Shown here: in pieces, positions 1 through 64,000 of the stretch
Layout: each line of letters starts with the position of its first letter
How positions within the stretch are numbered: the first letter of the stretch is position 1
NCBI GenBank assembly: GCA_913041495.1
Contig: CAJWHT010000005.1
Span: 332-64,331 of the forward strand
Source of the DNA: an uncultured Desulfobacteraceae bacterium
GTDB lineage: Bacteria; Desulfobacterota; Desulfobacteria; Desulfobacterales; Desulfobacteraceae
Length of the DNA stretch: 64,000 nt
Direction of reading: 5' to 3'
The notes under the pieces: generated by a model
What the model saw: the letters and a program-made list of their open reading frames with translations, nothing else
Told to the model about the DNA's origin: nothing
Database searches by the model: none
Program-made: the position numbers and the translations under genes

Positions 1-701
1 GGGAAATGGTGAGCCAGGGGCGGGACATCTGCAGCGCCACATCCATCCCGGTGATCGGGGACGGGGACACGGGATACGGCAACGCCCTTAACGTCCGCCG
101 CACCGTGGAAGGGTATGCCAGGGCAGGGTTCGCCGCCGTAATGATCGAAGACCAGGTCTCCCCCAAGCGCTGCGGCCATACCCGGGGTAAACTCACGGTG
201 GACCGCAAGGAAGCCTGTGAACGAATCCGGGCCGCCGTGGATGCCAGGGAAGAGGGTAGTGATATCCTCATCCTGGCCCGTACCGATGCCAGGGAAACCC
301 TGGGGTTGGAAGAAGCGGTGGACCGGGCAAAGGCCTTTTCGGACCTCGGTGCGGATATACTTTTCGTGGAAGCCCCCCGAACCCTTGGGGAAATGGAAAC
401 CATCTGCCGGGATGCCCCGGGGATTCATATGGCCAATATGATACGGGGCGGCAAAACCCCGGTGCTGCCGCCTGAAGACCTCCACGCCATAGGGTTTAAA
501 ATCGCTGCCTACCCCTTAACCCTGCTGTCCGCAGCCATGACGGCTGTAGCAAACGCCCTTTCAGATCTGAAGGCAGGAAAACACCCCGAGGACATCATGG
601 ATTTTCCCGAGTTAAGACAGCGGGTGGGGTTTGATGATTATTATAAAATGGAAGCGCGGTATGCAGCATCCGCCCGTAACCCTGAAAGAGGAAAAAAATA
701 A
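1..701 (+). CDS. isocitrate lyase/PEP mutase superfamily enzyme (methylisocitrate lyase or carboxyvinyl-carboxyphosphonate phosphorylmutase-like); N-terminus lies outside the window
   Basis: ORF is open to the left edge. IPVIGDGDTGYGN and AAVMIEDQVSPKRCGHTRGK blocks are the metal-binding and catalytic-loop signatures of this superfamily. Confidence 0.8.
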   Translation, partial: EMVSQGRDICSATSIPVIGDGDTGYGNALNVRRTVEGYARAGFAAVMIEDQVSPKRCGHTRGKLTVDRKEACERIRAAVDAREEGSDILILARTDARETLGLEEAVDRAKAFSDLGADILFVEAPRTLGEMETICRDAPGIHMANMIRGGKTPVLPPEDLHAIGFKIAAYPLTLLSAAMTAVANALSDLKAGKHPEDIMDFPELRQRVGFDDYYKMEARYAASARNPERGKK

Positions 702-824
702 ACAGCAATGAAAACCATCGTGTTAGGGCCTGCCGGGAAGATGGACGCGGCCATGGTACACGCCGGACTTTTTTAAAGAACAAACCACCCGGATACTACG
801 ATTTAAAGGAGGTATTCCTCGCCA

Positions 825-1355
825 ATGAATAATCCTGACCTCACCTCACCGGCACTCAAAACGGAACGGCTTAGCCTTCGGCCGCTGACCTTTGACGACA
901 CCCCCTTTATTACAGAGCTTCTCAATGATCCGGCCTATATCCGGAATATCGGAGACAGAAAGGTCCGAACAGAAGATGATGCCAGGCATTATCTGACCAC
1001 CGGGCCCATGGAAAGTTATAAAGTCAACGGATTCGGATTGTTCTGCGTTGTTCTGAAAACCGATGATACCCCCATCGGCACATGCGGCCTGTTGAAGCGG
1101 GATTTTTTAGACTATCCGGATCTGGGATATGCGTTTTTACCGGAATTTCGCTCCCGGGGGTATGCCGGGGAAGCCTCCGCCGGGGTGCTTTACTGGGGAA
1201 AAAAGACCTTTGACCTCCAAAAAATAGGGGCCATTGTCAATTCCGATAACCAGGCCTCCATCAGGCTTTTGGAGCGAATCGGTTTCAGTTACGAAAAAGA
1301 GGTGACGATTCCTGAAACAAAAAAACTTGTTAAACTGCTCGTTGCTGAACTATAA
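825..1355 (+). CDS. GNAT family N-acetyltransferase (RimJ/RimL-like)
   Basis: 176 aa. N-terminal LSLRPLTFDD...LNDP and C-terminal NQASIRLLERIGF are typical of the RimJ/RimL-type GNAT fold. Confidence 0.8.
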   Translation: MNNPDLTSPALKTERLSLRPLTFDDTPFITELLNDPAYIRNIGDRKVRTEDDARHYLTTGPMESYKVNGFGLFCVVLKTDDTPIGTCGLLKRDFLDYPDLGYAFLPEFRSRGYAGEASAGVLYWGKKTFDLQKIGAIVNSDNQASIRLLERIGFSYEKEVTIPETKKLVKLLVAEL

Positions 1356-1421
1356 CAGTATTTTGCCGGACGGGACTGGACCCGCCCGGAAACTAACGCA
1401 CAGACAAAACGATTGTATCCC

Positions 1422-2144
1422 ATGCGAATTGCCGTAATTTCAGATATTCATGCCAATCTGACGGCGCTTAAAGCCGTTGCGGAAGATATCCGTATTACCG
1501 GAGCCGATGAGGTTATCTGCCTTGGCGATATCACCACATTAGGCCCCCGGCCCCGGGCCTGCCTTAAGATCGTAAAGGAATTGAACTGCCGGTGCATCAA
1601 AGGAAACCACGATGATTTCATGCCCGATGCCGGACTGATCCATACATATACGGATGTTCCGATTATCGTGGATATGGTGACCTGGGCCAGGCAGCGGCTC
1701 TCCCCTGAGGACATTGAATTCATCCGCAGTTTTGAAAATCAAATCCGGGTTGAACCGGACCCTGAAACCCGCTGGCTTTTTTTCCACGGCTGCCCTGGCA
1801 GCCATATGACGGATATCCTCTCTTCAACCCCGCCGGAAGATCTGGACACCCTTCTGGGAGACGAAACCTGCGAACTGATGTGCTGCGGCCATACCCATAT
1901 CCAGATGCTCCGCCAGCACAAGGGCACCCTTGTGGTCAACCCGGGCAGTGTAGGGATGCCGTTCAAGGAGTTCGTGGGAGGGAAACGTCCCGAGCCCATG
2001 CACCATGCAGAGTATGCCGTCCTGGAAAAAAACCGTGGAAATATTAGTGTCAATCTGAAACGGATCAGCTACAGCATGGCGGATTTCAAGGAAAGCATCG
2101 CCCGGTCCGACGAAAAGATCCGGGCCTTTTTTGCCAGGTTTTAG
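1422..2144 (+). CDS. metallophosphoesterase (YfcE/MJ0936-like)
   Basis: MRIAVISDIHAN, GDITTLGP, GNHD and CCGHTH motifs. Start moved to the ATG at 1422 because the ORF-track start is TTG. Confidence 0.8.
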   Translation: MRIAVISDIHANLTALKAVAEDIRITGADEVICLGDITTLGPRPRACLKIVKELNCRCIKGNHDDFMPDAGLIHTYTDVPIIVDMVTWARQRLSPEDIEFIRSFENQIRVEPDPETRWLFFHGCPGSHMTDILSSTPPEDLDTLLGDETCELMCCGHTHIQMLRQHKGTLVVNPGSVGMPFKEFVGGKRPEPMHHAEYAVLEKNRGNISVNLKRISYSMADFKESIARSDEKIRAFFARF

Positions 2145-2151
2145 GCCTGTC

Positions 2152-2673
2152 TTATCCGGCCAGGATTCCCGCGGTTTTCATCCCTTGAAAATCGTTCTGC
2201 CGGTTCACCTCATAACAGAGGATGGAAACGGCATTGGCCAGGTTCAAGGACCTTGTTCCTTCCGACATGGGAACCCGGACGCTGTTATCCCGGTTATTTG
2301 CGATCAGATCTTCGGGAAGCCCTGTGGATTCCTTGCCGAAGATCAGAAACACACCGGCCGGGTATGAAAACATATCGCACCTGACCCCCGCTTTCTGGGA
2401 GATAAATACCTTGTGCCCCTCCGGATGGCAGGATACAAAGTGTTCAAAGCTTTTATAGTACTTCACATCCAGGTCTTTCCAATAGTCCATGCCTGCCCGC
2501 CTCAGGTATTTATCCTCAACCGAGAATCCCAAGGGTTCGATCAGGTGAAGGACAGCCCCCATGGCTTTGCAGGTTCTGCCGATATTCCCCGTATTCTGGG
2601 GAATTTCAGGCTCCAACAGGACGATGTTGATCTTATTGTCACTTATTTTATTTTTTGGACTCTTCTGGGTCAT
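2152..2673 (-). CDS. trmL: tRNA (cytidine/uridine-2'-O)-methyltransferase TrmL (SpoU/TrmH family)
   Basis: NIVLLEPEIPQNTGNIGRTCKAMGAVLHLIEPLGF and LNLANAVSILCYE blocks. An internal ATG start avoids overlap with the upstream gene. Confidence 0.8.
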   Translation of the reverse strand: MTQKSPKNKISDNKINIVLLEPEIPQNTGNIGRTCKAMGAVLHLIEPLGFSVEDKYLRRAGMDYWKDLDVKYYKSFEHFVSCHPEGHKVFISQKAGVRCDMFSYPAGVFLIFGKESTGLPEDLIANNRDNSVRVPMSEGTRSLNLANAVSILCYEVNRQNDFQGMKTAGILAG

Positions 2674-2699
2674 TTGGGTCTTCTCATTAAATTTTGCAT

Positions 2700-3647
2700 C
2701 TATCGTGTTACATACTGCCAGACTGCGATCCACAGGGGCATCATCAGGATACAGGCCAGGTACTGCACCAGCATCATGGCGGAGATTTGACGGGTATCCC
2801 CCCCATAGGCCTTGGCTATCAATATGAGATTGGTTGCCGGCGGGGATGATCCCTGGATGATCAGCATACTGCAGGCCAGGGGCATGGCTATCCTTATATC
2901 ACTGAAAAAAAGAGCCCCGAATACCGTGGCCGGCACCAGGATGAATTTCACCAGGAAGACCTTGAATATATCCCCGATGGGCGGCCATTCCTTCAGGGAA
3001 ATCGCTCCCATGGTGGCCCCCAGGACAAACACGGCCGCAGGCACCGTGGCCTGTCCCAGCATATCAATGGAAGCGACCAGCGTTCCCGGTATAAAATCGG
3101 ATAATCCCGTAAGTACGGCAAACACGGAGAAAAACACCGAGGCCAGGGGCGGTGTTATAAAATCCCGCAGACGGATCTTGCTCTGCCGCTGCCCCAGCAT
3201 CACCGCCCCTAAACTCCACATCATGGTGTTCAACCCCATGATGAGAAGAAAGCAATACAGGGCAAAGAGGTCGAATTGTTCCGGAAAGAGAATCTGCCCC
3301 ACGGGAAGTGGCAGATAAATGCCGTTCTGCAAGCTGGCCAGGGCAATCTGGGGATTCTTATCCGGCTTCAGCCGAAACAGGATACCACTGTAAATCAGCC
3401 CCGTAACTGCGATCAGTACCCCGGCCAGGGGCAGAATCCACCATTGGGGAAGTTCCTCCGGCCTGAATCGCATCAGGGTTTTGGCAATGATCAGGCAGGG
3501 CAAAAAGACGTTCACGGTGATCCCAGACAGGGCCTGCACCTGTTCCTGGGATATGAACTTTCTTCTGACCATGATACCGGCGGCAAAAGAGATCAGGAAC
3601 AGCTGAAAAATAGCAGTAAATACGGTTAATCCGGTTTGTAAAAACAT
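2700..3647 (-). CDS. AEC (auxin efflux carrier) family transporter
   Basis: About 315 aa and polytopic, with two hydrophobic halves joined by a charged loop. The composition is typical of AEC/malonate-transporter-like permeases. Confidence 0.7.
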   Translation of the reverse strand: MFLQTGLTVFTAIFQLFLISFAAGIMVRRKFISQEQVQALSGITVNVFLPCLIIAKTLMRFRPEELPQWWILPLAGVLIAVTGLIYSGILFRLKPDKNPQIALASLQNGIYLPLPVGQILFPEQFDLFALYCFLLIMGLNTMMWSLGAVMLGQRQSKIRLRDFITPPLASVFFSVFAVLTGLSDFIPGTLVASIDMLGQATVPAAVFVLGATMGAISLKEWPPIGDIFKVFLVKFILVPATVFGALFFSDIRIAMPLACSMLIIQGSSPPATNLILIAKAYGGDTRQISAMMLVQYLACILMMPLWIAVWQYVTR

Positions 3648-3831
3648 CTGAACTTCCACCAAAGGCCCCAATCGAGCCAGGTTATTGCCTTATTTAAAAA
3701 AAATGAACACCATTTTAAAGTGACCTAAAATAGCAGGATGGGCCGCGGGATGCAATTATAAGGGTGCACTTGATTTATATAATAAACGGCCTGTTTATAT
3801 TTTTTATGGAAAAAGGTATAGGACTATACTT

Positions 3832-4407
3832 ATGGATATCATTCTTCAGGCCTGGGGCGGCGGCGCTTACCTTTTGAACAAAATTTTGTTTGCCCTGGCG
3901 GAAACCAAGGCGCAACAGATAAAACGGCAACTCAGGATTTACGGATGGCTTGTCTATATCCTGGGTGTCCCGGCCTGGGTGATTATCCTCACTGGGAAAA
4001 ACAATTGGATCGCCGCCTCAATTGAAGCAGGGGGTCTTCCTTCCATGGTGTTCGGGCTGGTCACGGTATACCGGAATTCAAAGATTCCAAGCAGGCGCTT
4101 TGACAGGATTGCCTCTTTTTTCACATACAGCTCCATCCTCTTGGGGGTATCTTACAGTTTATATGATTACGGCGGCATCACCTGCCTTACACAGCTCCTT
4201 GAAATCGGTGTGACGATCGGATTTCTCCTGGGCAGTTATTTGCTGGCCAAAAACAATGCCGCAGGCTGGCTTTTATTCATGCTCATGAACGGCAGCATGG
4301 CCCTGTTGATGTTTATCCAGCATAAACCCTTGTTATCGGTTCAGCAGATCGTTTCGCTTTGTTTTGTCATTTTCGGATATAGACAGGCACTGAAATCCAA
4401 GGCTTGA
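3832..4407 (+). CDS. integral membrane protein (possibly PnuC-like)
   Basis: 191 aa with 6-7 hydrophobic segments. The family call is weak. Confidence 0.5.
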   Translation: MDIILQAWGGGAYLLNKILFALAETKAQQIKRQLRIYGWLVYILGVPAWVIILTGKNNWIAASIEAGGLPSMVFGLVTVYRNSKIPSRRFDRIASFFTYSSILLGVSYSLYDYGGITCLTQLLEIGVTIGFLLGSYLLAKNNAAGWLLFMLMNGSMALLMFIQHKPLLSVQQIVSLCFVIFGYRQALKSKA

Positions 4408-4553
4408 CAGTGAATCCGGTGCCGCCCCCCTATACCCTACCAGTATATCTGCTGTATTTTTTCCGCGGTTTATGATAGAGTTTTACGCTTTTGGTCGAAT
4501 TATTTTATTCAATAAAATAAAGTTCTTATAGTACATTTTAGAAAGGAGTTTAT

Positions 4554-5162
4554 ATGGGGTTGATCTCATCCACCCATTCCATGAGCCGGTATTATATTGA
4601 AGGGGCATTTGAAGGCGGTACCATGGAGGAAGTCAGGACCGGGCTGATTGAAAATGCCATGCCGAAAATTGAAAGTGAATATGAGGAAATATCTGCGGGC
4701 TGGACCCCCTTTGAAAGCCCGTATAATCCGGATTTTGAAAAATTTTCATTTGTCTTCGGGACCTATTTTCTTTTCTCCTTGCGCATTGATAAAAAGTCCA
4801 TTCCGGCCAAACTGGTACAAAAACACATGGCCCTTGAAATCGAAAAGAAAAAAGAGGAGAGCGGCCGGGATTTTATTTCAAAAAATGAAAAGTCGGAAAT
4901 CAAGGAGTTTGTCCTGGATGTGCTGATGCATAAAATTCCCTCGATTCCAAGCATCTATGACGTGCTCTGGAGCTATGAGGAGAAACAGCTCATCATCTTC
5001 TCCACCCAGAAGGCGGCCAATGAATTGTTTGAAACACTTTTCTTAAAGTCCTTCAACCACAAGCCCATCAGGATATTCCCCTATACCAAGGTTGAAAAGC
5101 TGGGCAAGTTTACCGACACCCAGAAGGACAAAATTCTTAACCTGACACCGTTAAAATACTAA
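4554..5162 (+). CDS. RdgC-like recombination-associated protein (short form)
   Basis: Good SD (AAAGGAG). The block KKSIPAKLVQKHMALEIEKKKEESGRDFISKNEKSEIKEFVLDVLMHKIPS ... STQKAANELFETLFLKSF is colinear with the E. coli RdgC region [39 protein letters not shown] ... ASAKKAEDTLALLRKSL. Confidence 0.6.
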   Translation: MGLISSTHSMSRYYIEGAFEGGTMEEVRTGLIENAMPKIESEYEEISAGWTPFESPYNPDFEKFSFVFGTYFLFSLRIDKKSIPAKLVQKHMALEIEKKKEESGRDFISKNEKSEIKEFVLDVLMHKIPSIPSIYDVLWSYEEKQLIIFSTQKAANELFETLFLKSFNHKPIRIFPYTKVEKLGKFTDTQKDKILNLTPLKY

Positions 5163-5172
5163 AGGGGATCTC

Positions 5173-5709
5173 ATGCTTGATATCGCAACCGCCTATAATA
5201 AATATCTTTTCCTGGGCAATGAATTCTTAACCTGGCTCTGGTTTCTCATTGAAACAGAGCAAGACATCACCAAAATCCTGGGATCCGGGGAACCGATCAC
5301 CCTGGAAATCGGCAATTCCCTGAGCCTTGAAAACAATCTGGGGGATAAATCCAAGGAAAAAATTACCATCAAGGGGGATCAGGCAGGGCTGGAAGAGGGA
5401 ACCACCGCCCTGAGAAAAGGGGCCGTGGTCACGGACATCAACCTTTTGTGTAAAATCGGGGAAGAAGAGTATAAGTTTTCCATCAAAGGGGAAAGCTTCA
5501 ATCTCACCGGTTTAAAAACCCCGGCCATAGACACCTCCGGCTCAGAGGATGAAATCGAAGGGATGGTCATTGAAAAAACCTTTTTGTTACTCAAGGTTAC
5601 CGGAGTTATTGACACCCTGTTTTTAAAATATATTGAGCGCAGGATCTCAGAAAATTGGAAAAATGAAGAATTCCAGGAGATTAAACGCTGGATCCACGTA
5701 GAACAATAA
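5173..5709 (+). CDS. hypothetical protein, likely partner of the RdgC-like gene
   Basis: 178 aa, starts 10 nt after the RdgC-like stop and has an SD (AAAGGGG). The N-terminal GNEFLTWLWF motif is recalled from deltaproteobacterial RdgC-like proteins, so this is a weak call. Confidence 0.5.
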   Translation: MLDIATAYNKYLFLGNEFLTWLWFLIETEQDITKILGSGEPITLEIGNSLSLENNLGDKSKEKITIKGDQAGLEEGTTALRKGAVVTDINLLCKIGEEEYKFSIKGESFNLTGLKTPAIDTSGSEDEIEGMVIEKTFLLLKVTGVIDTLFLKYIERRISENWKNEEFQEIKRWIHVEQ

Positions 5710-5716
5710 AATGTTC

Positions 5717-5770
5717 AAAACCCCATGGTTTTCAACACCTATTTTTTCATGAACAAAACCATGGGGTTTT
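5717..5770 (+). terminator. hairpin after the RdgC-like pair
   Basis: AAAACCCCATGGTTTT (5717-5732) and AAAACCATGGGGTTTT (5755-5770) are perfect reverse complements with a 22-nt loop. The 3' arm ends in TTTT. Confidence 0.4.
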
Positions 5771-5987
5771 CACACGAAAATAAACCCTGTTTTTAACAAA
5801 AGACATATGATTATAACATTTATTTTCAAGGGGTTAAAAAGTTATAAACATATCATCACCCCTTACTATTGTTACTATCTTTTATTTATTATCTAAATAT
5901 TAAATAGGGACTCTTTATTTAATTGATAAATGGCAGGTTTTAATATAGAATTTCAAGGATATGCAAACTTGGAAAAAAGGAAGGTAA

Positions 5988-9523
<3,536 letters not shown>

Positions 9524-9586
9524 TCCGGACTATTGATCTGGATCAATAATCCTGGAGACAGGAGCGCTTTTTTAAAGTAATCTCAA

Positions 9587-9626
9587 GCCGTTGCCGGGGT
9601 ATTATCCCGGCAGCGGCTTTTGTTTT
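9587..9626 (+). terminator. rho-independent terminator after gyrB
   Basis: GCCGTTGCCGGG / CCCGGCAGCGGC stem followed by TTTTGTTTT. Confidence 0.7.
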
Positions 9627-9706
9627 GCCTGCCATGGCGGGCAAACTAAAGGATTAGGATTTATTATCCTATATTGACGCCGCAACAATAATAGTTGGCA
9701 CTGGGC

Positions 9707-9728
9707 AAAATACAGGATTTCCCCCATT
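9707..9728 (+). repeat. left arm of a 22-bp perfect inverted repeat flanking dfx
   Basis: AAAATACAGGATTTCCCCCATT. Its exact reverse complement lies at 10377-10398. Confidence 0.9.
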
Positions 9729-9901
9729 CATATTTACCCATCCTCTGTATAGACTCAACCCACGACTTTTTAAATTGATGAAGATTCCGGGTCTTCGGAG
9801 AGAAAACAAATTCTCAAATCAGCGTAAAAAGGTTGACGGTATTCCTGTCAGCCATTTCACCCATAGTTCCATAATTACCAATCAACAAGGAGAAATGAAA
9901 G

Positions 9902-10279
9902 ATGCCTGAAAAAAGAGAAATTTACAAATGTGAAGCATGCGGCAACATCGTAGAAGTACTGGAAGGCGGCGGTGCGGAACTGGTTTGCTGCGGCGAAGAA
10001 ATGTCTTTGTTCGAAGAAAAAACAGCGGATGAAGGCAAGGAAAAACATGTTCCTGTGGTCAGCGCCTTGGATGACAACTCGATTCTTGTCAAGGTGGGAT
10101 CCACCCCCCATCCCATGGAGGAAAAGCATTATATCCAGTGGATTGAAGCCTTTGACGGGGACAGGACCTGCCGTCACTGCCTCAAACCCGGACAGGATCC
10201 GGAAACGGTTTTCAAAGATATAGGCCCGGACGTGACCGTGCGGGAGTACTGCAACCTTCACGGGGTTTGGAAGGCCTGA
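9902..10279 (+). CDS. dfx: desulfoferrodoxin (2Fe superoxide reductase)
   Basis: 125 aa. N-terminal desulforedoxin-type CEACGN...VCCGEEM, then EKHVPVV, HPMEEKHYIQWIE and CNLHGVW ligand blocks. Strong SD (AAGGAGA). Confidence 0.93.
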   Translation: MPEKREIYKCEACGNIVEVLEGGGAELVCCGEEMSLFEEKTADEGKEKHVPVVSALDDNSILVKVGSTPHPMEEKHYIQWIEAFDGDRTCRHCLKPGQDPETVFKDIGPDVTVREYCNLHGVWKA

Positions 10280-10311
10280 TGCCTGAAGGATTTTGAAACA
10301 AATCGCGAAAA

Positions 10312-10354
10312 AAAGCCGGGGCCAAAGGCGGATGTTTTCTTTGGGTCCGGCTTT
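10312..10354 (+). terminator. terminator-like hairpin after dfx
   Basis: AAAGCCGGGGCCAAAG pairs with CTTTGGGTCCGGCTTT (two mismatches). The loop is about 11 nt. Confidence 0.55.
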
Positions 10355-10376
10355 ATCCTATGTGGTGCTGCTCAAA

Positions 10377-10398
10377 AATGGGGGAAATCCTGTATTTT
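10377..10398 (-). repeat. right arm of the 22-bp perfect inverted repeat flanking dfx
   Basis: AATGGGGGAAATCCTGTATTTT is the reverse complement of 9707-9728. Confidence 0.9.
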
Positions 10399-10537
10399 CC
10401 GGCAGTCCAATCCGTTATATCCTTACGCTATGAACGAGTGGTATGTTATACGGACGCATTAATCCGGGATTTGAGAATCATGCGCAAATCTGCTAAGACT
10501 ACCCGAAAGATGCGAATCAGAAAACGGGAGGGGCAAA

Positions 10538-11998
10538 ATGGAATTGGAGAAATCCATGTCTCAAAGAAATAGGGCCAGGGCGATTCCCAAGGTTTCAACA
10601 GGTATCTCCCCCCTGGATAATATCCTGGAGGGCGGATTTCCCAGAGACCGGACGATTCTGATCAAAGGTGGCAGCGGTACGGGGAAAACCCTGCTGGCGC
10701 TGGAATTCCTGTGCGCCAATGCAGCCGGCAAAACCCCGGGCATCTTTGTTTCCTTTGAAGAAACCGCCGATGATATTCGGCAGAATGCCCTGTCGGTGGG
10801 GCTTGACCTTGATGCCCTGGAGAAAGAGGGGTCATTTTTTCTCTGGGACGTGGATATGACGGATCCGTCAATGGTCACAGGCCCGGTCTCCATCGAAGCG
10901 CTTCTGGCAGGCATCCAGGGTAAGGCAAAAGAAATGGGGGCACCTTGTATCGTGTTTGACGGCCTGGACCTGCTGCTTCGGTTTTTTAAAACCCCTGAGC
11001 AGCGTAGGAACGAACTTTACCGGCTCAACTCCTGGCTTAAAACCAACGGGTTTACTGCGGTGTTAAACCAGAAGCAGTACCGGGCTGAAGCCGATAAACT
11101 CAACTCTGAAGCCATAGACTATATGGCCGACTGCCTCCTGCTTTTGGACCGGCGCATTAAAGATCAGGTGATTACCCGGCGGCTCCAGGTTGCCAAATAC
11201 CGGGGATCAGGATTTTCAACCAATCAGCATCCGTTCGCCATCACCGACAGGGGGATACGGATCCTACCCCTGTCTGATATAAGACTGACCCGTCCATCGT
11301 CCCATAAGAAGCGTATTTCCAGCGGCAGCCCTGACCTGGATCGTATTCTTGGGGGCGGCTTTGCCAGCAATGCCACCGTCCTTTTAACTGGTCCCAGCGG
11401 CATCGGAAAAACCACTTTTGCCACAACTTTCAGCTGCCATGCCTGCGACCGGGGCCGGCGGGTGCTGTATGTCAGTTTTGAAGAAGCGCCCCAGGTCATT
11501 GTGGAGAACATGCGTTCACCCGGCATCGATCTCAGCCAGGCGGTTGAATCTGAATCCCTTGCTTTCTATGCCAGTCTACCCGAAATCATGGGGGTGGAAA
11601 GCCATCTGTTTCAACTCATGGACCGGATTGAGGCCTTTGATCCCCACCACCTGGTGGTGGATGCTGTTTCCGCATTGGGGCGCATGGGCACAAGACGTGG
11701 CGGTATCGATTTTCTCACCCGGCTGATCTTCTGGTGCAAAGATCGTGAAATCACCTGTCTTCTGACAGACCAGGTCCAGGAGAACCCCATGATTTCCACC
11801 TCCGCGGTTTCAGCCCTGCTCTCCGTCATCGACACCCATATCGCGTTGGGGTTTTACAAGAGCGGCCGCAGGTTTTTAAGGGAAATCCGCGTGGTCAAAT
11901 CCCGTGGCGTTCACCATTCCAGCCAGTGTAAAACCTTTTCCATAACTGATAAGGGGATTCGGATTCACCGGGATGAGTCACGGCTGGAGGGCGAATAA
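10538..11998 (+). CDS. kaiC: KaiC-family double RecA-like ATPase
   Basis: 486 aa with two tandem domains. Each has a Walker A (GGSGTGKT, GPSGIGKT) followed by VSFEE(T/A). KaiB is encoded directly downstream. Confidence 0.9.
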   Translation: MELEKSMSQRNRARAIPKVSTGISPLDNILEGGFPRDRTILIKGGSGTGKTLLALEFLCANAAGKTPGIFVSFEETADDIRQNALSVGLDLDALEKEGSFFLWDVDMTDPSMVTGPVSIEALLAGIQGKAKEMGAPCIVFDGLDLLLRFFKTPEQRRNELYRLNSWLKTNGFTAVLNQKQYRAEADKLNSEAIDYMADCLLLLDRRIKDQVITRRLQVAKYRGSGFSTNQHPFAITDRGIRILPLSDIRLTRPSSHKKRISSGSPDLDRILGGGFASNATVLLTGPSGIGKTTFATTFSCHACDRGRRVLYVSFEEAPQVIVENMRSPGIDLSQAVESESLAFYASLPEIMGVESHLFQLMDRIEAFDPHHLVVDAVSALGRMGTRRGGIDFLTRLIFWCKDREITCLLTDQVQENPMISTSAVSALLSVIDTHIALGFYKSGRRFLREIRVVKSRGVHHSSQCKTFSITDKGIRIHRDESRLEGE

Positions 11999-12276
11999 TG
12001 GAAACTCGGGGGATTGAATATGATCTATGCCTCTTTGTGGCAGGGGACGAGCCCAACTCCAGTCTGGCCAAAAAAAACATCACCGCCATCTTCAACGACT
12101 GCCTTGGCGGGGCGGGACGGCTGACCATTGTGGATGTGTTTGAAGAGTACAGATCAGCCATTGAACAGAATATTGTGCTGACACCGACCCTGGTGGTGGC
12201 GAAACCTGTCAGAATTCGTCTTCTGGGCACCCTATCGGACCGGGATGCCGTGCTTTCCGCCCTGGGGGTGATATGA
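11998..12276 (+). CDS. kaiB: KaiB (thioredoxin-like fold clock protein)
   Basis: 92 aa. LCLFVAGDEPNSSLAKKNI ... VDVFEEYRSAIEQNIVLTPTLVV matches the KaiB signature. The start shares one nt with the kaiC stop (TAATG). Confidence 0.88.
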   Translation: METRGIEYDLCLFVAGDEPNSSLAKKNITAIFNDCLGGAGRLTIVDVFEEYRSAIEQNIVLTPTLVVAKPVRIRLLGTLSDRDAVLSALGVI

Positions 12277-13616
12277 GAGATCCCAAACCCAGCTATGAGG
12301 CCCTTGAAAAACGGTTGAAGGAAACCGAAGAAATTCTTGAGGTCGTTCAACGCGGGGAAGGGGATGCGTTCCTGTCAAAGGGCCGGTACATGGTGCTGCG
12401 TAACCGGGAGGCTGAAAAACAGCTTCTAAAGAGTAAAGCCCAAATAATGCAGCTCAACCAGAATCTGGATGCCAGGGTAAAGGAACGGACGGCGGAAAAA
12501 GACGTGCTTAACCGGCGGCTTCGGGGGATGAGCCAAAAACTTGTCCGGGTGGAGCGGGATGAGCGCAATAAGCTGTCCACCCTGCTCCATGATCATATCC
12601 AGCCCCTGGTGGTGGGTGCCCGCATGCAGGTGTGGGAACTCCAGAGAAATTCAGACCCGGAGGCCGCAAATAAGACCGCAGAAAAACTGGAAAAGGCTCT
12701 GGCGGATGTACTTTCAGCCCTGCGCTCCCTGTCCGTGGAACTCAGTCCGGCCGCCTTGCAGAACAACGGGCTGTCCGGCGGTCTCAATTGGCTCAAAACC
12801 TATATGCAGGAAAAATTCGGTTTTACCGTCAACCTGACAGCGGCCAGTGATCTGGAGCCCTTGCAGGAAGAGGCCGCCTTTCTCCTGTTCGAAGGGGTCA
12901 AGGAACTGCTGCTGAACGCGGCCAAACATTCCGGGGCTTCCGGCGCCGACATGCTGGTCCGAAGAACGGAGGCTGATTTGATCAGTATCGTTGTGGCGGA
13001 CCAGGGCCGGGGGTTCGATCCGGCCATTATCCGGGACGAGACCACGGAAACGGCAACCCTTGGGCTTTTCAGCATTCAGGAACGCCTGGCTTCAATCGAC
13101 GGGCGGATGCTTGTGGAAACCGCCCGGGGCCGGGGAACAAAAGTCACCCTCACCGCACCGGCCGGGGAAAAAAGGCACCCCCCACTTCCGGCACACAGCG
13201 ATGCTGACACAAAGCAGGCGGATCGTTCTATCCGCATAAAAGGTGACATGGTCGGCATTCTTATCGTTGATGACCACAAGGTACTCAGAGACGGCTTAAA
13301 AGGCCTGCTCCAGCCGGAACCGGACTTCCATGTCCTGGGGGAGGCCGGCAGCGGGAAAGAGGCCCTGGAACTTGCAGGCGAACTCTCCCCCGATGTGATT
13401 CTCATGGACATCAACCTGGGGGACATGCACGGCGTTGAGGTCACCCGGAAAATTTTGTCCCGCCATCCCGAAATCCGGGTCCTGGGTCTTTCCATGCACG
13501 AAGACCCTGATCTGATAAAGGCCATGTACGACGCCGGGGCCTGTCATTATCTCACCAAGAACGAACCGTCTGAAAAAATCGTAGCCGCGATCCGGAAGTG
13601 CATGGCCGGCCATTAA
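12273..13616 (+). CDS. hybrid sensor histidine kinase (coiled coil - HisKA_3 - HATPase_c - receiver)
   Basis: ERNKLSTLLHDHIQPLVV H-box of NarX/DegS type, LLLNAAKHSGAS N-box, DQGRGF, and a C-terminal ILIVDDH...DVILMDINLGDMHG receiver. The start forms an ATGA overlap with the kaiB stop. Confidence 0.88.
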   Translation: MRDPKPSYEALEKRLKETEEILEVVQRGEGDAFLSKGRYMVLRNREAEKQLLKSKAQIMQLNQNLDARVKERTAEKDVLNRRLRGMSQKLVRVERDERNKLSTLLHDHIQPLVVGARMQVWELQRNSDPEAANKTAEKLEKALADVLSALRSLSVELSPAALQNNGLSGGLNWLKTYMQEKFGFTVNLTAASDLEPLQEEAAFLLFEGVKELLLNAAKHSGASGADMLVRRTEADLISIVVADQGRGFDPAIIRDETTETATLGLFSIQERLASIDGRMLVETARGRGTKVTLTAPAGEKRHPPLPAHSDADTKQADRSIRIKGDMVGILIVDDHKVLRDGLKGLLQPEPDFHVLGEAGSGKEALELAGELSPDVILMDINLGDMHGVEVTRKILSRHPEIRVLGLSMHEDPDLIKAMYDAGACHYLTKNEPSEKIVAAIRKCMAGH

Positions 13617-13845
13617 GTACCCGGCCCGTCGGTTTTCATTCTCCCATACTGCTCAAATCCGGTGAATACCTGTCGGTCTAAAAGCCGTCACCGGATTATC
13701 CCGCCTACAGGATTTTCACCCGTTATTTACAGGAAATACCATATTACAGCCAAAGCAGAGGCCGTGGTATGGATATAACCAAAGGGGTGCTCAGGATTCG
13801 CTTTGCGATGAATGTGGCATTTTGAAAAAAAAAAGGAGTATTGAT

Positions 13846-14247
13846 ATGATTCTGACGGATTTCACATTTTCAATTATTATCGCTGTGGCGTTGAGTATCG
13901 CGCTCACCGGCCTTTTGGAATGGCGCAGGCCCGGGGAGAACAGTTTTCTGGCAAACCTTGGGTTTGTCTTTGTTCTGCTGTTTTTGTTCGCCTGGGCCGG
14001 AGGCGTCTGGCTGACCCCCATGGGCCCCATGATGTGGGGGGGCTACTGGGTATCCTTCCTTGTTTTTCCAGTACTGGTGGGATTGGTCATGGCAATGCTT
14101 ATCCCGCCGAATCGTCCGAAAAATCGCCGGGAGCAAATTGCCCAAAAACAAAGGGTCAAAGCTGCCAGTACAGCCCTGGGAGTTTTTTTCTGGCTGACGA
14201 GCTTAGGCTTAGTGGCGATGATACTTATACATTACCTGATCCGGTAA
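13846..14247 (+). CDS. small integral membrane protein
   Basis: About 133 aa with 4 hydrophobic segments. ATG preceded by AAGGAG. Confidence 0.55.
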   Translation: MILTDFTFSIIIAVALSIALTGLLEWRRPGENSFLANLGFVFVLLFLFAWAGGVWLTPMGPMMWGGYWVSFLVFPVLVGLVMAMLIPPNRPKNRREQIAQKQRVKAASTALGVFFWLTSLGLVAMILIHYLIR

Positions 14248-14337
14248 GCTGGATAGCGGGCATGTTTAAACCCGGTCTTTGCACCGGGTACCAGGACAAG
14301 AGACTGAGTTTTATTCCATAAAGACAGGAGGTATTTT

Positions 14338-15879
14338 ATGAATCAGATAAAATGGAAGCGACTATTAGACGCTGGGCACAGGATATCCCTGGTGCTGCTG
14401 AGCCTGATCTGTTTTTCAGGCATCGCATTTTCAGCGGCCCAAAACCATAATGACATGGATATTGTCACCGCAGTTGAGGTGGAACTGATGATGGACCAGG
14501 CGGTGCCCTCTTATCTTTTGGATGTCCGCTGTAAAGAGGGGATCGTTACTTTGGCCGGCACGGTGAACAATCTGCTGGCAAGAGACAGGGCCCGGGACAT
14601 CGCTGAAACCGTCAAGGGGGTCCGGGCCGTTGTCAACCGGATCAACGTGGATCCGGTCAAGGAAAGGAGTGACGATGCGATTCATTCCGATGTGGTGAAC
14701 GCCCTGTACACCAATCCGGCCACCGAATACTTCGATATCGCGGTCAGTGTTGAAAAGGGAAAGACCACCCTGACGGGGACGGTGGACTCCTATGTGGAAA
14801 AACGGCTGGCCGAAAAGGTGACAAAGGGCATCAGCGGTGTTGTCTCGGTTGAGAACCAGATTGAGATGAAGTATAAAACCGACCGGTCCGATTCGGATTT
14901 CAGGCATGACATCAAAGAATCCATGCGCTGGGATACCCTGGTGGACCAGAACCTGATACGGGTGACGGTCAAAGGCAAACAGGTGACCCTGAAAGGAACG
15001 GTGGGCAGTGCTGCTGAAAAAAGCCGGGCGATCACCCATGCCTGGATGCCCGGGATAAAAGATGTGGATGCTGACGGCCTTAAGGTGGAACGATGGGCAA
15101 GGGATCCGGACCTGAGGACGAACAAGTATACCCTGAAACCGGATAAAGAGATTAAAGCGGCTGTTGAATCGGCCCTGCTCCATGATCCCAGGGTGCTGTC
15201 CACCCGGGTGTCCACCCGGGTAACCGATGGGATCGTCACCCTGAGCGGCCGGGTAAACTACCTTCAGGCAAAACGAGCCGCTGCCCAGGACGCCAGAAAC
15301 ACCGTTGGGGTTGTCCGGGTAAAAAATCATCTCAAGGTGGTGCCGCCCGTAAAGACCATCGGCAATGCCGAGCTTGAGGATAAAATTTTAGAGCGGCTGG
15401 ATGCGGATGCCTATCTGGGTGACTACGATTTTAAAGCGAACGTCATTGCCGGTGCCGCAGACCTTTACGGAACCGTTGACACCTATTATGAAAAAATAAG
15501 GGCCGAAGACCTGGCATCGGAAATTGCAGGCATCCTTTATGTAGACAACAATATCGTTGTCAAGAAAACATGGCATCCGATGGTTTTCAATCCCTATGTG
15601 GATGAATCCAGTACCGAAGACTATGCATGGCATACCTTTAAGCCTGGTATCACCACCCATAAAAGTGACTGGAAAATAACGGAGAACATCCGGGATGAGT
15701 TGTTCTGGAGCCCGTTTGTGGATGCCGACCAGGTGACGGTGGTCGTGGATGACGGCAAGGCCACGCTCACCGGCCAGGTGGATTCCTGGTCGGAATACGA
15801 CGCCGCAACCCAGAATGCCCTTCAGGGAGGTGCCGTATCCGTTGACAACGATCTGACGATTTCCTATCTGGCGCCATAA
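14338..15879 (+). CDS. multi-BON-domain protein (OsmY-like, secreted or membrane-anchored)
   Basis: 513 aa with an N-terminal hydrophobic anchor. Repeated ...V.V.V..G.VTL.G.V.....K..A......GV..V.N.I... BON units. Strong SD (GGAGG). Confidence 0.85.
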   Translation: MNQIKWKRLLDAGHRISLVLLSLICFSGIAFSAAQNHNDMDIVTAVEVELMMDQAVPSYLLDVRCKEGIVTLAGTVNNLLARDRARDIAETVKGVRAVVNRINVDPVKERSDDAIHSDVVNALYTNPATEYFDIAVSVEKGKTTLTGTVDSYVEKRLAEKVTKGISGVVSVENQIEMKYKTDRSDSDFRHDIKESMRWDTLVDQNLIRVTVKGKQVTLKGTVGSAAEKSRAITHAWMPGIKDVDADGLKVERWARDPDLRTNKYTLKPDKEIKAAVESALLHDPRVLSTRVSTRVTDGIVTLSGRVNYLQAKRAAAQDARNTVGVVRVKNHLKVVPPVKTIGNAELEDKILERLDADAYLGDYDFKANVIAGAADLYGTVDTYYEKIRAEDLASEIAGILYVDNNIVVKKTWHPMVFNPYVDESSTEDYAWHTFKPGITTHKSDWKITENIRDELFWSPFVDADQVTVVVDDGKATLTGQVDSWSEYDAATQNALQGGAVSVDNDLTISYLAP

Positions 15880-16031
15880 ACAAAAAAATTTGATCTTTAA
15901 TTATAATGCCCCGTGGTGCAACGCCGTTGCCCCGGGGCATCCCCATTGTTAAACAAGGTGTGTTGTGACTGTTATTAAAAGAAAAACAGAACCGGAAAAG
16001 GAAGGTAAAAACTGTTCGGGACAATTCATTT

Positions 16032-16801
16032 TTGGCCCGGTCCGTCAACGATGTGCTAGACGCATTTCAGGTATTCCCGGACAAGGGGTTGGAAAAGCAG
16101 GAGGTTGAAAAGCGGCGCAACCGCTACGGGGGTAACCGGCTTCGGGAAATTCAAAGGAAAAGCAGCCTGTCCGTCCTGGTTGCACAGTTTAAAAGCCCGA
16201 TCATGGTGCTTCTGTCGGTGGCGGCCGTGCTTTCGTTTTCCTTCGGCCAGGCCATGGAAGGGTATGCGGTCATCGCGGTGAACCTACTGACGGTTGCCCT
16301 GGCCCGGGGCATGCTGGAGATGGCCAGGCGCAACGCATTAATCAACCGCCTGAGCGCTGTTGAGACTCTGGGTGCCACCACAGTCATCTTCACCGATAAA
16401 ACCGGCACCCTGACCGAAAACGGTGCTGAGGAAAGCACCGAAGGGGTGGGGATCCCATGGAACTTGCCCTGCTTGCTGCCGGGGCCGGTATCTTCCGGGA
16501 CAATTTGCTGGAACAACTGCCTGAAAAACACGAAGAGGCATTTGATACGGATACAAAAATGATGGCAACGGTTCACAGAGCCGAAAAATGAGATCACCCG
16601 GAATCCCTTTGTCTGGTGGGCGTTTGCCATCTGTTCAACCATGTTGCTGGCCACGGCGGCAGTACCGGCACTGGGACAGGTGCTCAAGGTGGAGGTAACG
16701 CAGATAAAAGGCTGGATGCTTATTTTCGGCGCAAGTTTGGTTCCCCCCTGCTGTTTGGGCAGGCAATGCGCATGGGAGAACGCCTAAAACATTCATCTTA
16801 A
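16032..16801 (+). pseudogene. heavily deleted and frameshifted P-type cation ATPase remnant
   Basis: Three fragments of one family lie within about 770 bp. The first, in one frame, holds the N-terminal Cation_ATPase_N block ([21 protein letters not shown]) and the phosphorylation loop [22 protein letters not shown]. The second (16457-16591, another frame) is an N-domain piece, ELALLAAG...[12 protein letters not shown]. The third (from 16590) is a C-terminal TM piece, NPFVWWAFAICSTMLLATAAVPALGQVL. Intact homologs need about 2.5-2.8 kb. Confidence 0.75.
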
Positions 16802-16840
16802 GCACTGTTCACAAGAAGCGGATAATTGAGATGGTAACTT

Positions 16841-19093
16841 TTAGGCCGGACATGGTCCTGATATCAGGACCTCCCGGTCCAAGGAGACGTTGTCCAGAGG
16901 AGCATATCCCGGAACCGCCACCCGCAGGTCCGGCACAGGCCCGTGCCACTGGGCATCTATTTTAAGGGAAAGCCCCTCTCTGACCCTTTTAAAATCAACG
17001 GTCACAGGCCCCCAAACCGTGGCTGCCGGGCCATACCGGGCGTGTTCCCTCAGCCATTGGGGAACAAGTCCGCTGCCCAGCACCAGGGTGTCCCCTTCCT
17101 CGCGGACAAACAAGTTTTTCATCATCATCACCCATTCTGCTGCGGCCCACCCGTGCTGGCCGTCCCCCATGCATCCCCCGCCTGAAAAGGGGTGGATCGC
17201 CTCCGGCCAGTTGCCGGTGGAAGAGGCCAGGTCGGCGCAGGTGGAAATAAGGTCGGTGAACCTTGGGTCGCCTGCCCGAAGCAGGGTCTGGGCAAGTGCC
17301 AGGGTCAGATAGATGTTGATGCCCGAATGGATCATGTCCTGGAAGAATCCACCCCGGTGAAAGCTGTTCAGGACCAGGTATTCCAGGGTGTTCATGATGC
17401 GCCGATCCCCCGGGGGCGTTATCATCAGCGGGTAGTCCGCCACCATGGATCCCACGGCCCCGGCATCCATTCGCCGGGTCGGGGCAGCCGGGATTCCGTT
17501 TTTTTGCGGGTCTTTGGGCAGGGCATCTATGCTTTTGAAGACCGTCTGCCTGAAATCTTGGGCATGACCGAGGTATCGCCCGGCAAGGTCTTTTTTACCG
17601 GCGTTTTGGGCAAGAGCTGCGGCGGCCTCAAGCCCTGCAACCCCCCAGAAATCATCCCAGTAATAATGGTCGTTGGGGCCCAGGTGTTCGGCACTGAACC
17701 CTGCCGGAAGCAGACCCCGGAAAAGCGGGTTTTCCGTCTTGTGGGAAGTTCTTTTGGACTGGATCCAGTCCGCCCCTTTGAAAAGGGACCGTAGCAGCGG
17801 TTTTTCCACACCGCACCCGGCAGCCCTGCGCCAGCGGTCCGAAAGCCAGAGAACCTGGCCGTTGGCATCCCACTCCCCTTCCTGGGATTCAAAGTATCCG
17901 TTGGGTTTCTGCCGCAGGGGGAAGGTACGGATGTGCCGTCCCACCCGTTCGGTCATGTTCAAGGCCAGCAGGGCCTGGCCCATGAGCACGGCATCCCTGA
18001 ACCAGAACCGCCTGTATGTAAAGGGACCGGGATAGATTTCCCGGGCGGAAAGCATGGTCAAGGTTCGTTTGGCAGACCTGAATAATCGGCACAGGGTCTC
18101 GTCCGCCAGCACAAGCTGAGCCGTGCCGGCCATGGCTGATGCCCAGGTGGCCGATCCCGCAGCCGATTCCTGGAATTGGCGTACCATCTCCCCCTCCAGA
18201 GGGATGTCCGCTTTCACTGCGACGTTGTTCACCTTTCCGGCGTTGAAATCAGCAGAAGCCGTTGCCATGCCCACCCGGCAGGTGATCTCTTCTGCTTCGG
18301 TCCTGCCGTTGCCCGCCAGCACATCTCCCTTTTCGTAATTGGAGAGGGCTGTCCGGTCCGGGTGCCGGTTGAAGATAATCTGTGTATCGTCAATCTCCCA
18401 TCCCTTTTTATCCGGATGGCGGGTGATTTTTTCGATAAATTGAATCCCCTCCGGATTGTAGGGCCGCAGGCTTACGGTAAGAAAGCCGTCCGGTCCGCAA
18501 TCAGCAGCGGCAGACACCTTGAGGACCGGCTTTCCCCCCTGCAGGGTCAGCTCGGTTTTAATTTCAAGGGTCAGGCCTTCTCCCCGGGTCAGGGTCCGAA
18601 TACGCATGCCCTCATCCATGATCAGTGACTGCTCAGCATCTTTCGATCTTGAGGGGATAAGGCGCCGGCCGTCCGCACCCGTCACGATAAAATCCAGGGA
18701 CCAGCCATCGTAAAGGGGGGTGACCATCCCCCTGGGATCCACCAGGGGGTAGAGGGGGAGGTCGGGCAGGCCTGCCGCTGTCCAGTTGCGGTGGGTGAGA
18801 TTGACATGGGTCAGGGCATATCCCCTTGGAATAAAAGAGGGGCTTTGGGGGTTGAACTGGCGTTCCACCCAATAGGGCCAGACCCAGTCCAGGTTGAACT
18901 GGATGACCCTGGCGTTGATGGCCCCCCGGGCCTGAAACAGCATGCCGGCCCGAACCAGTTCCATGGGTTCCTGGATCTCGGAGGGCTGTGCAAAGCTGCG
19001 CAACCGTGCCAGGAAAGATACAGGGTCAATCAGCCCCCGGGATCTGGCCGTCCGCCGGATAAGATATTTCCAGGGTAACATTCGCCAAAGCAT
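16841..19093 (-). CDS. large glycoside-hydrolase-like protein (alpha/alpha-toroid, GH15/GH63/debranching-enzyme-like); family uncertain
   Basis: 750-aa uninterrupted ORF. The C-terminal half (YRRFWFRDAVLMGQALL, WDANGQVLW, YYWDDFWG) resembles six-hairpin glycosidases. Called from memory of those motifs only. Confidence 0.5.
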   Translation of the reverse strand: MLWRMLPWKYLIRRTARSRGLIDPVSFLARLRSFAQPSEIQEPMELVRAGMLFQARGAINARVIQFNLDWVWPYWVERQFNPQSPSFIPRGYALTHVNLTHRNWTAAGLPDLPLYPLVDPRGMVTPLYDGWSLDFIVTGADGRRLIPSRSKDAEQSLIMDEGMRIRTLTRGEGLTLEIKTELTLQGGKPVLKVSAAADCGPDGFLTVSLRPYNPEGIQFIEKITRHPDKKGWEIDDTQIIFNRHPDRTALSNYEKGDVLAGNGRTEAEEITCRVGMATASADFNAGKVNNVAVKADIPLEGEMVRQFQESAAGSATWASAMAGTAQLVLADETLCRLFRSAKRTLTMLSAREIYPGPFTYRRFWFRDAVLMGQALLALNMTERVGRHIRTFPLRQKPNGYFESQEGEWDANGQVLWLSDRWRRAAGCGVEKPLLRSLFKGADWIQSKRTSHKTENPLFRGLLPAGFSAEHLGPNDHYYWDDFWGVAGLEAAAALAQNAGKKDLAGRYLGHAQDFRQTVFKSIDALPKDPQKNGIPAAPTRRMDAGAVGSMVADYPLMITPPGDRRIMNTLEYLVLNSFHRGGFFQDMIHSGINIYLTLALAQTLLRAGDPRFTDLISTCADLASSTGNWPEAIHPFSGGGCMGDGQHGWAAAEWVMMMKNLFVREEGDTLVLGSGLVPQWLREHARYGPAATVWGPVTVDFKRVREGLSLKIDAQWHGPVPDLRVAVPGYAPLDNVSLDREVLISGPCPA

Positions 19094-19113
19094 TATTTAT
19101 GTATCTCCTTGTC

Positions 19114-19386
19114 CTAACCCAACCAGTCGCTGACCTGGCGTTTCAAATCCGCCATACGGTCTTCTCCGGCGCTTTTAATCTCTTTGAGTTTTTCTTTGGC
19201 CGCCTCTATATCCGATTGGAGGGACCGGATCTTTTCCGTGAATTCTTCTTTGAGTGCCGCACCTGCCTTTTCATTTTCGGCCCGGGCCTGCTTTTTCTCG
19301 GCTTCGGCCTGTTTGGCCTCAGCCTCTTTTTCCCAGGCAGTGATTTGGGATTCCAGATTTTTTATCAATTTGTCTTTTGTGGACAT
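19114..19386 (-). CDS. small coiled-coil protein
   Basis: 90 aa, Lys/Glu/Ala-rich heptad-like sequence, directly downstream of the zinc-ribbon ORF. Confidence 0.5.
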   Translation of the reverse strand: MSTKDKLIKNLESQITAWEKEAEAKQAEAEKKQARAENEKAGAALKEEFTEKIRSLQSDIEAAKEKLKEIKSAGEDRMADLKRQVSDWLG

Positions 19387-19397
19387 GGATATTCTCC

Positions 19398-19598
19398 TTA
19401 TATTGTTTTTTTAGTGGAGGATTCAAACCCGCACCGGGAAAGATCCAGTTCATCCCCACATGTTTCACAGAAACGGGGGGCATGGATTTCATCTGAAAAA
19501 ACTTCCTGTTTTCGGCCACAGCCTGAACAGGCACAGACAAAAAATTCAACGGTTTCAAATTTAAGATCCTTGCGTTTTATATCCGGAGCTTTCGCCAT
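19398..19598 (-). CDS. small zinc-ribbon protein
   Basis: 66 aa with CACSGC ... CETC (two CxxC-type knuckles). Confidence 0.55.
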   Translation of the reverse strand: MAKAPDIKRKDLKFETVEFFVCACSGCGRKQEVFSDEIHAPRFCETCGDELDLSRCGFESSTKKTI

Positions 19599-19864
19599 TT
19601 TTCTCCTCCTTTTTTGCTGTTACCGATATATTAAAGTCTTGTATGAATTTATCTTATTTGGCCGGCTGAGGCTGGTAAATGGGTAGATCACTGTATTATT
19701 GGTTCAGATTACCACCAAGGCAGAGAGGGACGGAACCCGCCTTGATTCTGGACACCGGCCCACCTTAAAATACAGGTTCTTCCCCATATCGTTTTAAGGC
19801 GCAGCAGATTATAAGGATAAAAGAGCTTTTTTTGGGATATCTTATCAACCATAAAGGAGGAGTC

Positions 19865-20812
19865 ATGATTCTGTATCAAACAGACCAGGCCCAATGCTGG
19901 GATGCGGAAGGCAGCCTTATCCCGTGTTCCGGATCCGGCCAGGACGGGGCGTTGAACACGGGTAAAGCCTGGCCTGAGCCCCGGTTCGAGGTGTCTTCGG
20001 ATTTTTTGACCGATCGGATCTCCGGCCTTGTATGGCCGCGGGATGCGGCATTGAGCGAGTTTCCCCTTTCATGGGAGGAGGCCATTGATTTTGCGCGGGA
20101 AATGGATAAGGACCGCAAGTTCGGGCTGTCAGGCTGGCGGTTGCCCACCCGGGCTGAATTCTTCAGCCTGGTCAGCCATGCACGGGTGAACCCGGCCCTT
20201 GTGAATCCGGATCTGTTTTCCAACATCTTCAACGGGTACTACTGGACCGGCACGCCCTGTGCCCGGCACGGGAACCAGGCCTGGTATATCCATCTGGCCG
20301 GCGGCCGCGTGCTCAGGGGAATGATGCATGCGTCCTGCATGGTCTGGCCCGTGTGCGCAAGTCCGGAGCCCAATGCCATTATTGAGGACCGCGGGGACCT
20401 GGGGGACCTGGGGGTTTCTCCGGACCGGTTTTCACATAGGGGCGATCTTATAACTGACCGGGAAACCGGGCTGACCTGGCCGAAGCAGGGAAATCCTGCG
20501 GGCCGCGTCCTCAACTGGCCGGATGCCCTGGACCTGGTCCGTGAAATGAACCGGGACGGCTTTTTGGGGCGGCAGGACTGGCGCATGCCCAACATACGCG
20601 AACTGGAATGCCTTGTGGACGAACAGGCCCATTCCCCGGCCTTGCATCCCATGGCGGGATTTGAGGATACCAAGGATTTTTACTGGTCTTCCACAACGTC
20701 CGTCTATGATCCGTCCTATGCCTGGACCCTATACACCCGTGACGGCTATATCGGGGTCGGGTACAAACAGGATCCGGAATTTTTTTTACTCCCCGTATGC
20801 ACGGGTGTCTGA
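19865..20812 (+). CDS. DUF1566 (Lcl C-terminal domain) protein, two repeats
   Basis: Repeated D..TGL.WP......L.W.EA......M......G..DWR.P...EL..L modules. ATG preceded by AAAGGAGGAG. Confidence 0.75.
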   Translation: MILYQTDQAQCWDAEGSLIPCSGSGQDGALNTGKAWPEPRFEVSSDFLTDRISGLVWPRDAALSEFPLSWEEAIDFAREMDKDRKFGLSGWRLPTRAEFFSLVSHARVNPALVNPDLFSNIFNGYYWTGTPCARHGNQAWYIHLAGGRVLRGMMHASCMVWPVCASPEPNAIIEDRGDLGDLGVSPDRFSHRGDLITDRETGLTWPKQGNPAGRVLNWPDALDLVREMNRDGFLGRQDWRMPNIRELECLVDEQAHSPALHPMAGFEDTKDFYWSSTTSVYDPSYAWTLYTRDGYIGVGYKQDPEFFLLPVCTGV

Positions 20813-20836
20813 TGAGATGCCGGGCCTATTTCTTGT

Positions 20837-21169
20837 TTAGTGTTTGATTTTTGCCAGGACCTCGGGTGTCGGTTTGGGCAGACCCGCAATTTTCCATGCG
20901 GTTATCGGATCCGGAAACGCCTGGTACTGGCAATCTTTTGACTGGCCGACATTTTTACATACAGCCCGGACAATGGGAAATGCCTCGAATTCTTTATAAT
21001 ATTTTCGCATATATTTGAGTATATCCATCCGGTCCCGGCTGAGCGGGCATTCTTTTGAGACGCCCTCAATATCCGCCAGTGTACAGGCAATGCTTTCGGA
21101 CCAGGCGTCAAAATCTTTCAAATACCCATCTTTGTCGAGTTTTAAATCATCTAAATTGGCATGTGTCAT
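20837..21169 (-). CDS. TusE/DsrC/DsvC family protein lacking both conserved C-terminal cysteines
   Basis: 110 aa, colinear with DsrC (DKDGYLKDFDAWSE..., ILKYMRKYYKEFEAFPIVR, KIAGLPKPT). It ends PKPTPEVLAKIKH instead of PKPTGCV, and the upstream Cys position is Trp (TAWKIAG). Confidence 0.85.
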   Translation of the reverse strand: MTHANLDDLKLDKDGYLKDFDAWSESIACTLADIEGVSKECPLSRDRMDILKYMRKYYKEFEAFPIVRAVCKNVGQSKDCQYQAFPDPITAWKIAGLPKPTPEVLAKIKH

Positions 21170-21676
21170 TGATCTCCTCCTTCCTGACCGCCTGAGGACT
21201 ATCTGGGGTAGGCAACGACGGCATTGTTGGTGTTAATGCATGTCCCTGATCGTTGAGTTAACCCAAAGTGTAATGATTTTGGAGGGTTCTTTGAAATACG
21301 TAAAAGCATGTAAATTCCATAAAACAGGTACCCATCCGCTTTCAGGACCACTGTAGAGGACATGGTATTAATGTCAAACGACCACACCTTTGAAAGGGCT
21401 GCCACCCCTATACGACAGGGATTCCAGCAGTATTCATCCACCGCATTCTCCTTTCCTCTTTTTTTCTTCATGCCCCGTCTGCCCGAGATACAGTTTCATA
21501 GCCCCGGATATGCGGGGATGACTCCATTTTAATTACCGGGTTCCCGGGATAGTTTTAAACCCATAGATACGGTGATATACGGGTTTTTCCGGATTCATAT
21601 TCACCGCTTGTCAGGCTATGGTTCTCCCTGTGATCTGTCGTGTGAGACATTAAAACTTTGGAGAAAAGATATCGGT

Positions 21677-22291
21677 ATGAAGGTTTACAGAAACTTATCA
21701 AAACTGTTTGTCAGAGGCCTTTCCATCGTGCTGCCCATTGCCGTGGCATTGTCCGTTATTGCATGGATGATCAGAAGTTCGGAAGGGGCGGTAAAGGGCA
21801 TACTGACCTTGGTACTGCCCCCCGGTGCCTATATCCCCGGTATGGGGCTTCTGACCGTCATAACCCTGGTCTTTGCCGCAGGCTTGCTGATGTATCCCTG
21901 GCTGACCCGAACGCTTGTAAAAACCGCTGACCGCAATCTGCGTAAAATTCCGCTGTTCGGCAATGTGTATGCCCCGATCAAGGATTTGATGGGGCTGCTG
22001 GGCGGGGATATGGAAAAAAAGCTTGGCCGGCCGGTGATGGTCACCGTCCCCAATACCAATATGGAAACCCTGGGATTTGTAACCAGGCAGGGAGCGGACG
22101 ATCTTCCCGAAGGATTTCTGCCGGACGGCCATCTGGTGGTGTACGTCCAATGGAGTTCCCAGGTGGGCGGATACTGTTTTATCATCCCGGAAGACCATGT
22201 CCGGTATCTGGATATATCCATAGAAGAAGGGATGCGCTGGTCGCTTACGGCCGGGCTTTCCGCCCCTGAATCAAAGGGGGAATCCAATTAA
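21677..22291 (+). CDS. DUF502 family membrane protein
   Basis: Begins MKVYRNLSKLFVRGLSIVLPIAVALSVIAWM, has two N-terminal TM helices, then a soluble domain with GFVT and V.VP..P.P block order. Confidence 0.7.
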   Translation: MKVYRNLSKLFVRGLSIVLPIAVALSVIAWMIRSSEGAVKGILTLVLPPGAYIPGMGLLTVITLVFAAGLLMYPWLTRTLVKTADRNLRKIPLFGNVYAPIKDLMGLLGGDMEKKLGRPVMVTVPNTNMETLGFVTRQGADDLPEGFLPDGHLVVYVQWSSQVGGYCFIIPEDHVRYLDISIEEGMRWSLTAGLSAPESKGESN

Positions 22292-22306
22292 TTTAAGGAG
22301 GATAAC

Positions 22307-22486
22307 ATGGGAATTGAAGTTGGCGGTCTTTTCGGACTGCTCATTTTAATCGCAGACGTATGGGCCATCGTAAAGACAATGGGAAGTCCGGTATCAGCAA
22401 TGAAAAAGACATTATGGACCGTTCTGATTCTTTTTCTCCCCGTATTGGGGCTGCTGATCTGGTTTGTGGCCGGACCCCGCCGGTAA
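22307..22486 (+). CDS. PLDc_N-type small membrane protein (59 aa, below the ORF-track cutoff)
   Basis: My own translation: MGIEVGGLFGLLILIADVWAIVKTMGSPVSAMKKTLWTVLILFLPVLGLLIWFVAGPRR. It has two TM helices and the DVW...K..W...I.FLP.LG...Y/W signature. SD AAGGAGG lies upstream. Confidence 0.65.
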   Translation: MGIEVGGLFGLLILIADVWAIVKTMGSPVSAMKKTLWTVLILFLPVLGLLIWFVAGPRR

Positions 22487-22562
22487 AAAAGCCGGTATAA
22501 AGCGGGGAAAAAAGATTTATTGTTTTACCAATGAACGACCTATTCAAAAGGAGATGAATCAA

Positions 22563-23030
22563 ATGGAAAGAATTAACACCTGCCGTATCATTTCAGTATT
22601 GTTGGCAATTTGGCTTATTCCGGCACTGTCCGCAACCCAGTTGCAAGCGTCTCAGATCTCTGCAAAAGAAGTCAAACACGAGGTGGCCGACGCTGCCGAA
22701 GCGATCAAGGACTACTCCGTTGACCAGCGGGACCAGGCCCTTGCGAAGATAAATGACATCCTGGAAGACCTGGACGGCCGCATTGAAATACTTGAAAAAA
22801 GGATCGATGACAACTGGGGCCAGATGACGGCGTCGGCCCGTCTTAAGGCCAGGAATACCCTGCATGAACTCAGAAAGCAGCGCAACGGGGTGGCCCAATG
22901 GTACGGCGGCTTGAAACACAGCTCTGCCGGGGCCTGGAAAGAGTTGAAAAACGGTTTTTCCGATGCCTATAACGCATTGGCTGGCGCCTGGAAGAAGGCG
23001 GAAAAAGAGTTTGGTGCAGGCAAAAAATAA
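22563..23030 (+). CDS. secreted coiled-coil protein
   Basis: A signal-peptide-like N-terminus (ISVLLAIWLIPALSATQLQA) followed by a helical Lys/Glu-rich region. The AAGGAG spacing favours the ATG at 22563. Confidence 0.55.
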   Translation: MERINTCRIISVLLAIWLIPALSATQLQASQISAKEVKHEVADAAEAIKDYSVDQRDQALAKINDILEDLDGRIEILEKRIDDNWGQMTASARLKARNTLHELRKQRNGVAQWYGGLKHSSAGAWKELKNGFSDAYNALAGAWKKAEKEFGAGKK

Positions 23031-23165
23031 AGAAGCCCGGTGCCTTCCTGCACCGGGACAGATCGAATAGGGACTGGCAAACCAGTTGTGCTGGCTTTTT
23101 TTGTGGACCTTTAATCGAGCTAGGACCTGATGATGGGGGAAGCGGTTAACAATGGCGCTTTTTTG

Positions 23166-23789
23166 TCATTGCCCCTGAATGGGCCCCCGGTCGAACTCAA
23201 CGATCCGTGCAAATTCCTTATCGATCCCCGGTGCAACCCGGTGGAAAAGGGGGCTGTCCTTTTCCACCCTGCCGCCCATGTCGTAGGTAAAGGCGGCAAG
23301 GGCCCGGTGGCGCAGCCAGAAACCTTCCCGTACGGCACCGGTGGCATCGTAGCAGGAGTGGAAATGGAGGTATTCATCCCGGGGGGCGGGCCGGCTGTCC
23401 AGCCAGGCTGCGGGAGCTGCGTCAAAGAACACCGGGCTGGTACGGCCCGTATCCGGCAGGGAATCGCCCGTATCCGCCAGGCGGACAAGGACGGCATCCC
23501 CCTCAAACAGCTTGGCCCCGGGGGGCAGGTCCCTGGTGTAGAACTGGTCCTGGTTGAAGCAGATAAAGGACAGTTGCCTCAGATTGCCCTGGGATTTGGG
23601 TTTGAAGTAGTACCCCACAAACGGGCCGAACCGGTACAGCCGGCCGGATGCCGTGATCTCAAGGACCTGTACGAATCCCCGGGGCGGCACAGGCGCTGCG
23701 GCCTGTTCCTTGCCGTCGGGTTTGCAGGCCGCAAACATCAGACAGGCACCCACGAGGCATACCCAGAGAAGGACACAGCGCCGGGTCAT
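23166..23789 (-). CDS. lipoprotein of unknown function, last gene of the rhodanese/YeeE operon
   Basis: An internal ATG gives MTRRCVLLWVCLVGACLMFAAC, which is lipobox-like. The start forms an ATGA overlap with the upstream stop. Confidence 0.6.
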   Translation of the reverse strand: MTRRCVLLWVCLVGACLMFAACKPDGKEQAAAPVPPRGFVQVLEITASGRLYRFGPFVGYYFKPKSQGNLRQLSFICFNQDQFYTRDLPPGAKLFEGDAVLVRLADTGDSLPDTGRTSPVFFDAAPAAWLDSRPAPRDEYLHFHSCYDATGAVREGFWLRHRALAAFTYDMGGRVEKDSPLFHRVAPGIDKEFARIVEFDRGPIQGQ

Positions 23790-24319
23790 GATTTTTTCCA
23801 GACAGCGGATATGCCCCAGACCGCAGCACCCAGCCCCAGGCAAAATAGAACCATGGCTGAGAGGGGGCTGCCCGTAAGATCCGCCACGGTGAGCTGTCCA
23901 AGGTTGTAGGGATCGTAGAGCAGCGGGATCAGGGTGTCGTGGAGGTGGGCGAATACGGCGGCACCGGCAAGGCCGCCTGCCAGGGCGAACAGGGCGTCCA
24001 TCCGGCCTTCTCCGGCCGCAGCCCAGGTCGTGCCCGGGCAGTAGCCGCAAAGGCCCCAGCCGATGCCAAAGAGGATGCCTGCAATGGTGGTGGCCCCGAG
24101 GCTCAAGGGGAGCACCCGGGTGGTGTCGATACCGGCGGATTTCAGGCCGGCAATGCCCAGGGCGGACAGAATCACGGCGGTGAGCATGAACATGGGGATC
24201 TGGGGTTCTTGCATGAGATGGGCCCTGGCCATCTTATCCGGGTCGGTGGCACCCACCCGCTGGATGATAAATCCAAAGGCAATGCCGGAAAATACGCCTA
24301 AAACTATATTGGGGGTCAT
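23786..24319 (-). CDS. YeeE/YedE family sulfur-compound transporter, C-terminal-half type
   Basis: About 177 aa and polytopic, with GWGLCGYCPG motif. The start forms an ATGA overlap with the upstream gene. Confidence 0.8.
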   Translation of the reverse strand: MTPNIVLGVFSGIAFGFIIQRVGATDPDKMARAHLMQEPQIPMFMLTAVILSALGIAGLKSAGIDTTRVLPLSLGATTIAGILFGIGWGLCGYCPGTTWAAAGEGRMDALFALAGGLAGAAVFAHLHDTLIPLLYDPYNLGQLTVADLTGSPLSAMVLFCLGLGAAVWGISAVWKKS

Positions 24320-24843
24320 GATTTCTCCTTTCTCGTTTTTCCGTATACCAGACGGGCTGTTACCATGGCCGCACCAAAGATGAGGACGCCGAAGTAAAGT
24401 CCGGACAGGGAAAGCTGGGATGATCCCGAGATAAAAAGGCCCAGGGTGCAGCCGCCGGCAAGCCTGGAGGCGAACAGGATCAGAAATCCGCCGGCAAATG
24501 CTGCCGCGTACCGCTTGGCCCGGCTGTTTCCGAACCGCTGTTCCCATAAAGGGGGCACATCCCGCACCGGGGCACGGAAGGTGCGTCCGGCAATGAAACC
24601 ACCCATGGCCATGCCCAGTACAAAGGCAAAGAGCCAGGATCCGGGTCCGGGCATCATGGCGTAGTGCGGGTTTTGTTCCGCATAGGATGGTGCCAGGGGC
24701 GCAATGGCTCCTTTCAACAGGCTGATAAAGCCGGAGGATGAGGCGGGCGGCCCGAAGCTGGCGAATATGAATACGATGATGCCGGCCAGGGCGAATGCCG
24801 CCGCCAGCCAGTGCCAGTACAATGTCTTGGTATTATTTTCCAT
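24316..24843 (-). CDS. YeeE/YedE family sulfur-compound transporter, N-terminal-half type
   Basis: Polytopic, with SRLAGGCTLG motif. GGAGG lies 7 nt upstream of the ATG at 24843. Confidence 0.8.
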   Translation of the reverse strand: MENNTKTLYWHWLAAAFALAGIIVFIFASFGPPASSSGFISLLKGAIAPLAPSYAEQNPHYAMMPGPGSWLFAFVLGMAMGGFIAGRTFRAPVRDVPPLWEQRFGNSRAKRYAAAFAGGFLILFASRLAGGCTLGLFISGSSQLSLSGLYFGVLIFGAAMVTARLVYGKTRKEKS

Positions 24844-24845
24844 GA

Positions 24846-25937
24846 TCAACCTCCGCAGGAAATATATCCGCTGTCGTTGCCGTTATTGGTCCCTGATGTC
24901 CGGAGCGCCTTTTTCACAGGGGCATTGCCGGACGAGGCGGACCGGCTGGAAGTGCCGGGCAGCTTGCTTCCCGTAAGGCGGTGTTCCCGGGTTTCCACGG
25001 GATAGAACTTGTCCGGGTGTCCCCATTCCTTCCAGGACGCTTCATAGGTATGGACATGCTCAAATCCCATGAGGCGGAGGATGTAGTAGGAAAAGGAGCT
25101 GCGCCGCCCGGAATTGCAGTAAACAATGACGCCTTTTTCCGGATCCAGCCCCCTGTAGAGCGACTGAAGCTCGGGATAGGATTTGAATCCTTTGGTATCC
25201 GTATCCGACCAGGCACCGGTGTAGTTGATATTGACGGCCGTGGGGATGTGGCCGCGCTTGAGGGGATTGCCCCGCAGTCCTTTGGTGCCTTTCTCCCCTG
25301 TATACTCCGCTTTGGACCGGACATCCACAATCTGGTAAAACCGGTCTCCCAGCCGCTTGTAGACAAAATCACCATGGATCAGTTTTTCCGTTCGAATCTC
25401 ATCTGCAGGGGCCTGGTACAAAATGGGTTCGGGGGGGGCCTCAGTTGTTGCAAGGTCGAAGCCGGCGGCTTTCCAGCCGTCGATTCCCCTTTCCAGTATT
25501 TTTTTATTTTCATGGCCCAGAAGATCCAGAACCCAGAAGACGTATGAGGCGGTGGCGCCGCCGTCCCTGGCTGTGGAATCATAGAGAACCACGGTGTCGT
25601 TCCGGGAGATGCCCCGGCGGCCCAGTATCTGCTGGGCCTTGTTTACCCCCACAAACACAGAGGCCAGATCCTGTCCCGGGTCGCTGGTGCGGAATTCGGA
25701 CCAGGGCAGCCGGACGGCCCCTGGAATCATGGCGCCGTCAAAGTAATCGTCCGTCCTGACATCCGCAACAATGATGCCGTTCTGTCCCAGGTGGTCATGC
25801 AGCCATTGGGGGGATGCTGCAAACCGGGCGTTGGGATAACTGGACTCTGTCTGCCCGGCCGATCCCAGGGACCATATAAATCCCAAGGCCAGGGCCAGCA
25901 TGATGATAAAGTGCCTTTTGGCACGGTTCTGTTTCAT
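24846..25937 (-). CDS. periplasmic tandem-rhodanese sulfurtransferase with a Ser/Gly/Asn-rich tail ending in CGG
   Basis: Signal peptide, two rhodanese modules, and active-site loop VIVYCNSGRRSS in the second. A C-terminal tail of about 45 aa ends ...NDSGYISCGG. Confidence 0.85.
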   Translation of the reverse strand: MKQNRAKRHFIIMLALALGFIWSLGSAGQTESSYPNARFAASPQWLHDHLGQNGIIVADVRTDDYFDGAMIPGAVRLPWSEFRTSDPGQDLASVFVGVNKAQQILGRRGISRNDTVVLYDSTARDGGATASYVFWVLDLLGHENKKILERGIDGWKAAGFDLATTEAPPEPILYQAPADEIRTEKLIHGDFVYKRLGDRFYQIVDVRSKAEYTGEKGTKGLRGNPLKRGHIPTAVNINYTGAWSDTDTKGFKSYPELQSLYRGLDPEKGVIVYCNSGRRSSFSYYILRLMGFEHVHTYEASWKEWGHPDKFYPVETREHRLTGSKLPGTSSRSASSGNAPVKKALRTSGTNNGNDSGYISCGG

Positions 25938-26169
25938 GGCTAAACCTCCTTATGGTTGCAGGTTGGCGGCCCGTGGGCCGCAAAGTTGCCGGTTGAGGCA
26001 ATCAAACCACAGGTATGGCCCCGGACACTATATGGGGTTTCACCCATATCCCTGTTAAAAAGCATGTATTCGGTTTTCAGTCGGTTTGCTTCTTGTGCGG
26101 GGTGTGGTATGGGTAAGGACGGATCGGTTCTCTAAGATCATAATTAAAATATCAGGAGCCCGTATTTTT

Positions 26170-26829
26170 ATGGAAACAAAACGAATCGTTGTGGCAGATG
26201 ATAACACCCTGCTCAGGGAGGGCCTCTGCCTCATGATCAATGCAGACGACGGCCTGGAAGTGGTTGCCGAAGCCCATGACGGTTTATCGGCGGTTGAGGC
26301 TGTGACGGGGCTTGCACAGCCGCCGGATCTGGTGATGATGGATCTGTCCATGCCCCGGATGGACGGGGTTTCCGCCATCAAGGAAATCAAGCGGCAGTTG
26401 CCGGATACCTGTATCATGGCCCTGACCATCCACGATGCGGACGACTTTGTGCTCCGCTGTTTTGAGGCAGGGGTGTCAGGCTATTGTCTTAAGGATGCCA
26501 CCCAGGAGGAACTCATCAAGGCGGTTCACGTGGTCCTGTCGGGGAAGCCTTATATCAGCCCGGGGGTGGCCGGCAAGGTGCTGGAGGGCTACCTTGAGGG
26601 AAAGAAAACACTGAAGAAGGAAACCCGTTGGGAAAAACTCACCCAGCGGGAACGGGAGGTCCTCAAGCTGGTGGCCGAAGGATATACCAGCAAGGAGATC
26701 GCCGAATTTCTCTACATCAGCCCCAAAACCGTGGAGCGTCACCGCTCCAACATCATGAACAAGCTGGATCTCCACAACGTTTCCGAACTGACTTCATTTG
26801 CCATTGACAAGGGGCTTGTGGGACAATAG
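26170..26829 (+). CDS. NarL/LuxR-family response regulator (REC + HTH_LuxR)
   Basis: RIVVADDN...DLVMMDLSMPRMDG receiver and LTQREREVLKLVAEGYTSKEIAEFLYISPKTVERHRSNIMNKL HTH. No adjacent kinase. Confidence 0.9.
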   Translation: METKRIVVADDNTLLREGLCLMINADDGLEVVAEAHDGLSAVEAVTGLAQPPDLVMMDLSMPRMDGVSAIKEIKRQLPDTCIMALTIHDADDFVLRCFEAGVSGYCLKDATQEELIKAVHVVLSGKPYISPGVAGKVLEGYLEGKKTLKKETRWEKLTQREREVLKLVAEGYTSKEIAEFLYISPKTVERHRSNIMNKLDLHNVSELTSFAIDKGLVGQ

Positions 26830-26842
26830 CCGTAAGTGGCGG

Positions 26843-27349
26843 TTATCTTTTTTTCAGAAATTCCATCACCCGTTTCCTCTGTGTAAAGACAGCGGACACA
26901 AGGACCACGGCGGCAAGTACCAGGGCCAGGTGTTTGCCGGATACGGCATATCCCAACACCACAAAAGGCACCCCGGTCATCGCCTGCGCCGTCCATCCGG
27001 CAAGGACACACCGGCTAAGGGTCATGCCGGAAAGCGGTAACAGGTGGTTTTTCAGGGTATAGGACAGACCGGGCACGGCCATGAACACAAAGGCCATCCG
27101 GAACCGCTGTCCGTCCGGACGGGAGGCGATCCGTATCCCCTTTTTCCGTACCAGTGTATGGAATCTGTCGTAGAGAAAATTCCGGGTCACCCAGAAGGCC
27201 ACGACCAGGTGGAGGGGCATGATTGCACACATGATCAGCGCGCCGGACACGGGGCCGAATTTAAGGCCCAGCAATGCCAGCAGGGGAGAGACGGGAAACC
27301 CGAACACCGGCAGCAGGATAAAGGCTGCAACAACGCCTGCCGGCTGCAT
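26843..27349 (-). CDS. membrane protein, possibly TVP38/TMEM64 (VTT/DedA-like)
   Basis: About 168 aa with 4-5 TM segments. The start shares one nt with the glycosyltransferase stop. The family call is weak. Confidence 0.45.
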   Translation of the reverse strand: MQPAGVVAAFILLPVFGFPVSPLLALLGLKFGPVSGALIMCAIMPLHLVVAFWVTRNFLYDRFHTLVRKKGIRIASRPDGQRFRMAFVFMAVPGLSYTLKNHLLPLSGMTLSRCVLAGWTAQAMTGVPFVVLGYAVSGKHLALVLAAVVLVSAVFTQRKRVMEFLKKR

Positions 27350-28641
27350 CAGGGCTGCCCATGGGTTTGGATGGTATCCACAAGGGTGGATGTTTTCTGG
27401 GTCAGAAGGTCCCATTCCGTCTGGAGTCCCAGCATCAGGGTTTCCCAGGGGGCAATATCGTCCCCGTAATCGAGTGTCCGGCCGTTCCGGCCCGGGTCCA
27501 CATCCCGGTAGAGGCGGATCAATTTATCCACCGAGGCCTCCCGGCTGTATTCCCGGGCGGTTTTAAGCGCTTCTGCCCCCATCCGGGAGCGGGTTTGAGG
27601 GTTTGAAAGAAGCTCGGCCAGCACCTGAGCAACCCCTTTTTCATCCGTGTCCGGATGAAGCAGAACACCGTTGGCACCGTGGTCCACCACCTCCCGGACC
27701 CCCGGTGCGTTCAGGGCCGCCACCGGCGTACCTGCGGCCATGGCTTCGGCCAGCACCATGCCCTGGGTTTCGGTGAGAGAAGAAAATGCGAACAGGTCCA
27801 TGGCCTGATAGGCATCGCTAAGATCCTGTCCTGACAGTTCGCCGGGCAGTTTCAACCGGTCCGCCGCTCCCGCTTCTTTGAAGATATTTCTCACGGTCCC
27901 GCGGTCCGGCCCTTCACCCACAACCAGAAACACGGATTCCGGTATCTGATTTACCGCTGAAAGTGCGGCCCGTGTCAGAAATTTAAGATTCTTTTCCGGT
28001 GCCAGACGGCCCACATGGCCTAAAACAGGTGCCTCTTTTGCAATTCCGTGCCGCCGTCTGAAGGTCTCGCCGTCGCCGGATGCGAAAAACGCGATGTCAA
28101 TGCCGGTGGGAACGGGGGCAATTTTTGTTTCGACCCCCCGATTTGAGAGCATCCGGGCAATGCTCCGGCTGGGGGCTACCACCCGGTCACAGAGGTTGGC
28201 GTACCGGGTGGAAAGCCGGGCGGCGAACTGCCGGAATGAATCAAAATCCATCTTGATATGGTGGGCGTATGCCTCGTACAGGGTGTGGTGGGTAAACACC
28301 AGGGGCAGGCGCCTTCGCCGGGCCGCCCGGATGGCAGCATCCCCCAGCAGGTAGGGATGGTGGCTGTGGATCACCTGGGGGGCAAAGTCGTCAACCGCTT
28401 CGTCCAGGTAAAAGGGAACGGGAATCCGGACGGAAAATCCGCTGCCGTTGAACTCCGTTAAGGCCGGAACCCTGACAATGTCGGGCTCATTTAGGTCGTG
28501 GTCCTGCCAGCCCGGGAATTCCGGGGCAATGATGCGGACCCGGTGGCCTTTTTTTCTCAGATCCCGGGCAAAGGTGTTAACCGACCGTGCCACACCGCCC
28601 ACATGGGGCAGGTAGGTATTGGTGAACATGCAGATATTCAT
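27349..28641 (-). CDS. GT4-family (GT-B) glycosyltransferase
   Basis: MNICMFTNTYLPHVGGVARSV N-terminus and the E-x7-E region (SLTETQGMVLAEAMAAGTPV). It has a C-terminal extension. Confidence 0.85.
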   Translation of the reverse strand: MNICMFTNTYLPHVGGVARSVNTFARDLRKKGHRVRIIAPEFPGWQDHDLNEPDIVRVPALTEFNGSGFSVRIPVPFYLDEAVDDFAPQVIHSHHPYLLGDAAIRAARRRRLPLVFTHHTLYEAYAHHIKMDFDSFRQFAARLSTRYANLCDRVVAPSRSIARMLSNRGVETKIAPVPTGIDIAFFASGDGETFRRRHGIAKEAPVLGHVGRLAPEKNLKFLTRAALSAVNQIPESVFLVVGEGPDRGTVRNIFKEAGAADRLKLPGELSGQDLSDAYQAMDLFAFSSLTETQGMVLAEAMAAGTPVAALNAPGVREVVDHGANGVLLHPDTDEKGVAQVLAELLSNPQTRSRMGAEALKTAREYSREASVDKLIRLYRDVDPGRNGRTLDYGDDIAPWETLMLGLQTEWDLLTQKTSTLVDTIQTHGQP

Positions 28642-28675
28642 GGTCCCTCCTGATTTGAGCGCCCGAAGCGGTCCA

Positions 28676-29488
28676 TCAGACAAACGGATTGGCAATGTGC
28701 TGCTGGATATTTTTGTCTATGGTTTTTTCAAAGGGTCTGCCGTAATAATCGTACAACCGGGTTTCATACTCGGCATTTACCGGTTTTTCCGGATCGAACT
28801 CCGGGCCGTTTTTGATTTCATCCTTGGCCAGATCAATCTTGAAGTTGGCTTTTGCCCAGCTTACCGCTTTTGCCCAGTCCAGGGACAGGATCACCTTTTT
28901 TCCGCCGGGCAGCCAGTTCCGGGTGTCCACCACCACATGGCGCAGGGCCCAGGTTACGTCATCCAGAATAAAGTCTTCCACATGGCCGATGTGCCCGTCG
29001 CGGGCCTGGATGTCGTACCCCATGACCTCTTTGACGGAACGCAGATGGTTTTGGCTGTCTTCATCCCCGTCGGTTTGTTCTTGCGCCTCCACCGCCTCCG
29101 GGGGAACCTGTTCGGCAGGGGAAAGGGCGCCCGGATGGGTCACAGGCCCCCACAGCCCGGTTCCGGCCCAGTAAAGCGGGTATCCGAAATGCTTTGACAT
29201 TTTCCGTTCATGTTCGCGGGACACAGGTTCGTCCTCAGAGGGCGCTGGGCAGTTCTCCAGTTGGTCGGTTGTGATATTCAAAAGGATGTTCCGGGTTTTC
29301 CAGTCCGGCTTCCGGATCATCATCGGTGACACCAGTACCATCTTTCCCATGAGCCACTTGCCCGTATTGGCCACAAGGTGGCGAATGGTCCACCACCGGT
29401 CGTCAAAGAGCAGGTCCTGGCAGGTTCCGAATTCTTTTTCCTCTGCATGGAGGCCGTATCCGATAAGTTCATTGGCGCTTCGTAGCAT
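28676..29488 (-). CDS. PRC-barrel domain protein (two PRC barrels)
   Basis: Two copies of the pattern L.GY.....DG.IG.V.DF..DD..W..R..VVDT..WL.G...V... Confidence 0.7.
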   Translation of the reverse strand: MLRSANELIGYGLHAEEKEFGTCQDLLFDDRWWTIRHLVANTGKWLMGKMVLVSPMMIRKPDWKTRNILLNITTDQLENCPAPSEDEPVSREHERKMSKHFGYPLYWAGTGLWGPVTHPGALSPAEQVPPEAVEAQEQTDGDEDSQNHLRSVKEVMGYDIQARDGHIGHVEDFILDDVTWALRHVVVDTRNWLPGGKKVILSLDWAKAVSWAKANFKIDLAKDEIKNGPEFDPEKPVNAEYETRLYDYYGRPFEKTIDKNIQQHIANPFV

Positions 29489-29691
29489 GGACACCTTCCT
29501 TTCTATTGGTTCGGTTTAACATCAGGGAAAGAACCGCCTTGGTGAGGTCTTGCCCCGTATGGTTTCAGTGTTGCCTGAACCACAGGGGTATTGAAATAGG
29601 GCGTTTCCGGTAATTTTAGTTTGGAAAACATGTAGACTTGGCTCAAACGATCCGGAAGGTCCTGGACGACTAACCCTCTGATGTAAAAGGA

Positions 29692-30489
29692 TCAGGGAAA
29701 GGTCCGCCATTCGCCCTGCCTGCGTATTACATCCCGGACAGCGGCCGGTGCAAACCGCTTTCCCTGCCAGTCCATTTGAACGATTGAAAGTGCCTCATCA
29801 TTGCCGGTGATCAGATTGAAACTATTGGTCCGGCCGGGCAGCACCCGGCTGGATACGGCAGTGCCGGCCTGGCAGACAACGATGCCGCCGGTGATACGGG
29901 TATAGGGCAGGTGGATATGGCCCCCGAGGATCAGGTCCACGCCGGAAGCCCTGAAAAATTCCAGGGCCAGCCGGCTGTTGTCTATGAGATGCCGGTGCAG
30001 GTAGGGTTTCGGCAGCCAGAACGGGTGGTGGGCTGCCAAAATGCAAAGTTTTGTCTCATGCGCCGCAGCAAACTCCCGGGAGATCCGGGCGAGCTGATCC
30101 CGGCTGATTCTTCCCCTGGACCAGTCCAGGTGCCGGCCCATGGCACGGGCTGTATTGGCGCCCAGGCAGAGGACATCTTCTGTTTCGAATCGGGGTTCCA
30201 GATCCGGGCCCAAATGGCGCCGCCATTTTTTCCAGGGTGAAAACAACCGTTCGGCAGGGTTGTAAACCGGTAGGTCGTGGTTGCCGGGAATCACCAGGAC
30301 GGGACCGGGAAGTCCTTTCACAAAGTCTTTCGCCCTGCGGAATTCCGCCGTAGCCGCCCGCTGGGTCAGATCGCCGCTGATCACGGTAAGATCGGGGGTC
30401 TGGCGGAAAAGTTCCGCTGTGAGGGCTTGCGACACCTTTGGCATTTCCTGGCCGAAGTGAGGGTCTGAAATATGGGCGATGCGGATCAT
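29692..30489 (-). CDS. metallophosphoesterase (calcineurin-like)
   Basis: MIRIAHISDPHFG, SGDLT, GNHD, HHP and GGHIH motifs in canonical order. Confidence 0.85.
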   Translation of the reverse strand: MIRIAHISDPHFGQEMPKVSQALTAELFRQTPDLTVISGDLTQRAATAEFRRAKDFVKGLPGPVLVIPGNHDLPVYNPAERLFSPWKKWRRHLGPDLEPRFETEDVLCLGANTARAMGRHLDWSRGRISRDQLARISREFAAAHETKLCILAAHHPFWLPKPYLHRHLIDNSRLALEFFRASGVDLILGGHIHLPYTRITGGIVVCQAGTAVSSRVLPGRTNSFNLITGNDEALSIVQMDWQGKRFAPAAVRDVIRRQGEWRTFP

Positions 30490-30528
30490 TCAGGATTCTC
30501 TTTTTATTGGATGATGATGTCAACAGGG

Positions 30529-30729
30529 TCAGAATCCGAACACCAGCGGCACAATGGCCATTGAGATCAGGCTGGCAATGATCGGATAGGTTGACGTACC
30601 GAGACCACCGGAATGAGTATTGCCACCAGAGGGTATTGTTGAGAAATCCGCTGCCGGAATTTTTGTTTTGATCCGTGGGGCAAAGGTGAGAAAAAGAATC
30701 GCAAAGGTGGCAATGGCATCGAAATTCAT
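30529..30729 (-). CDS. small two-TM membrane protein
   Basis: 66 aa with AAGGAG upstream, lying between the BON and phosphoesterase genes. Confidence 0.45.
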   Translation of the reverse strand: MNFDAIATFAILFLTFAPRIKTKIPAADFSTIPSGGNTHSGGLGTSTYPIIASLISMAIVPLVFGF

Positions 30730-30758
30730 TGTGGAAAAGACTCCTTGCTTGCCCGGAT

Positions 30759-31004
30759 TCAGGCAAGCAAGGCATCCGGTCCGGTTTCCTCATCGGGCAG
30801 GGCAACGGCCAGGTTGTTTTCCACATGACTGCCGACGGCATCTTTCACCAGGGCATCCACAGCGGCACGCTTCCAGTGGGCGTCAACCGTTCCATCGAGA
30901 ATTACGGCATCGTTTTCTACCCGGATACGGGGATTGAAGACAAAAATACGTGGGTCACTTTCCAGCGCAGCCAGTGCTTTCCAAATAATGGTGTTCGTAT
31001 CCAT
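30759..31004 (-). CDS. single-BON-domain protein
   Basis: 81 aa. IRVENDAVILDGTVDAHWKRAAVDALVKDAVGSHVENNL fits the BON pattern. Confidence 0.7.
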   Translation of the reverse strand: MDTNTIIWKALAALESDPRIFVFNPRIRVENDAVILDGTVDAHWKRAAVDALVKDAVGSHVENNLAVALPDEETGPDALLA

Positions 31005-31039
31005 TGCGGTTTTTACCTCTTTTATTTTGCATTGAAATT

Positions 31040-31609
31040 TCAGAGCAGCCGGTAGGGCTGGGCCTTTAAGGACCAGATGCTTTGGGGATACCGGGAGGTC
31101 AAACCGGTATAGGCCTTTTTCAGCGCCTCGGGTTCATGGGTATCGTTAAACAGCGCCACGCAACTCAGGTACATCGCTTCAGGTGCCCAGTGGCTGTCCG
31201 GGTAATCGTTCACAACAATGTTCATGAGGTTTGTGGCTTTGTTCATATTTCCTTTTTGGAATTCCAGCCTGCCGTTGCCAAGCAGTATCCAGGGCGCCAG
31301 CTCCAATGGCGGCAGAAACCCCATGGAGTCTGCCAGAAGTTTCCCGCTGGGTTCCGCAAGGAACAACTGGGGGGTCCATTTTACATCCCGGTCAACATTG
31401 TCCAGTACCGTGTCGTGGCCCACCTTTAGCGGTATGCTGTACTTGTTTACGACTTCAACCACTTTTTTGTCGGGATACGTAACTGTATCCATCTGCTGGC
31501 AGCCGATTCATTCCGGATTGAAAAAATCGATGAAAATCGGTTTCTCATCAGCCGCGGCCTTTGCAAAGGCCTGTTCTTTGTTCTCTGTCCAGTGTATTGA
31601 GGATGTCAT
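31040..31609 (-). CDS. thioredoxin-fold (Thioredoxin_7/DUF255-like) protein with predicted selenocysteine: U-I-G-C redox motif (TGA at 31510-31508)
   Basis: My own translation from the ATG at 31609 (SD AAGGAGA) gives MTSSIHWTENKEQAFAKAAADEKPIFIDFFNPE-TGA-IGCQQMDTV..., in frame with the 150-aa ORF-track ORF that starts at 31492. The TGA occupies the first-Cys position of the family pattern vlvdF.a.WC..C..m. Confidence 0.65.
31473..31490 (-). promoter_or_regulatory. candidate bacterial SECIS-like hairpin
   Basis: GGAUAC-AGUUAC-GUAUCC (6-bp stem, 6-nt loop containing GUU) begins about 20 nt 3' of the in-frame UGA. Confidence 0.35.
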
Positions 31610-31839
31610 GATTTCTCCTTTTGGTTTCTTCTTGTCGTTGTCTGGTTAATCCTGGATTCCGATACCCCCCGATTGGCGGGGCGGCAGTTTATCATTAGGG
31701 TTAAAAATGAAAGTGCATTGGCCAGTTCACTGTCTTCCGGATAGATGCCGTCACCCGTATGGTGTGCTGAAAGTCTTTCCCGGGGGGATGACAGCACCTC
31801 ATCCAATTTGTTCCCTGAAGGGCGGTGTTGTTTTTCCAT
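31606..31839 (-). CDS. hypothetical small protein, translationally coupled to the Sec-thioredoxin-like gene
   Basis: The ORF stop TGA overlaps the downstream ATG (TCATGA). GGGAGAA lies upstream of the ATG at 31839. No recognisable family. Confidence 0.35.
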   Translation of the reverse strand: MEKQHRPSGNKLDEVLSSPRERLSAHHTGDGIYPEDSELANALSFLTLMINCRPANRGVSESRINQTTTRRNQKEKS

Positions 31840-32163
31840 GGGCGTTCTCCCGTGTTGTTGGTGGGGGGCCATTTAAAATTGCATCATAACCCTGGCTCCC
31901 TATTGGATCTATGGGTGGATTCCTGTATATGCCCACCTGTCACCCTGTATTGAACCGGCCTGAATCTGCTCTTTTGGAAGTTGGAATTACAGGGTTTAGA
32001 CCATTTAGCTGTTTCGGCAGATATGTTTTCATAGATAACAGTACCTTGCCTGGTTCTTTTCGGGATGTTCCATATTACTGAGGTGAGGTGAACCAGAAAA
32101 TACCTTGGGATTCCTGCAGGCCTGCCGGTCTGAATCGAACCCGGGGGAAGGGATTATGTCACA

Positions 32164-32397
32164 ATGGTTGTTCATACATCAGTTTGCCACATCGCCGCCG
32201 ATACGGGGCCGGATCCCCTGCCGGAAGTTCCGGTGCCCGGTAAACCCCCTTTAAAGGATCCGCCGGTAAAAGAACCGCCCCAGCCGCCGTCACCGGATGA
32301 AGCACCCCCCAGGAAAGATCCTCCGCCGGTCAAGCCGCCCTTGAAGGATCCTCCGGTCAAGGACCCGCCAGTCAAGGATCCGCCGGTTCGGTTTTGA
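32164..32397. repeat. degenerate 15-nt tandem repeat, coding-capable on both strands (KDPPV-type Pro-rich on plus, GGSF/GGL Gly-rich on minus)
   Basis: Plus frame reads PLKDPPVKEPP...PPVKPPLKDPPVKDPPVKDPPV. Minus frame reads GGSLTGGSFKGGLTGGGSFLGG...GGSFTGGSFKGGLPG. The strand is not resolved. Confidence 0.4.
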
Positions 32398-32431
32398 ACC
32401 GGAACCTGCTGTGCTAGGTAAGTTAATGGCG

Positions 32432-32938
32432 CTAAGCAGTATTGTCCGGGGTGGTGATTTTTGACAAGGCCGCCTTGAGGGCTGCTTCATTCCGGTGACT
32501 CAACGAGGTCTGCAGCACTTTGCCGTTATAGGGTGTTAGTTCTTCGAGCACCTTGTCCGAGGTGGCCTTCCGGATAAGAATGAAAAGGGCAGAGGTCCGG
32601 GGCTGAAGGGTTTTTGACAGCTCTTTCATGAATTCATCGCTGATGCCTATGTCGGCCAGGGTGCCGGTGATCGCACCGGCGGCAGCCCCGACAGCCGCTC
32701 CCAACACAGGACTGAAAAAAATCAAACCGATCAGCAACCCCCAGAAACTGCCGGAAATCGCACCTGTGGCAGTTAGGTTATGGATTTGGTTCAGCCTCAC
32801 CTTCCCATCCGCTTTCTTGACCGCCACCACGGCATCTTCAACATCCACCAGGTAATCCCGCTGTAGTTTCATCAGTTTGGTTCTGACTTCTTCTGCGGTG
32901 AATTCGTCCTCAAATGCTATGACAACAAGATCACTCAT
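32432..32938 (-). CDS. DUF1269 membrane protein (general-stress-protein-like)
   Basis: MSDLVVIAFEDEFTAEEVRTKL...DAVVAVKKADGKVRL, then a Gly-zipper TM region GAISGSFWGLLIGLIF...GAAVGAAAGAITG. SD AAAGGAGA. Confidence 0.8.
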   Translation of the reverse strand: MSDLVVIAFEDEFTAEEVRTKLMKLQRDYLVDVEDAVVAVKKADGKVRLNQIHNLTATGAISGSFWGLLIGLIFFSPVLGAAVGAAAGAITGTLADIGISDEFMKELSKTLQPRTSALFILIRKATSDKVLEELTPYNGKVLQTSLSHRNEAALKAALSKITTPDNTA

Positions 32939-33168
32939 TGGTGTCTCCTTTTTGGCTTTTTGTTGACGATTATGCACCAGCATACCTCCGCGAGCAGCTA
33001 GAAGGATATACATAAGCTTCACCATTTTGGCTTGCGCAATCCTGTAGTGGCAGCGCCACAATATCTTGCCGGGAAACCGAGAGGGTGCATGAAACCGGAA
33101 GTTTGAACAAAAATCTTCCGGCAGGAGGATGGACAGGGAAGGGACAACGCGCAGGGTATTGATGGAGA

Positions 33169-36100
33169 TCATTTGTCTCCACTATTCCGGATAGTGGCCA
33201 TAAGATCATTAAAATGACCGTTTTTGTTGAAAAAGGCAAAGGCTCCGCTGTCTGACACTTCCCGGGACATATCCTCGTGTTCGTACATGGTCAGCAGAAT
33301 AACCCGTATATCGGGGAACGCCTCTGTAATCTGCCGGGTGGCCGCCAGGCCGTCCATCACGGGCATGGAAATATCCATGAGGATAACGTCGGGCTGATCC
33401 CGGACCGCCATCTCAACGGCCTGGGCTCCGTTCGAAGCCACGGCGGTCATACGGATGTCCGGCTGTTGGGCCAGTACGTTGGACAGGGCGTCCCGCATCA
33501 CGGCATGGTCGTCCGCCAGCATGACCCGGATCTCTTCACCCGGTTTAGCGCCTGAGGCTGAATCCGGCTGAACGGCTTCGGGCACCGGCGGGGACGGTAC
33601 GGCATCCGGTGTTATGTGATGGTTTTCGTCGCTGTAGTGTTCCGTGGCAAGCGGGGATGTCAGTGAAATTCGGGTGCCTTTTTCCGGTGCACTGTCAATC
33701 TCGAACCTGCCCCCCAGCAGTTGAATCCGTTCCCGGATGTTAAAAAGCCCGAATCCGCTTAGGTGTTTTTTTTCATCCAGTGCAAGATCCGACGGATCAA
33801 ACCCGTTCCCCCCGTCGCTGACAACGATGGAAAGCCGGGATTCGTCAGCAGTCACAAAGACGGATGCTTCCGTGACACCGGAATGCTTCACCGCATTGAA
33901 CAAAAGCTCCCGGACGGATTCGTAAAGCAGGATGTTCAAGGATTCCTGTTTTACTTCAATGTGCTCGTCCGCTGTGAGGGTGACCTCAAACCCGTGCCGC
34001 GATTTCATCTGCCGGATCAGCCACCGAAGGGCGCTGACCAGTCCCTTGGCATGGAGAATGGTGGGGGACAGTTCCGTGGCCAGGCTTCTGGAGGCGTTTA
34101 TGGCTTCTGCCGTCATTTCAAGGGCAGCGGTAATCTCTTTTTGCCCCCCGGCCATACCTTCTTTGCGCTGCAGGGTTTCCAGCCTAAGTTTGGTTCCCAC
34201 CAAGAGCTGCTGGATATGGTCGTGGAGCAGGGCAGCCAGGCGGCGGCGTTCCCGCTGTTCCGACAGGGTAAGCTGGCCGGTGAGCCGGACCAGTTCTTCA
34301 CTTCGCCGCCGCATCCCCGCTTCCAGTTTTTTGAGCCGGGTCATATCCTTGGCAATGGTGGCAATGGCTTCGGGCTGTCCGGTGCTGTCCTTTATGGTAA
34401 ATGCGGTGAGTAGCGAGGGGATGGTCTGGCCGGATCTGTTTTGCCGGACCGCTTCAAGATCGTGAACCATCTCCCCGTCAATGCAGCGCCTGCGCAGTTT
34501 TCTTTCAAAGGCCTGCTGTTTTTCAGGCACCAGCCGGAACACGGACGTACCGGTAAGTTCATCCACGGCGTACCCATATGCGGTTGCGGCCGCATAGTTG
34601 ACCTCGGTCATCAGGCCTTCCAGATCCTCAATGATGATGGGATCGGTGGCATCCATAAAGACACGGGACAGCTTTTTCACCTCGTCTTCGGCCTGCTGGC
34701 GGGTTTCCGCTTCCAGTTCAAGGGCCTTAACCGTGGATTCCAGTTCCGCGGTCCGTTTTCGAACCTGTTTTTCAAGGCTCTCTCCGTGGTTGGCCAGCAG
34801 CGTTTCCATCTGTTTGCGCTCCGTGATGTCCTGGACCACCACGTTGACGGCGGCAATTTCTCCGTCCCGGTCCGTGATGGGCATCCACTGCTCGATCCAG
34901 GTCCGTTCCATATCGGGATATGCCGGGGTTTTACCGGTTATTTCCATGTCCCAGACCGGCTCCCCGGTCTTACGGATCGTTTCCAAAATATCCTCAACCT
35001 GGTCCGCCAGGTCCGGCACAATTTCGCTGATATGACGGCCGATATGGTCCGGTATGGGTATCCCGTTGATATCGGCCATGGTCTGGTTGATCCGCAGGAA
35101 CTTAAGTTCTTTGTCGATCATGCACAGGCCGATGGGGGCGCTGGTGTAGATGGCTTCCAATTCGGAAAGGTTCCGGCGGGCCGCCTCCTGGCTTGCCTTA
35201 AGGTCGGCTTCGAATTTTTTACGCTGGGTTTCATCCCGGCAGATTATCCCAAGACGCCCTGCTTCAAGGTGGTATACCGACAGGAGAAGGTCTTTTTCCA
35301 GCCGGGAAAAATGGGTGGAAAAAATGTTGGGTCTGCTGCCTTTGGATATATTTTCCAGCTGTGTTAGCATCTGTTTTTTGGCAAGCTCGGGCAGACCGAC
35401 AATACTGGCCCTCAGGGGGAGATCCCTGGCGTCTATGGAGAGCATGGTCTCCATGGCGGCATTCACCTGCTGGATCATCACGTCGGTGGGGCGGCTGCCC
35501 GGCCCGTGCTCCAGTTCGCAGACCAGAAGCGCCTCGTTCATGTTGTCCACCAGGAGCCGGTAGCGCTGTTCGCTGGCTTCAAGGTCGCTGAGTGTGGCGG
35601 TGAGTTCGTCGGATTTGACCCGCATCTCCTGGTTCACGGTATTGAGTTCTTCGTTGGAAGCCTGAAGTTCTTCGTTGCTGGTTTCCAGTTCTTCATTGGA
35701 GGCCTGGAGCTCCTCGTTGGCGGACTGGAGTTCTTCGTTGAGGGACTGGAGTTCTTCACCACTGGTTTCAAGTTCCTCCAGGGTGTCCTGGAGATGCTCC
35801 CGGGTCACCTCAAGTTCCTGTTCCAGTTCCGCGATCCTTGAATCGCTCCGGTCGCTGTCGGATTCATCAGGGGACAGGGGGGGATCCGGAAGCTCAATCC
35901 GGTCGAAAATCGTCAGAAAATAGGTCTGGCCGGCGGTTTCTTTTACCTGCCCCACCTTCAGCCGTACGGCCCTGTTGCCGTCCTGGCCCTCCATTTTGAT
36001 TTCCTGGCTGGTGAGGACGCGGTCTTCCTTGCTTGCCCGGTGCAGCAGGCTCTGGAGGATGTACCGGAACTCCTGGCGGGCCATGGATACGGCGTTGAGG

Positions 36101-37767
36101 GTGTCTTTTACCGAGCCTTCGGGCAGCTTGAGGTAATCCCCCACATCCCCCCGGATATAAAGGATGTTGCCCTGGGCATCGGTCATGACAGCGCTGCAGT
36201 CCAGGACCTGGAGCAGGGAACTTGCAAACTCCCGCTCTTTCCACAGTTCGGTTTTTTCAAGGCTCTGGGGGGAACCGGTCATCCGGGCAAGCTGATGTGA
36301 CTGGTGACGCTGGACCAACTGGGGCATCCGGTGGCTCAAGGTTTCCCTGCGTTCGTAGATCTTCCACTTGGTGTGAACCGCTGAAAAAAGTTCGGTCTTC
36401 TGATTCACGGACTCTGATTTTCCCAGGAAGAGCAGTCCCCCCGGGTCCAGGCTGTAGTGAAAGAGGGACAGGATCTTGTTTTGCAGTTCGGGATTCAGGT
36501 AGATGAGCAGGTTCCGGCAGGATATCAGGTCCAGGTGGAGAAAGGGGGTGTTCTTGAGCAGGTCCTGGCGGGCCAGCACCACCAGGTCCCGGACCGGTTT
36601 GTTAACCGAGACCGTGTTGTCCGTGTGGGTGAAATACCGCTCAAACCGCCGGTTGTCCGTATCCATGACCGTGGCTAGGGGATAGGTGCATTTCCGGGCG
36701 AACTGGATGGAGTCCTCGTCAATGTCCGTGGCAAAAATCTGGATCCGGTACTTGTCGATTTGATCGCCCAGGATATCAAACAGGAGCATGGACATGGAAT
36801 AGGCCTCTTCGCCGGTGGCGCAGGCCGGAACCCATATGCGGATACTGTCTCCGGGGTGCTTTTCCTTAAGCTTTTTACGCAGGGCCACGGTCAGGGCCTC
36901 GAAGGCTTTGGTATCCCTGAAAAAGCTGGTGACCGAAATCAGCAGGTCCTTGTAAAGCTTGTCCAGCTCATCCGGGTTTGCTTTGACGAATTTCAGATAG
37001 TCGTAGAGGGTGGACAGCTTGTGCAGCACCATGCGGCGGCTGATGCGGCGGTATATGGTGCTGGATTTGTAGTCTGAGAAATCCACCTTGAGCCGTTTGT
37101 TCAGCAGGCTTAAGATCATGCGGATCTCATCCAGGTGCCGGTCGTGTTCCGGCTCCTGTGCAATGAGGGAGGGGTATTTGAGGGCGGATTCCAGTTCATG
37201 CCCGATTTTTTCCGGCGGCAGCACCAGGTCCACACAGTCCGTTTCCATGGCAGCCCTTGGCATGCCGTCGAATTTGGCCGTGTCCAGGGATTGGACAATG
37301 GTGATCCCGTCGTTGGATTTGATGGCCCGGATCCCGTGGGCCCCGTCGGTGCCGGTGCCCGAAAGTATGATGCCCACGGCATTGTGGCCTTTTTCTTCGG
37401 CCAGGGAGGTGAAAAAAAGGTCGATGGAGGGTTTGGGGCCGATGGACGCGGCCTGGCTCAGTTCCAGGCGGCCGCCGGCCAGTTTGACGTCTTTGCTGGG
37501 GGGGGTGATGTAAAGGGTATCTGGTCTGACCCGGGTGCCGTCCTTGATGATTTCGATTTTAAGCCGGGTGTGTTTGGTCAGAAGGCTGTCCAGCATGCTC
37601 CGGTACCGGGGGGCCAAGTGCTGGGCAATCACGTAGGCAATGCCTTCTTTTACCGGCAGGCCCGGCAGGATTCTCTGGAGGGCGTCCAGTCCGCCGGCTG
37701 AGGCGCCGATGCCCACAACAACTGCTTCATTGCTGTTTTTTTTGTCTGAATCTGCGGGTGTGTTCAT
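33169..37767 (-). CDS. CheB methylesterase - CheR methyltransferase - PAS - coiled coil - PAS/PAC - HisKA_3 - HATPase_c - receiver multidomain sensor kinase
   Basis: 1532 aa. VVVGIGASAGGLDAL (CheB), IWVPACATGEEAYS (CheR SAM site), EELQSLNEELQSANEELQASNEEL coiled coil, RRLAALLHDHIQQLLVG H-box, NAVKHSG N-box, and a C-terminal RVMLADDH...DVILMDISMPVMDG receiver. Confidence 0.92.
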   Translation of the reverse strand: MNTPADSDKKNSNEAVVVGIGASAGGLDALQRILPGLPVKEGIAYVIAQHLAPRYRSMLDSLLTKHTRLKIEIIKDGTRVRPDTLYITPPSKDVKLAGGRLELSQAASIGPKPSIDLFFTSLAEEKGHNAVGIILSGTGTDGAHGIRAIKSNDGITIVQSLDTAKFDGMPRAAMETDCVDLVLPPEKIGHELESALKYPSLIAQEPEHDRHLDEIRMILSLLNKRLKVDFSDYKSSTIYRRISRRMVLHKLSTLYDYLKFVKANPDELDKLYKDLLISVTSFFRDTKAFEALTVALRKKLKEKHPGDSIRIWVPACATGEEAYSMSMLLFDILGDQIDKYRIQIFATDIDEDSIQFARKCTYPLATVMDTDNRRFERYFTHTDNTVSVNKPVRDLVVLARQDLLKNTPFLHLDLISCRNLLIYLNPELQNKILSLFHYSLDPGGLLFLGKSESVNQKTELFSAVHTKWKIYERRETLSHRMPQLVQRHQSHQLARMTGSPQSLEKTELWKEREFASSLLQVLDCSAVMTDAQGNILYIRGDVGDYLKLPEGSVKDTLNAVSMARQEFRYILQSLLHRASKEDRVLTSQEIKMEGQDGNRAVRLKVGQVKETAGQTYFLTIFDRIELPDPPLSPDESDSDRSDSRIAELEQELEVTREHLQDTLEELETSGEELQSLNEELQSANEELQASNEELETSNEELQASNEELNTVNQEMRVKSDELTATLSDLEASEQRYRLLVDNMNEALLVCELEHGPGSRPTDVMIQQVNAAMETMLSIDARDLPLRASIVGLPELAKKQMLTQLENISKGSRPNIFSTHFSRLEKDLLLSVYHLEAGRLGIICRDETQRKKFEADLKASQEAARRNLSELEAIYTSAPIGLCMIDKELKFLRINQTMADINGIPIPDHIGRHISEIVPDLADQVEDILETIRKTGEPVWDMEITGKTPAYPDMERTWIEQWMPITDRDGEIAAVNVVVQDITERKQMETLLANHGESLEKQVRKRTAELESTVKALELEAETRQQAEDEVKKLSRVFMDATDPIIIEDLEGLMTEVNYAAATAYGYAVDELTGTSVFRLVPEKQQAFERKLRRRCIDGEMVHDLEAVRQNRSGQTIPSLLTAFTIKDSTGQPEAIATIAKDMTRLKKLEAGMRRRSEELVRLTGQLTLSEQRERRRLAALLHDHIQQLLVGTKLRLETLQRKEGMAGGQKEITAALEMTAEAINASRSLATELSPTILHAKGLVSALRWLIRQMKSRHGFEVTLTADEHIEVKQESLNILLYESVRELLFNAVKHSGVTEASVFVTADESRLSIVVSDGGNGFDPSDLALDEKKHLSGFGLFNIRERIQLLGGRFEIDSAPEKGTRISLTSPLATEHYSDENHHITPDAVPSPPVPEAVQPDSASGAKPGEEIRVMLADDHAVMRDALSNVLAQQPDIRMTAVASNGAQAVEMAVRDQPDVILMDISMPVMDGLAATRQITEAFPDIRVILLTMYEHEDMSREVSDSGAFAFFNKNGHFNDLMATIRNSGDK

Positions 37768-38099
37768 AGACGGAAATCCTTTGAGCAGCCCCGGCCAAGG
37801 TGCACGGGCGGTTCATTTATCGATTTGCTGGATATGTATTCTCTTATACACGATCGGGCTTGGGATCACAAACTTGCAAGAAAAACAGCCGCCACCCAGG
37901 AGGGTATGGGGGATTGAAAAAAAGAAAATACAGGGGTTGCCGGATACGCCGGCAAGCGCATCACGGGTAGAATCCGGTATAAATGGTCACAAGTAACATC
38001 TAATTTGAGGATATTACCAATGATACCACCAAAGACGGTAATCCCGGCAAGGTCCTACGACGGCGGTTACCCGATTAAAGTCTTACACAGGAGGTACCC

Positions 38100-39632
38100 A
38101 TGATAACCCATAGAAACCATACCGTTATACTCACCGTCATCCTTATATTTTTGTTTTCCGGAACGGCTTTAACCGCCCCCCGGATGAACGACGATACCAT
38201 CACGGCGGCTGTGGAGGAAGAACTGCTTCACGATCCTGTGGTGGAGGCCTTCCGCATCGCAGTGGGCTGCAGGGACGGCGTGGTGGAACTGACCGGGGTT
38301 GCAGAAAACATACTGGCAAAAGAACGGTCGCTGAACATCGCTGAAACCGTAAAAGGGGTCCGGTCCGTGGTCAACCGGATCCGGGTTGTGCCTGCAGGCA
38401 CCCGAAGCGATACCATAATCCGCAGGGATGTGATTCAGGCCTTGGCCGGAGATCCTGCCGTAGAGTCCTATGATATCGCCGTGAGCGTTGTGGACCGGGA
38501 AGTGACCCTCCGGGGCCAAACAGACTCGTTCAGGGAAAAGGAACTGGCCGGTACCGTGGCCAAATCCGTGGCAGGGGTCGAGGCCCTGGACAACCAGATC
38601 AACCTGGTCTACCCGGATGACCGCAGGGACAAAGATATTCTTGCGGATATCCTGGCAGGATTGAAGTGGGATCTTTTGGTGGACCACGCACTTATCGGTG
38701 TAAAGGTCAATGACGGACAGGTAACGCTCTCCGGGACGGTGGGCAGTGCCGCAGAAAAAACCAGGGCCAATGCCGTGGCCTGGGTAACGGGTGTCAAGGC
38801 CATTGATGACGGTCAGCTTCATGTTGCCCGCTGGGCCAGGGATCCGGATTTACGGCAGGGCAAGTATGTCTCTAAAACAGACGAAGAGATCCGGCAGGCC
38901 GTTATCGCGGCATTGAAGACGGACCCCCGGGTGTCCATGGAAAATGTTTTGGTTACGGTGGCTGACGGTACCGTGACGCTCAGGGGCACGGTGGATACCC
39001 TCAGGGCCCGCCGGGCGGCGGCCGGTGATACCGTCAACACCGTGGGCGTTTACCGGTATAAGAATCACCTGAAAGTCGGGGAACCGGAACCCGGTCCCAG
39101 CGACAGTGAACTTGAACAGCGTATCGAAGCGGCACTGGAACGGGATGCCTATGTAGACGGGTATGAGGTGCATGTCGATGTCCGATCCGGTGTGGCCGCC
39201 CTCTACGGCAGGGTGGATACGGGGTTCGAAAAGATTCGGGCCGAAGATGTGGCCGGTACCCTGCCCGGTATTTTTGCAGTGGAAAACAACATCCTGGTGA
39301 GCAAAGGATGGTATCCCCATTATTACAACCCCTATGTAGATGTCACCGAACTGGAAACTTACACCTGGTACGAATACGGGCGTGCCCCCCGTACTACCCT
39401 GAAAAGCGACCGGGAAATTAAGCGAAGCATTGAAGAAGAACTGTGGTGGAGTCCCTTTGTATCTTCTGACCGGATCGATGTCCGTGTGGACGGGGGAAAG
39501 GCTATTCTCAAAGGTGAGGTCACCTCAAAAACCGAATATGATGCCGCAACGGAAAACGCCTGGGAAGGCGGGGCAACCGCGGTGGACAACGATCTTGTGA
39601 TCTTAGGCCTGCTTCATCCCAAAAAGAACTGA
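38100..39632 (+). CDS. multi-BON-domain protein, paralog of 14338-15879
   Basis: 510 aa, colinear with the other BON protein. Shared blocks: IAETVKGVR.VVNRI, ARWARDPDLR, NTVGV.R.KNHLKV, WSPFV, DAAT.NA..GGA. Strong SD (AGGAGG). Confidence 0.85.
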   Translation: MITHRNHTVILTVILIFLFSGTALTAPRMNDDTITAAVEEELLHDPVVEAFRIAVGCRDGVVELTGVAENILAKERSLNIAETVKGVRSVVNRIRVVPAGTRSDTIIRRDVIQALAGDPAVESYDIAVSVVDREVTLRGQTDSFREKELAGTVAKSVAGVEALDNQINLVYPDDRRDKDILADILAGLKWDLLVDHALIGVKVNDGQVTLSGTVGSAAEKTRANAVAWVTGVKAIDDGQLHVARWARDPDLRQGKYVSKTDEEIRQAVIAALKTDPRVSMENVLVTVADGTVTLRGTVDTLRARRAAAGDTVNTVGVYRYKNHLKVGEPEPGPSDSELEQRIEAALERDAYVDGYEVHVDVRSGVAALYGRVDTGFEKIRAEDVAGTLPGIFAVENNILVSKGWYPHYYNPYVDVTELETYTWYEYGRAPRTTLKSDREIKRSIEEELWWSPFVSSDRIDVRVDGGKAILKGEVTSKTEYDAATENAWEGGATAVDNDLVILGLLHPKKN

Positions 39633-39654
39633 CCCCAAAAAAAGGAGACACCCA

Positions 39655-39912
39655 ATGAACAAAGAGAACCAATCAATGGACAAGGATCAATTGTGCAAAA
39701 AAATTCAGGAAATTTATCCGGATATCGGTGAATGCGGCATTGATGTGGATGTGGCATTTGACGAAACCAACAACCGCTGGCGGGTGGGGCTGAAAAGAGG
39801 CAGCAAAAGCCTTTCCACCTTTCTGGAACCCGGGGACGCAAAGCTGTGCATGTCCGGACAGCAGTGCGTGAGCCTGGGATTGGAGATCCGGCAGTTAAAG
39901 GACAATATTTAA
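39655..39912 (+). CDS. hypothetical small protein
   Basis: 85 aa with SD AAAGGAGA, 22 nt after the BON gene stop. Confidence 0.55.
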   Translation: MNKENQSMDKDQLCKKIQEIYPDIGECGIDVDVAFDETNNRWRVGLKRGSKSLSTFLEPGDAKLCMSGQQCVSLGLEIRQLKDNI

Positions 39913-39927
39913 AGGAGTTTCCCCGAG

Positions 39928-40206
39928 ATGAACAGACAGGAATTTGAAAGCTATATGAACAACTGGCTGAAAACATGGGGGCAGACCATTCATGACATCG
40001 AAACCCAGAACGGCGGGGCCCCGTCCGAAGTGTACAAGGCCAAGCTGGATGAAATGAAGATCGTCCTCCACGATATGCGAACAAAGGTGGAAGATCTGCA
40101 GAACAGCAAGGACGACAAGTCCTGGAGCGACATGAAAGTCCGGGTGGAAGATATGGTCGGGCCCATAGAGGAGTCGTTCAAGGAGAGTCTGGCTTACTTT
40201 CATTAA
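39928..40206 (+). CDS. hypothetical small helical protein
   Basis: 92 aa with SD AAAGGAG. Its stop codon is the first triplet of repeat copy A. Confidence 0.55.
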   Translation: MNRQEFESYMNNWLKTWGQTIHDIETQNGGAPSEVYKAKLDEMKIVLHDMRTKVEDLQNSKDDKSWSDMKVRVEDMVGPIEESFKESLAYFH

Positions 40207-40293
40207 CGGCCATGGGCCGCCCATGAATGTTATTCGGTGTGCCCACAACAAACTATGAAAGATTTCAACTGGTTGTGTGGTTCTTTCATATAA
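40204..40293 (+). repeat. structured intergenic repeat, copy A
   Basis: TAACGGCCATGGGCCGCCCA ... CCACAACAAAC ... ATGAAAGA-loop-TTCTTTCATATAA. The same blocks occur in the same order at 51202-51291 and 58820-58926. Confidence 0.85.
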
Positions 40294-40339
40294 AAAGATG
40301 GGCCTGTCAGAACGCAACCTCTAATGGAAAGGAGGCAAC

Positions 40340-40852
40340 ATGGATACCAGTGTCGGCGTTGTTCTTTTGGCGTCCGAGAATCAATTTCCGGAGGCAGGGC
40401 CTAAAAACCTGCTTCCCTTTTTTCACGAACCGGTCATTACCCGTTGCATCGACCGGATCCTTGACAGTGGTATCAAGGACATCGCTGTGGTCACAGGGCC
40501 GGACGGATACGAGGTGGGGGCTGCCCTGGAAGATTATCCGGTCTGCATCGTTGTAAGCGATTCACCTGTGTCTGATACCAGGGCCCAGGTGAAACTGGGC
40601 CTCAACGCCCTACCCCGGTATACCACCGGTTTGATTATTGCCAACTGCAGCAAGTCCCAGGCCTGTTTTGAGGATTACGGCTTTCTGGCGAACGTCCACC
40701 ACAGGGCCCCGCAGTATGCGGTGATACCGGGCCGGCCCCTGCAGGACAGCCATCCGGCACTGCTCCCAGTGGAAATGCCCCCCACGGAACTGGACAATAT
40801 CGTTCACCTGGAGCGACACCTGAAGAAAATTGCCTCCGGCGTATGGACGTAA
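40340..40852 (+). CDS. MobA/MocA-like nucleotidyltransferase-fold protein, divergent
   Basis: VGVVLLAS...KNLLPF...PVITRCIDRILDSGIKDIAVVTGP layout resembles NTP_transf_3. However, the GxSxRMG nucleotide loop is not conserved. Confidence 0.45.
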   Translation: MDTSVGVVLLASENQFPEAGPKNLLPFFHEPVITRCIDRILDSGIKDIAVVTGPDGYEVGAALEDYPVCIVVSDSPVSDTRAQVKLGLNALPRYTTGLIIANCSKSQACFEDYGFLANVHHRAPQYAVIPGRPLQDSHPALLPVEMPPTELDNIVHLERHLKKIASGVWT

Positions 40853-40917
40853 AGACGCTTTACACCGGGATGGGAGAAGAACACCACAACCATGAAAAAA
40901 GAAGGGAGGTGAATGTA

Positions 40918-41070
40918 ATGACCAAAGAAGAAAGACGCCTTGAAAAAGACGAACAGGGCAAGGACCTTGTGAACCAGAGAAAAAAAGAACGGCAGAAGAC
41001 CATGGACAAGCTGTCCATTGATTCATCCGAAGCCAAGACCTATGACCCGGATGATGAAAAATGCTCCTAA
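40918..41070 (+). CDS. possible 50-aa hydrophilic peptide
   Basis: Strong SD (AGGGAGGTG) 6 nt before the ATG at 40918. Lys/Glu/Asp-rich, no family. Confidence 0.3.
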   Translation: MTKEERRLEKDEQGKDLVNQRKKERQKTMDKLSIDSSEAKTYDPDDEKCS

Positions 41071-41083
41071 TCCGTAAAACGAT

Positions 41084-41148
41084 CCCGTAAAAAGCCTTGG
41101 TTCCGACAATCGATTTGAAGCATTTTTTTCCCCGGGGCTTTTTACGGG
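41084..41148 (+). promoter_or_regulatory. 13-bp perfect inverted repeat in the hcp leader
   Basis: CCCGTAAAAAGCC (41084-41096) and GGCTTTTTACGGG (41136-41148), with a 39-nt spacer, ending 25 nt before the hcp ATG. Confidence 0.35.
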
Positions 41149-41173
41149 GCCAGCAAGAAAGGTAAACCATCTC

Positions 41174-42802
41174 ATGTTTTGTTATCAATGTGAACAAACG
41201 GCAAAAGGAGAGGGCTGCACCGTCATGGGCGTGTGTGGGAAAAGTCCGGAAGTGGCAGCCCTTCAGGATCTTTTGATCTACAGCCTCATGGGCCTAAGCC
41301 AGGTAATGGAAGAAGCGGAGCGGATTGGTGTAAAAGATCCGTATATCGGAAGATTTATTGTAAAAGCCGCATTTTCAACCCTGACCAATGTGGATTTTGA
41401 TTCCCAGCGGTTTGTGGAGCTTATCCAGCAGTCCGTTGTATTGCGGGACCAGCTCAAGGACAAGGTGTCGGCACTGGGACAGTTTGTCAGTTTTCCTAAA
41501 GGGCCTGTTTCCTTTGAGCCGGCATCCACCCATGAAGAACTGGTCCGGCAGGCGGAAGATGTGGGCCTTTTCTCTTATCCGTCAGAAAATCCGGACATCC
41601 TTTCCCTGAAACATACGGTGCTGTTCGGTATCAAAGGGGTGGCAGCATATGCCGACCATGCCCAGATTTTAGGCGTTGAAGACGAAGCGGTTTACAAATA
41701 CATATTCAAGGGGCTGGCATCCCTCTGGCGCACGGATCTGGATAAGGAGGAATGGGTGGCGCTGGCCCTTGACTGCGGAAAAGCAGCCTACCGTGCCATG
41801 GAATTGCTTGACGAGGCCAATACCCGCACCTACGGCCACCCCGTGCCCACCCGCGTACCCCTGGGACACAAAAAAGGCAAGGCCATCCTGGTGTCAGGCC
41901 ACGATCTCAAGGACTTGGAGGAACTGCTGAAACAGACGCAGGGAAAAGGGATTTATGTTTACACCCACGGGGAGATGCTGAGCACCCACGGATATCCGGA
42001 ACTCAAAAAATACGACCATTTTTACGGCCAGTTCGGAACGGCATGGCAAAAGCAGATCAAAGAGTTTGCAGACTTTCCCGGGGCTGTTCTCATGACCACC
42101 AACTGCCTGATGCGGCCTCAAAAAAGTTACCAAAAGAATCTGTTTACCTGCGGTATGGTGGGATGGCCGGATATTCCCCACATTGAAGACCGGGATTTTA
42201 CCCGGGTCATCGACAGAGCCCTGGCGTTGACGGGGTTTGACCGGGATCATCTGGAGGGCGAGGTGTCTGTGGGATTTGCCAGAAACACGGTGACCGGTCT
42301 GGCGGACGAGATTCTGGACTGTGTCAAAAGCGGGGCGATCCGCCATTTCTTCCTGATTGCCGGGTGCGACGGCGCCAGACCCGGCCGCAATTATTACACG
42401 CGGTTCGCAGAAGCCGTACCCCGGGATTGCATTATCATGACCCTTGCCTGCGGAAAATACCGGTTCTTTGATCAATCCATGGGGGAAATCCAGGGCATTC
42501 CGAGGCTGCTGGATATGGGGCAGTGCAACGACGCCTACTCCGCTGTCCGTGTTGCCCAGGCTCTGTCAAAGGCCCTGGATACGGATATAAATGATCTGCC
42601 ACTGTCCCTGATTCTTTCCTGGTATGAGCAAAAGGCGGTTTGTGTCCTGCTGGCATTGCTGAGTCTGGGTATTAAGGATATCAGGCTGGGTCCCACATTG
42701 CCTGCATTTTTTACCCCCGGGGTACTGAAGGTGCTGACGGAGGCATTCAATATCATGCAAATCGATACGCCCAAGGAAGATATAAAGGCGATTCTGGGGT
42801 AA
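41174..42802 (+). CDS. hcp: hybrid cluster protein (hydroxylamine reductase)
   Basis: 542 aa. N-terminal MFCYQCEQTAKGEGCTVMGVCGK cysteine cluster, GHDLKDLEELL, and LACGKYRF...MGQCNDAYSA blocks. Confidence 0.95.
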   Translation: MFCYQCEQTAKGEGCTVMGVCGKSPEVAALQDLLIYSLMGLSQVMEEAERIGVKDPYIGRFIVKAAFSTLTNVDFDSQRFVELIQQSVVLRDQLKDKVSALGQFVSFPKGPVSFEPASTHEELVRQAEDVGLFSYPSENPDILSLKHTVLFGIKGVAAYADHAQILGVEDEAVYKYIFKGLASLWRTDLDKEEWVALALDCGKAAYRAMELLDEANTRTYGHPVPTRVPLGHKKGKAILVSGHDLKDLEELLKQTQGKGIYVYTHGEMLSTHGYPELKKYDHFYGQFGTAWQKQIKEFADFPGAVLMTTNCLMRPQKSYQKNLFTCGMVGWPDIPHIEDRDFTRVIDRALALTGFDRDHLEGEVSVGFARNTVTGLADEILDCVKSGAIRHFFLIAGCDGARPGRNYYTRFAEAVPRDCIIMTLACGKYRFFDQSMGEIQGIPRLLDMGQCNDAYSAVRVAQALSKALDTDINDLPLSLILSWYEQKAVCVLLALLSLGIKDIRLGPTLPAFFTPGVLKVLTEAFNIMQIDTPKEDIKAILG

Positions 42803-42856
42803 GAGGCCCGCACGGGCGGTGAGCGGCATATCCGGATCGCATCGAACAGGCCGTAA

Positions 42857-43630
42857 TTATTCGTTTTTTATCCGAATGTTGTGCCGCTTCATCGTCTCAC
42901 TGACGGCACACGCCAATTCATCTTTGCCCGGGTTTGCCCTGAGCATTTTATTGATAAGGCCGGTTCGGCCAAGGATATCAGAAAGCTGGGATGCGAACAG
43001 CAGTTCCGGATTTTCTATCATACCGGTAAAGCGGTGGGACAATTCCATGGAAATCAGGCCGTGCACCAGGCCGGTCACCTGGATCACATGGTGAATCAGA
43101 TCAACACCGGCATCAAGTGCCAGTCTTTCTTTTACCGCTGCCAGCATTTTTGAATAATCAGTGGGGAAATCTGCTTTGGGCAGAATGAGCCCCCCTGCCT
43201 TTTCAGCCCGGTCAAACAAGTTAAAAAAGAGCTTATATCCCCGATCAGCCAGTTCGGCTTGAGCACCGTTATCCGTTCCCAGCCCTGAAACCGGCTGTCC
43301 TGCAAACAGCGAAAAGGCGGAAGGGTTAGCCACGGCCCACTGCCGGTAGCGTATAAAGGTGGTGAATATTATGGTGGCGGTGTTCTTTTTTTCTTTAGAG
43401 GAGAAGGGTGCGGTCAGGGCCGAGTAAAAAGCATCCAGCGCATCCTCCACCAGTTGCGCCATAAGGGCTTCTCTGTTTTTAAAATAAGTGTAGAAGGCCG
43501 GTGCCGTCATCCCCATTTGCCGGGTAATGCTGTGGATGGTGACCGTCTGGTTTTGCCCGAGCAGATCCCAGGCAATGGATTTGATTTCCTCCACAGTGGC
43601 CTGTCTTAACTTTTCTCTTCGCGTTGTCAT
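42857..43630 (-). CDS. TetR/AcrR family transcriptional regulator
   Basis: N-terminal HTH: REKLRQATVEEIKSIAWDLL...VTIHSITRQMGMTAPAFYTYFKNREAL. Confidence 0.85.
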   Translation of the reverse strand: MTTRREKLRQATVEEIKSIAWDLLGQNQTVTIHSITRQMGMTAPAFYTYFKNREALMAQLVEDALDAFYSALTAPFSSKEKKNTATIIFTTFIRYRQWAVANPSAFSLFAGQPVSGLGTDNGAQAELADRGYKLFFNLFDRAEKAGGLILPKADFPTDYSKMLAAVKERLALDAGVDLIHHVIQVTGLVHGLISMELSHRFTGMIENPELLFASQLSDILGRTGLINKMLRANPGKDELACAVSETMKRHNIRIKNE

Positions 43631-43699
43631 AGGGTGGGTTATACCGGAAAGATTCCGGATTGACAAATTGTAATTTTAAGAATATTAAAAATAATTAAT

Positions 43700-43714
43700 A
43701 GTATTAAAAATACT
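43700..43714. promoter_or_regulatory. candidate TetR operator palindrome
   Basis: AGTATT-AAA-AATACT in the divergent TetR/M24 intergenic region. A second palindrome, CCGGAA-AGA-TTCCGG, lies at about 43644-43658. Confidence 0.3.
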
Positions 43715-43737
43715 GAATTTTATAAAGGAAACGGGCT

Positions 43738-44931
43738 ATGATTTCTCTTTCATCATATAAAAACAGGCGGAAGCGTTTGGCGGAGCGCTTGAAGGAAGAC
43801 AACCTGGATGCATTTCTGGCAAGCAGCACCGAAGGGATTTATTATCTGACCGGTGCCACCTTTGTGCCGGAGGAAAGGCCGTTTTTTATCCTGATCCTTC
43901 CATCGTCAGATCCTGTCCTCATCGTACCGAAACTGGAAGCGGCCCATATGGAAAAGGCGGGGATCGGCAAGGTCCGGGTGTATGATGAGTTTCCCGCCCC
44001 TGAAGGATCAGGATGGTCTGAGGTGCTGGCATCCTGTATCGACGGGGTCCGCAGTCTGGGTGTGGAACCTGATATCTCGGCTGCAAAACTGGCAAAAATA
44101 GACACATCTGACAGTGTTGAGACAATTGTCACCCCGGTGCTGGAAGAAATGCGCAAAATCAAAACACCGGAGGAAATCGCCATGATTGAAGAGACCGCAT
44201 CCTGGGCAGATTTCGGCATGGGGGAAATAATAAAGGCCAGTTACGACGGCGCCACTGTCGTTGAAATCTTTTCGCGGTCCAAATCCGTTCAGGCCAGGGT
44301 CATCCGGGATACCGATTATGATCCCATGGCATCCTCATTTCTGACCGCCTCATGGCCGGCACCATTCAGTGCCCAGCCCCACGGGATTCCGGAGATTGAT
44401 GACCGGATGGGGAAAGGTCCCATCGTGGCAATTTCTTACCTGAGGGTCAACGGTTATGCCGCCGAGGTGGAACGCACCTATTTTCATCACAGGCCAGACA
44501 CCCAGGAACGTGACATTTTTCACGATATGATGGCTGCCCGGGAACTTGCAACATCCATGGTCCGTCCCGGGATCGCCTGCCATGACATTGACCAGGCGGT
44601 GGTCGGGTTTCTTGAAAAGAAAGGCTACAAGGATTACCTGCTTCACCGCACCGGGCACGGCATTGGCCTGGGCAACCACGAAGGGCCCTGGGTGGCCCGG
44701 GGCAGCAGCGACATCCTGGCTGAAAACATGGTAATCAGCATAGAACCAGGGGTTTATATGCCTGATATCGGCGGGTTCAGGCATTCGGATACCTGCCTTG
44801 TGACAGACGGCGGGTGCCGGAGACTGACGAAATACCCGGACCGTATTGACGATCTGGTCATCACCGGTAAGAAGCCGGTTCGTCAATTTTTGGGCAAGCT
44901 GTTGCGCCGTCATCTGGGGATCGCCCCCTAA
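43738..44931 (+). CDS. M24 family metallopeptidase (Xaa-Pro peptidase / creatinase-like)
   Basis: Creatinase_N-like N-terminus and pita-bread C-domain with HRTGHGIGLGNHEGP and ISIEPGVY blocks. Confidence 0.88.
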   Translation: MISLSSYKNRRKRLAERLKEDNLDAFLASSTEGIYYLTGATFVPEERPFFILILPSSDPVLIVPKLEAAHMEKAGIGKVRVYDEFPAPEGSGWSEVLASCIDGVRSLGVEPDISAAKLAKIDTSDSVETIVTPVLEEMRKIKTPEEIAMIEETASWADFGMGEIIKASYDGATVVEIFSRSKSVQARVIRDTDYDPMASSFLTASWPAPFSAQPHGIPEIDDRMGKGPIVAISYLRVNGYAAEVERTYFHHRPDTQERDIFHDMMAARELATSMVRPGIACHDIDQAVVGFLEKKGYKDYLLHRTGHGIGLGNHEGPWVARGSSDILAENMVISIEPGVYMPDIGGFRHSDTCLVTDGGCRRLTKYPDRIDDLVITGKKPVRQFLGKLLRRHLGIAP

Positions 44932-45070
44932 AAAGCATCCTAAGTTCCCATATGGATTGATTTAATCATGAATTTTATTTATTATATGAATATTATTCAT
45001 CAACGCCTGTTGCCTGCCTTTCTTCTCCCAATTTCATGCGCCTGCCGGGCAATGGGGAAAGGAGTTATCC

Positions 45071-45730
45071 ATGAATCGATCGATCCACAAAATCATTGAT
45101 GAACAGATGCGGCGGTGGGAAATGTCCAAGCAGAATCCACCTGCGGAAATCAAAAGCCTTAGAACCATAACCATTTCAAGGGAATGCGGCAGCCAGGGCC
45201 AGGAGGTGGCCGAAAAGCTGGCCCGGGCAACGGGGTTTGATCTCTTTCATAACGAGATATTGGAAGCCATGATTGAAACATCCAAAAACTCCAGGACTCT
45301 CCTGGAAACCCTGGATGAGAAGGCCATGAATGTGGTGGATGACATTGTGGCCAACCTGGTTCACGAGCATCACCTCTGGCCGGACGAGTATTCAAAGTTG
45401 CTTCTCAGGATACTGAACACCATTGCCAAACACGGCAATGCCATTATTCTGGGCAGGGGGGCCAATTGTGCCCTGAAAAAAGCGGCTGCCTTGAAAATCC
45501 GGATTGTTGCCCCAGAATCCCTGCGCCGGGAACATATCCAGAATACCCGGGATATGAACTTCGACGATGCCCAGAAACTGATGGTGAGCACCGATGCCAA
45601 CAGGACAGCCTTTGTCAAACGCTACTTTAACTGTGATGCCGCCGACCCTGCCAACTACGACCTGATTCTCAACACAGGCACCCTGTCCGTGGATCGTACC
45701 GTTGAAATTATTCAATGCGCCATAAAGTAG
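45071..45730 (+). CDS. cytidylate-kinase-like family protein
   Basis: ITISRECGSQGQEVAEKLARATGFDLFHNEIL is the characteristic N-terminus of the Cytidylate_kin2 family. Confidence 0.75.
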   Translation: MNRSIHKIIDEQMRRWEMSKQNPPAEIKSLRTITISRECGSQGQEVAEKLARATGFDLFHNEILEAMIETSKNSRTLLETLDEKAMNVVDDIVANLVHEHHLWPDEYSKLLLRILNTIAKHGNAIILGRGANCALKKAAALKIRIVAPESLRREHIQNTRDMNFDDAQKLMVSTDANRTAFVKRYFNCDAADPANYDLILNTGTLSVDRTVEIIQCAIK

Positions 45731-45855
45731 ATATTTGCATTGTGTGAACTAGGCCTTGACTTCATTTGTAAAATTCATTTAGTGTGATCTACCGGATTAA
45801 ATCATATTGACCGAAACCTTAGCTATTGGCAAAATTAAGGTCAGGAGGCGATTGA

Positions 45856-46407
45856 ATGGAAGTTGTCAGGGCTGTTTTGAAACTGCTTCTGGTGATGGGA
45901 TTGTTCAGCACGGCATGGGCCGGTGGAAACCCTGATGACCTGTTGCCCCAACCTTCCTCTAAGCCTGTACCGGAACCTGCGGTGACTCAGCCCACAGATC
46001 CCCCTGCCTCATCTCAAACGGAGCTGCCCCGGCAGCCGGATTCTTTTTCCGGGACACCGGACTGGATTTACAGGGCATCGGACTGGGAGCTGAACCTGTA
46101 CATCACCCAGAAGGGGACCCGCAGCCAGGGCAGCCACGGCATCCTCATCTTTGAGGGAATTAACGTTGTGGGCACGCCGGGTGAAGTCCGGGCGTTGCCC
46201 ATCGGAACGGTTCAGTATAACGGACCTGCTGAAAGCAGGGTCAACCTGTGGGATGATACCGGTTGGCAGATGATTGACGCCCTGGTGAAACCCATCGTGA
46301 ATGAACCGGTGGCACCCGTGGATTTCGGGGCAGGAAAGAATTCGGATTCTCCGGCTCTCCTGAATGACAAGAATACGGACGCCAGTGACAATTTCCAGGT
46401 GGAATAA
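45856..46407 (+). CDS. secreted hypothetical protein
   Basis: Signal peptide LLLVMGLFSTAWA, a Pro-rich linker, then an unknown domain. SD AGGAGG. Confidence 0.55.
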   Translation: MEVVRAVLKLLLVMGLFSTAWAGGNPDDLLPQPSSKPVPEPAVTQPTDPPASSQTELPRQPDSFSGTPDWIYRASDWELNLYITQKGTRSQGSHGILIFEGINVVGTPGEVRALPIGTVQYNGPAESRVNLWDDTGWQMIDALVKPIVNEPVAPVDFGAGKNSDSPALLNDKNTDASDNFQVE

Positions 46408-46533
46408 GTACATAAGGCACAAAAGCATAAATACATCTTCCATTGAAATAGATGCTTTTTGCCAGCCCGGAGGCCTATTGGGGTTCATACGGTCTGAAAT
46501 GGAAGGTTTTAATTTGATGCACAGCCTAAATCA

Positions 46534-46579
46534 AAAAAGCCTTTTGATCCATTTACATATGGAATCAAAAGGCCTTTTT
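46534..46579. terminator. bidirectional terminator between convergent genes
   Basis: AAAAAGCCTTTTGATCCA pairs with TGGAATCAAAAGGCCTTTTT (two bulges). A-run and T-run lie on opposite flanks. Confidence 0.55.
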
Positions 46580-46631
46580 GTTTGAATTGAAAATCAGACC
46601 CGTTTTATTTTGAACCGGTCGGGCGGTAAAA

Positions 46632-47834
46632 TCACTTGATCGTCATCTGCTCCATGGCTTTTTTCATCTGGCGCACCGCCTGGCGGAGGCGTTCCTCGTT
46701 TTCAACCAGGGCCAGCCGGACGTACCCTTCACCTTCATCTGAAAATCCGGTGCCCGGTGCCACGGCCACGTTCCCCTTGTTCATCAACTGGATGGCAAAC
46801 TCCATGGCGCCCATCTGTGCGTAGGGTTCGGGGATTTTGGCCCAGACAAACATGCCCGCTTTGGGATTCTCAATGTCCCAGCCGTTGCGCCGCAGGCCGG
46901 AACATAGTACATCCCGCCGGGTTTCATATACCTTGCAGAGTTCGGGAATGGTCTCGTCGCAATCCCGCAGGGCAATGATGCCGGCCACCTGGATGGCGGA
47001 GAAAATTCCATAGTCAAAATATCCTTTGATTTTGCCCAGAGCGGATACGATCTGCTCGTTGCCTACGCAATAGCCGATACGCCATCCGGCCATGTTGTAG
47101 GATTTGGAAAATGAACCGAACTCCACTCCCACATCCTTGGCACCTTCCACTTCCAGAAAGCTTGGGGCCACATAGTCGTCATAGGTGATCTTGGCATAGG
47201 CAAAATCGTTGATGACCATGAATTTGAACCGCTTGGCCAGTTTAACGATCTCTTTGAAGAAATTTTTATCCGTTACCACACCCGTGGGATTGTGGGGATA
47301 GTTGAGCATCAGCACCCGGGGGCTGGGATAGCAGGATTCGCAGATATGGGCGATCCTGTCCAGAAAACCGTCTTCGGGTTCTATGGGGATTTTCATGACA
47401 TTGGCCCCTGCGATGACGGCGGCATAGATATGGATGGGAAAGGCCGGGGCAGGCACCAGCACGGAATCTCCGGGGCCCATGATGGCCAGGCACAGATGGG
47501 ATATCCCCTCTTTGGAACCGATGGTAAAATAGGTCTCTTTTTCCGCATCCAGGCTGATGCCGTAATGCCGGTTGTAGTATTTGGCAATTTCCTGTTTTAG
47601 ATGGGGCAGGCCGGAGCTTTCGGGATATCTGTGCGCCTTGGGATCCTGTGCCACTTCCACCAGCTTTTCAATCACTGCGTCCGGTGTCGGGTCCATGGGG
47701 TTTCCCATGCCAAGATCAATGACATCATCCCCGTTTCGCCGTTTTTCCATTTTCATTTTGTTGATCATGCCGAACAGATAAGGCGGCAGCTGATCCATAC
47801 GCGATGCAAACCGAATGATATTGTTTTCTTCCAC
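46632..47834 (-). CDS. alaC: class I/II PLP aminotransferase, AlaC (glutamate-pyruvate aminotransferase)-like
   Basis: Colinear with E. coli AlaC: DQLPPYLFGMINKMKMEKRRNGDDVIDLGMGNP, TIGSKEGISHL, SFSKSYNMAGWRIGY, AGMFVWAKIPE. GTG start with GAAGGAG. Confidence 0.8.
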   Translation of the reverse strand: MEENNIIRFASRMDQLPPYLFGMINKMKMEKRRNGDDVIDLGMGNPMDPTPDAVIEKLVEVAQDPKAHRYPESSGLPHLKQEIAKYYNRHYGISLDAEKETYFTIGSKEGISHLCLAIMGPGDSVLVPAPAFPIHIYAAVIAGANVMKIPIEPEDGFLDRIAHICESCYPSPRVLMLNYPHNPTGVVTDKNFFKEIVKLAKRFKFMVINDFAYAKITYDDYVAPSFLEVEGAKDVGVEFGSFSKSYNMAGWRIGYCVGNEQIVSALGKIKGYFDYGIFSAIQVAGIIALRDCDETIPELCKVYETRRDVLCSGLRRNGWDIENPKAGMFVWAKIPEPYAQMGAMEFAIQLMNKGNVAVAPGTGFSDEGEGYVRLALVENEERLRQAVRQMKKAMEQMTIK

Positions 47835-48012
47835 GGCTAACGCTCCTTCAAGGGGTTAAGAAAAAATAGAAACATAGCAGATTTTATTTAAAGATTAAAA
47901 CCCAAAAAATAAGGGGGGCGCAAATATTTGTCTTTGCGCTGAGATTGCCAAAACCTGAGAAAAAATGGTATCAAACGCTGATACTCTCAACGTCTAACAT
48001 AAGGACGCGTAA

Positions 48013-48630
48013 ATGAAACCACAGGAAATAGAAGATTTAAGTTTTAAGATCATCGAGGAAGAGGCGGGGGACCATGGATTTAACGCGGCGGAATGGCCCG
48101 TGGTCCGGCGGATGATCCATACCTCGGCTGATTTTGAATATATCCAGTCCATCCGGTTTAACGCCGATGCCGTAAACCGGGGGATTCAGGCCATCCGGTC
48201 CGGCTGCCTGATCGTGACGGACACCAACATGGCGCGGGTGGGCATCCGCAAGCGTGAGATCGAATCCTTCGGCGGCAGTGTTGACTGCCTGATCGGTGAT
48301 CCCCAGGTGGCGGAGAAGGCCAAAGAAAACGGCACCACCCGGGCCCTGGCAGCCGTGGATATGGCCTGTGAAACACTGGGACAAGGCATCTATGTGGTGG
48401 GAAATGCCCCCACGGCCCTGCTGCGGCTCATCGAACACATCCGTGCCGGAAAAGTATCACCGGCCCTGGTCCTGGGATTTCCCGTAGGCTTTGTCAATGC
48501 GGCGGAGTCCAAGGATGAGTTGATGGAGCTGGATATCCCCTATATCACCAACAAGGGGAGGAAAGGCGGTTCCAATATTGCGGCCAGCGTGGTCAATGCC
48601 CTGGCCATTGCGGCATTTGCAAAAGACTAA
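48013..48630 (+). CDS. cbiC: precorrin-8X / cobalt-precorrin-8 methylmutase
   Basis: 205 aa. IHTSADFEY, VTDTNM, VGNAPTAL and KGGSNIAA blocks. Confidence 0.9.
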   Translation: MKPQEIEDLSFKIIEEEAGDHGFNAAEWPVVRRMIHTSADFEYIQSIRFNADAVNRGIQAIRSGCLIVTDTNMARVGIRKREIESFGGSVDCLIGDPQVAEKAKENGTTRALAAVDMACETLGQGIYVVGNAPTALLRLIEHIRAGKVSPALVLGFPVGFVNAAESKDELMELDIPYITNKGRKGGSNIAASVVNALAIAAFAKD

Positions 48631-48642
48631 AAGGGGGTTGCC

Positions 48643-50088
48643 ATCAAAGGCTTTGTCATAGGTGCCACGGGCAGCGGCACCGGTAAAACAACCGTCAGTC
48701 TGGGGATTCAGGCCTGGATGAAGGCCAAAGGCATGGGGGTGGCGCCTTTCAAGGTGGGACCGGATTTCATCGATCCCGGCCTCCACACAAAGGTATCCGG
48801 GGCCGTGAGCTATAACCTGGATTCCTGGATGCTTCCCAAGGCCTATAACCGGTCGCTTTTTATCGAAAAATCCGCAGGCAGCGACGTTGCCGTGGTGGAA
48901 GGGGTCATGGGGCTGTTCGACGGATATGACGCCCTGTCGGAAAAAGGGTCCACCGCCCAGATGGCCAAATGGCTGGATCTGCCCGTGCTCCTGGTGGTAT
49001 CCGCCAAAGGAAAGGCCAGGTCTGCCGCCGCCATTGTAAAAGGATTTGAAACCTTTGACCCGGATTTAAAGCTTGCCGGGGTGATCTTTGCCCAGGCCGG
49101 CAGCGAACGCCACTACCATTATCTTCGGGATGCGGTGGAACAAAATTGCAATACGCCCTGCCTGGGCTATCTGCCGAAAAATGAAAAGATTGTCATGCCC
49201 GAACGCCATCTGGGACTGGTGACGGCCGATGAAATGCCTATCCCCCAAGAAACCCTGGATATCCTGGTGTCCATGGTGGATACCCATCTGGATATGGACA
49301 GGCTGCTTGCCGGGCTATCTGAGGTGTCAAAAATAGAAACGGCTGACAGGGAAACGGAAGCGCCGATACACCCTGCCACCACCGGCCGATCTCCCAGAAT
49401 CGCCGTGGCCAGGGATAAGGCCTTTTGCTTTTACTACCCGGACAACATTGAAATCCTTCAGCGCAGCGGTGCCCAAATCGTCTATTTTTCACCTTTGACT
49501 GCGGACGCCTTGCCCGAGGATATCGACGGCATCTATTTTGGCGGCGGGTATCCCGAACTCAACGCGGCGCAGCTGTCGGCAAAACCTGAGCTTCTGGCAC
49601 AGGTCCGCAGCGCCGGCCTGGACGGAATGCCCATCTACGGTGAATGCGGGGGATTCATGTACCTGTGCCGGAACCTGTCGGACATGGACGGCAATGACGG
49701 CGGCCGGATGTGCGGTATATTTGATTTCGACATTAAGATGTCAGGCCGGCTGCGATCCCTGGGATACCGTGAGGTCACTCTGAAGGCCGACACCCTGCTG
49801 GGGCCGGCAGGCACCCGGATCAGGGGGCATGAGTTCCATTATTCATCCATCGTCCCGGACTCCGGAGGCAATCCACCCAAAGGTGCGGACAGCCGGGACG
49901 GGGTTGACAGCGTGTATGAGGTGGCTTCCCGGGCCGGACAGGAAATCTCCCTGGAAGGATTTCAACGGGAGAATACCCTTGGCTCCTATCTCCACGTTCA
50001 TTTCGGGAGCAACCCAAAAGCTGCGGCAAGCTTTGTGGACCATTGCGCCCGGTACAAAAAGACCCGCACCGGACCAGTCGAAGGATAA
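48643..50088 (+). CDS. cbiA: cobyrinate a,c-diamide synthase; start codon unresolved
   Basis: P-loop GATGSGTGKTTVSLG (from 48661) plus PFKVGPDFIDP, VVEGVMGLFDG and a GATase domain (YGECGGFMYL, GHEFHYS). The ORF-track ATG at 48718 would delete the P-loop. No ATG, GTG or TTG lies in frame between the upstream stop (48628-48630) and the P-loop. Confidence 0.85.
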   Translation: MKGFVIGATGSGTGKTTVSLGIQAWMKAKGMGVAPFKVGPDFIDPGLHTKVSGAVSYNLDSWMLPKAYNRSLFIEKSAGSDVAVVEGVMGLFDGYDALSEKGSTAQMAKWLDLPVLLVVSAKGKARSAAAIVKGFETFDPDLKLAGVIFAQAGSERHYHYLRDAVEQNCNTPCLGYLPKNEKIVMPERHLGLVTADEMPIPQETLDILVSMVDTHLDMDRLLAGLSEVSKIETADRETEAPIHPATTGRSPRIAVARDKAFCFYYPDNIEILQRSGAQIVYFSPLTADALPEDIDGIYFGGGYPELNAAQLSAKPELLAQVRSAGLDGMPIYGECGGFMYLCRNLSDMDGNDGGRMCGIFDFDIKMSGRLRSLGYREVTLKADTLLGPAGTRIRGHEFHYSSIVPDSGGNPPKGADSRDGVDSVYEVASRAGQEISLEGFQRENTLGSYLHVHFGSNPKAAASFVDHCARYKKTRTGPVEG

Positions 50089-50094
50089 GGGATC

Positions 50095-51204
50095 ATGTCT
50101 GAAAAAAAAAAGCTGAGATCAGGTTTTACCACAGGCGCTGCAGCAGCGGCTTCGGCAAAAGCCGCAGTACTTACCCTGCTGACCTGCCAGACCCCCCGGC
50201 AGGTGGAGATCCGTTTTCTCACCGGAGAGGCCAAAACCATTCCGGTAAAAGCGGTGACGGAACTGTCAACCACCAGTGCCCAGGCCCTGGTGATCAAAGA
50301 TGCCGGAGACGATCCCGATATCACCCATAAAGCCGAAATCGGTGCCAGGGTCACCCTGAAGGCGGCAAGCCCGCCGGGGATCACCATCACCGGCGGTGAC
50401 GGTGTGGGCCGTGTGACCAAGCCGGGCCTGGAAGTGCCTGTGGGGGAACCGGCCATCAACTCCGGGCCGAAAACAATGATTGAAGACGCGGTCTATGGGG
50501 CCTATCAGCAACTCTGCATGCCCTTCCGCCACCAGGTACATGTGGAGGTTTTCGTACCAAAGGGTGAGGAACTGGCAAAGAAAACCCTGAACGCCAGGCT
50601 GGGAATCCTTGGCGGCATTTCCATCCTGGGAACCACGGGCATCGTCAGGCCCTTATCCCACGACGCCTATATCGCCACCATCCGGTCCGGCATTTCAGTG
50701 GCCCGGGCCAACGGATCCAATTCACTGGTCTTTACCACCGGCCGGCGCAGCGAGCGTTACGCCATGGGTCTATTTCCCGGATTCAGGGAAGATGCCTTTA
50801 TCCAGACCGGGGATTTTTTCAAGGCAGGCATTGATATGGTGCTGGCGGAAAATGAGAATCCGGGCGCACCGGTAACACAGATTATCTATACCGTATTTTT
50901 CGGCAAAGCCGTGAAAATGGCCTTGGGCTTTGAGCACACCCATGCGGCAAAGTCGGAACTCACACTGAAGTCCCTTGCCCGGTGGGCCGATGAAAAAACC
51001 GGGGACAAGGCACTTGCACAAAATATCCGTTCGGCCAATACGGCCCGCCACGCCTTTTCATTTATCTATCCCAAATTCCCGGATCTTTTGCAGTTCGTGG
51101 GAAAAAAAATGATGGCAGCAGCCTCAGGGTTTGCCGGCCCCGGTGTTGACATCCGGATCATTATCCTGGATTTTGAAGGAAAGGTTGCCTTTGATTCCAA
51201 CTAA
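50095..51204 (+). CDS. cbiD: cobalt-precorrin-5B (C1)-methyltransferase
   Basis: 369 aa. LRSGFTTGAAAAASAKAA N-terminus, GDDPDITH, and LGILGGISILGTTGIVRP blocks. Confidence 0.9.
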   Translation: MSEKKKLRSGFTTGAAAAASAKAAVLTLLTCQTPRQVEIRFLTGEAKTIPVKAVTELSTTSAQALVIKDAGDDPDITHKAEIGARVTLKAASPPGITITGGDGVGRVTKPGLEVPVGEPAINSGPKTMIEDAVYGAYQQLCMPFRHQVHVEVFVPKGEELAKKTLNARLGILGGISILGTTGIVRPLSHDAYIATIRSGISVARANGSNSLVFTTGRRSERYAMGLFPGFREDAFIQTGDFFKAGIDMVLAENENPGAPVTQIIYTVFFGKAVKMALGFEHTHAAKSELTLKSLARWADEKTGDKALAQNIRSANTARHAFSFIYPKFPDLLQFVGKKMMAAASGFAGPGVDIRIIILDFEGKVAFDSN

Positions 51205-51291
51205 CGGCCATGGGCCGCCCATGGACGTCATGCACCGTGGCCACAACAAACCATGAAAGAATTCATTTACTTGGTTGGTTCTTTCATATAA
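51202..51291 (+). repeat. structured intergenic repeat, copy B
   Basis: Begins at the cbiD stop codon with the identical 20-mer TAACGGCCATGGGCCGCCCA. It also has the CCACAACAAAC core and an ATGAAAGAA / TTCTTTCAT 9-bp stem. Confidence 0.85.
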
Positions 51292-51340
51292 CGCTTTGTA
51301 AGCGGGCCCGGCATCAGATTCTGCCCCAAAAGGAGGAAAT

Positions 51341-52441
51341 GTGAAAAAACATGTATCCAACGCCAGGCTGATCCTCAATGCATTGGGCAATATGACCGAG
51401 TTTCTCAAGAACCAGGATACCGGAGATCCCGACACCCTGGATCCGGACGAATGCTTTAACTACCCCCTTGAAATTATCCGCCAGACCCTGCTGTTTGATA
51501 TTTCAGTCCTCTATAAGGTATCCAACGTTATCGAGGACATGCTGATTTTAGAGGTGGTCCGGGTGCTGGACCCGGACGGACACCGCATGGACCTCAAAGA
51601 GGGGCGAAAGCTTCGGCTGTACCTGGATGCCAGGGACAGGCGGTACGTCAACGAGGTAAATGCCTTTTCCACCAAACGCACCTCCCATATCAACGTCTCC
51701 GGCATGGGCTGCGATATCATGGGCTATGTCTATTTCCCCAGGGATTTCGGCGGGGCCTACCTGGTGGGCGGGGATTATTTCGGCAAAGATACGGGCCTCC
51801 ATGACTTTGAAATTTCTGCCATGGATATCATGTGCAATATGCTGTCCGCCATCCTCCTTAAAACCCGGTTCAAGGAAAAGGCAGAGATCGACGATCTCAC
51901 CGGCCTGGCAAATTCCGGTAAAATCAGGCATGAAACCGAACGCATCCTGAAACGGTTTCGCCGCAAACCCTCAAGCTGTGCCTGCATTGCCATGGGAGAT
52001 ATTGATTTCTTTAAAAAGGTGAATGACACCTACGGCCACATCCAGGGAGATCTGGTCCTAAAGGAAGTGGCCGCCATCATCTCCGAATCCCTGCGGGAGT
52101 ACTTTGACATCGCCGGCAGATACGGTGGCGAAGAGTTCCTCCTGGTCTTTGACGAAACAGACGGCAAAAGAACCATGGAAATCGTAGAGCGGATCAGAAA
52201 GACCATAGAAGCCCACAGGTTTCAACAGCTCAGCGATACCGGCCGGCCGGTGAAAGATAAGTATATTCAGGTTACCATGTCCTTCGGCGTGGCGGAAATG
52301 ACCGGCAAAAGTCCTGCCTGCGACCCCCAGGACTGGATCGGAAAGGCGGACAAGGCGCTTTACGACTCCAAACAGTCCGGCCGGAACCGGACCACCTTTT
52401 ACCAGGACAGTTCAGCCCAAGGGGAGGATGCCCCTAAATAA
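51341..52441 (+). CDS. GGDEF diguanylate cyclase with an N-terminal GAF-like sensory domain
   Basis: DDLTGLANSG, FKKVNDTYGHIQGD, and RYGGEEFLLVF active site. GTG start with AAAGGAGG. Confidence 0.88.
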   Translation: MKKHVSNARLILNALGNMTEFLKNQDTGDPDTLDPDECFNYPLEIIRQTLLFDISVLYKVSNVIEDMLILEVVRVLDPDGHRMDLKEGRKLRLYLDARDRRYVNEVNAFSTKRTSHINVSGMGCDIMGYVYFPRDFGGAYLVGGDYFGKDTGLHDFEISAMDIMCNMLSAILLKTRFKEKAEIDDLTGLANSGKIRHETERILKRFRRKPSSCACIAMGDIDFFKKVNDTYGHIQGDLVLKEVAAIISESLREYFDIAGRYGGEEFLLVFDETDGKRTMEIVERIRKTIEAHRFQQLSDTGRPVKDKYIQVTMSFGVAEMTGKSPACDPQDWIGKADKALYDSKQSGRNRTTFYQDSSAQGEDAPK

Positions 52442-53702
52442 AACGTGTCATACTGAAGGGCGCAACGTCTATGTCCGGCGTCCGTCCGGCGATCATATCA
52501 CTTGCGATTTTTCCGGTCCCCGGCGCAAGGGTCAGTCCCAGCATGCCGTGGCCCGTGGCAACGATCAGGTTATCCCGGCCCGGAGCACGGTCTATCACCG
52601 GCATATCGTCGCTGCACATGGGGCGAAGCCCTGTCCATTCCTCCACCACCGGGTGCCCCATGGGGTGTTTCAGGTATTCCCCGGCGCCTGCTATAATCTT
52701 TGAAAGCCGGCCCTTGGTAAATCCGTTGTCGTAACCGGAAAACTCCATGGTGCCCCCCAGGCGGTAGCCGTTTTTCCACGGGGTGGCCACAACCTTGCGT
52801 TCGGAAAACGAACAGGGGCGTGAAGGGATAAGATGCGGCCGTTCCATGGTGATACTGTATCCCTTGCCCGGTTGAACCGGAATGGAAAGGCGCAACTGCT
52901 TCATCGTAAGCGGGGTCCAGGCCCCGGCAGCCAGGATAAAGGCATCTGCCTTGAATTCGCCTTGATCTGTTCTGACGCCTGTGATGGTGCTGCGGGGGCC
53001 GGAATGAATAAATCCCGTCACCGGGCAATGCTCTTTGAGTATCACCCCTTTTTGGCGCAGATGTATCTTCCATGAAGTGATCAGCATATCCGGCCTAAGT
53101 GACCCGTCCGCCGGATTGAGCCATCCGCCGGCAATGTCTTCTTTCAGGGAAGGTTCCATATGGAGCAGTTCTTCCCTGGAAATCTTGCGGGCACCCATGC
53201 CGTAGGGTCTTAAATATTTGTCGGTCTGCCCATAGGCATCAAATCCCTTTTTGTTTTTATACACCATGAGCAATCCCTTTTTTTCAAGATCGCAATCCAT
53301 GGAAAACTGACCCCTGAGCCGGTCAAACAGGCGGGCGGAATAGGTAAGGAATGCGTACTTTGCAGCGGCAGCCCGGTCCATACGGCCCTTGTTGCAATTG
53401 AGGGCAAATCGCGACAGCCAGATGAAAAGGGCCGGATCCATCCTTGGTTTGATATAAAGCGGCGAGATGCCTTTGATGCTTTTGACCAGTTCCTGGACGA
53501 TGGTTCCCGGGGCACACAGGGGAATCAGGTCACTGAAGCAGAGCAGGCCGCAATTGCCGTGGGAGGCAGCACCGCCGATTTTTTCCCGCTCTAAAATGGT
53601 AACCTTGTGTCCGTCCCGTATCAGGTAATGGGCGCAGGCCAGACCGATGATGCCACCGCCGATAATAAGGATGTTCTGTTTTGTTTTCAAAGGCTTGTCC
53701 AT
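52434..53702 (-). CDS. FAD-dependent oxidoreductase (DAO family; D-amino-acid dehydrogenase or opine-oxidase-subunit-like)
   Basis: NILIIGGGIIGLACAHYL dinucleotide fold and a C-terminal ATGHGMLGLTLAPGTG block. Confidence 0.85.
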   Translation of the reverse strand: MDKPLKTKQNILIIGGGIIGLACAHYLIRDGHKVTILEREKIGGAASHGNCGLLCFSDLIPLCAPGTIVQELVKSIKGISPLYIKPRMDPALFIWLSRFALNCNKGRMDRAAAAKYAFLTYSARLFDRLRGQFSMDCDLEKKGLLMVYKNKKGFDAYGQTDKYLRPYGMGARKISREELLHMEPSLKEDIAGGWLNPADGSLRPDMLITSWKIHLRQKGVILKEHCPVTGFIHSGPRSTITGVRTDQGEFKADAFILAAGAWTPLTMKQLRLSIPVQPGKGYSITMERPHLIPSRPCSFSERKVVATPWKNGYRLGGTMEFSGYDNGFTKGRLSKIIAGAGEYLKHPMGHPVVEEWTGLRPMCSDDMPVIDRAPGRDNLIVATGHGMLGLTLAPGTGKIASDMIAGRTPDIDVAPFSMTRFI

Positions 53703-53759
53703 AAATCCCCCTTTACCGATGAAACGAAAAAAAACATTGACAATATCTCTGGAATTAAC

Positions 53760-53774
53760 TTATGTGTACATTAA
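53760..53774. promoter_or_regulatory. candidate GntR operator 1
   Basis: TTATGTGTACATTAA lies between the divergent oxidoreductase and gntR-type genes. It matches the 54566-54580 site at 14 of 15 positions. Confidence 0.5.
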
Positions 53775-53795
53775 TCTTAAATTTGGAGGGGGTCA

Positions 53796-54455
53796 ATGGC
53801 AAAAGCCAATCTGGATGAATTTGCATATCAGGCCATCATCAACCTGATACTTGAAAATCACTACAGACCCGGTGATTTTCTGCTGGAAACCGAGCTTGCC
53901 AAATCACTGGGATTGAGCAGAACCCCGGTGCGTCACGCCCTGGGACAACTTACGGCAGAAGGGTTTCTGGACAAAAAAAAGAAAAAAGGGTGCTTTATTC
54001 CCTCTCCCACCCCCGAAGATGCCAGGAATGTTTTTTATGCCAGGGAACATATTGAGGGACTGACTGCATCTTCCGCAGCCCGTCATGCCTCCGAAGACGA
54101 GATCCGGCAGCTTCTCCGCCTGGTGGAAAAGGAAAAAGCCATCACAGATCCTGCCACCCGGGAATCCAAGCGAACCTATGTCAGCGTTAACGAAAATTTC
54201 CACCTGAATATCGCCCGCATCAGTAAAAACAGATACCTTGAGCAGTATTGCCGCCACGCCTTCTGGCGGTCCAACACCTATATTTTCTTTTTTGATAAAT
54301 ACTACAGCGGAAAGCCTGAAGAGGGCCAGGTGACGGGCCCCAGACAGCATATGGAAATTATCAGGGCCATTGAAAACCGGAACGAGGAAAAGGCGGGCAA
54401 CCTGATGCGGCAACATGTAAGAACCACATTTGAGCAATTGTTCATAAAGCTATAA
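53796..54455 (+). CDS. GntR family (FadR/FCD subfamily) transcriptional regulator
   Basis: N-terminal winged HTH (PGDFLLETELAKSLGLSRTPVRHALGQLTAEGFL) and a C-terminal FCD-like helical domain. Confidence 0.88.
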   Translation: MAKANLDEFAYQAIINLILENHYRPGDFLLETELAKSLGLSRTPVRHALGQLTAEGFLDKKKKKGCFIPSPTPEDARNVFYAREHIEGLTASSAARHASEDEIRQLLRLVEKEKAITDPATRESKRTYVSVNENFHLNIARISKNRYLEQYCRHAFWRSNTYIFFFDKYYSGKPEEGQVTGPRQHMEIIRAIENRNEEKAGNLMRQHVRTTFEQLFIKL

Positions 54456-54565
54456 CCAGGCATGCCCGTTGCGGTTGTGTTTACCGGGACCGGGCGCCTG
54501 AAAAGTTATAAACCCCGTGTTGCTTGAACGGACCCCATGAAAACTGATGGTTCATGCGCACATCT

Positions 54566-54580
54566 TTATGTGCACATTAA
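54566..54580. promoter_or_regulatory. candidate GntR operator 2
   Basis: TTATGTGCACATTAA contains the perfect palindrome ATGTGCACAT, 37 nt upstream of the saccharopine-dehydrogenase-like gene. Confidence 0.5.
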
Positions 54581-54616
54581 AATCGGCACGGCAATTAACC
54601 TACAAAAGAGGTGACA

Positions 54617-55789
54617 ATGAATATTCTTGTTCTTGGCGGTTGTGGTATCCAGGGGCGGACCACGCTCTACGATCTGGCCCTGGACCCCAAAATCACCCGA
54701 ATTATCTGTGCGGATATCCGGTTTGACGACCTGGATCAGATCAGGCCGTTCACCGACATGCGTAAAATATCCACCGTACCCTTGGATGCCCGGGATAAAA
54801 CCGCCCTGGTGAACCTGTACAACGAGGCGGACATGGTCATTGACCTGCTGCCCAAGGATTTTAAACAATACGTTTACGAGGCGGCCCTGGAAACCGGCAG
54901 GAATGTGGTGAATACCAACTATGCCCACGATATCTTTGACCTGGACCGCAGGGCAAAGGATGCCGGTATTGCCATCATGCCCGAGTGCGGACTGGATCCC
55001 GGTATCGATCTGGTTATTTACGGGGATGCCCGGCGGCGCTTTGATACCCTTACTCTTATCAACTCCTACTGCGGCGGGTTTCCTGAAAAAACGGCATGCA
55101 CCAATCCCCTGAATTATAAATTGTCCTGGATCTGGCGCGGGGTTCTCAGTGCCACAAAGCGGTCCGGCCGCATCATCCGGGACGGCCGGGTGGTGGATGT
55201 TCCCGGTGAACGCCAGCATGATCCTGAGTTTATTCACAGTGTCGATTTTCCCGGGCTGGGAACTCTGGAGGCTGTCCCCAACGGTGATGCCGTTCATTTT
55301 ACCGATCTTTTAGGGGTGACGGAAACCATCCGGGAAACCGGCCGCTATTCCCTGCGGTGGCCGGGCTGGAGTGATTTCTGGCGTCCCATGAAAGCCTTGG
55401 GCTTCCTGGACGAAGAACCGGTTGAAGGGTTTGACTGCCGGATCACCCCCTTTGATTTCCTGGACAAGTTTCTCGGCCCCAAGCTCGCCTACCGGGATGA
55501 TGAAAAAGACCTGACTGCCATGATCAACGTGTTTGAGGGCCTCATGGACGGGAAACCCACCCGTCTTACCTCCACCATGCTTATTGAAAGGGATCTGGAA
55601 ACCGGGATCATGGCCATGAGCAAGGGGGTGGGATATACCGCCGCCATCGTGGCCCGGATGATCGCATCCGGAGAAATCACGGAAAAAGGGGTGTTGTCTC
55701 CCCTGGTACACATTCCCGTGGATAGGTTCATGGCGGAACTCAAAGACAGGGGGATACGGATTGAAGAGAAAACAACCGTGCTGGATTGA
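54617..55789 (+). CDS. saccharopine dehydrogenase family NAD(P)-binding protein
   Basis: MNILVLGGCGIQGRTTLYDLA Rossmann N-terminus and a Sacchrp_dh_C-like C-terminal half (GGFPE, LSWIWRGV). Confidence 0.82.
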   Translation: MNILVLGGCGIQGRTTLYDLALDPKITRIICADIRFDDLDQIRPFTDMRKISTVPLDARDKTALVNLYNEADMVIDLLPKDFKQYVYEAALETGRNVVNTNYAHDIFDLDRRAKDAGIAIMPECGLDPGIDLVIYGDARRRFDTLTLINSYCGGFPEKTACTNPLNYKLSWIWRGVLSATKRSGRIIRDGRVVDVPGERQHDPEFIHSVDFPGLGTLEAVPNGDAVHFTDLLGVTETIRETGRYSLRWPGWSDFWRPMKALGFLDEEPVEGFDCRITPFDFLDKFLGPKLAYRDDEKDLTAMINVFEGLMDGKPTRLTSTMLIERDLETGIMAMSKGVGYTAAIVARMIASGEITEKGVLSPLVHIPVDRFMAELKDRGIRIEEKTTVLD

Positions 55790-55866
55790 TGGCCATCCTT
55801 TTTAGAAGGTGGCCCCATATCCGGACCGGTTGACGGTGAATACATTAACCCAAGAAGGAGAAAGAC

Positions 55867-56670
55867 ATGAAGAAAAAAAGCGTTTTATCACTGGTTTTTG
55901 CCCTGTTGACAGCTCTACTCTTTTCAGGTGTCTGCACGGCCGGCACACTTTCGGACATCGTAAAGCGGGGGGAACTGCGGGTGGCGGTTCAATCCGGTGC
56001 CGCACCCTATGCCTTTATTGATAAAAACGGTGAGCATGCCGGCTCCATGATTGATTTCACAAAGGGCATGGCCGATGCCATGGGGGTTAAACTCAAGGTC
56101 CTGGACTTTGACTGGGACGGCCTGATTCCGGCCCTGCTGTCCAGCAAGGCCGATATCCTGGCCGCGGACATGACGCCCACCTTGAAACGGGCCCTGAAAA
56201 TCTCCTTCGCCGATCCCTGGATTCACGTTCAGCCCTGTATCTTCACCAGCACGAAAAAATCCTACCAGACCATTGACGATGTCAATAACCCCGATGTTAC
56301 CGTCGGCGTTCTCTTGGGTTCCACCGGTGAAACCATTGCCAAAAAGTATCTGCCCAAGGCCAAGTTCAAATCCTACAAAGGCGGTGGCCGCATGATCGTC
56401 CAGGCCCTGATTGCCGGCCACATTGACGCCGGTGTGAACGATGACCTGGCGGTGCTTACGGTTCTCCCGGATTTCCCCCCCAACTCCATCCGTCTGCTGG
56501 ACAAGCGTCTGGGACAGGGCAAGGACCCGCTTTCCTTTGCCGTACGCCACGAGTCCGTGAACCTGTGGCAGTGGATCAACCTTTACTTTTCCACCATCCG
56601 TAAAAACGGCGAGTATGATAAAAATATCAGTTACTGGCTGGAAGGCACGGAGTGGAAGAAAGATCATTGA
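55867..56670 (+). CDS. amino-acid ABC transporter substrate-binding protein (SBP_bac_3)
   Basis: Signal peptide, then LRVAVQSGAAPYAFIDKNGEHAGSMIDF...DWDGLIPALLSSKADILAADMT. Confidence 0.88.
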   Translation: MKKKSVLSLVFALLTALLFSGVCTAGTLSDIVKRGELRVAVQSGAAPYAFIDKNGEHAGSMIDFTKGMADAMGVKLKVLDFDWDGLIPALLSSKADILAADMTPTLKRALKISFADPWIHVQPCIFTSTKKSYQTIDDVNNPDVTVGVLLGSTGETIAKKYLPKAKFKSYKGGGRMIVQALIAGHIDAGVNDDLAVLTVLPDFPPNSIRLLDKRLGQGKDPLSFAVRHESVNLWQWINLYFSTIRKNGEYDKNISYWLEGTEWKKDH

Positions 56671-56744
56671 TCCTGATACCTGACGGTTCTCACTAATCAG
56701 GGGGGCGCCTTCGGGTGTCCCCTGCCAACCATAAGGATCTACCC

Positions 56745-57413
56745 ATGCTGGCTGATTTTAACTTCAGAGTCATCTTTGAATATCTGCCTCTTTTTTTAAC
56801 CGGCCTGCGAGCCACCTTCCTGATTTCCATCGTGTCCATAGCGCTTGCCCTGTGCACGGGAATCATTGCCTGTGCCTGCCGGATTTCACCGGCACGCGTA
56901 CTCAAGTATCCGGCCATCGCCTATATCGAAATCATCCGGTCCACACCGCTTCTGGTGCAGATTTATTTTCTTTATTTCGGTCTGCCCACCCTCGGGGTGA
57001 GAATACCGGAAATCCAGACCGGTATCCTGGCATTGATGCTCAACTCCGGTGCCTATATTGCCGAAATCATCCGGGCGGGAATCAACTCCGTGGATGAGGG
57101 CCAGCTTGAAGCCGGGATTTCCTCCGGCCTGAACTATGTCCAGCGGATGCGGTTTATCATCCTGCCCCAGGCCCTGGGGGTAACCATTCCGCCCCTTTTG
57201 GGCCAGGCCATCGTCCTGGTGAAGGATTCGGCTCTTCTGTCGCTGATTTCCGTAGCGGAACTCACCCGTTCCGGACAGCTTATGACCTCCGAGCGGTTCA
57301 TGCCCACGGAAGCATTTTTCACCGTGGCCTTTTTCTATATGTGCATCTACTTTGTACTCAAGGCCCTGGCGGAATGGTCCCAGAAAAAACTGATCTTCAG
57401 GGAGGCATACTAA
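56745..57413 (+). CDS. amino-acid ABC transporter permease (HisM/GlnP type)
   Basis: IEIIRSTPLLVQIYFLYFGLP and the EAA-loop region EAGISSGLNYVQRMRFIILPQAL. Confidence 0.88.
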   Translation: MLADFNFRVIFEYLPLFLTGLRATFLISIVSIALALCTGIIACACRISPARVLKYPAIAYIEIIRSTPLLVQIYFLYFGLPTLGVRIPEIQTGILALMLNSGAYIAEIIRAGINSVDEGQLEAGISSGLNYVQRMRFIILPQALGVTIPPLLGQAIVLVKDSALLSLISVAELTRSGQLMTSERFMPTEAFFTVAFFYMCIYFVLKALAEWSQKKLIFREAY

Positions 57414-57415
57414 TT

Positions 57416-58069
57416 ATGATGGCATTTTATTTCAGCCGGTTGATGGAAATATTTCCCTTTTTCCTCAAAGGGCTGTGGATGACGGTTCAGATCGCCTTTA
57501 TCAGCCTGTTTACCTGCACGGTATTGGGCTTTTTCCTGGGGATTTTCAGATCGGGCCAAAACCGGTTTTTGAAATGGTTCATCGGGGTATACGTCTCCTT
57601 TGTCCGGGGGACCCCCTTTGTGGTTCAGGTATTTATTATCTTTTTCATCCTTCCGGAGTGGGGCATTCAGCTTGAGGCATTTCCGGCGGCCCTCCTGGCC
57701 ATGGCCATTATGGGCTCCGCCTTTATCTGCGAAATTGTTGCCGGCGGGATTTCCTCGATTCCAAAGGGACAGTGGGAAGCGGCCGCCTCCTCCGGCCTTA
57801 CCATGACCCAGCAGCTTCGCCTGGTGATCCTTCCCCAGGCCATGAAGGTGATCCTGCCGCCCCTGGTGGGCCAGTACGTGCTCCTGATAAAAGATACCTC
57901 GGTGGTGTCGGTGATCGGGGTTATGGAGCTGACCCGTGTGGGCTGGGTGACCGTGGTGCGGATTCCCGAAGGCCTGATGGTGTTCAGCCTGGTGGGGATC
58001 CTCTATTTTGTGATTTCGTATCCCTTGATCCTGCTTTCCAATTACCTGGAGCGGAGAATGGCAGTATAA
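57416..58069 (+). CDS. amino-acid ABC transporter permease (second subunit)
   Basis: VSFVRGTPFVVQVFIIFFILP and EAAASSGLTMTQQLRLVILPQAM. The ATG lies 2 nt after the upstream stop. Confidence 0.88.
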   Translation: MMAFYFSRLMEIFPFFLKGLWMTVQIAFISLFTCTVLGFFLGIFRSGQNRFLKWFIGVYVSFVRGTPFVVQVFIIFFILPEWGIQLEAFPAALLAMAIMGSAFICEIVAGGISSIPKGQWEAAASSGLTMTQQLRLVILPQAMKVILPPLVGQYVLLIKDTSVVSVIGVMELTRVGWVTVVRIPEGLMVFSLVGILYFVISYPLILLSNYLERRMAV

Positions 58070-58084
58070 GAAAAGGAAGAATCC

Positions 58085-58822
58085 ATGGAAAATATGATCG
58101 AGTTCAAAAATGTTCACAAGTGGTACGGTAAGCTCCACGTGCTCAACGATATCAACCTGGAGATTTCCAGAGGTGAGGTGTTGGTGATCTGCGGTCCTTC
58201 CGGGTCGGGCAAATCCACCCTGATCCGATGTATCAACCGCCTGGAGGAAATTCAGAAAGGGGAAATAGTGGTCAATAACACCCCGGTTCATGATAAAACC
58301 GTCAACCTGACGCGGCTGCGTGAGGATATCGGGTTTGTTTTCCAGCAGTTCCACCTTTATCCCCATATGACGGTGCTTCAGAACATCACACTGGCCCCGG
58401 TGAATGTGAAGAAGATGAGCCGGAAAAAGGCAGAGGCCATTGCCATGGAAAAACTGGAACAGGTGGGACTCACCGACAAAAGCGGTGCATACCCCGGTCA
58501 GCTCTCCGGCGGGCAGCAGCAGCGGGTTGCCATTGCCAGGGGGCTTGCCATGAGCCCTGAAATCATGCTCTTTGACGAACCCACCTCCGCCCTGGACCCG
58601 GAGATGATCGGCGAGGTATTGGACGTTATGGTCAATCTTGTCTCCGAGGGCATGACCATGTGCGTGGTCACCCATGAAATGGGTTTTGCCAAAAAAGTGG
58701 CGGACCGCGTTGTGTTCATGGATGAGGGCAAAATCGTGGAAACCGGAAAGCCGGATGAATTCTTTGACAATCCCAAGACGGAGCGGGCTGAAAGTTTTAT
58801 CAGCATGATACTGACCCATTAA
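58085..58822 (+). CDS. amino-acid ABC transporter ATP-binding protein (GlnQ-like)
   Basis: Walker [11 protein letters not shown]-loop, [15 protein letters not shown] signature, and Walker [13 protein letters not shown]. Confidence 0.93.
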
Positions 58823-58926
58823 CGGCCATGGGCCGCCCAGCTTCTGCCCTATGGGTATGAATGTCATTGGCGTGACCACAACAAACTGTCAAAGAATTCA
58901 ATAACTTGTTTGGTTCTTTTATATAG
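58820..58926 (+). repeat. structured intergenic repeat, copy C (with internal insertion)
   Basis: Begins at the ABC ATPase stop with the identical 20-mer. An extra segment of about 17 nt (GCTTCTGCCCTATGGGTA) follows, then the CCACAACAAAC core and AAAGAA / TTCTTT stem. Confidence 0.8.
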
Positions 58927-58946
58927 AAAAAGAAAAGGAAGATGTC

Positions 58947-59936
58947 ATGATCCTGGAAAAACTGCCGCGGTTTCCTTTGTGTGAACTGCCGACACCGGTA
59001 CACCATCTCAAATCCTTTTCCGCCCTGGTGGGGGGGCCGTCAATTTACATGAAACGGGACGAACTCACCTCACTTGCCATGGGCGGTAACAAGACAAGAA
59101 AACTGGAGTTCCTGGTGGGTGAGGCCTTGGCGCAGGGAAAAGACACCCTGGTTACGGCAGGAGGCATCCAGTCCAACCACTGCCGCCTGACGGCTGCGGC
59201 CGCGGCCAGGGCGGGACTTTCCTGTCACCTGGTGCTAAACGGGGATCCACCTGAAACCCCCAACGGCAACCTGCTTCTGGACAGGATTTTAGGGGCACAG
59301 CTTCACTACTGCCATCGCAAGGACAGGGACACCACATTGTACCGTGTGGCAAAAGCGCTTGAACAAAAGGGGAGCAAGCCCTATGTGATTCCGGTGGGCG
59401 GATCCAACAGTGTCGGTGCCGTCGGCTATGTGAAGGCCATGCTGGAACTGTCGGCGCAGCTAAGGGAGATGAACATCCGTCCCGATGCCATCGTTTTTCC
59501 CACCAGTTCCGGCGGCACCCAGGCCGGCCTGACCCTGGGGGCAAAGCTGGCAGGTTTTGACGGCCGCCTTCTGGGGATGAGTATTGACCAGACCAAGACC
59601 GGGGATGACCCATTTGCGCCGGTGCTCACTGACATTGCCAATGCCGCCGCAAAACGGCTGGAATCGGATCTTATATTTACCGAGGAAGACTTCGGTCTGA
59701 ATTGTGATTATTTAGGGGCGGGATATGCCGTTCCGGGGGATCTGGAGTTCAACGCCATCCGGGATCTGGCAAGAAGCGAAGGTATTCTGCTGGGACCTGT
59801 GTATACGGCCAGGGCCATGGGCGGACTTATGGATCTGATCCGAAAAGGTGTGTTTAAAAGGAACCATACCGTCGTCTTCTGGCACACGGGCGGTTCCCCG
59901 GAACTCTTTGCCTGGGCAGATCAGATAAAGCTGTAA
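58947..59936 (+). CDS. D-cysteine desulfhydrase / ACC deaminase family PLP enzyme
   Basis: LPTPVHHL, GGNKTRKLEFLVGEAL (PLP lysine), GGIQSNH, and the SSGGTQAG glycine loop. Confidence 0.85.
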   Translation: MILEKLPRFPLCELPTPVHHLKSFSALVGGPSIYMKRDELTSLAMGGNKTRKLEFLVGEALAQGKDTLVTAGGIQSNHCRLTAAAAARAGLSCHLVLNGDPPETPNGNLLLDRILGAQLHYCHRKDRDTTLYRVAKALEQKGSKPYVIPVGGSNSVGAVGYVKAMLELSAQLREMNIRPDAIVFPTSSGGTQAGLTLGAKLAGFDGRLLGMSIDQTKTGDDPFAPVLTDIANAAAKRLESDLIFTEEDFGLNCDYLGAGYAVPGDLEFNAIRDLARSEGILLGPVYTARAMGGLMDLIRKGVFKRNHTVVFWHTGGSPELFAWADQIKL

Positions 59937-59944
59937 AGGGTGGA

Positions 59945-60694
59945 TTAATTAAAAATGTAGGCGGCGTTTTTCCCCGGCTTTTCCGCCGCCTCAATGTGTT
60001 CCAGATCCATGTAAATTATATCGTAACCGTCCATTTGCCGCATGGCCACCCTGCCCGACACCCTAACCCAGTCATCGCTTTTCAGCTCCGATTTTTCAGG
60101 CCGGGGGATAAAGACGCCCACCGGCTGGGCATCGGCCGCACAGCAGGTGATAAAATACCTGAATACGGCGGACAGTTCATCATGGCCGTCAATGGTCTCG
60201 GCAAACATCCCTTCCACCTGGACCGGCATGCCGTTGAACCGGTCAAACTCACGGATGAGGGTGGAGATGGAAACAGGTGCCGGGGATTGATTTTCCTCTT
60301 GATTTGTGGTCTCCGAAACCTTGTTTTCCACAGGTGTTGGTGCCGGTGATGTGATGGTCGGATTCAAAGGGGTTTCAGCGGCCCCGGGGATCACCATCAC
60401 CCGTTTGCTCAAGGCGTATTCTCCCAGGGTATTTTCCCCGGCTGAAAAGATGAACCCGATGGGCAAAAGAAGGATAAGCCCCTTGATCCAGGCATGTTTG
60501 GGGACAGGCATCCGGGATATGCCTTTGGATATGAGGCCTGCGGTCAGCACCAGGCTGATGATCATTCCGGTATAGATCAGCCATTTGAAATCCGGTTTGA
60601 GGAAAAGCTGGAAATGATCATCCCTGATCAGCCAGGCCAGTGCAAAAAACCAGACCGCCAGTACCAGTGCCGGAAGCAGTCGTTTTACAGCCAT
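59945..60694 (-). CDS. TIGR03943/DUF1980 family protein (second subunit of a two-component permease)
   Basis: The internal ATG gives an N-terminus with 3 TM segments, a Pro/Thr-rich linker, and a C-domain with the FRYFITCCAADAQP motif typical of this family. Confidence 0.7.
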   Translation of the reverse strand: MAVKRLLPALVLAVWFFALAWLIRDDHFQLFLKPDFKWLIYTGMIISLVLTAGLISKGISRMPVPKHAWIKGLILLLPIGFIFSAGENTLGEYALSKRVMVIPGAAETPLNPTITSPAPTPVENKVSETTNQEENQSPAPVSISTLIREFDRFNGMPVQVEGMFAETIDGHDELSAVFRYFITCCAADAQPVGVFIPRPEKSELKSDDWVRVSGRVAMRQMDGYDIIYMDLEHIEAAEKPGKNAAYIFN

Positions 60695-61782
60695 GTCAGC
60701 GCCCCTTCCATAAACAGCATTGCCATGAAGACAAAGGTCAGCGTGGACAGGGAAAGGATGAGGATCATCTTCCGGGTGAAAACACTCATGTACATGAGGA
60801 TGAGTTTGAGATCCAGCATGGGACCCAAAACCATAAAAGCCATTTGGGCGGTAAAGGGGATGCCGATGGGGGAAAGCGATGCTGCAATAAAGGCATCTGC
60901 CTCGCTGCACAGGTTCAGTACAACGGCCAGAATCATCATCAGGGCAATGGCTGCCACGGACCCGGATGCCACTGAGAAAAACGCCTGCCGGGGAATAAAA
61001 GTTTGAAGGGCAGCGGCAATAAAGGCCCCGATGATCAAAAAGCGGGCAATATCGTAAAAGTCCAGGGCACCGTGTGACAGGGCTGCCATGAGTTTCTTAG
61101 AGAAGGGCCGGCCGGACAGGTCGCTGTGGTCATGGCCGCAGTCCGAAGACCCGCAATGGCTGCATCCGTTTTTGAGGGGCCGGGTCTCCGGCAGCAGGGC
61201 TTCTTTTTCCGATATCACGGAATGGATGAGGAATCCGATACCGATGGCAACGGCTGCGCCGGTAAGGGTTCTCAGAATGGCGGTTTCCCAGGAATAGGCG
61301 TAGGCCACAAGTGTTGAGGAAAAGACCAGGGGATTGACGATGGGGCCGGCCAGAAGAAAGACCACGGCCGAACCTAAAGGCATGCCCTTCTGGATGAATT
61401 TTCTCACCACCGGTACGATGGCGCACTCACAGACCGGGAACAACATCCCCATAAAGGCGGCAAGGACAATGGCCTTTCCCGGGCTTTTGGGCAGGATGGA
61501 CACCAGCCGTTCCCGGGACAAAAATACGTCCACCAGGCCGCCTAAAAGGGTGCCCATGAGCATAAAGGGCATGGCCTCCAGGATGATGGAGGAAAAGATA
61601 ATGGAAAAGGTGGCAAAGGCCTCTGTCTTACCATAAACCACCGCGGCCCAGGCCACGGCGGCCAAAAAAAACATCTGGGCATAGGTGCCGGCCTCTTTGA
61701 GGGGATGGGCGGGTTTAACCTGTGCCACTGCCTTGGGGGGAACAGGGGGCGGTGCGACGGGAAACGGATCGGTATTCATCAT
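60685..61782 (-). CDS. UPF0718/DUF318 (ArsP-like) permease with a Cys/His-rich loop
   Basis: Polytopic. FPVCECAIVPV and FLLAGPIVNP motifs, with central loop NGCSHCGSSDCGHDHSD. Confidence 0.75.
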   Translation of the reverse strand: MMNTDPFPVAPPPVPPKAVAQVKPAHPLKEAGTYAQMFFLAAVAWAAVVYGKTEAFATFSIIFSSIILEAMPFMLMGTLLGGLVDVFLSRERLVSILPKSPGKAIVLAAFMGMLFPVCECAIVPVVRKFIQKGMPLGSAVVFLLAGPIVNPLVFSSTLVAYAYSWETAILRTLTGAAVAIGIGFLIHSVISEKEALLPETRPLKNGCSHCGSSDCGHDHSDLSGRPFSKKLMAALSHGALDFYDIARFLIIGAFIAAALQTFIPRQAFFSVASGSVAAIALMMILAVVLNLCSEADAFIAASLSPIGIPFTAQMAFMVLGPMLDLKLILMYMSVFTRKMILILSLSTLTFVFMAMLFMEGALTWL

Positions 61783-61953
61783 TTTTTATCTATGGCATCA
61801 CTTGCTGTTATTTTTTTCACATGATACGCCTGCGCATTGCCAAGTCAATAAAAATCAAGGCGGGCCAGAAAAGCCTTTACCCCGGCAGGGCCTTTCTATA
61901 TCCTTTCCGGGTTGACGGCATTTTGTCCTACCTCAAATGAACTGGAGTCTGCA

Positions 61954-62877
61954 ATGAAGAATGCAGATATGACACTGGGCCCCTCATTATTCGTCATCTT
62001 CCTCTGCCTGCTGTTCGGCGGCAACGGTGTGGCCATGAAATTCGGATATACAGGCCTGGGGCCCTTTACTTCCGCGGGCTTAAGGTTTAGCCTGGCCGCC
62101 TCCCTTCTGGTGATATGGGCCAGGTATAAGGCCATTCCCCTGCGGCTGGACAGGGAGCAACGGCGCCTGATTATTCCCCAGAGCTTTTTGTTTGTGATCC
62201 AGGTGTCCGGCTTTCATCTGGGGCTGAACCATACCACCGCCTCCCATGCCGCCCTGGTGGCCAATGTTCTGCCCTTTATGGTATTGATACTGGCCCATTT
62301 TTTTATCCCCGGAGACCGGATTACCCCGAAAAAAAGCATCGGCATCATCATGGGGTTTATCGGGGTGGTGGTGCTCTTTTTTGACAAAACCGATTTGGGA
62401 ACGGCGGTACAGTCCGGGGATATCATCGTTTTAACGGCGGTGCTCTGCTGGTCGGTGTCCGCAGTGTACGTCAAGCGGATCATCCACAGGTTCAATGCGG
62501 TTCAGATGACCCTGTATCCCATGATTTTCGGGATTCCCTTTTTCTTTCTGGGCGGCTGGCTCTGGGACACCACCATGGTGGCAGGCGTCACCCCCACGGT
62601 GGTGAAGGCGATTCTGTATCAGGGAACGGCAACGGCAGCCTTCGGGTTTGTGGCCTGGAATACCATGCTCCAGCGGTACGGCGCCACGGCGCTTCATTCC
62701 TTTGTATTCATCGTTCCCCTGGCCGGGGTGTCATTCGGGGTTCTTCTGCTGGGGGAACCCGTGACCTCACATCTTTTGACCGCTATTGTCTGCATCGTGG
62801 CCGGCATCATCGTGGTCAATTACAGGAAACGGAAGAAACCGCCGATTCTTCCGCCCCATCGTCCGCCGTTTAATTAA
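61954..62877 (+). CDS. DMT superfamily (EamA) transporter
   Basis: About 10 TM segments and two EamA-like halves. Confidence 0.8.
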
Positions 62878-64000
62878 GCTGCGCCACCGTTTTTTTTTCA
62901 GGCTGGGGAAGTGCGCCCTGCCGGGGTATCTGCCGGTTGGACAAGGCGAGTTTCGCCTGTTGTGTGACAGGTCTTTCAGAGCCGTTCGTTCCATTGGATC
63001 CCCTTGCCTGATCTTTGCCCGTCACCAGATGAACCAGGGTGCCCACAAAGCCTTTCATCTGTTCGGCCTGGGAGTAGAGTTCTTCGGCGGCAGAGGCGGA
63101 TTCCTCAGCCGACGCCGCGGTCTGCTGAACCACCTTGTCCATCTCGTCGATGGCCTGGTTGACCTGCTCTATGCCGTTGGACTGCTCCCTGGAAGCCTCG
63201 GAAATTTTGCCCAAAAGTTCGGCCACGGCATCAGAATCCCGTTCCACCCCGGCGAACATGTCTGCCGTATCCGCCACCACCCGGGTCCCTTTTTCCACCT
63301 GGGTCACGGTGCCGTCGATAAGGACTGCCGTGTTTTTGGCGGCTTCAGCCGCCCTTAGGGCCAGGTTGCGGACTTCATCGGCCACCACGGCAAATCCGGC
63401 CCCGGCCTCACCGGCCCTGGCCGCCTCAACCGCGGCATTCAGGGCCAGCAGATTGGTCTGGAAGGCGATTTCATCAATGGTTTTGATGATCTTGGAGGTC
63501 TCGCCACTGGCTTTGGTTATATCGGCCATGGATTCGTTGAGCTGTGCCATGGAGACATTGGCCTCCTTGACGGACCGGTTGGTGGTCTGCATCAGGGTGT
63601 CTGCCTGGTCTGCATCGGATGCATTACGCTGGGTCATGGCGGCAATCTGGTTGAGGGAGGCCGAGGTCTCTTCCAGGTTGGCGGCCTGGGATGCGGCACC
63701 GCTGGCCAGGTGCTGGGATTCCTGGGAAATCTGGTTGGACGCCTGATTGATCTGGGAAGAGGCCTGATCCAGCACATCTGTGGTGGAAGAAAGCTTACCG
63801 ATCACGGCGCGCCCGAAGGCCAGGGAGAGAAGCACCGCAGCCGTAAGGGATATGCCGCAGATGATCATGATCATATTGCGGATGCTGTAGATGACCCCGG
63901 AGAAATCCTTGACATAGGAGCCGGAAACAATGATCCAGTCCAGAGGCTCAAAGTAGGTATAGGCAGCGATTTTATCCTCTCCCTCCCAGGGATAGCGTAA
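62870..64000 (-). CDS. methyl-accepting chemotaxis protein; N-terminal sensor region continues beyond the right edge
   Basis: Highly conserved signalling hairpin [38 protein letters not shown]. The reading frame stays open through 63875-64000 (…[18 protein letters not shown], Cache-like). Confidence 0.88.

Follow-up and report, generated by a model that had tools for sequence, protein, structure and literature searches.

The 'thiol:disulfide interchange protein' family of selenoproteins, which owes its name to the Gladyshev group, is attributed to Kryukov & Gladyshev 2004 by two reviews (PMC9312934; PMC13188914), which list it with the Pfam family PF13098, the motif UxxC and the representative WP_011366075.1. 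These reviews, from 2022 and 2026, the latter with a table of all prokaryotic selenoprotein families, describe the family as 'predicted with high confidence' and do not count it among the experimentally verified selenoproteins. Zhang et al. 2006 (PMC1794560), who found the Deltaproteobacteria to be the selenoprotein-richest phylum, reported the family in Syntrophus aciditrophicus, Geobacter metallireducens and G. uraniireducens, and their supplementary file 4 provides three sequences, e.g. ...LLDFFNPGUIGCKQMDAVAYPD...PYKLLKR. The RNA element of bacterial selenocysteine (Sec) genes is captured by the bSECISearch model. As given in PMC13188914 (Fig. 2 legend), this model specifies an apical loop of 3-9 nt, an upper stem of 4-16 bp, a G within the first two loop positions, a UGA-to-loop distance of 16-37 nt and a minimum free energy no higher than -7.5 kcal/mol.

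The window analyzed here is a whole stretch of 64,000 nucleotides, and the gene under study lies on its minus strand. Translation of 31609-31037 from the ATG at 31609-31607 yields a frame that is broken only once, by a TGA at 31510-31508 (codon 34). The product reads MTSSIHWTENKEQAFAKAAADEKPIFIDFFNPE-[TGA]-IGCQQMDTVTYPDKK... in a single frame throughout, with the peptide FFNPE-X-IGCQQMDTVTYPDK around codon 34. As defined by this translation and by full-length homology, the complete selenoprotein gene (31040..31609) consists of 189 codons followed by its own TGA stop at 31042-31040. A Shine-Dalgarno-like AAGGAGA (31614..31620, minus strand) is located 4 nt 5' of the ATG, and this start position agrees with the Met1 of most homologs, 33 codons ahead of the Sec codon. 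The list of ORFs in the same frame contains only 31040..31492, which starts at Met40 and encodes 150 aa. The in-frame UGA (31508..31510, minus strand) specifies the first residue of the sequence U-I-G-C, an assignment based on the conservation of TGA or Cys codons in homologs. Cys37, which would be the resolving cysteine of this UxxC motif, is encoded by TGC (31499..31501, minus strand) and is invariant in alignments A2 and A4.

An earlier note on this DNA had laid out the same ATG, AAGGAGA, TGA, 150-aa ORF and downstream hairpin, and on re-reading this layout proves accurate to the base. Its proposal that the TGA stands at the first Cys of a CxxC motif agrees with the homologs, which carry either Cys or an in-frame TGA at residue 34, and the 33-residue N-terminal extension that it singled out for checking is common to them. 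Its description of the gene as a candidate selenoprotein is supported as a reading, but the family has already been catalogued, so the gene does not represent a new candidate. The in-frame TGA is real, and the residue that it specifies in this small, thioredoxin-like redox protein is almost certainly selenocysteine. It is also highly probable that 31609-31040 encodes a 189-residue cytoplasmic selenoprotein of the 'thiol:disulfide interchange protein' family, with its UGA decoded via the hairpin at 31490-31473.

A BLASTP comparison with the G. metallireducens member aligns 187 residues at 35% identity without gaps (E 5e-47) and places Sec on Sec. Residue 34 of the U-I-G-C sequence aligns with the U of all three published sequences. 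Because the window gene aligns to the G. metallireducens selenoprotein in this way, sequence comparison adds it to a family that was already described in 2004-2006, and its novelty is low. The features that define the family are all present, namely full-length homology, a TGA-encoded UxxC, a PF13098 match and Cys homologs. Like other members, the protein has a length in the range of 186-190 aa, the motif F-F-N-P-x-U-I-G-C-[QK]-x-M-D-A/T-V, the landmarks W-T-P and P-Y-[RKS]-L-L and a two-domain layout, and the hosts of its homologs are relatives of Syntrophus and Geobacter. Unlike the members reported in 2006, the window copy falls into a divergent sub-clade and its host is a marine Desulfobacteraceae bacterium that is absent from the 2006 list. 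Identity between the collected loci and the published sequence from G. uraniireducens reaches 66%.

Other selenoprotein families were also compared with the window gene. The TsoB, TsoX, VPGUxxT, Trx7/PDZ, HUIPC and SaoT families share with it a thioredoxin fold and a Sec in or beside a CxxC-type motif, and its N-P-x-U string resembles the motif name of TsoX, 'HSGNPxU', but both motif and architecture differ here from those of all six. All NCBIfam models score below their cut-offs, with the TsoB DsbD-like C-terminal domain as the best match (33 bits versus 805). Weak local similarity is limited to this C-terminal domain (1.3e-8) and to the VPGUxxT type 2 and Trx7/PDZ models (about 5e-4), and the TsoX (NF045809), HUIPC and SaoT models yield no match even at E <= 1.

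The bacterial SECIS-type hairpin (31473..31490, minus strand) is 18 nt long and starts 17 nt past the TGA. It is composed of a 6-bp stem (GGAUAC/GUAUCC) and a 6-nt loop (AGUUAC) that starts 23 nt past the UGA and carries G at 31483 and U at 31482. Its loop and stem lengths, its G as the second loop nucleotide (with U next to it) and its spacing all resemble those of the bacterial SECIS model, so that the earlier placement of the hairpin in the usual SECIS window is borne out. Compared with the full model, the element agrees with the four structural features, but at -6.4 kcal/mol the isolated hairpin is borderline relative to the threshold of -7.5 kcal/mol. Its z-score is -4.9, and none of 200 shuffled sequences is as stable. 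The 45 nt that begin at the UGA, which take in a small non-conserved 5' hairpin, fold at -10.4 kcal/mol with a z-score of only -1.2. Many homologs have a 7-bp stem and reach -13.6 kcal/mol over 51 nt. Unlike 'most' bacterial SECIS elements, as characterized in PMC13188914, the loop does not contain an N1-N2 pair. A generalized pattern of the hairpin occurs once in the window versus 0.00 expected occurrences. Rfam assigns no family at gathering thresholds in the whole window or at E <= 1 in 31300-31700, and no bacterial SECIS family is among the hits, so this search carries no information on the element.

All 36 Sec genes collected from homologous loci contain TGA followed by N17-GGAU[G/A]C-NGUNAC-GUAU[C/U]C at constant length, and thus share the loop N-G-U-N-A-C, which reads A-G-U-U-A-C in the window. 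RNAalifold finds the hairpin to be the sole consensus structure in the 72 nt around the UGA (consensus -7.58 kcal/mol), and stem pairing in the 36 genes is maintained in 100% of cells. Two stem pairs are altered one-sidedly, from G.U to A-U and from G-C to G.U. The first of these changes is found in the sub-clade of the window copy, where Thr42 (ACA) turns the stem G.U into A-U.

Sec might nevertheless be inserted with the help of some other signal, the 18-nt hairpin being conserved for the sake of the peptide D-A/T-V-T-Y-P or for another RNA function. In line with such an account, the stem shows no compensatory double changes among the 36 Sec genes, its conservation consisting of sequence invariance, and the hairpin, when folded alone, misses the energy threshold of the model by a small margin. 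Codon usage argues decisively against it. For this test, alignment columns with at least 85% amino-acid conservation and degenerate codons (n=45) are compared across the 36 Sec genes, a design that controls for shared ancestry. A single codon is used in 36/36 genes at only 3/45 columns, which are Asp41 (GAT), Thr44 (ACG) and Tyr45 (TAT), and the top-codon share at the remaining conserved columns ranges from 0.28 to 0.76. The third bases of codons 41, 44 and 45 are the only synonymous sites within the stem, and the third positions of Ala/Thr42, Val43 (in the loop) and Pro46 (just past the stem) vary freely. A constraint on the peptide cannot explain third positions that are invariant here and free at other conserved columns, and RNAalifold detects no other conserved pairing in the 72 nt around the UGA.

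The Cys forms of the gene offer a further comparison. Divergent Cys lineages (L031, L032, L035, L040 and L044) have ACC/ACT/TCG, TTC/TTT and GAA at the codons in question and lack the hairpin. Two Cys lineages still carry it, intact in L005-7 and with one pair broken in L042, which could be taken to speak against a SECIS role. However, L005, which keeps the hairpin, shares 74% identity with a Sec form, and the older Cys lineages have lost the element. The retention in the L005 lineage is consistent with a recent conversion from Sec to Cys. As judged from these alignments, RNA-level selection acts on the hairpin in Sec forms only, and the family provides an unusually clean natural experiment in which the three synonymous sites within the stem are held fixed as long as the codon is TGA, but not otherwise. 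A hairpin conserved for reasons other than SECIS function is therefore quite improbable.

The conservation of the TGA itself was evaluated in database relatives and in homologous loci. Of the three closest database relatives, two are deposited as 150-aa fragments and one as a 189-aa protein with 'W' at position 34, and the DNA of all three preserves the in-frame TGA and the 33-codon extension. A fourth relative, P0005, has TGT (Cys) at position 34 within the motif N-P-S-C-P-G-C. A scan with one genome per species recovered 39 homologous loci, in which the equivalent codon is TGA in 33 and Cys in 6. Nearly all of these loci belong to Thermodesulfobacteriota (Syntrophales, Desulfomonile, Desulfobulbales, Desulfurivibrio and Geomonas), with one labeled Nitrospirae and one Clostridia. 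Over all loci there are 45 distinct genes, 36 with TGA and 9 with TGY (Cys) at the same codon, a ratio that is only indicative because one search pattern required Cys and the other favored the hairpin-encoded peptide. The family has changed between Sec and Cys on at least four occasions. The window copy groups in its divergent sub-clade with the genes of loci L001, L003 and L004, at 52-54% mutual identity and at most 48% identity to the rest. A profile search of a database of 5.8 billion proteins adds 41 Cys clusters, 8 Ser (SxxC) clusters and 7 entries with 'W' at this position.

This distribution also bears on whether the TGA is a genuine stop, in which case the locus would be a truncated gene or pseudogene whose sole product is the 150-residue protein from Met40. 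An ATG is indeed present at codon 40, and both gene callers and NCBI annotation report this 150-aa product as a 'hypothetical' or 'tetratricopeptide repeat protein'. Yet the 33 codons upstream of the TGA remain in frame and free of any other stop in 36 genes from several orders, and the product from Met40 would be devoid of strand 1, of the active-site motif and of every thioredoxin match. A pseudogene, moreover, would not retain one stop codon and a hairpin across such phylogenetic depth. Because the TGA-bearing gene is conserved in 36 distinct homologous genes, it is more than a product of chance, and termination at codon 34 is a very remote prospect.

An equally remote prospect is that the UGA is read as a standard amino acid, through an alternative code for Trp or Gly or through near-cognate read-through. 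The seven database entries with W at this position would fit such decoding, but W is also what callers that apply code 4 or 25 would print for a TGA, and the DNA of one of these entries (P0002) indeed has TGA. Elsewhere in the window TGA acts as a normal stop codon and ends gyrB, the selenoprotein gene itself and many others, so the genome uses the standard code. Homologs align a redox Cys at this position and never a Trp or Gly with its own codon. In addition, selection on the hairpin that is restricted to genes with TGA is a hallmark of SelB-dependent decoding. Finally, the notion that TGC/TGT was misread or misassembled as TGA in the gene of an ordinary CxxC thioredoxin-like protein, for which the existence of Cys-containing homologs might be cited, can be dismissed, because the three closest relatives likewise have TGA and the 570-nt gene is identical, TGA included, in four independent assemblies from differing samples and pipelines (ENA ERZ27286497, NCBI GCA_003538835.1 contig DPRB01000411.1, JGI 3300020429 and ENA ERZ14209642), with no trace of the plain Cys that the earlier note had named as a finding against its reading.

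The JGI metagenome that contains the identical gene is presumably derived from a Tara Oceans sample. The window encodes a GyrB that shares 83-88% identity with that of Desulfobacter spp., which identifies the host as a Desulfobacteraceae bacterium and hence as one of the Deltaproteobacteria. No tRNA genes, including tRNA-Sec, are found in the 64-kb window, a result that says nothing of the remaining megabases of the genome. Searches by tblastn with the G. uraniireducens SelA and SelB sequences against the window and 50 loci return weak generic GTPase matches only. A gene with AIRS/AIRS_C domains beside the Cys homolog on L005 was considered as SelD and was identified as ThiL. Because selA, selB, selD and tRNA-Sec are all absent from the window and the collected loci, we can only infer that this organism decodes Sec.

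The domain content of the protein was determined with Cys substituted for the stop. Profile searches against Pfam and PDB define an N-terminal thioredoxin-fold domain of the DsbD-gamma/Thioredoxin_7 type at residues 3-107 (31289..31603, minus strand). Three Pfam families score above their gathering thresholds, Thioredox_DsbH (PF03190; 1.6e-10, 41.6 bits), Thioredoxin_7 (PF13899; 2.6e-9, 37.5 bits) and Thioredoxin_2 (PF13098; 3.7e-6, 27.7 bits versus a cut-off of 27). These matches run across the TGA, as expected of the thioredoxin-fold gene that had been proposed from the sequence. When the 150-aa product from Met40 is searched instead, all thioredoxin matches are gone and only weak TPR/YfiO matches to the tail remain. 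The C-terminal part, residues 113-183 (31061..31273, minus strand), forms a helical TPR-like domain related to YbgF, CpoB and BamD (TIGR02795, 1.2e-6). Among PDB profiles, the N-terminal domain matches 2kuc (1.2e-11) and the DsbD C-terminal domain (1e-9), and the tail matches CpoB (2.6e-10), YbgF (3e-7) and the TPR domain of BamD.

An AF2 model was generated for the natural Cys homolog P0005, rather than for the window protein, from 65 family sequences and has a pLDDT of 95.5 and a pTM of 0.90. It contains a strand at residues 25-30, the C-x-x-C motif at the opening of a helix (35-44) and further thioredoxin elements to about residue 96, followed by a tail of six helices from residue 101 to 188. 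The N-terminal domain of the model superposes on DsbD-gamma and on the Bacteroides protein 2kuc at 2.1-2.8 A. These are the closest solved folds for residues 5-113, with their CxxC in the same place. Invariant residues in alignments A2 and A4 include U/C34, G36, C37, M40, W78-T79-P80 and G97-F98. The W78-T79-P80 sequence (31370..31378, minus strand) is positioned directly ahead of the model strand at 81-85 and presumably forms the loop that carries the cis-proline of a thioredoxin fold and faces its active site. The similarity to DsbD-gamma is likely the origin of the family's name. Unlike DsbD-gamma, which is the periplasmic end of a membrane protein, the window protein has no membrane segment and possesses a TPR-like tail. 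The full-length DsbD model NF001419 is far from its cut-off (22.7 bits versus 330), with only the C-terminal domain aligning. No signal peptide and no hydrophobic or membrane segment can be discerned in the protein sequence, and the protein should therefore be cytoplasmic.

These features suggest how the gene might be decoded and how its product might operate. During translation, the hairpin at 31490-31473 would display its apical loop, with G and U, at a distance of 23 nt from the UGA. If the bacterium decodes Sec, the hairpin would recruit SelB with Sec-tRNA(Sec), and codon 34 would be read as selenocysteine rather than as a stop, whereas the terminal TGA at 31042-31040, which has no such hairpin, would end the protein. 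Sec34 and Cys37 would then lie at the N-terminal end of helix 1 in a DsbD-gamma-like fold, opposite the W-T-P loop. With Sec34 as the attacking residue, the U-I-G-C motif could cycle between the selenol/thiol and selenenylsulfide states and thereby reduce or exchange disulfides in a partner protein, which the C-terminal YbgF/CpoB-like TPR helices would most likely hold.

The order of the two domains, thioredoxin followed by TPR, is also that of the YbbN/CnoX chaperedoxins (PMC10998233, PMC8129009). A whole-chain Foldseek search returns E. coli YbbN/CnoX (3qou) as its best match, with E 4.5e-5, a TM score of 0.42 and an rmsd of 11.9 A over 200 columns. E. coli YbbN has the motif SQHC, according to the abstract of PMC10998233, and some members of the present family similarly have S-x-x-C. 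Unlike CnoX, however, the present family is about 100 residues shorter and has a smaller TPR domain, and it is not known to act as a chaperone; the likeness lies in domain order and fold. The shared domain order, the weak whole-chain structural match and the SxxC variants are the only grounds for regarding the family as a selenium-dependent counterpart of the CnoX/YbbN chaperedoxins, i.e. a cytoplasmic protein with thioredoxin (UxxC) and TPR domains, and this reading by analogy is unlikely, though worth stating. If it were true, anaerobic sulfate reducers and syntrophs would hold and re-reduce oxidized client proteins by this means, and the SxxC variants would be equivalents of E. coli CnoX that form mixed disulfides.

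The surroundings of the gene were evaluated for further coding and regulatory features. An upstream ORF of 88 aa (31606..31872, minus strand) ends in an ATGA overlap with the start codon, as had been described, but the support that this arrangement was thought to lend to the gene model is weak. No homolog of this ORF accompanies any of the related loci, neither Pfam nor NCBIfam yields a match to it, and it is probably not a gene. Downstream, an ORF of 81 aa (30759..31004, minus strand) begins 35 nt past the stop and is also called on sister contigs. It matches BON at 1.1e-4, under the gathering score, and is probably co-transcribed with the selenoprotein gene. A terminator-like hairpin with a 13-bp stem and a following T-run (30743..30772, minus strand), detected by consensus scan only, would close the transcription unit. 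None of the collected loci reveals a neighboring gene that is conserved across the family and that points to a substrate. A CopA-like ATPase adjoins the gene only in one Syntrophaceae sub-clade and in L042. The window also encodes dnaN, a DsrC-like gene and a hybrid-cluster protein. A scan of the window for ORFs joined by one in-frame TGA identified no further selenoprotein genes. A half-length YeeE/YedE match was considered as a second selenoprotein and was rejected, as its other half is an ordinary Cys-form ORF.

The earlier prediction that default gene callers would misannotate this locus is confirmed by public entries and by sister contigs, in which the gene is split or truncated. On sister contigs, callers report a separate 33-aa gene followed by a 150-aa gene. 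In the search of 5.8 billion proteins, at least 50 database entries begin at or just past Met40. An exhaustive library at 50% identity contains 154 cluster representatives below 1e-30, and among the best 150 there are about 55 whose sequence starts at profile positions 34-44, just past the Sec codon. Short entries that carry a name go under 'hypothetical protein' or 'tetratricopeptide repeat protein', among them an NCBI record labeled Desulfocastanea catecholica. In public databases, the majority of Sec forms are deposited as proteins of 150 aa described as 'hypothetical' or 'TPR repeat', a clear case of systematic annotation error that truncates a selenoprotein gene.

The gain for selenium biology is modest, and the value of the locus is primarily practical. 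The pattern TGA-N17-GGATRC-NGTNAC-GTATYC, together with the rigid protein motif, offers a simple rule for the repair of shortened entries, and the Sec and Cys forms together show clearly that synonymous sites are constrained in a SECIS-dependent manner. Compared with the 2006 list and its three members, the family is far larger, and Sec appears to be used by about half or more of it. Its members are predicted selenoproteins and would be reasonable targets for 75Se labeling.

Each clade of Cys forms in the selenoprotein family has Sec forms as its nearest relatives outside the clade itself, implying at least four independent switches between Sec and Cys. Some Cys forms also retain the SECIS-type hairpin, which is intact in three family loci (L005:1538-1588, and likewise L006 and L007) and has one broken pair in a fourth (L042:10094-10144). 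These hairpins look like 'fossil' SECIS elements left by a recent Sec-to-Cys conversion, and unlike these four loci, the older Cys lineages have lost theirs. A further substitution is found in eight family clusters of the protein database (P0031, P0039, P0040, P0049, P0054, P0058, P0062 and P0072), where Ser replaces Sec/Cys at the first active-site position to give the motif S-[IM]-G-C. This monothiol-type variant recalls the SQHC motif of the Escherichia coli chaperedoxin YbbN/CnoX.

At nine family loci (L018-L023, L027, L036 and L042), the divergently oriented neighbour of the family gene, about 1 kb or less downstream on the opposite strand, encodes a heavy-metal P-type ATPase that resembles CopA and carries two HMA domains. 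This adjacency could hint at a copper-handling connection. It is confined among the family loci to one Syntrophaceae sub-clade and a single Desulforhopalus locus (L042), and it may instead represent lineage-specific synteny.

Within the window, a split YeeE/YedE sulphur-transporter pair comes after a double-rhodanese gene (24846-25937, minus strand), the whole spanning 23790-25937. The first half of the transporter occupies 24316-24849 (minus strand), and the second, in the next frame of the same strand, is an ORF of roughly 170 aa that ends near 23800; ORF lists hide it behind a spurious, longer ORF of 294 aa (23166-24050). Elsewhere the family of these two halves includes Sec forms; here each half is a Cys form. 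A DsrC-family protein (20837-21169, minus strand; Pfam 8.3e-18) ends in ...LAKIKH. Catalytic DsrC has a C-terminal cysteine arm; judged by eye, this arm appears to be absent from the window protein, which may thus be a TusE/RspA-like paralog.

On the plus strand, dnaN (assigned by eye) and then gyrB (an assignment that Pfam domains and GyrB names confirm) are located at 5988-9523, so the window may be close to the chromosomal replication origin. ORF translations read by eye place three genes in tandem on the plus strand within 10538-13616, encoding a double-ATPase of 486 aa that resembles KaiC, a 92-aa KaiB-like protein and a 447-aa fusion of a histidine kinase with a response regulator; the host is apparently a sulfate reducer. 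A single polypeptide of 1532 residues (33169-37767, minus strand) combines a CheB methylesterase, a CheR methyltransferase and several PAS domains, according to precomputed Pfam hits; beyond the Pfam-matched part the polypeptide continues, as judged by eye, with histidine kinase and receiver domains.

The stretch of roughly 820 nt lying upstream of the gene for the selenoprotein (31610-32431) contains only doubtful ORFs, one of 88 aa on the minus strand and one Pro-rich, of 77 aa, on the plus strand, together with 2.7 copies of the 15-nt tandem repeat AAGGATCCGCCAGTC (32344-32384). Such a non-coding space is unusually long for a bacterial genome.

In public gene calls for two sister contigs, the 33 codons ahead of the TGA are annotated as a separate 33-aa 'gene' (L047:1884-1985 and L049:1884-1985) immediately before the 150-aa gene that begins after the Sec codon. 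This split-gene signature could be mined for other missed selenoproteins.

What the first reader, a model, noticed from the sequence alone, without database searches (positions are those of the whole stretch)
40204..40293. Undescribed ~90-nt structured repeat family present three times (copy A: definition and structure)
Three same-orientation copies occur at 40204-40293, 51202-51291 and 58820-58926. The first 20 nt are identical in all three (TAACGGCCATGGGCCGCCCA) and contain the near-palindrome CGGCC-ATG-GGCCG. An identical CCACAACAAAC core follows. The last element is an AT-rich hairpin: ATGAAAGA(A), a loop of about 19 nt, then TTCTTTCAT, giving a 9-bp stem in A and B and 6 bp in C, ending in ATATAA/ATATAG. 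No transposase or other coding function explains the repeat. Several roles are possible: a REP/MITE-like element, an mRNA 3'-end stabiliser or terminator, or a portable promoter. For the promoter idea, all copies carry a -35-like TTCA(A/T)(C/T) and a -10-like TATA(A/G)(A/C) separated by 19 nt. They lie 21-50 nt upstream of the next start codon.
Basis: seen in the sequence. Interest (0 to 1): 0.65.

Follow-up and report, generated by a model that had tools for sequence, protein, structure and literature searches.

The report
Small mobile repeat inserted after stop codons
The three 90-base repeats are real copies of a large, apparently undescribed family of small non-coding, hairpin-bearing mobile DNA elements of marine sulfate-reducing bacteria that insert, in one orientation, directly behind the triplet TAA, often the stop codon of a gene.

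Summary
All three copies are where stated, and each starts at the TAA stop codon of the upstream gene. The source genome holds about 80 copies. One related Desulfobacteraceae genome holds at least 14, and over 118 metagenome contigs carry diverse relatives. The unit has five parts: a 5' module (TAA)C-NGCC-ATG, a variable hairpin, a conserved CACAACAAA core, an invariant-based hairpin ATGAAAG…CTTTCAT, and the end ATAAA. Both hairpins show compensatory changes. Orthologous sites in four related genomes lack the element, so copies B and C are insertions placed exactly between a stop codon and the native spacer. Insertion is orientation-specific. It lies 3' of A-N-T-A-A, with no terminal inverted repeats and no target duplication. 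Unlike subfamilies stack head-to-tail at the TATAA(A) end. Of 96 solitary copies, 24% sit on a sense stop codon against 7% expected. No Rfam family, promoter, terminator, conserved ORF, plasmid or phage match explains it. Best reading: a non-autonomous element moved in trans, most likely by a single-strand (HUH-type) transposase. The enzyme was not found, so this step is inferred. The promoter idea is not supported. I rate it a new variant of a known kind, of moderate interest.

The parts
40204..40206 (+). TAA stop codon of ORF 39928-40206; the insertion target of copy A (flank reads cAtTAA, fitting A-N-T-A-A)
40207..40294 (+). Copy A, the element proper (88 nt): CGGCC...TTTCATATAAA
   Evidence: 95 bits; boundaries 40204/40205 and 40293-40296 from 81 genomic copies
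40207..40219 (+). Copy A 5' hairpin P0, CGGCC-ATG-GGCCG
   Evidence: compensatory GC to UA/AU/CG at the second pair
40220..40242 (+). Copy A variable middle hairpin region (P1)
   Evidence: weakly structured; length and sequence differ between subfamilies
40243..40253 (+). Copy A conserved single-stranded core CCACAACAAAC
40255..40289 (+). Copy A 3' hairpin P2, ATGAAAGA...TCTTTCAT
   Evidence: (z about -3.6 across the family)
40290..40294 (+). Copy A conserved 3' terminus ATAAA; conservation stops immediately after it
51202..51204 (+). TAA stop codon of cbiD (50095-51204); target of copy B (flank AcTAA)
51205..51291 (+). Copy B, the element proper (87 nt). P0 51205-51217, core 51241-51251, P2 51253-51287, end TATAA 51287-51291. 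The native 49-nt spacer follows, up to the GTG at 51341
   Evidence: 86 bits; orthologous sites L234, L235, L236 lack it
58820..58822 (+). TAA stop codon of the ABC-transporter ATPase gene (58085-58822); target of copy C (flank cAtTAA, identical in the empty orthologue L231)
58823..58927 (+). Copy C, the element proper (105 nt, degenerate). P0 58823-58835, 18-nt insert 58840-58857, core 58876-58886, P2 58888-58922 with ATG changed to GTC and a 6-bp stem, end TATAGA
   Evidence: (60 bits)

Best explanation
The three repeats are copies of a family of small (about 75-105 nt) non-coding, non-autonomous mobile DNA elements of Desulfobacteraceae. Each element inserts in one orientation immediately 3' of a short motif, A-N-T-A-A. 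That motif is very often the last sense codon plus the TAA stop codon of a gene. The element carries neither terminal inverted repeats nor a target-site duplication. It has different hairpins next to its two ends and ends in ...TTTCATATAAA, a sequence that resembles the target. As a result new copies, including copies of other subfamilies, insert behind old ones and build head-to-tail arrays. SHOWN: multiplicity, architecture, compensatory changes in the hairpins, insertion polymorphism at orthologous sites, the junction motifs, the orientation bias and the stop-codon enrichment. INFERRED: movement through a single-stranded DNA intermediate, catalysed in trans by an HUH-type (IS200/IS605-, RAYT- or IS91-like) transposase encoded elsewhere. 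In this model the hairpins are the protein's handles and cleavage occurs after A-N-T-A-A at the left flank and after ATAAA at the right end. Stop-codon sites are over-represented partly because the motif contains TAA. They are probably also favoured because an insertion there disrupts neither a gene nor its signals. The copies are co-transcribed with their neighbours. Any effect on the flanking genes is secondary and untested.
For: Copy number: 81 pieces in the 5.47-Mb source assembly, with sharp common boundaries. There are 14 full copies in the Desulfobacteraceae MAG Bpl_3, at least 118 metagenome loci, and 154 covariance-model hits in the sequence held. Insertion polymorphism: the copy-C site in L231 reads ...ACC CAT TAA followed by a 35-nt spacer, with no element and an identical C-terminus. 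The copy-B site is empty in L234, L235 and L236, and the window keeps the native spacer tail after the element. The model gives no hit in any of these loci. Junctions: at the 5' flank, A at -5 in 88%, T at -3 in 74%, then AA; the 3' end ...TCATATAAA is followed by random sequence; flanks show no correlation, so there is no TSD; the ends are not inverted repeats. Arrays: unlike subfamilies are joined as ...TTTCATA|TAAC... or ...TTTCATAT|AAAC.... An element also interrupts an IS91-like transposase gene. Stop codons: 23 of 96 solitary copies lie exactly on a sense stop, against 7.2% expected for A-N-T-A-A sites outside genes (p = 2e-7). The stop offset of 0 is a single spike. The upstream gene is on the same strand in 50 cases and the opposite strand in 19. 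Hairpins: 95.7% of cells are paired and 69 cells show double changes against 10 in shuffles, 0/500. The 3' half folds with z = -3.6 in 92% of copies. Stems are equally good on both strands, with G.T 17 against A.C 23. This fits DNA rather than RNA pairing. The defining traits of IS200/IS605 are no inverted repeats, no duplication, insertion 3' of a tetra- or pentanucleotide, and a hairpin at each end. Short ends-only derivatives exist, and left and right hairpins can differ strongly (PMC7290912).
Against: No transposase of any kind was found next to or within a copy, and none was linked to the family. A motif scan of about 1 Mb of flanks found no Y1 (IS200-like) transposase. It found only one dead IS91-like gene with different ends. 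No autonomous long version with the same ends was found. The two terminal hairpins are unlike each other and abut the ends more closely than in IS608. Orientation shows no link to local GC skew, although short contigs make this a weak test. The most conserved block, CACAACAAA, is central rather than terminal; it was also part of the search pattern used for the metagenome scan, so its invariance there is partly ascertainment. That the TAA is native rests on one clean orthologue (copy C) plus the frame statistics. No excision product or circle junction was seen in reads.
Confidence: 0.6

Rival explanations
1. It is a host-selected RNA module. The element is transcribed as part of the 3' UTR or intercistronic region. 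Its hairpins and the CA-rich single-stranded core then act on the mRNA. Possible actions are protection from 3' exonucleases, a binding site for an RNA-binding protein, or a hairpin 1 nt behind the stop codon that hinders the terminating ribosome and lowers expression of the upstream gene, as reported for REPs close to stop codons. On this view mobility only explains how it spread.
For: Position directly after stop codons and sense-orientation bias. Conserved hairpins with compensatory changes flank an invariant unpaired CACAACAAA. Copies lie inside longer metatranscriptome contigs, for example a 1560-nt contig at depth 39 with the element in its middle. The 5' 20-mer is identical in all three window copies while the rest is about 80% identical.
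Against: The neighbouring genes are functionally unrelated: MobA-like, GGDEF and PLP enzyme downstream, and a hypothetical protein, CbiD and an ABC ATPase upstream. About three quarters of copies are not at stop codons, and roughly a quarter to a third are antisense to their neighbours. Copies occur in stacks and inside a transposase pseudogene. There is no excess of G.U over A.C in the stems and no strand difference in folding. No Rfam family matches even at E = 1. The RNA evidence consists of assembled contigs without strand information and may include DNA.
Confidence: 0.2
2. It is a portable sigma-70 promoter, with a -35-like TTCAAC and a -10-like TATAAA, that drives the downstream gene.
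For: TATAAA is conserved at the 3' end. In the window a start codon follows within 20-49 nt of each copy. In 38 copies the next downstream gene within 300 nt is on the same strand, and in 28 of these it starts within 100 nt of the element's end.
Against: The -35-like hexamer lies in the variable loop of P2 and is absent from most subfamilies. The spacing is 19 nt. The promoter scan scores no site inside any copy. The downstream orientation bias is not significant (38 against 26). Many copies lie in convergent spacers or in stacks.
Confidence: 0.05
3. It is a recombination site of attC type, or a short core site for a tyrosine or serine recombinase. A small circular molecule integrates at TAA by site-specific recombination, leaving the core ATAA on both sides.
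For: The element is bounded by A-N-T-A-A on the left and ATAA(A) on the right. In arrays neighbouring units share this sequence. The position right after stop codons, in the orientation of the gene, resembles integron cassettes.
Against: The two ends do not pair with each other, and no RYYYAAC...GTTRRRY pair exists. Copies are dispersed among housekeeping genes 7-11 kb apart, not in cassette arrays. No integrase or recombinase is seen nearby. The left and right 'cores' do not covary.
Confidence: 0.1
4. The copies are three chance local duplications, or relics of a small gene encoding a 12-aa peptide MK(E/D)F..L.GSFI, and have no mobility.
For: In the window, Bpl_3 and MDTD subfamilies, P2 reads as a 12-codon ORF ending at the terminal TAA.
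Against: There are hundreds of copies in many organisms. The P2 length varies from 43 to 48 nt, so the frame is not kept. Copy C lacks the ATG. Orthologous sites are empty.
Confidence: 0.02

Closest known systems
IS200/IS605 family and its ends-only derivatives (PATEs); single-strand 'peel and paste' transposition by a Y1 HUH transposase
   Same: No terminal inverted repeats and no target duplication. Strictly oriented insertion 3' of a conserved 4-5-nt motif. A hairpin next to each end. Very small non-coding derivatives moved in trans. Left and right hairpins can differ strongly (PMC7290912).
   Different: No tnpA or tnpB was found with or near any copy. The hairpins abut the ends within 0-5 nt, whereas in IS608 they lie about 10-19 nt away (from my own knowledge of IS608). 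I know of no described member with the target A-N-T-A-A. A conserved central CACAACAAA block and head-to-tail stacks are not typical.
REP / BIME / REPIN elements with their RAYT transposases
   Same: Tens to hundreds of extragenic copies per genome. Hairpins are kept by compensatory changes. Copies often lie just after genes, and a trans-acting domesticated HUH enzyme is encoded once per genome (PMC2817692).
   Different: There is no GT(A/G)G head. The unit is 75-105 nt with two different hairpins and an unpaired core, not one 20-35-nt palindrome. Clusters are head-to-tail rather than alternating inverted doublets. No RAYT gene flanked by inverted copies was seen.
Classical bacterial MITEs (Correia/NEMIS, RUP, ERIC and others)
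   Same: Small, numerous, non-coding and intergenic. They are co-transcribed with neighbours and show presence/absence between relatives.
   Different: Those elements have terminal inverted repeats and duplicate their target, often TA (from my own knowledge). This family has neither.
Integron attC sites (for example Vibrio VCRs)
   Same: Hairpin-forming units of 60-140 nt lying directly behind stop codons, in the orientation of the gene.
   Different: The two ends do not pair with each other and there are no core sites. The elements are not arranged as a cassette array next to an integrase. They are dispersed among housekeeping operons.
IS91 / ISCR / Helitron-type rolling-circle elements (Y2 HUH)
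   Same: The two ends differ. A hairpin lies close to the 3' end. Insertion is oriented next to a conserved tetranucleotide and makes no duplication (from my own knowledge).
   Different: The known targets are GTTC/CTTG (IS91) or AT (Helitrons). The one IS91-like gene seen (L130) has a CCTATAC-type end unlike this element, and is itself interrupted by copies.
MIRUs (mycobacterial interspersed repetitive units)
   Same: Intercistronic position inside operons, head-to-tail tandem copies, and overlap with the stop codon of the upstream gene (from my own knowledge).
   Different: MIRUs carry short ORFs thought to couple translation, and they lack conserved hairpins. Here no ORF is conserved.

Membership tests
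IS200/IS605-derived non-autonomous element (PATE) | No terminal inverted repeats and no target-site duplication | tested here: met
   The ends CGGCCATG... and ...TTTCATATAAA are not inverted repeats. The variable flank positions do not match the 3' end.
IS200/IS605-derived non-autonomous element (PATE) | Oriented insertion immediately 3' of a specific tetra- or pentanucleotide | tested here: met
   A-N-T-A-A precedes 74-88% of copies. The empty site L231 already carries cAtTAA. The in-frame stop spike lies at offset 0.
IS200/IS605-derived non-autonomous element (PATE) | Subterminal hairpins at both ends, recognised by TnpA | tested here: inconclusive
   Hairpins at both ends show covariation. 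They are unlike each other, however, and no protein binding could be tested.
IS200/IS605-derived non-autonomous element (PATE) | A cognate Y1 transposase (tnpA) in the same genome, with full-length elements sharing the ends | tested here: not met
   No Y1 motif was found in 4104 ORF segments of about 1 Mb of flanking DNA or in the window. No long variant carries an ORF. Whole genomes could not be searched, so absence is not shown.
IS200/IS605-derived non-autonomous element (PATE) | Strand bias tied to replication (insertion into the lagging-strand template) | not testable with these tools
   Only short contigs were available. The local GC-skew proxy showed no signal (31 positive, 49 negative).
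REP / REPIN (RAYT-mobilised) | A GT(A/G)G head followed by a GC-rich palindrome of 20-35 nt | tested here: not met
   The consensus has no GTAG head, and the unit has two different hairpins plus a core (definition from PMC2817692).
REP / REPIN (RAYT-mobilised) | Clusters of units in alternating (inverted) orientation, and a rayt gene flanked by inverted REPs | tested here: not met
   Arrays are head-to-tail. The few convergent or divergent pairs flank ordinary genes such as etfB or an IS91-like pseudogene.
Classical MITE (DDE transposase) | Terminal inverted repeats and a direct target duplication | tested here: not met
Integron attC site | R''/L'' and L'/R' boxes (RYYYAAC ... GTTRRRY) that pair the two ends; location in cassette arrays | tested here: not met
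   Only TAAC fits R''. There is no GTTRRRY at the 3' end and the ends do not pair. The copies are dispersed.
Any described RNA family (Rfam 15) | A match to a curated covariance model | tested here: not met
   No hit at gathering score in the window. No hit at E up to 1 in seven loci rich in copies.
Sigma-70 promoter | -35 and -10 hexamers 16-18 nt apart, conserved across copies and oriented towards a gene | tested here: not met
Intrinsic terminator | A GC-rich hairpin followed by a U-run on the transcribed strand | tested here: not met
   Only copy A gives a marginal hit. P2 is followed by AUAAA. Copies lie inside long RNA contigs.

The most novel reading that the evidence does not exclude
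The family may be a stop-codon-seeking transposon class with its own, still unknown, mobilising enzyme. Its 5' hairpin, placed 1 nt behind UAA, together with the CA-rich core, may have been co-opted as a mobile 'operon punctuation' module. Such a module would tune translation termination, ribosome rescue or mRNA stability of the upstream gene across many operons of sulfate reducers. The threefold excess at stop codons would then reflect selection for function, not only safe landing.
Probability: 0.15. Interest if true: 0.75.

Novelty: new variant of a known kind. Interest (0 to 1): 0.5.

Why it matters
Desulfobacteraceae genomes are known to be unusually rich in repeats (PMC2702500), but their small non-coding repeats have not been catalogued. 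This family offers a clean architecture, a defined insertion motif and many natural 'before/after' sites. If a single-strand transposase moves it, it adds a target, A-N-T-A-A, and an end design to the HUH repertoire. It would also be a handle for finding the enzyme. It matters for annotation as well. The element supplies or abuts stop codons, breaks assemblies at about 80 places per genome, and can be mistaken for small ORFs, promoters or sRNAs. If the hairpin behind the stop codon affects termination or mRNA decay, dozens of operons in an ecologically important group would be tuned by mobile DNA.

Tried and rejected
- **Rfam:** no family matched at gathering or permissive thresholds.
- **Viral contigs, plasmids and phages:** no copies.
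- **Promoter and terminator scan:** nothing consistent.
- **Small-peptide reading (12-aa ORF in P2; ORFs starting at the ATG of P0):** rejected because the frame and length are not conserved.
- **L125 as an orthologue of the copy-B site:** rejected; the flank similarity was coincidental.
- **Excision or empty alleles within populations:** no informative joints at the elements in metagenome contigs or raw reads, and coverage was too thin.
- **RNA ends from metatranscriptomes:** only assembled, unstranded contigs exist and they break at the repeat, so no ends could be read.
- **Autonomous partner:**
  - No long element with the same ends was found.
  - No Y1 transposase motif was found in the flanks.
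  - The IS91-like gene in L130 has different ends and is a victim of insertion, not a partner.
- **GC-skew proxy for replication-strand bias:** no signal.
- **Literature searches by sequence strings and by topic:** no description of the family was found.
- **The 17-mer genome scan:** mostly chance hits in GC-rich genomes; only the Bpl_3 MAG hits were real.

Full report
**1. The observation**

I read the three places directly. All three copies are on the + strand, at 40204-40294, 51202-51291 and 58820-58927.

- The first 20 nt, TAACGGCCATGGGCCGCCCA, are identical in all three. No such match occurs in 100 shuffles.
- CCACAACAAAC occurs exactly three times in the window, once per copy.
- The AT-rich hairpin ATGAAAGA...TCTTTCAT has 8 bp in A, 9 bp in B and 6 bp in C.
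- Copy C is longer because of an 18-nt insert at 58840-58857.
- Outside the first 20 nt the copies are 75-82% identical.
- In every copy the leading TAA is the stop codon of the upstream ORF. These ORFs are a 92-aa hypothetical protein, CbiD, and an amino-acid ABC-transporter ATPase.
- The downstream genes are a MobA-like nucleotidyl-transferase, a GGDEF protein and a PLP-dependent D-cysteine desulfhydrase/cysteate sulfo-lyase-like enzyme. The neighbours share no function.

**2. The family is large**

- Laying the contigs of the source organism's own 5.47-Mb assembly on copy A gave 81 matching pieces. Their common boundaries are sharp, at 40204/40205 and 40293-40296, and the flanks are unrelated.
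- A genome-collection scan with the 17-mer of the 5' module returned mostly chance hits in GC-rich genomes. It also returned 14 loci in one other MAG, 'Desulfobacteraceae bacterium Bpl_3'. Each carries the whole element and almost all are preceded by ATAA.
Nearly all also carry a 5' module, which that search did not select for.
- A covariance model built from 69 copies finds 3 copies in the window, 115 in the first 100 loci and 36 in the rest.
- The nearest protein relatives of the window's genes are from Desulfobacula and Desulfobacter, at 72-82% identity. The host is therefore an uncultured marine member of the Desulfobacteraceae.

**3. Anatomy**

The unit reads as follows, from 5' to 3':

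- **Flank:** A-N-T-A-A.
- **5' module:** C-NGCC-ATG. In the 'long' type this forms a 5-bp hairpin (CGGCC-ATG-GGCCG) followed by a second hairpin of variable sequence and length. In the 'short' type it is followed only by CCC-NNNN-GGG.
- **Core:** an unpaired CACAAC(A/G)AA plus two or three variable bases.
- **3' hairpin:** its base ATGAAAG/CTTTCAT is nearly invariant, while its top and loop vary (43-48 nt in all).
- **Terminus:** ATAAA.

Supporting measurements:

- Compensatory changes are plain in both hairpins. Examples are CGGCC/GGCCG against CTGCC/GGCAG, CAGCC/GGCTG and CCGCC/GGCGG, and GAAAGAA/TTCTTTC against GAAAGAG/CTCTTTC, GAAACTC/GAGTTTC and GAAAGT/ACTTTC.
- On the model-fitted alignment 95.7% of cells pair. 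There are 69 cells with changes on both sides against 10.1 in shuffles (0 of 500 reach the observed value). Slid controls drop to 43-58% pairing. The alignment was fitted to the structure, which inflates pairing. The double changes were, however, also visible in the plain MAFFT alignment.
- The 3' half folds far better than shuffles (mean z -3.6; 92% below -2). The 5' half folds only modestly better (z -1.2). Both strands fold equally well.
- Stem mismatches show no excess of G.T (17) over A.C (23). That points to pairing constrained at the DNA level rather than in RNA only.

**4. It is an insertion**

- **Copy C.** The orthologous transporter operon in a relative (L231, PLP enzyme 75% identical) ends ...ACC CAT TAA, exactly as in the window. 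A 35-nt spacer follows, with no element.
- **Copy B.** Three relatives with the same CbiA-CbiD-GGDEF order (CbiD 79-82% identical) have spacers of 45, 103 and 61 nt without the element. In the window the native spacer tail (...CTGCC..GGAGGAAAT|GTG) is still present behind the element. The model finds nothing in these loci.
- The element therefore sits exactly between a stop codon and the old spacer.

**5. How it lands**

- Across 100 unique copies the base at -5 is A in 88%, -4 is A/C/T, and -3 is T in 74%, followed by AA and then the element's C.
- At the other end ...TTTCATATAAA is followed at once by random sequence.
- The variable flank bases do not recur at the 3' end, so there is no target duplication. 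The ends are not inverted repeats.
- Arrays of two to four units occur. They often mix different subfamilies, long next to short. The joints read ...TTTCATA|TAAC... or ...TTTCATAT|AAAC..., so the TATAA(A) end of one unit serves as the landing motif of the next. Mixed arrays cannot arise by tandem duplication.
- One element interrupts an IS91-like transposase gene, and two more abut it.

**6. Relation to genes**

- Of 103 unique copies, 23 have their TAA as the in-frame stop of a sense ORF of at least 80 codons. The stop offsets form a single spike at 0 and only 4 ORFs end inside the element.
- Among A-N-T-A-A sites that lie outside genes in the same loci, only 7.2% are sense stop codons. The observed figure is 24% of 96 solitary copies (p = 2e-7). 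In the window it is 3 of 3, and in Bpl_3 it is 8 of 14.
- The upstream neighbour is on the same strand in 50 cases against 19. The downstream neighbour is on the same strand in 38 against 26, which is not significant.
- The motif contains TAA, which explains the sense bias. The remaining threefold excess may reflect a wider target preference or selection for harmless sites.
- In reverse orientation the end TTTATATGA can supply a TGA stop, as for etfB in L087.

**7. What it is not**

- No Rfam family matches, even at E = 1.
- There are no copies in viral contigs, plasmids or phages.
- No sigma-70-like site is scored inside any copy. No hairpin is followed by a U-run.
- The 12-codon ORF in the 3' hairpin, and the ORFs that start at the ATG of the 5' hairpin, are not conserved in frame or length.
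- Copies lie inside longer metatranscriptome contigs, so they are probably read through. Those contigs are unstranded and break at repeats, so no RNA ends could be read.

**8. Mechanism**

The combination below is the signature of transposons that move as single strands through HUH nucleases, as stated for IS200/IS605 in PMC7290912:

- no inverted repeats and no duplication;
- strict orientation;
- insertion 3' of a pentanucleotide;
- a hairpin by each end;
- tiny ends-only derivatives.

That paper also documents ends-only derivatives and strongly different left and right hairpins. REPs and their RAYT enzymes (PMC2817692) show that such repeats can depend on a single distant gene. I therefore infer trans-mobilisation by an HUH-type enzyme, with cleavage after A-N-T-A-A on the left and after ATAAA on the right.

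This step is not shown, for four reasons:

- No Y1 transposase motif was found in about 1 Mb of flanks.
- No autonomous version was found.
- GC skew gave no strand signal.
- No excision products were seen.

A short-core site-specific recombinase remains possible. So does an RNA-level function superimposed on mobility.

**9. Comparison and novelty**

The family works most like IS200/IS605 ends-only elements and REP/REPIN repeats, but it fails a defining test of each:

- no cognate transposase was seen;
- there is no GTAG head;
- arrays are head-to-tail rather than inverted.

It also fails the tests for classical MITEs and for attC sites. Literature searches by sequence and by topic found no description of it. 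The Desulfobacterium autotrophicum genome paper notes only that repeats are unusually many. I rate it a new variant of a known kind, namely small non-autonomous interspersed repeats, and of moderate interest.

Noticed in passing
window 58840-58857 (copy C); also L156, L181, L167: The 18-nt insert GCTTCTGCCCTATGGGTA in copy C is itself recurrent. The same insert is in L156 and in two contigs of the source assembly. It occurs partly in L181, and in inverted orientation inside the 5' hairpin of L167. It may be a nested mini-module or a hairpin extension.
   Followed up: partly
L117:628-~900 (+); L173 minus strand from 12251: Long variants exist. A normal 5' module plus CACAACGAA is followed by a 150-250-nt hairpin-rich domain in place of the short 3' hairpin. 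They end in ...TTTTATAAAAA or ...TTTTCTTATAAAAG and contain no ORF.
   Followed up: partly
L130:4844-6500: An IS91-family (Y2 HUH) transposase pseudogene, with RYYGYFSN and CPKC motifs, is interrupted by one element and abutted by two stacked elements. Its own 3' end has a CCTATAC-type origin unlike the element's ends.
   Followed up: partly
L136, L141, L178, L191, L199, L206, L208 (PDWI/PDWJ contigs): One subfamily starts with ACGAAC instead of A-N-TAAC. It shares extra conserved flanks (TTATTTTTCAAC upstream, GAAATTGGGGAAATTAGCA downstream). This suggests a larger composite repeat that carries the element.
   Followed up: no
L087:4678-4776 (+) and 4765-5544 (-): A copy lies antisense between etfB and etfA. 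The last codons and the TGA stop of etfB (...KVFI*) lie inside the reverse complement of the element's 3' end (TTTATATGA). In the wider set, 4 antisense ORFs end at this TGA.
   Followed up: partly
window 51210-51344: In copy B an ORF of 44 codons starts at the ATG in the loop of the 5' hairpin. It ends at a TGA that overlaps the GTG start of the GGDEF gene. The equivalent ORFs in A and C have 4 and 10 codons, so this is probably chance.
   Followed up: yes
window 35644-35775 (inside ORF 33169-37767, minus strand): A tandem repeat with a 21-nt period (5.4 copies, 74% matches) lies inside the 1532-aa CheB/CheR/PAS multidomain gene. It implies a 7-residue periodic segment.
   Followed up: no
window 14575-14643 and 38313-38381: A 69-nt stretch is 84% identical between the six-BON-domain gene (38100-39632) and a place 24 kb upstream. 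This suggests a paralogous BON-domain gene.
   Followed up: no
L229:1993-2500: In another relative (GCA_002919055) the site orthologous to copy C has a 505-nt spacer that begins TAACGGC right after the stop codon. The covariance model gives no hit there. It could be an unrelated insertion or a decayed copy.
   Followed up: partly
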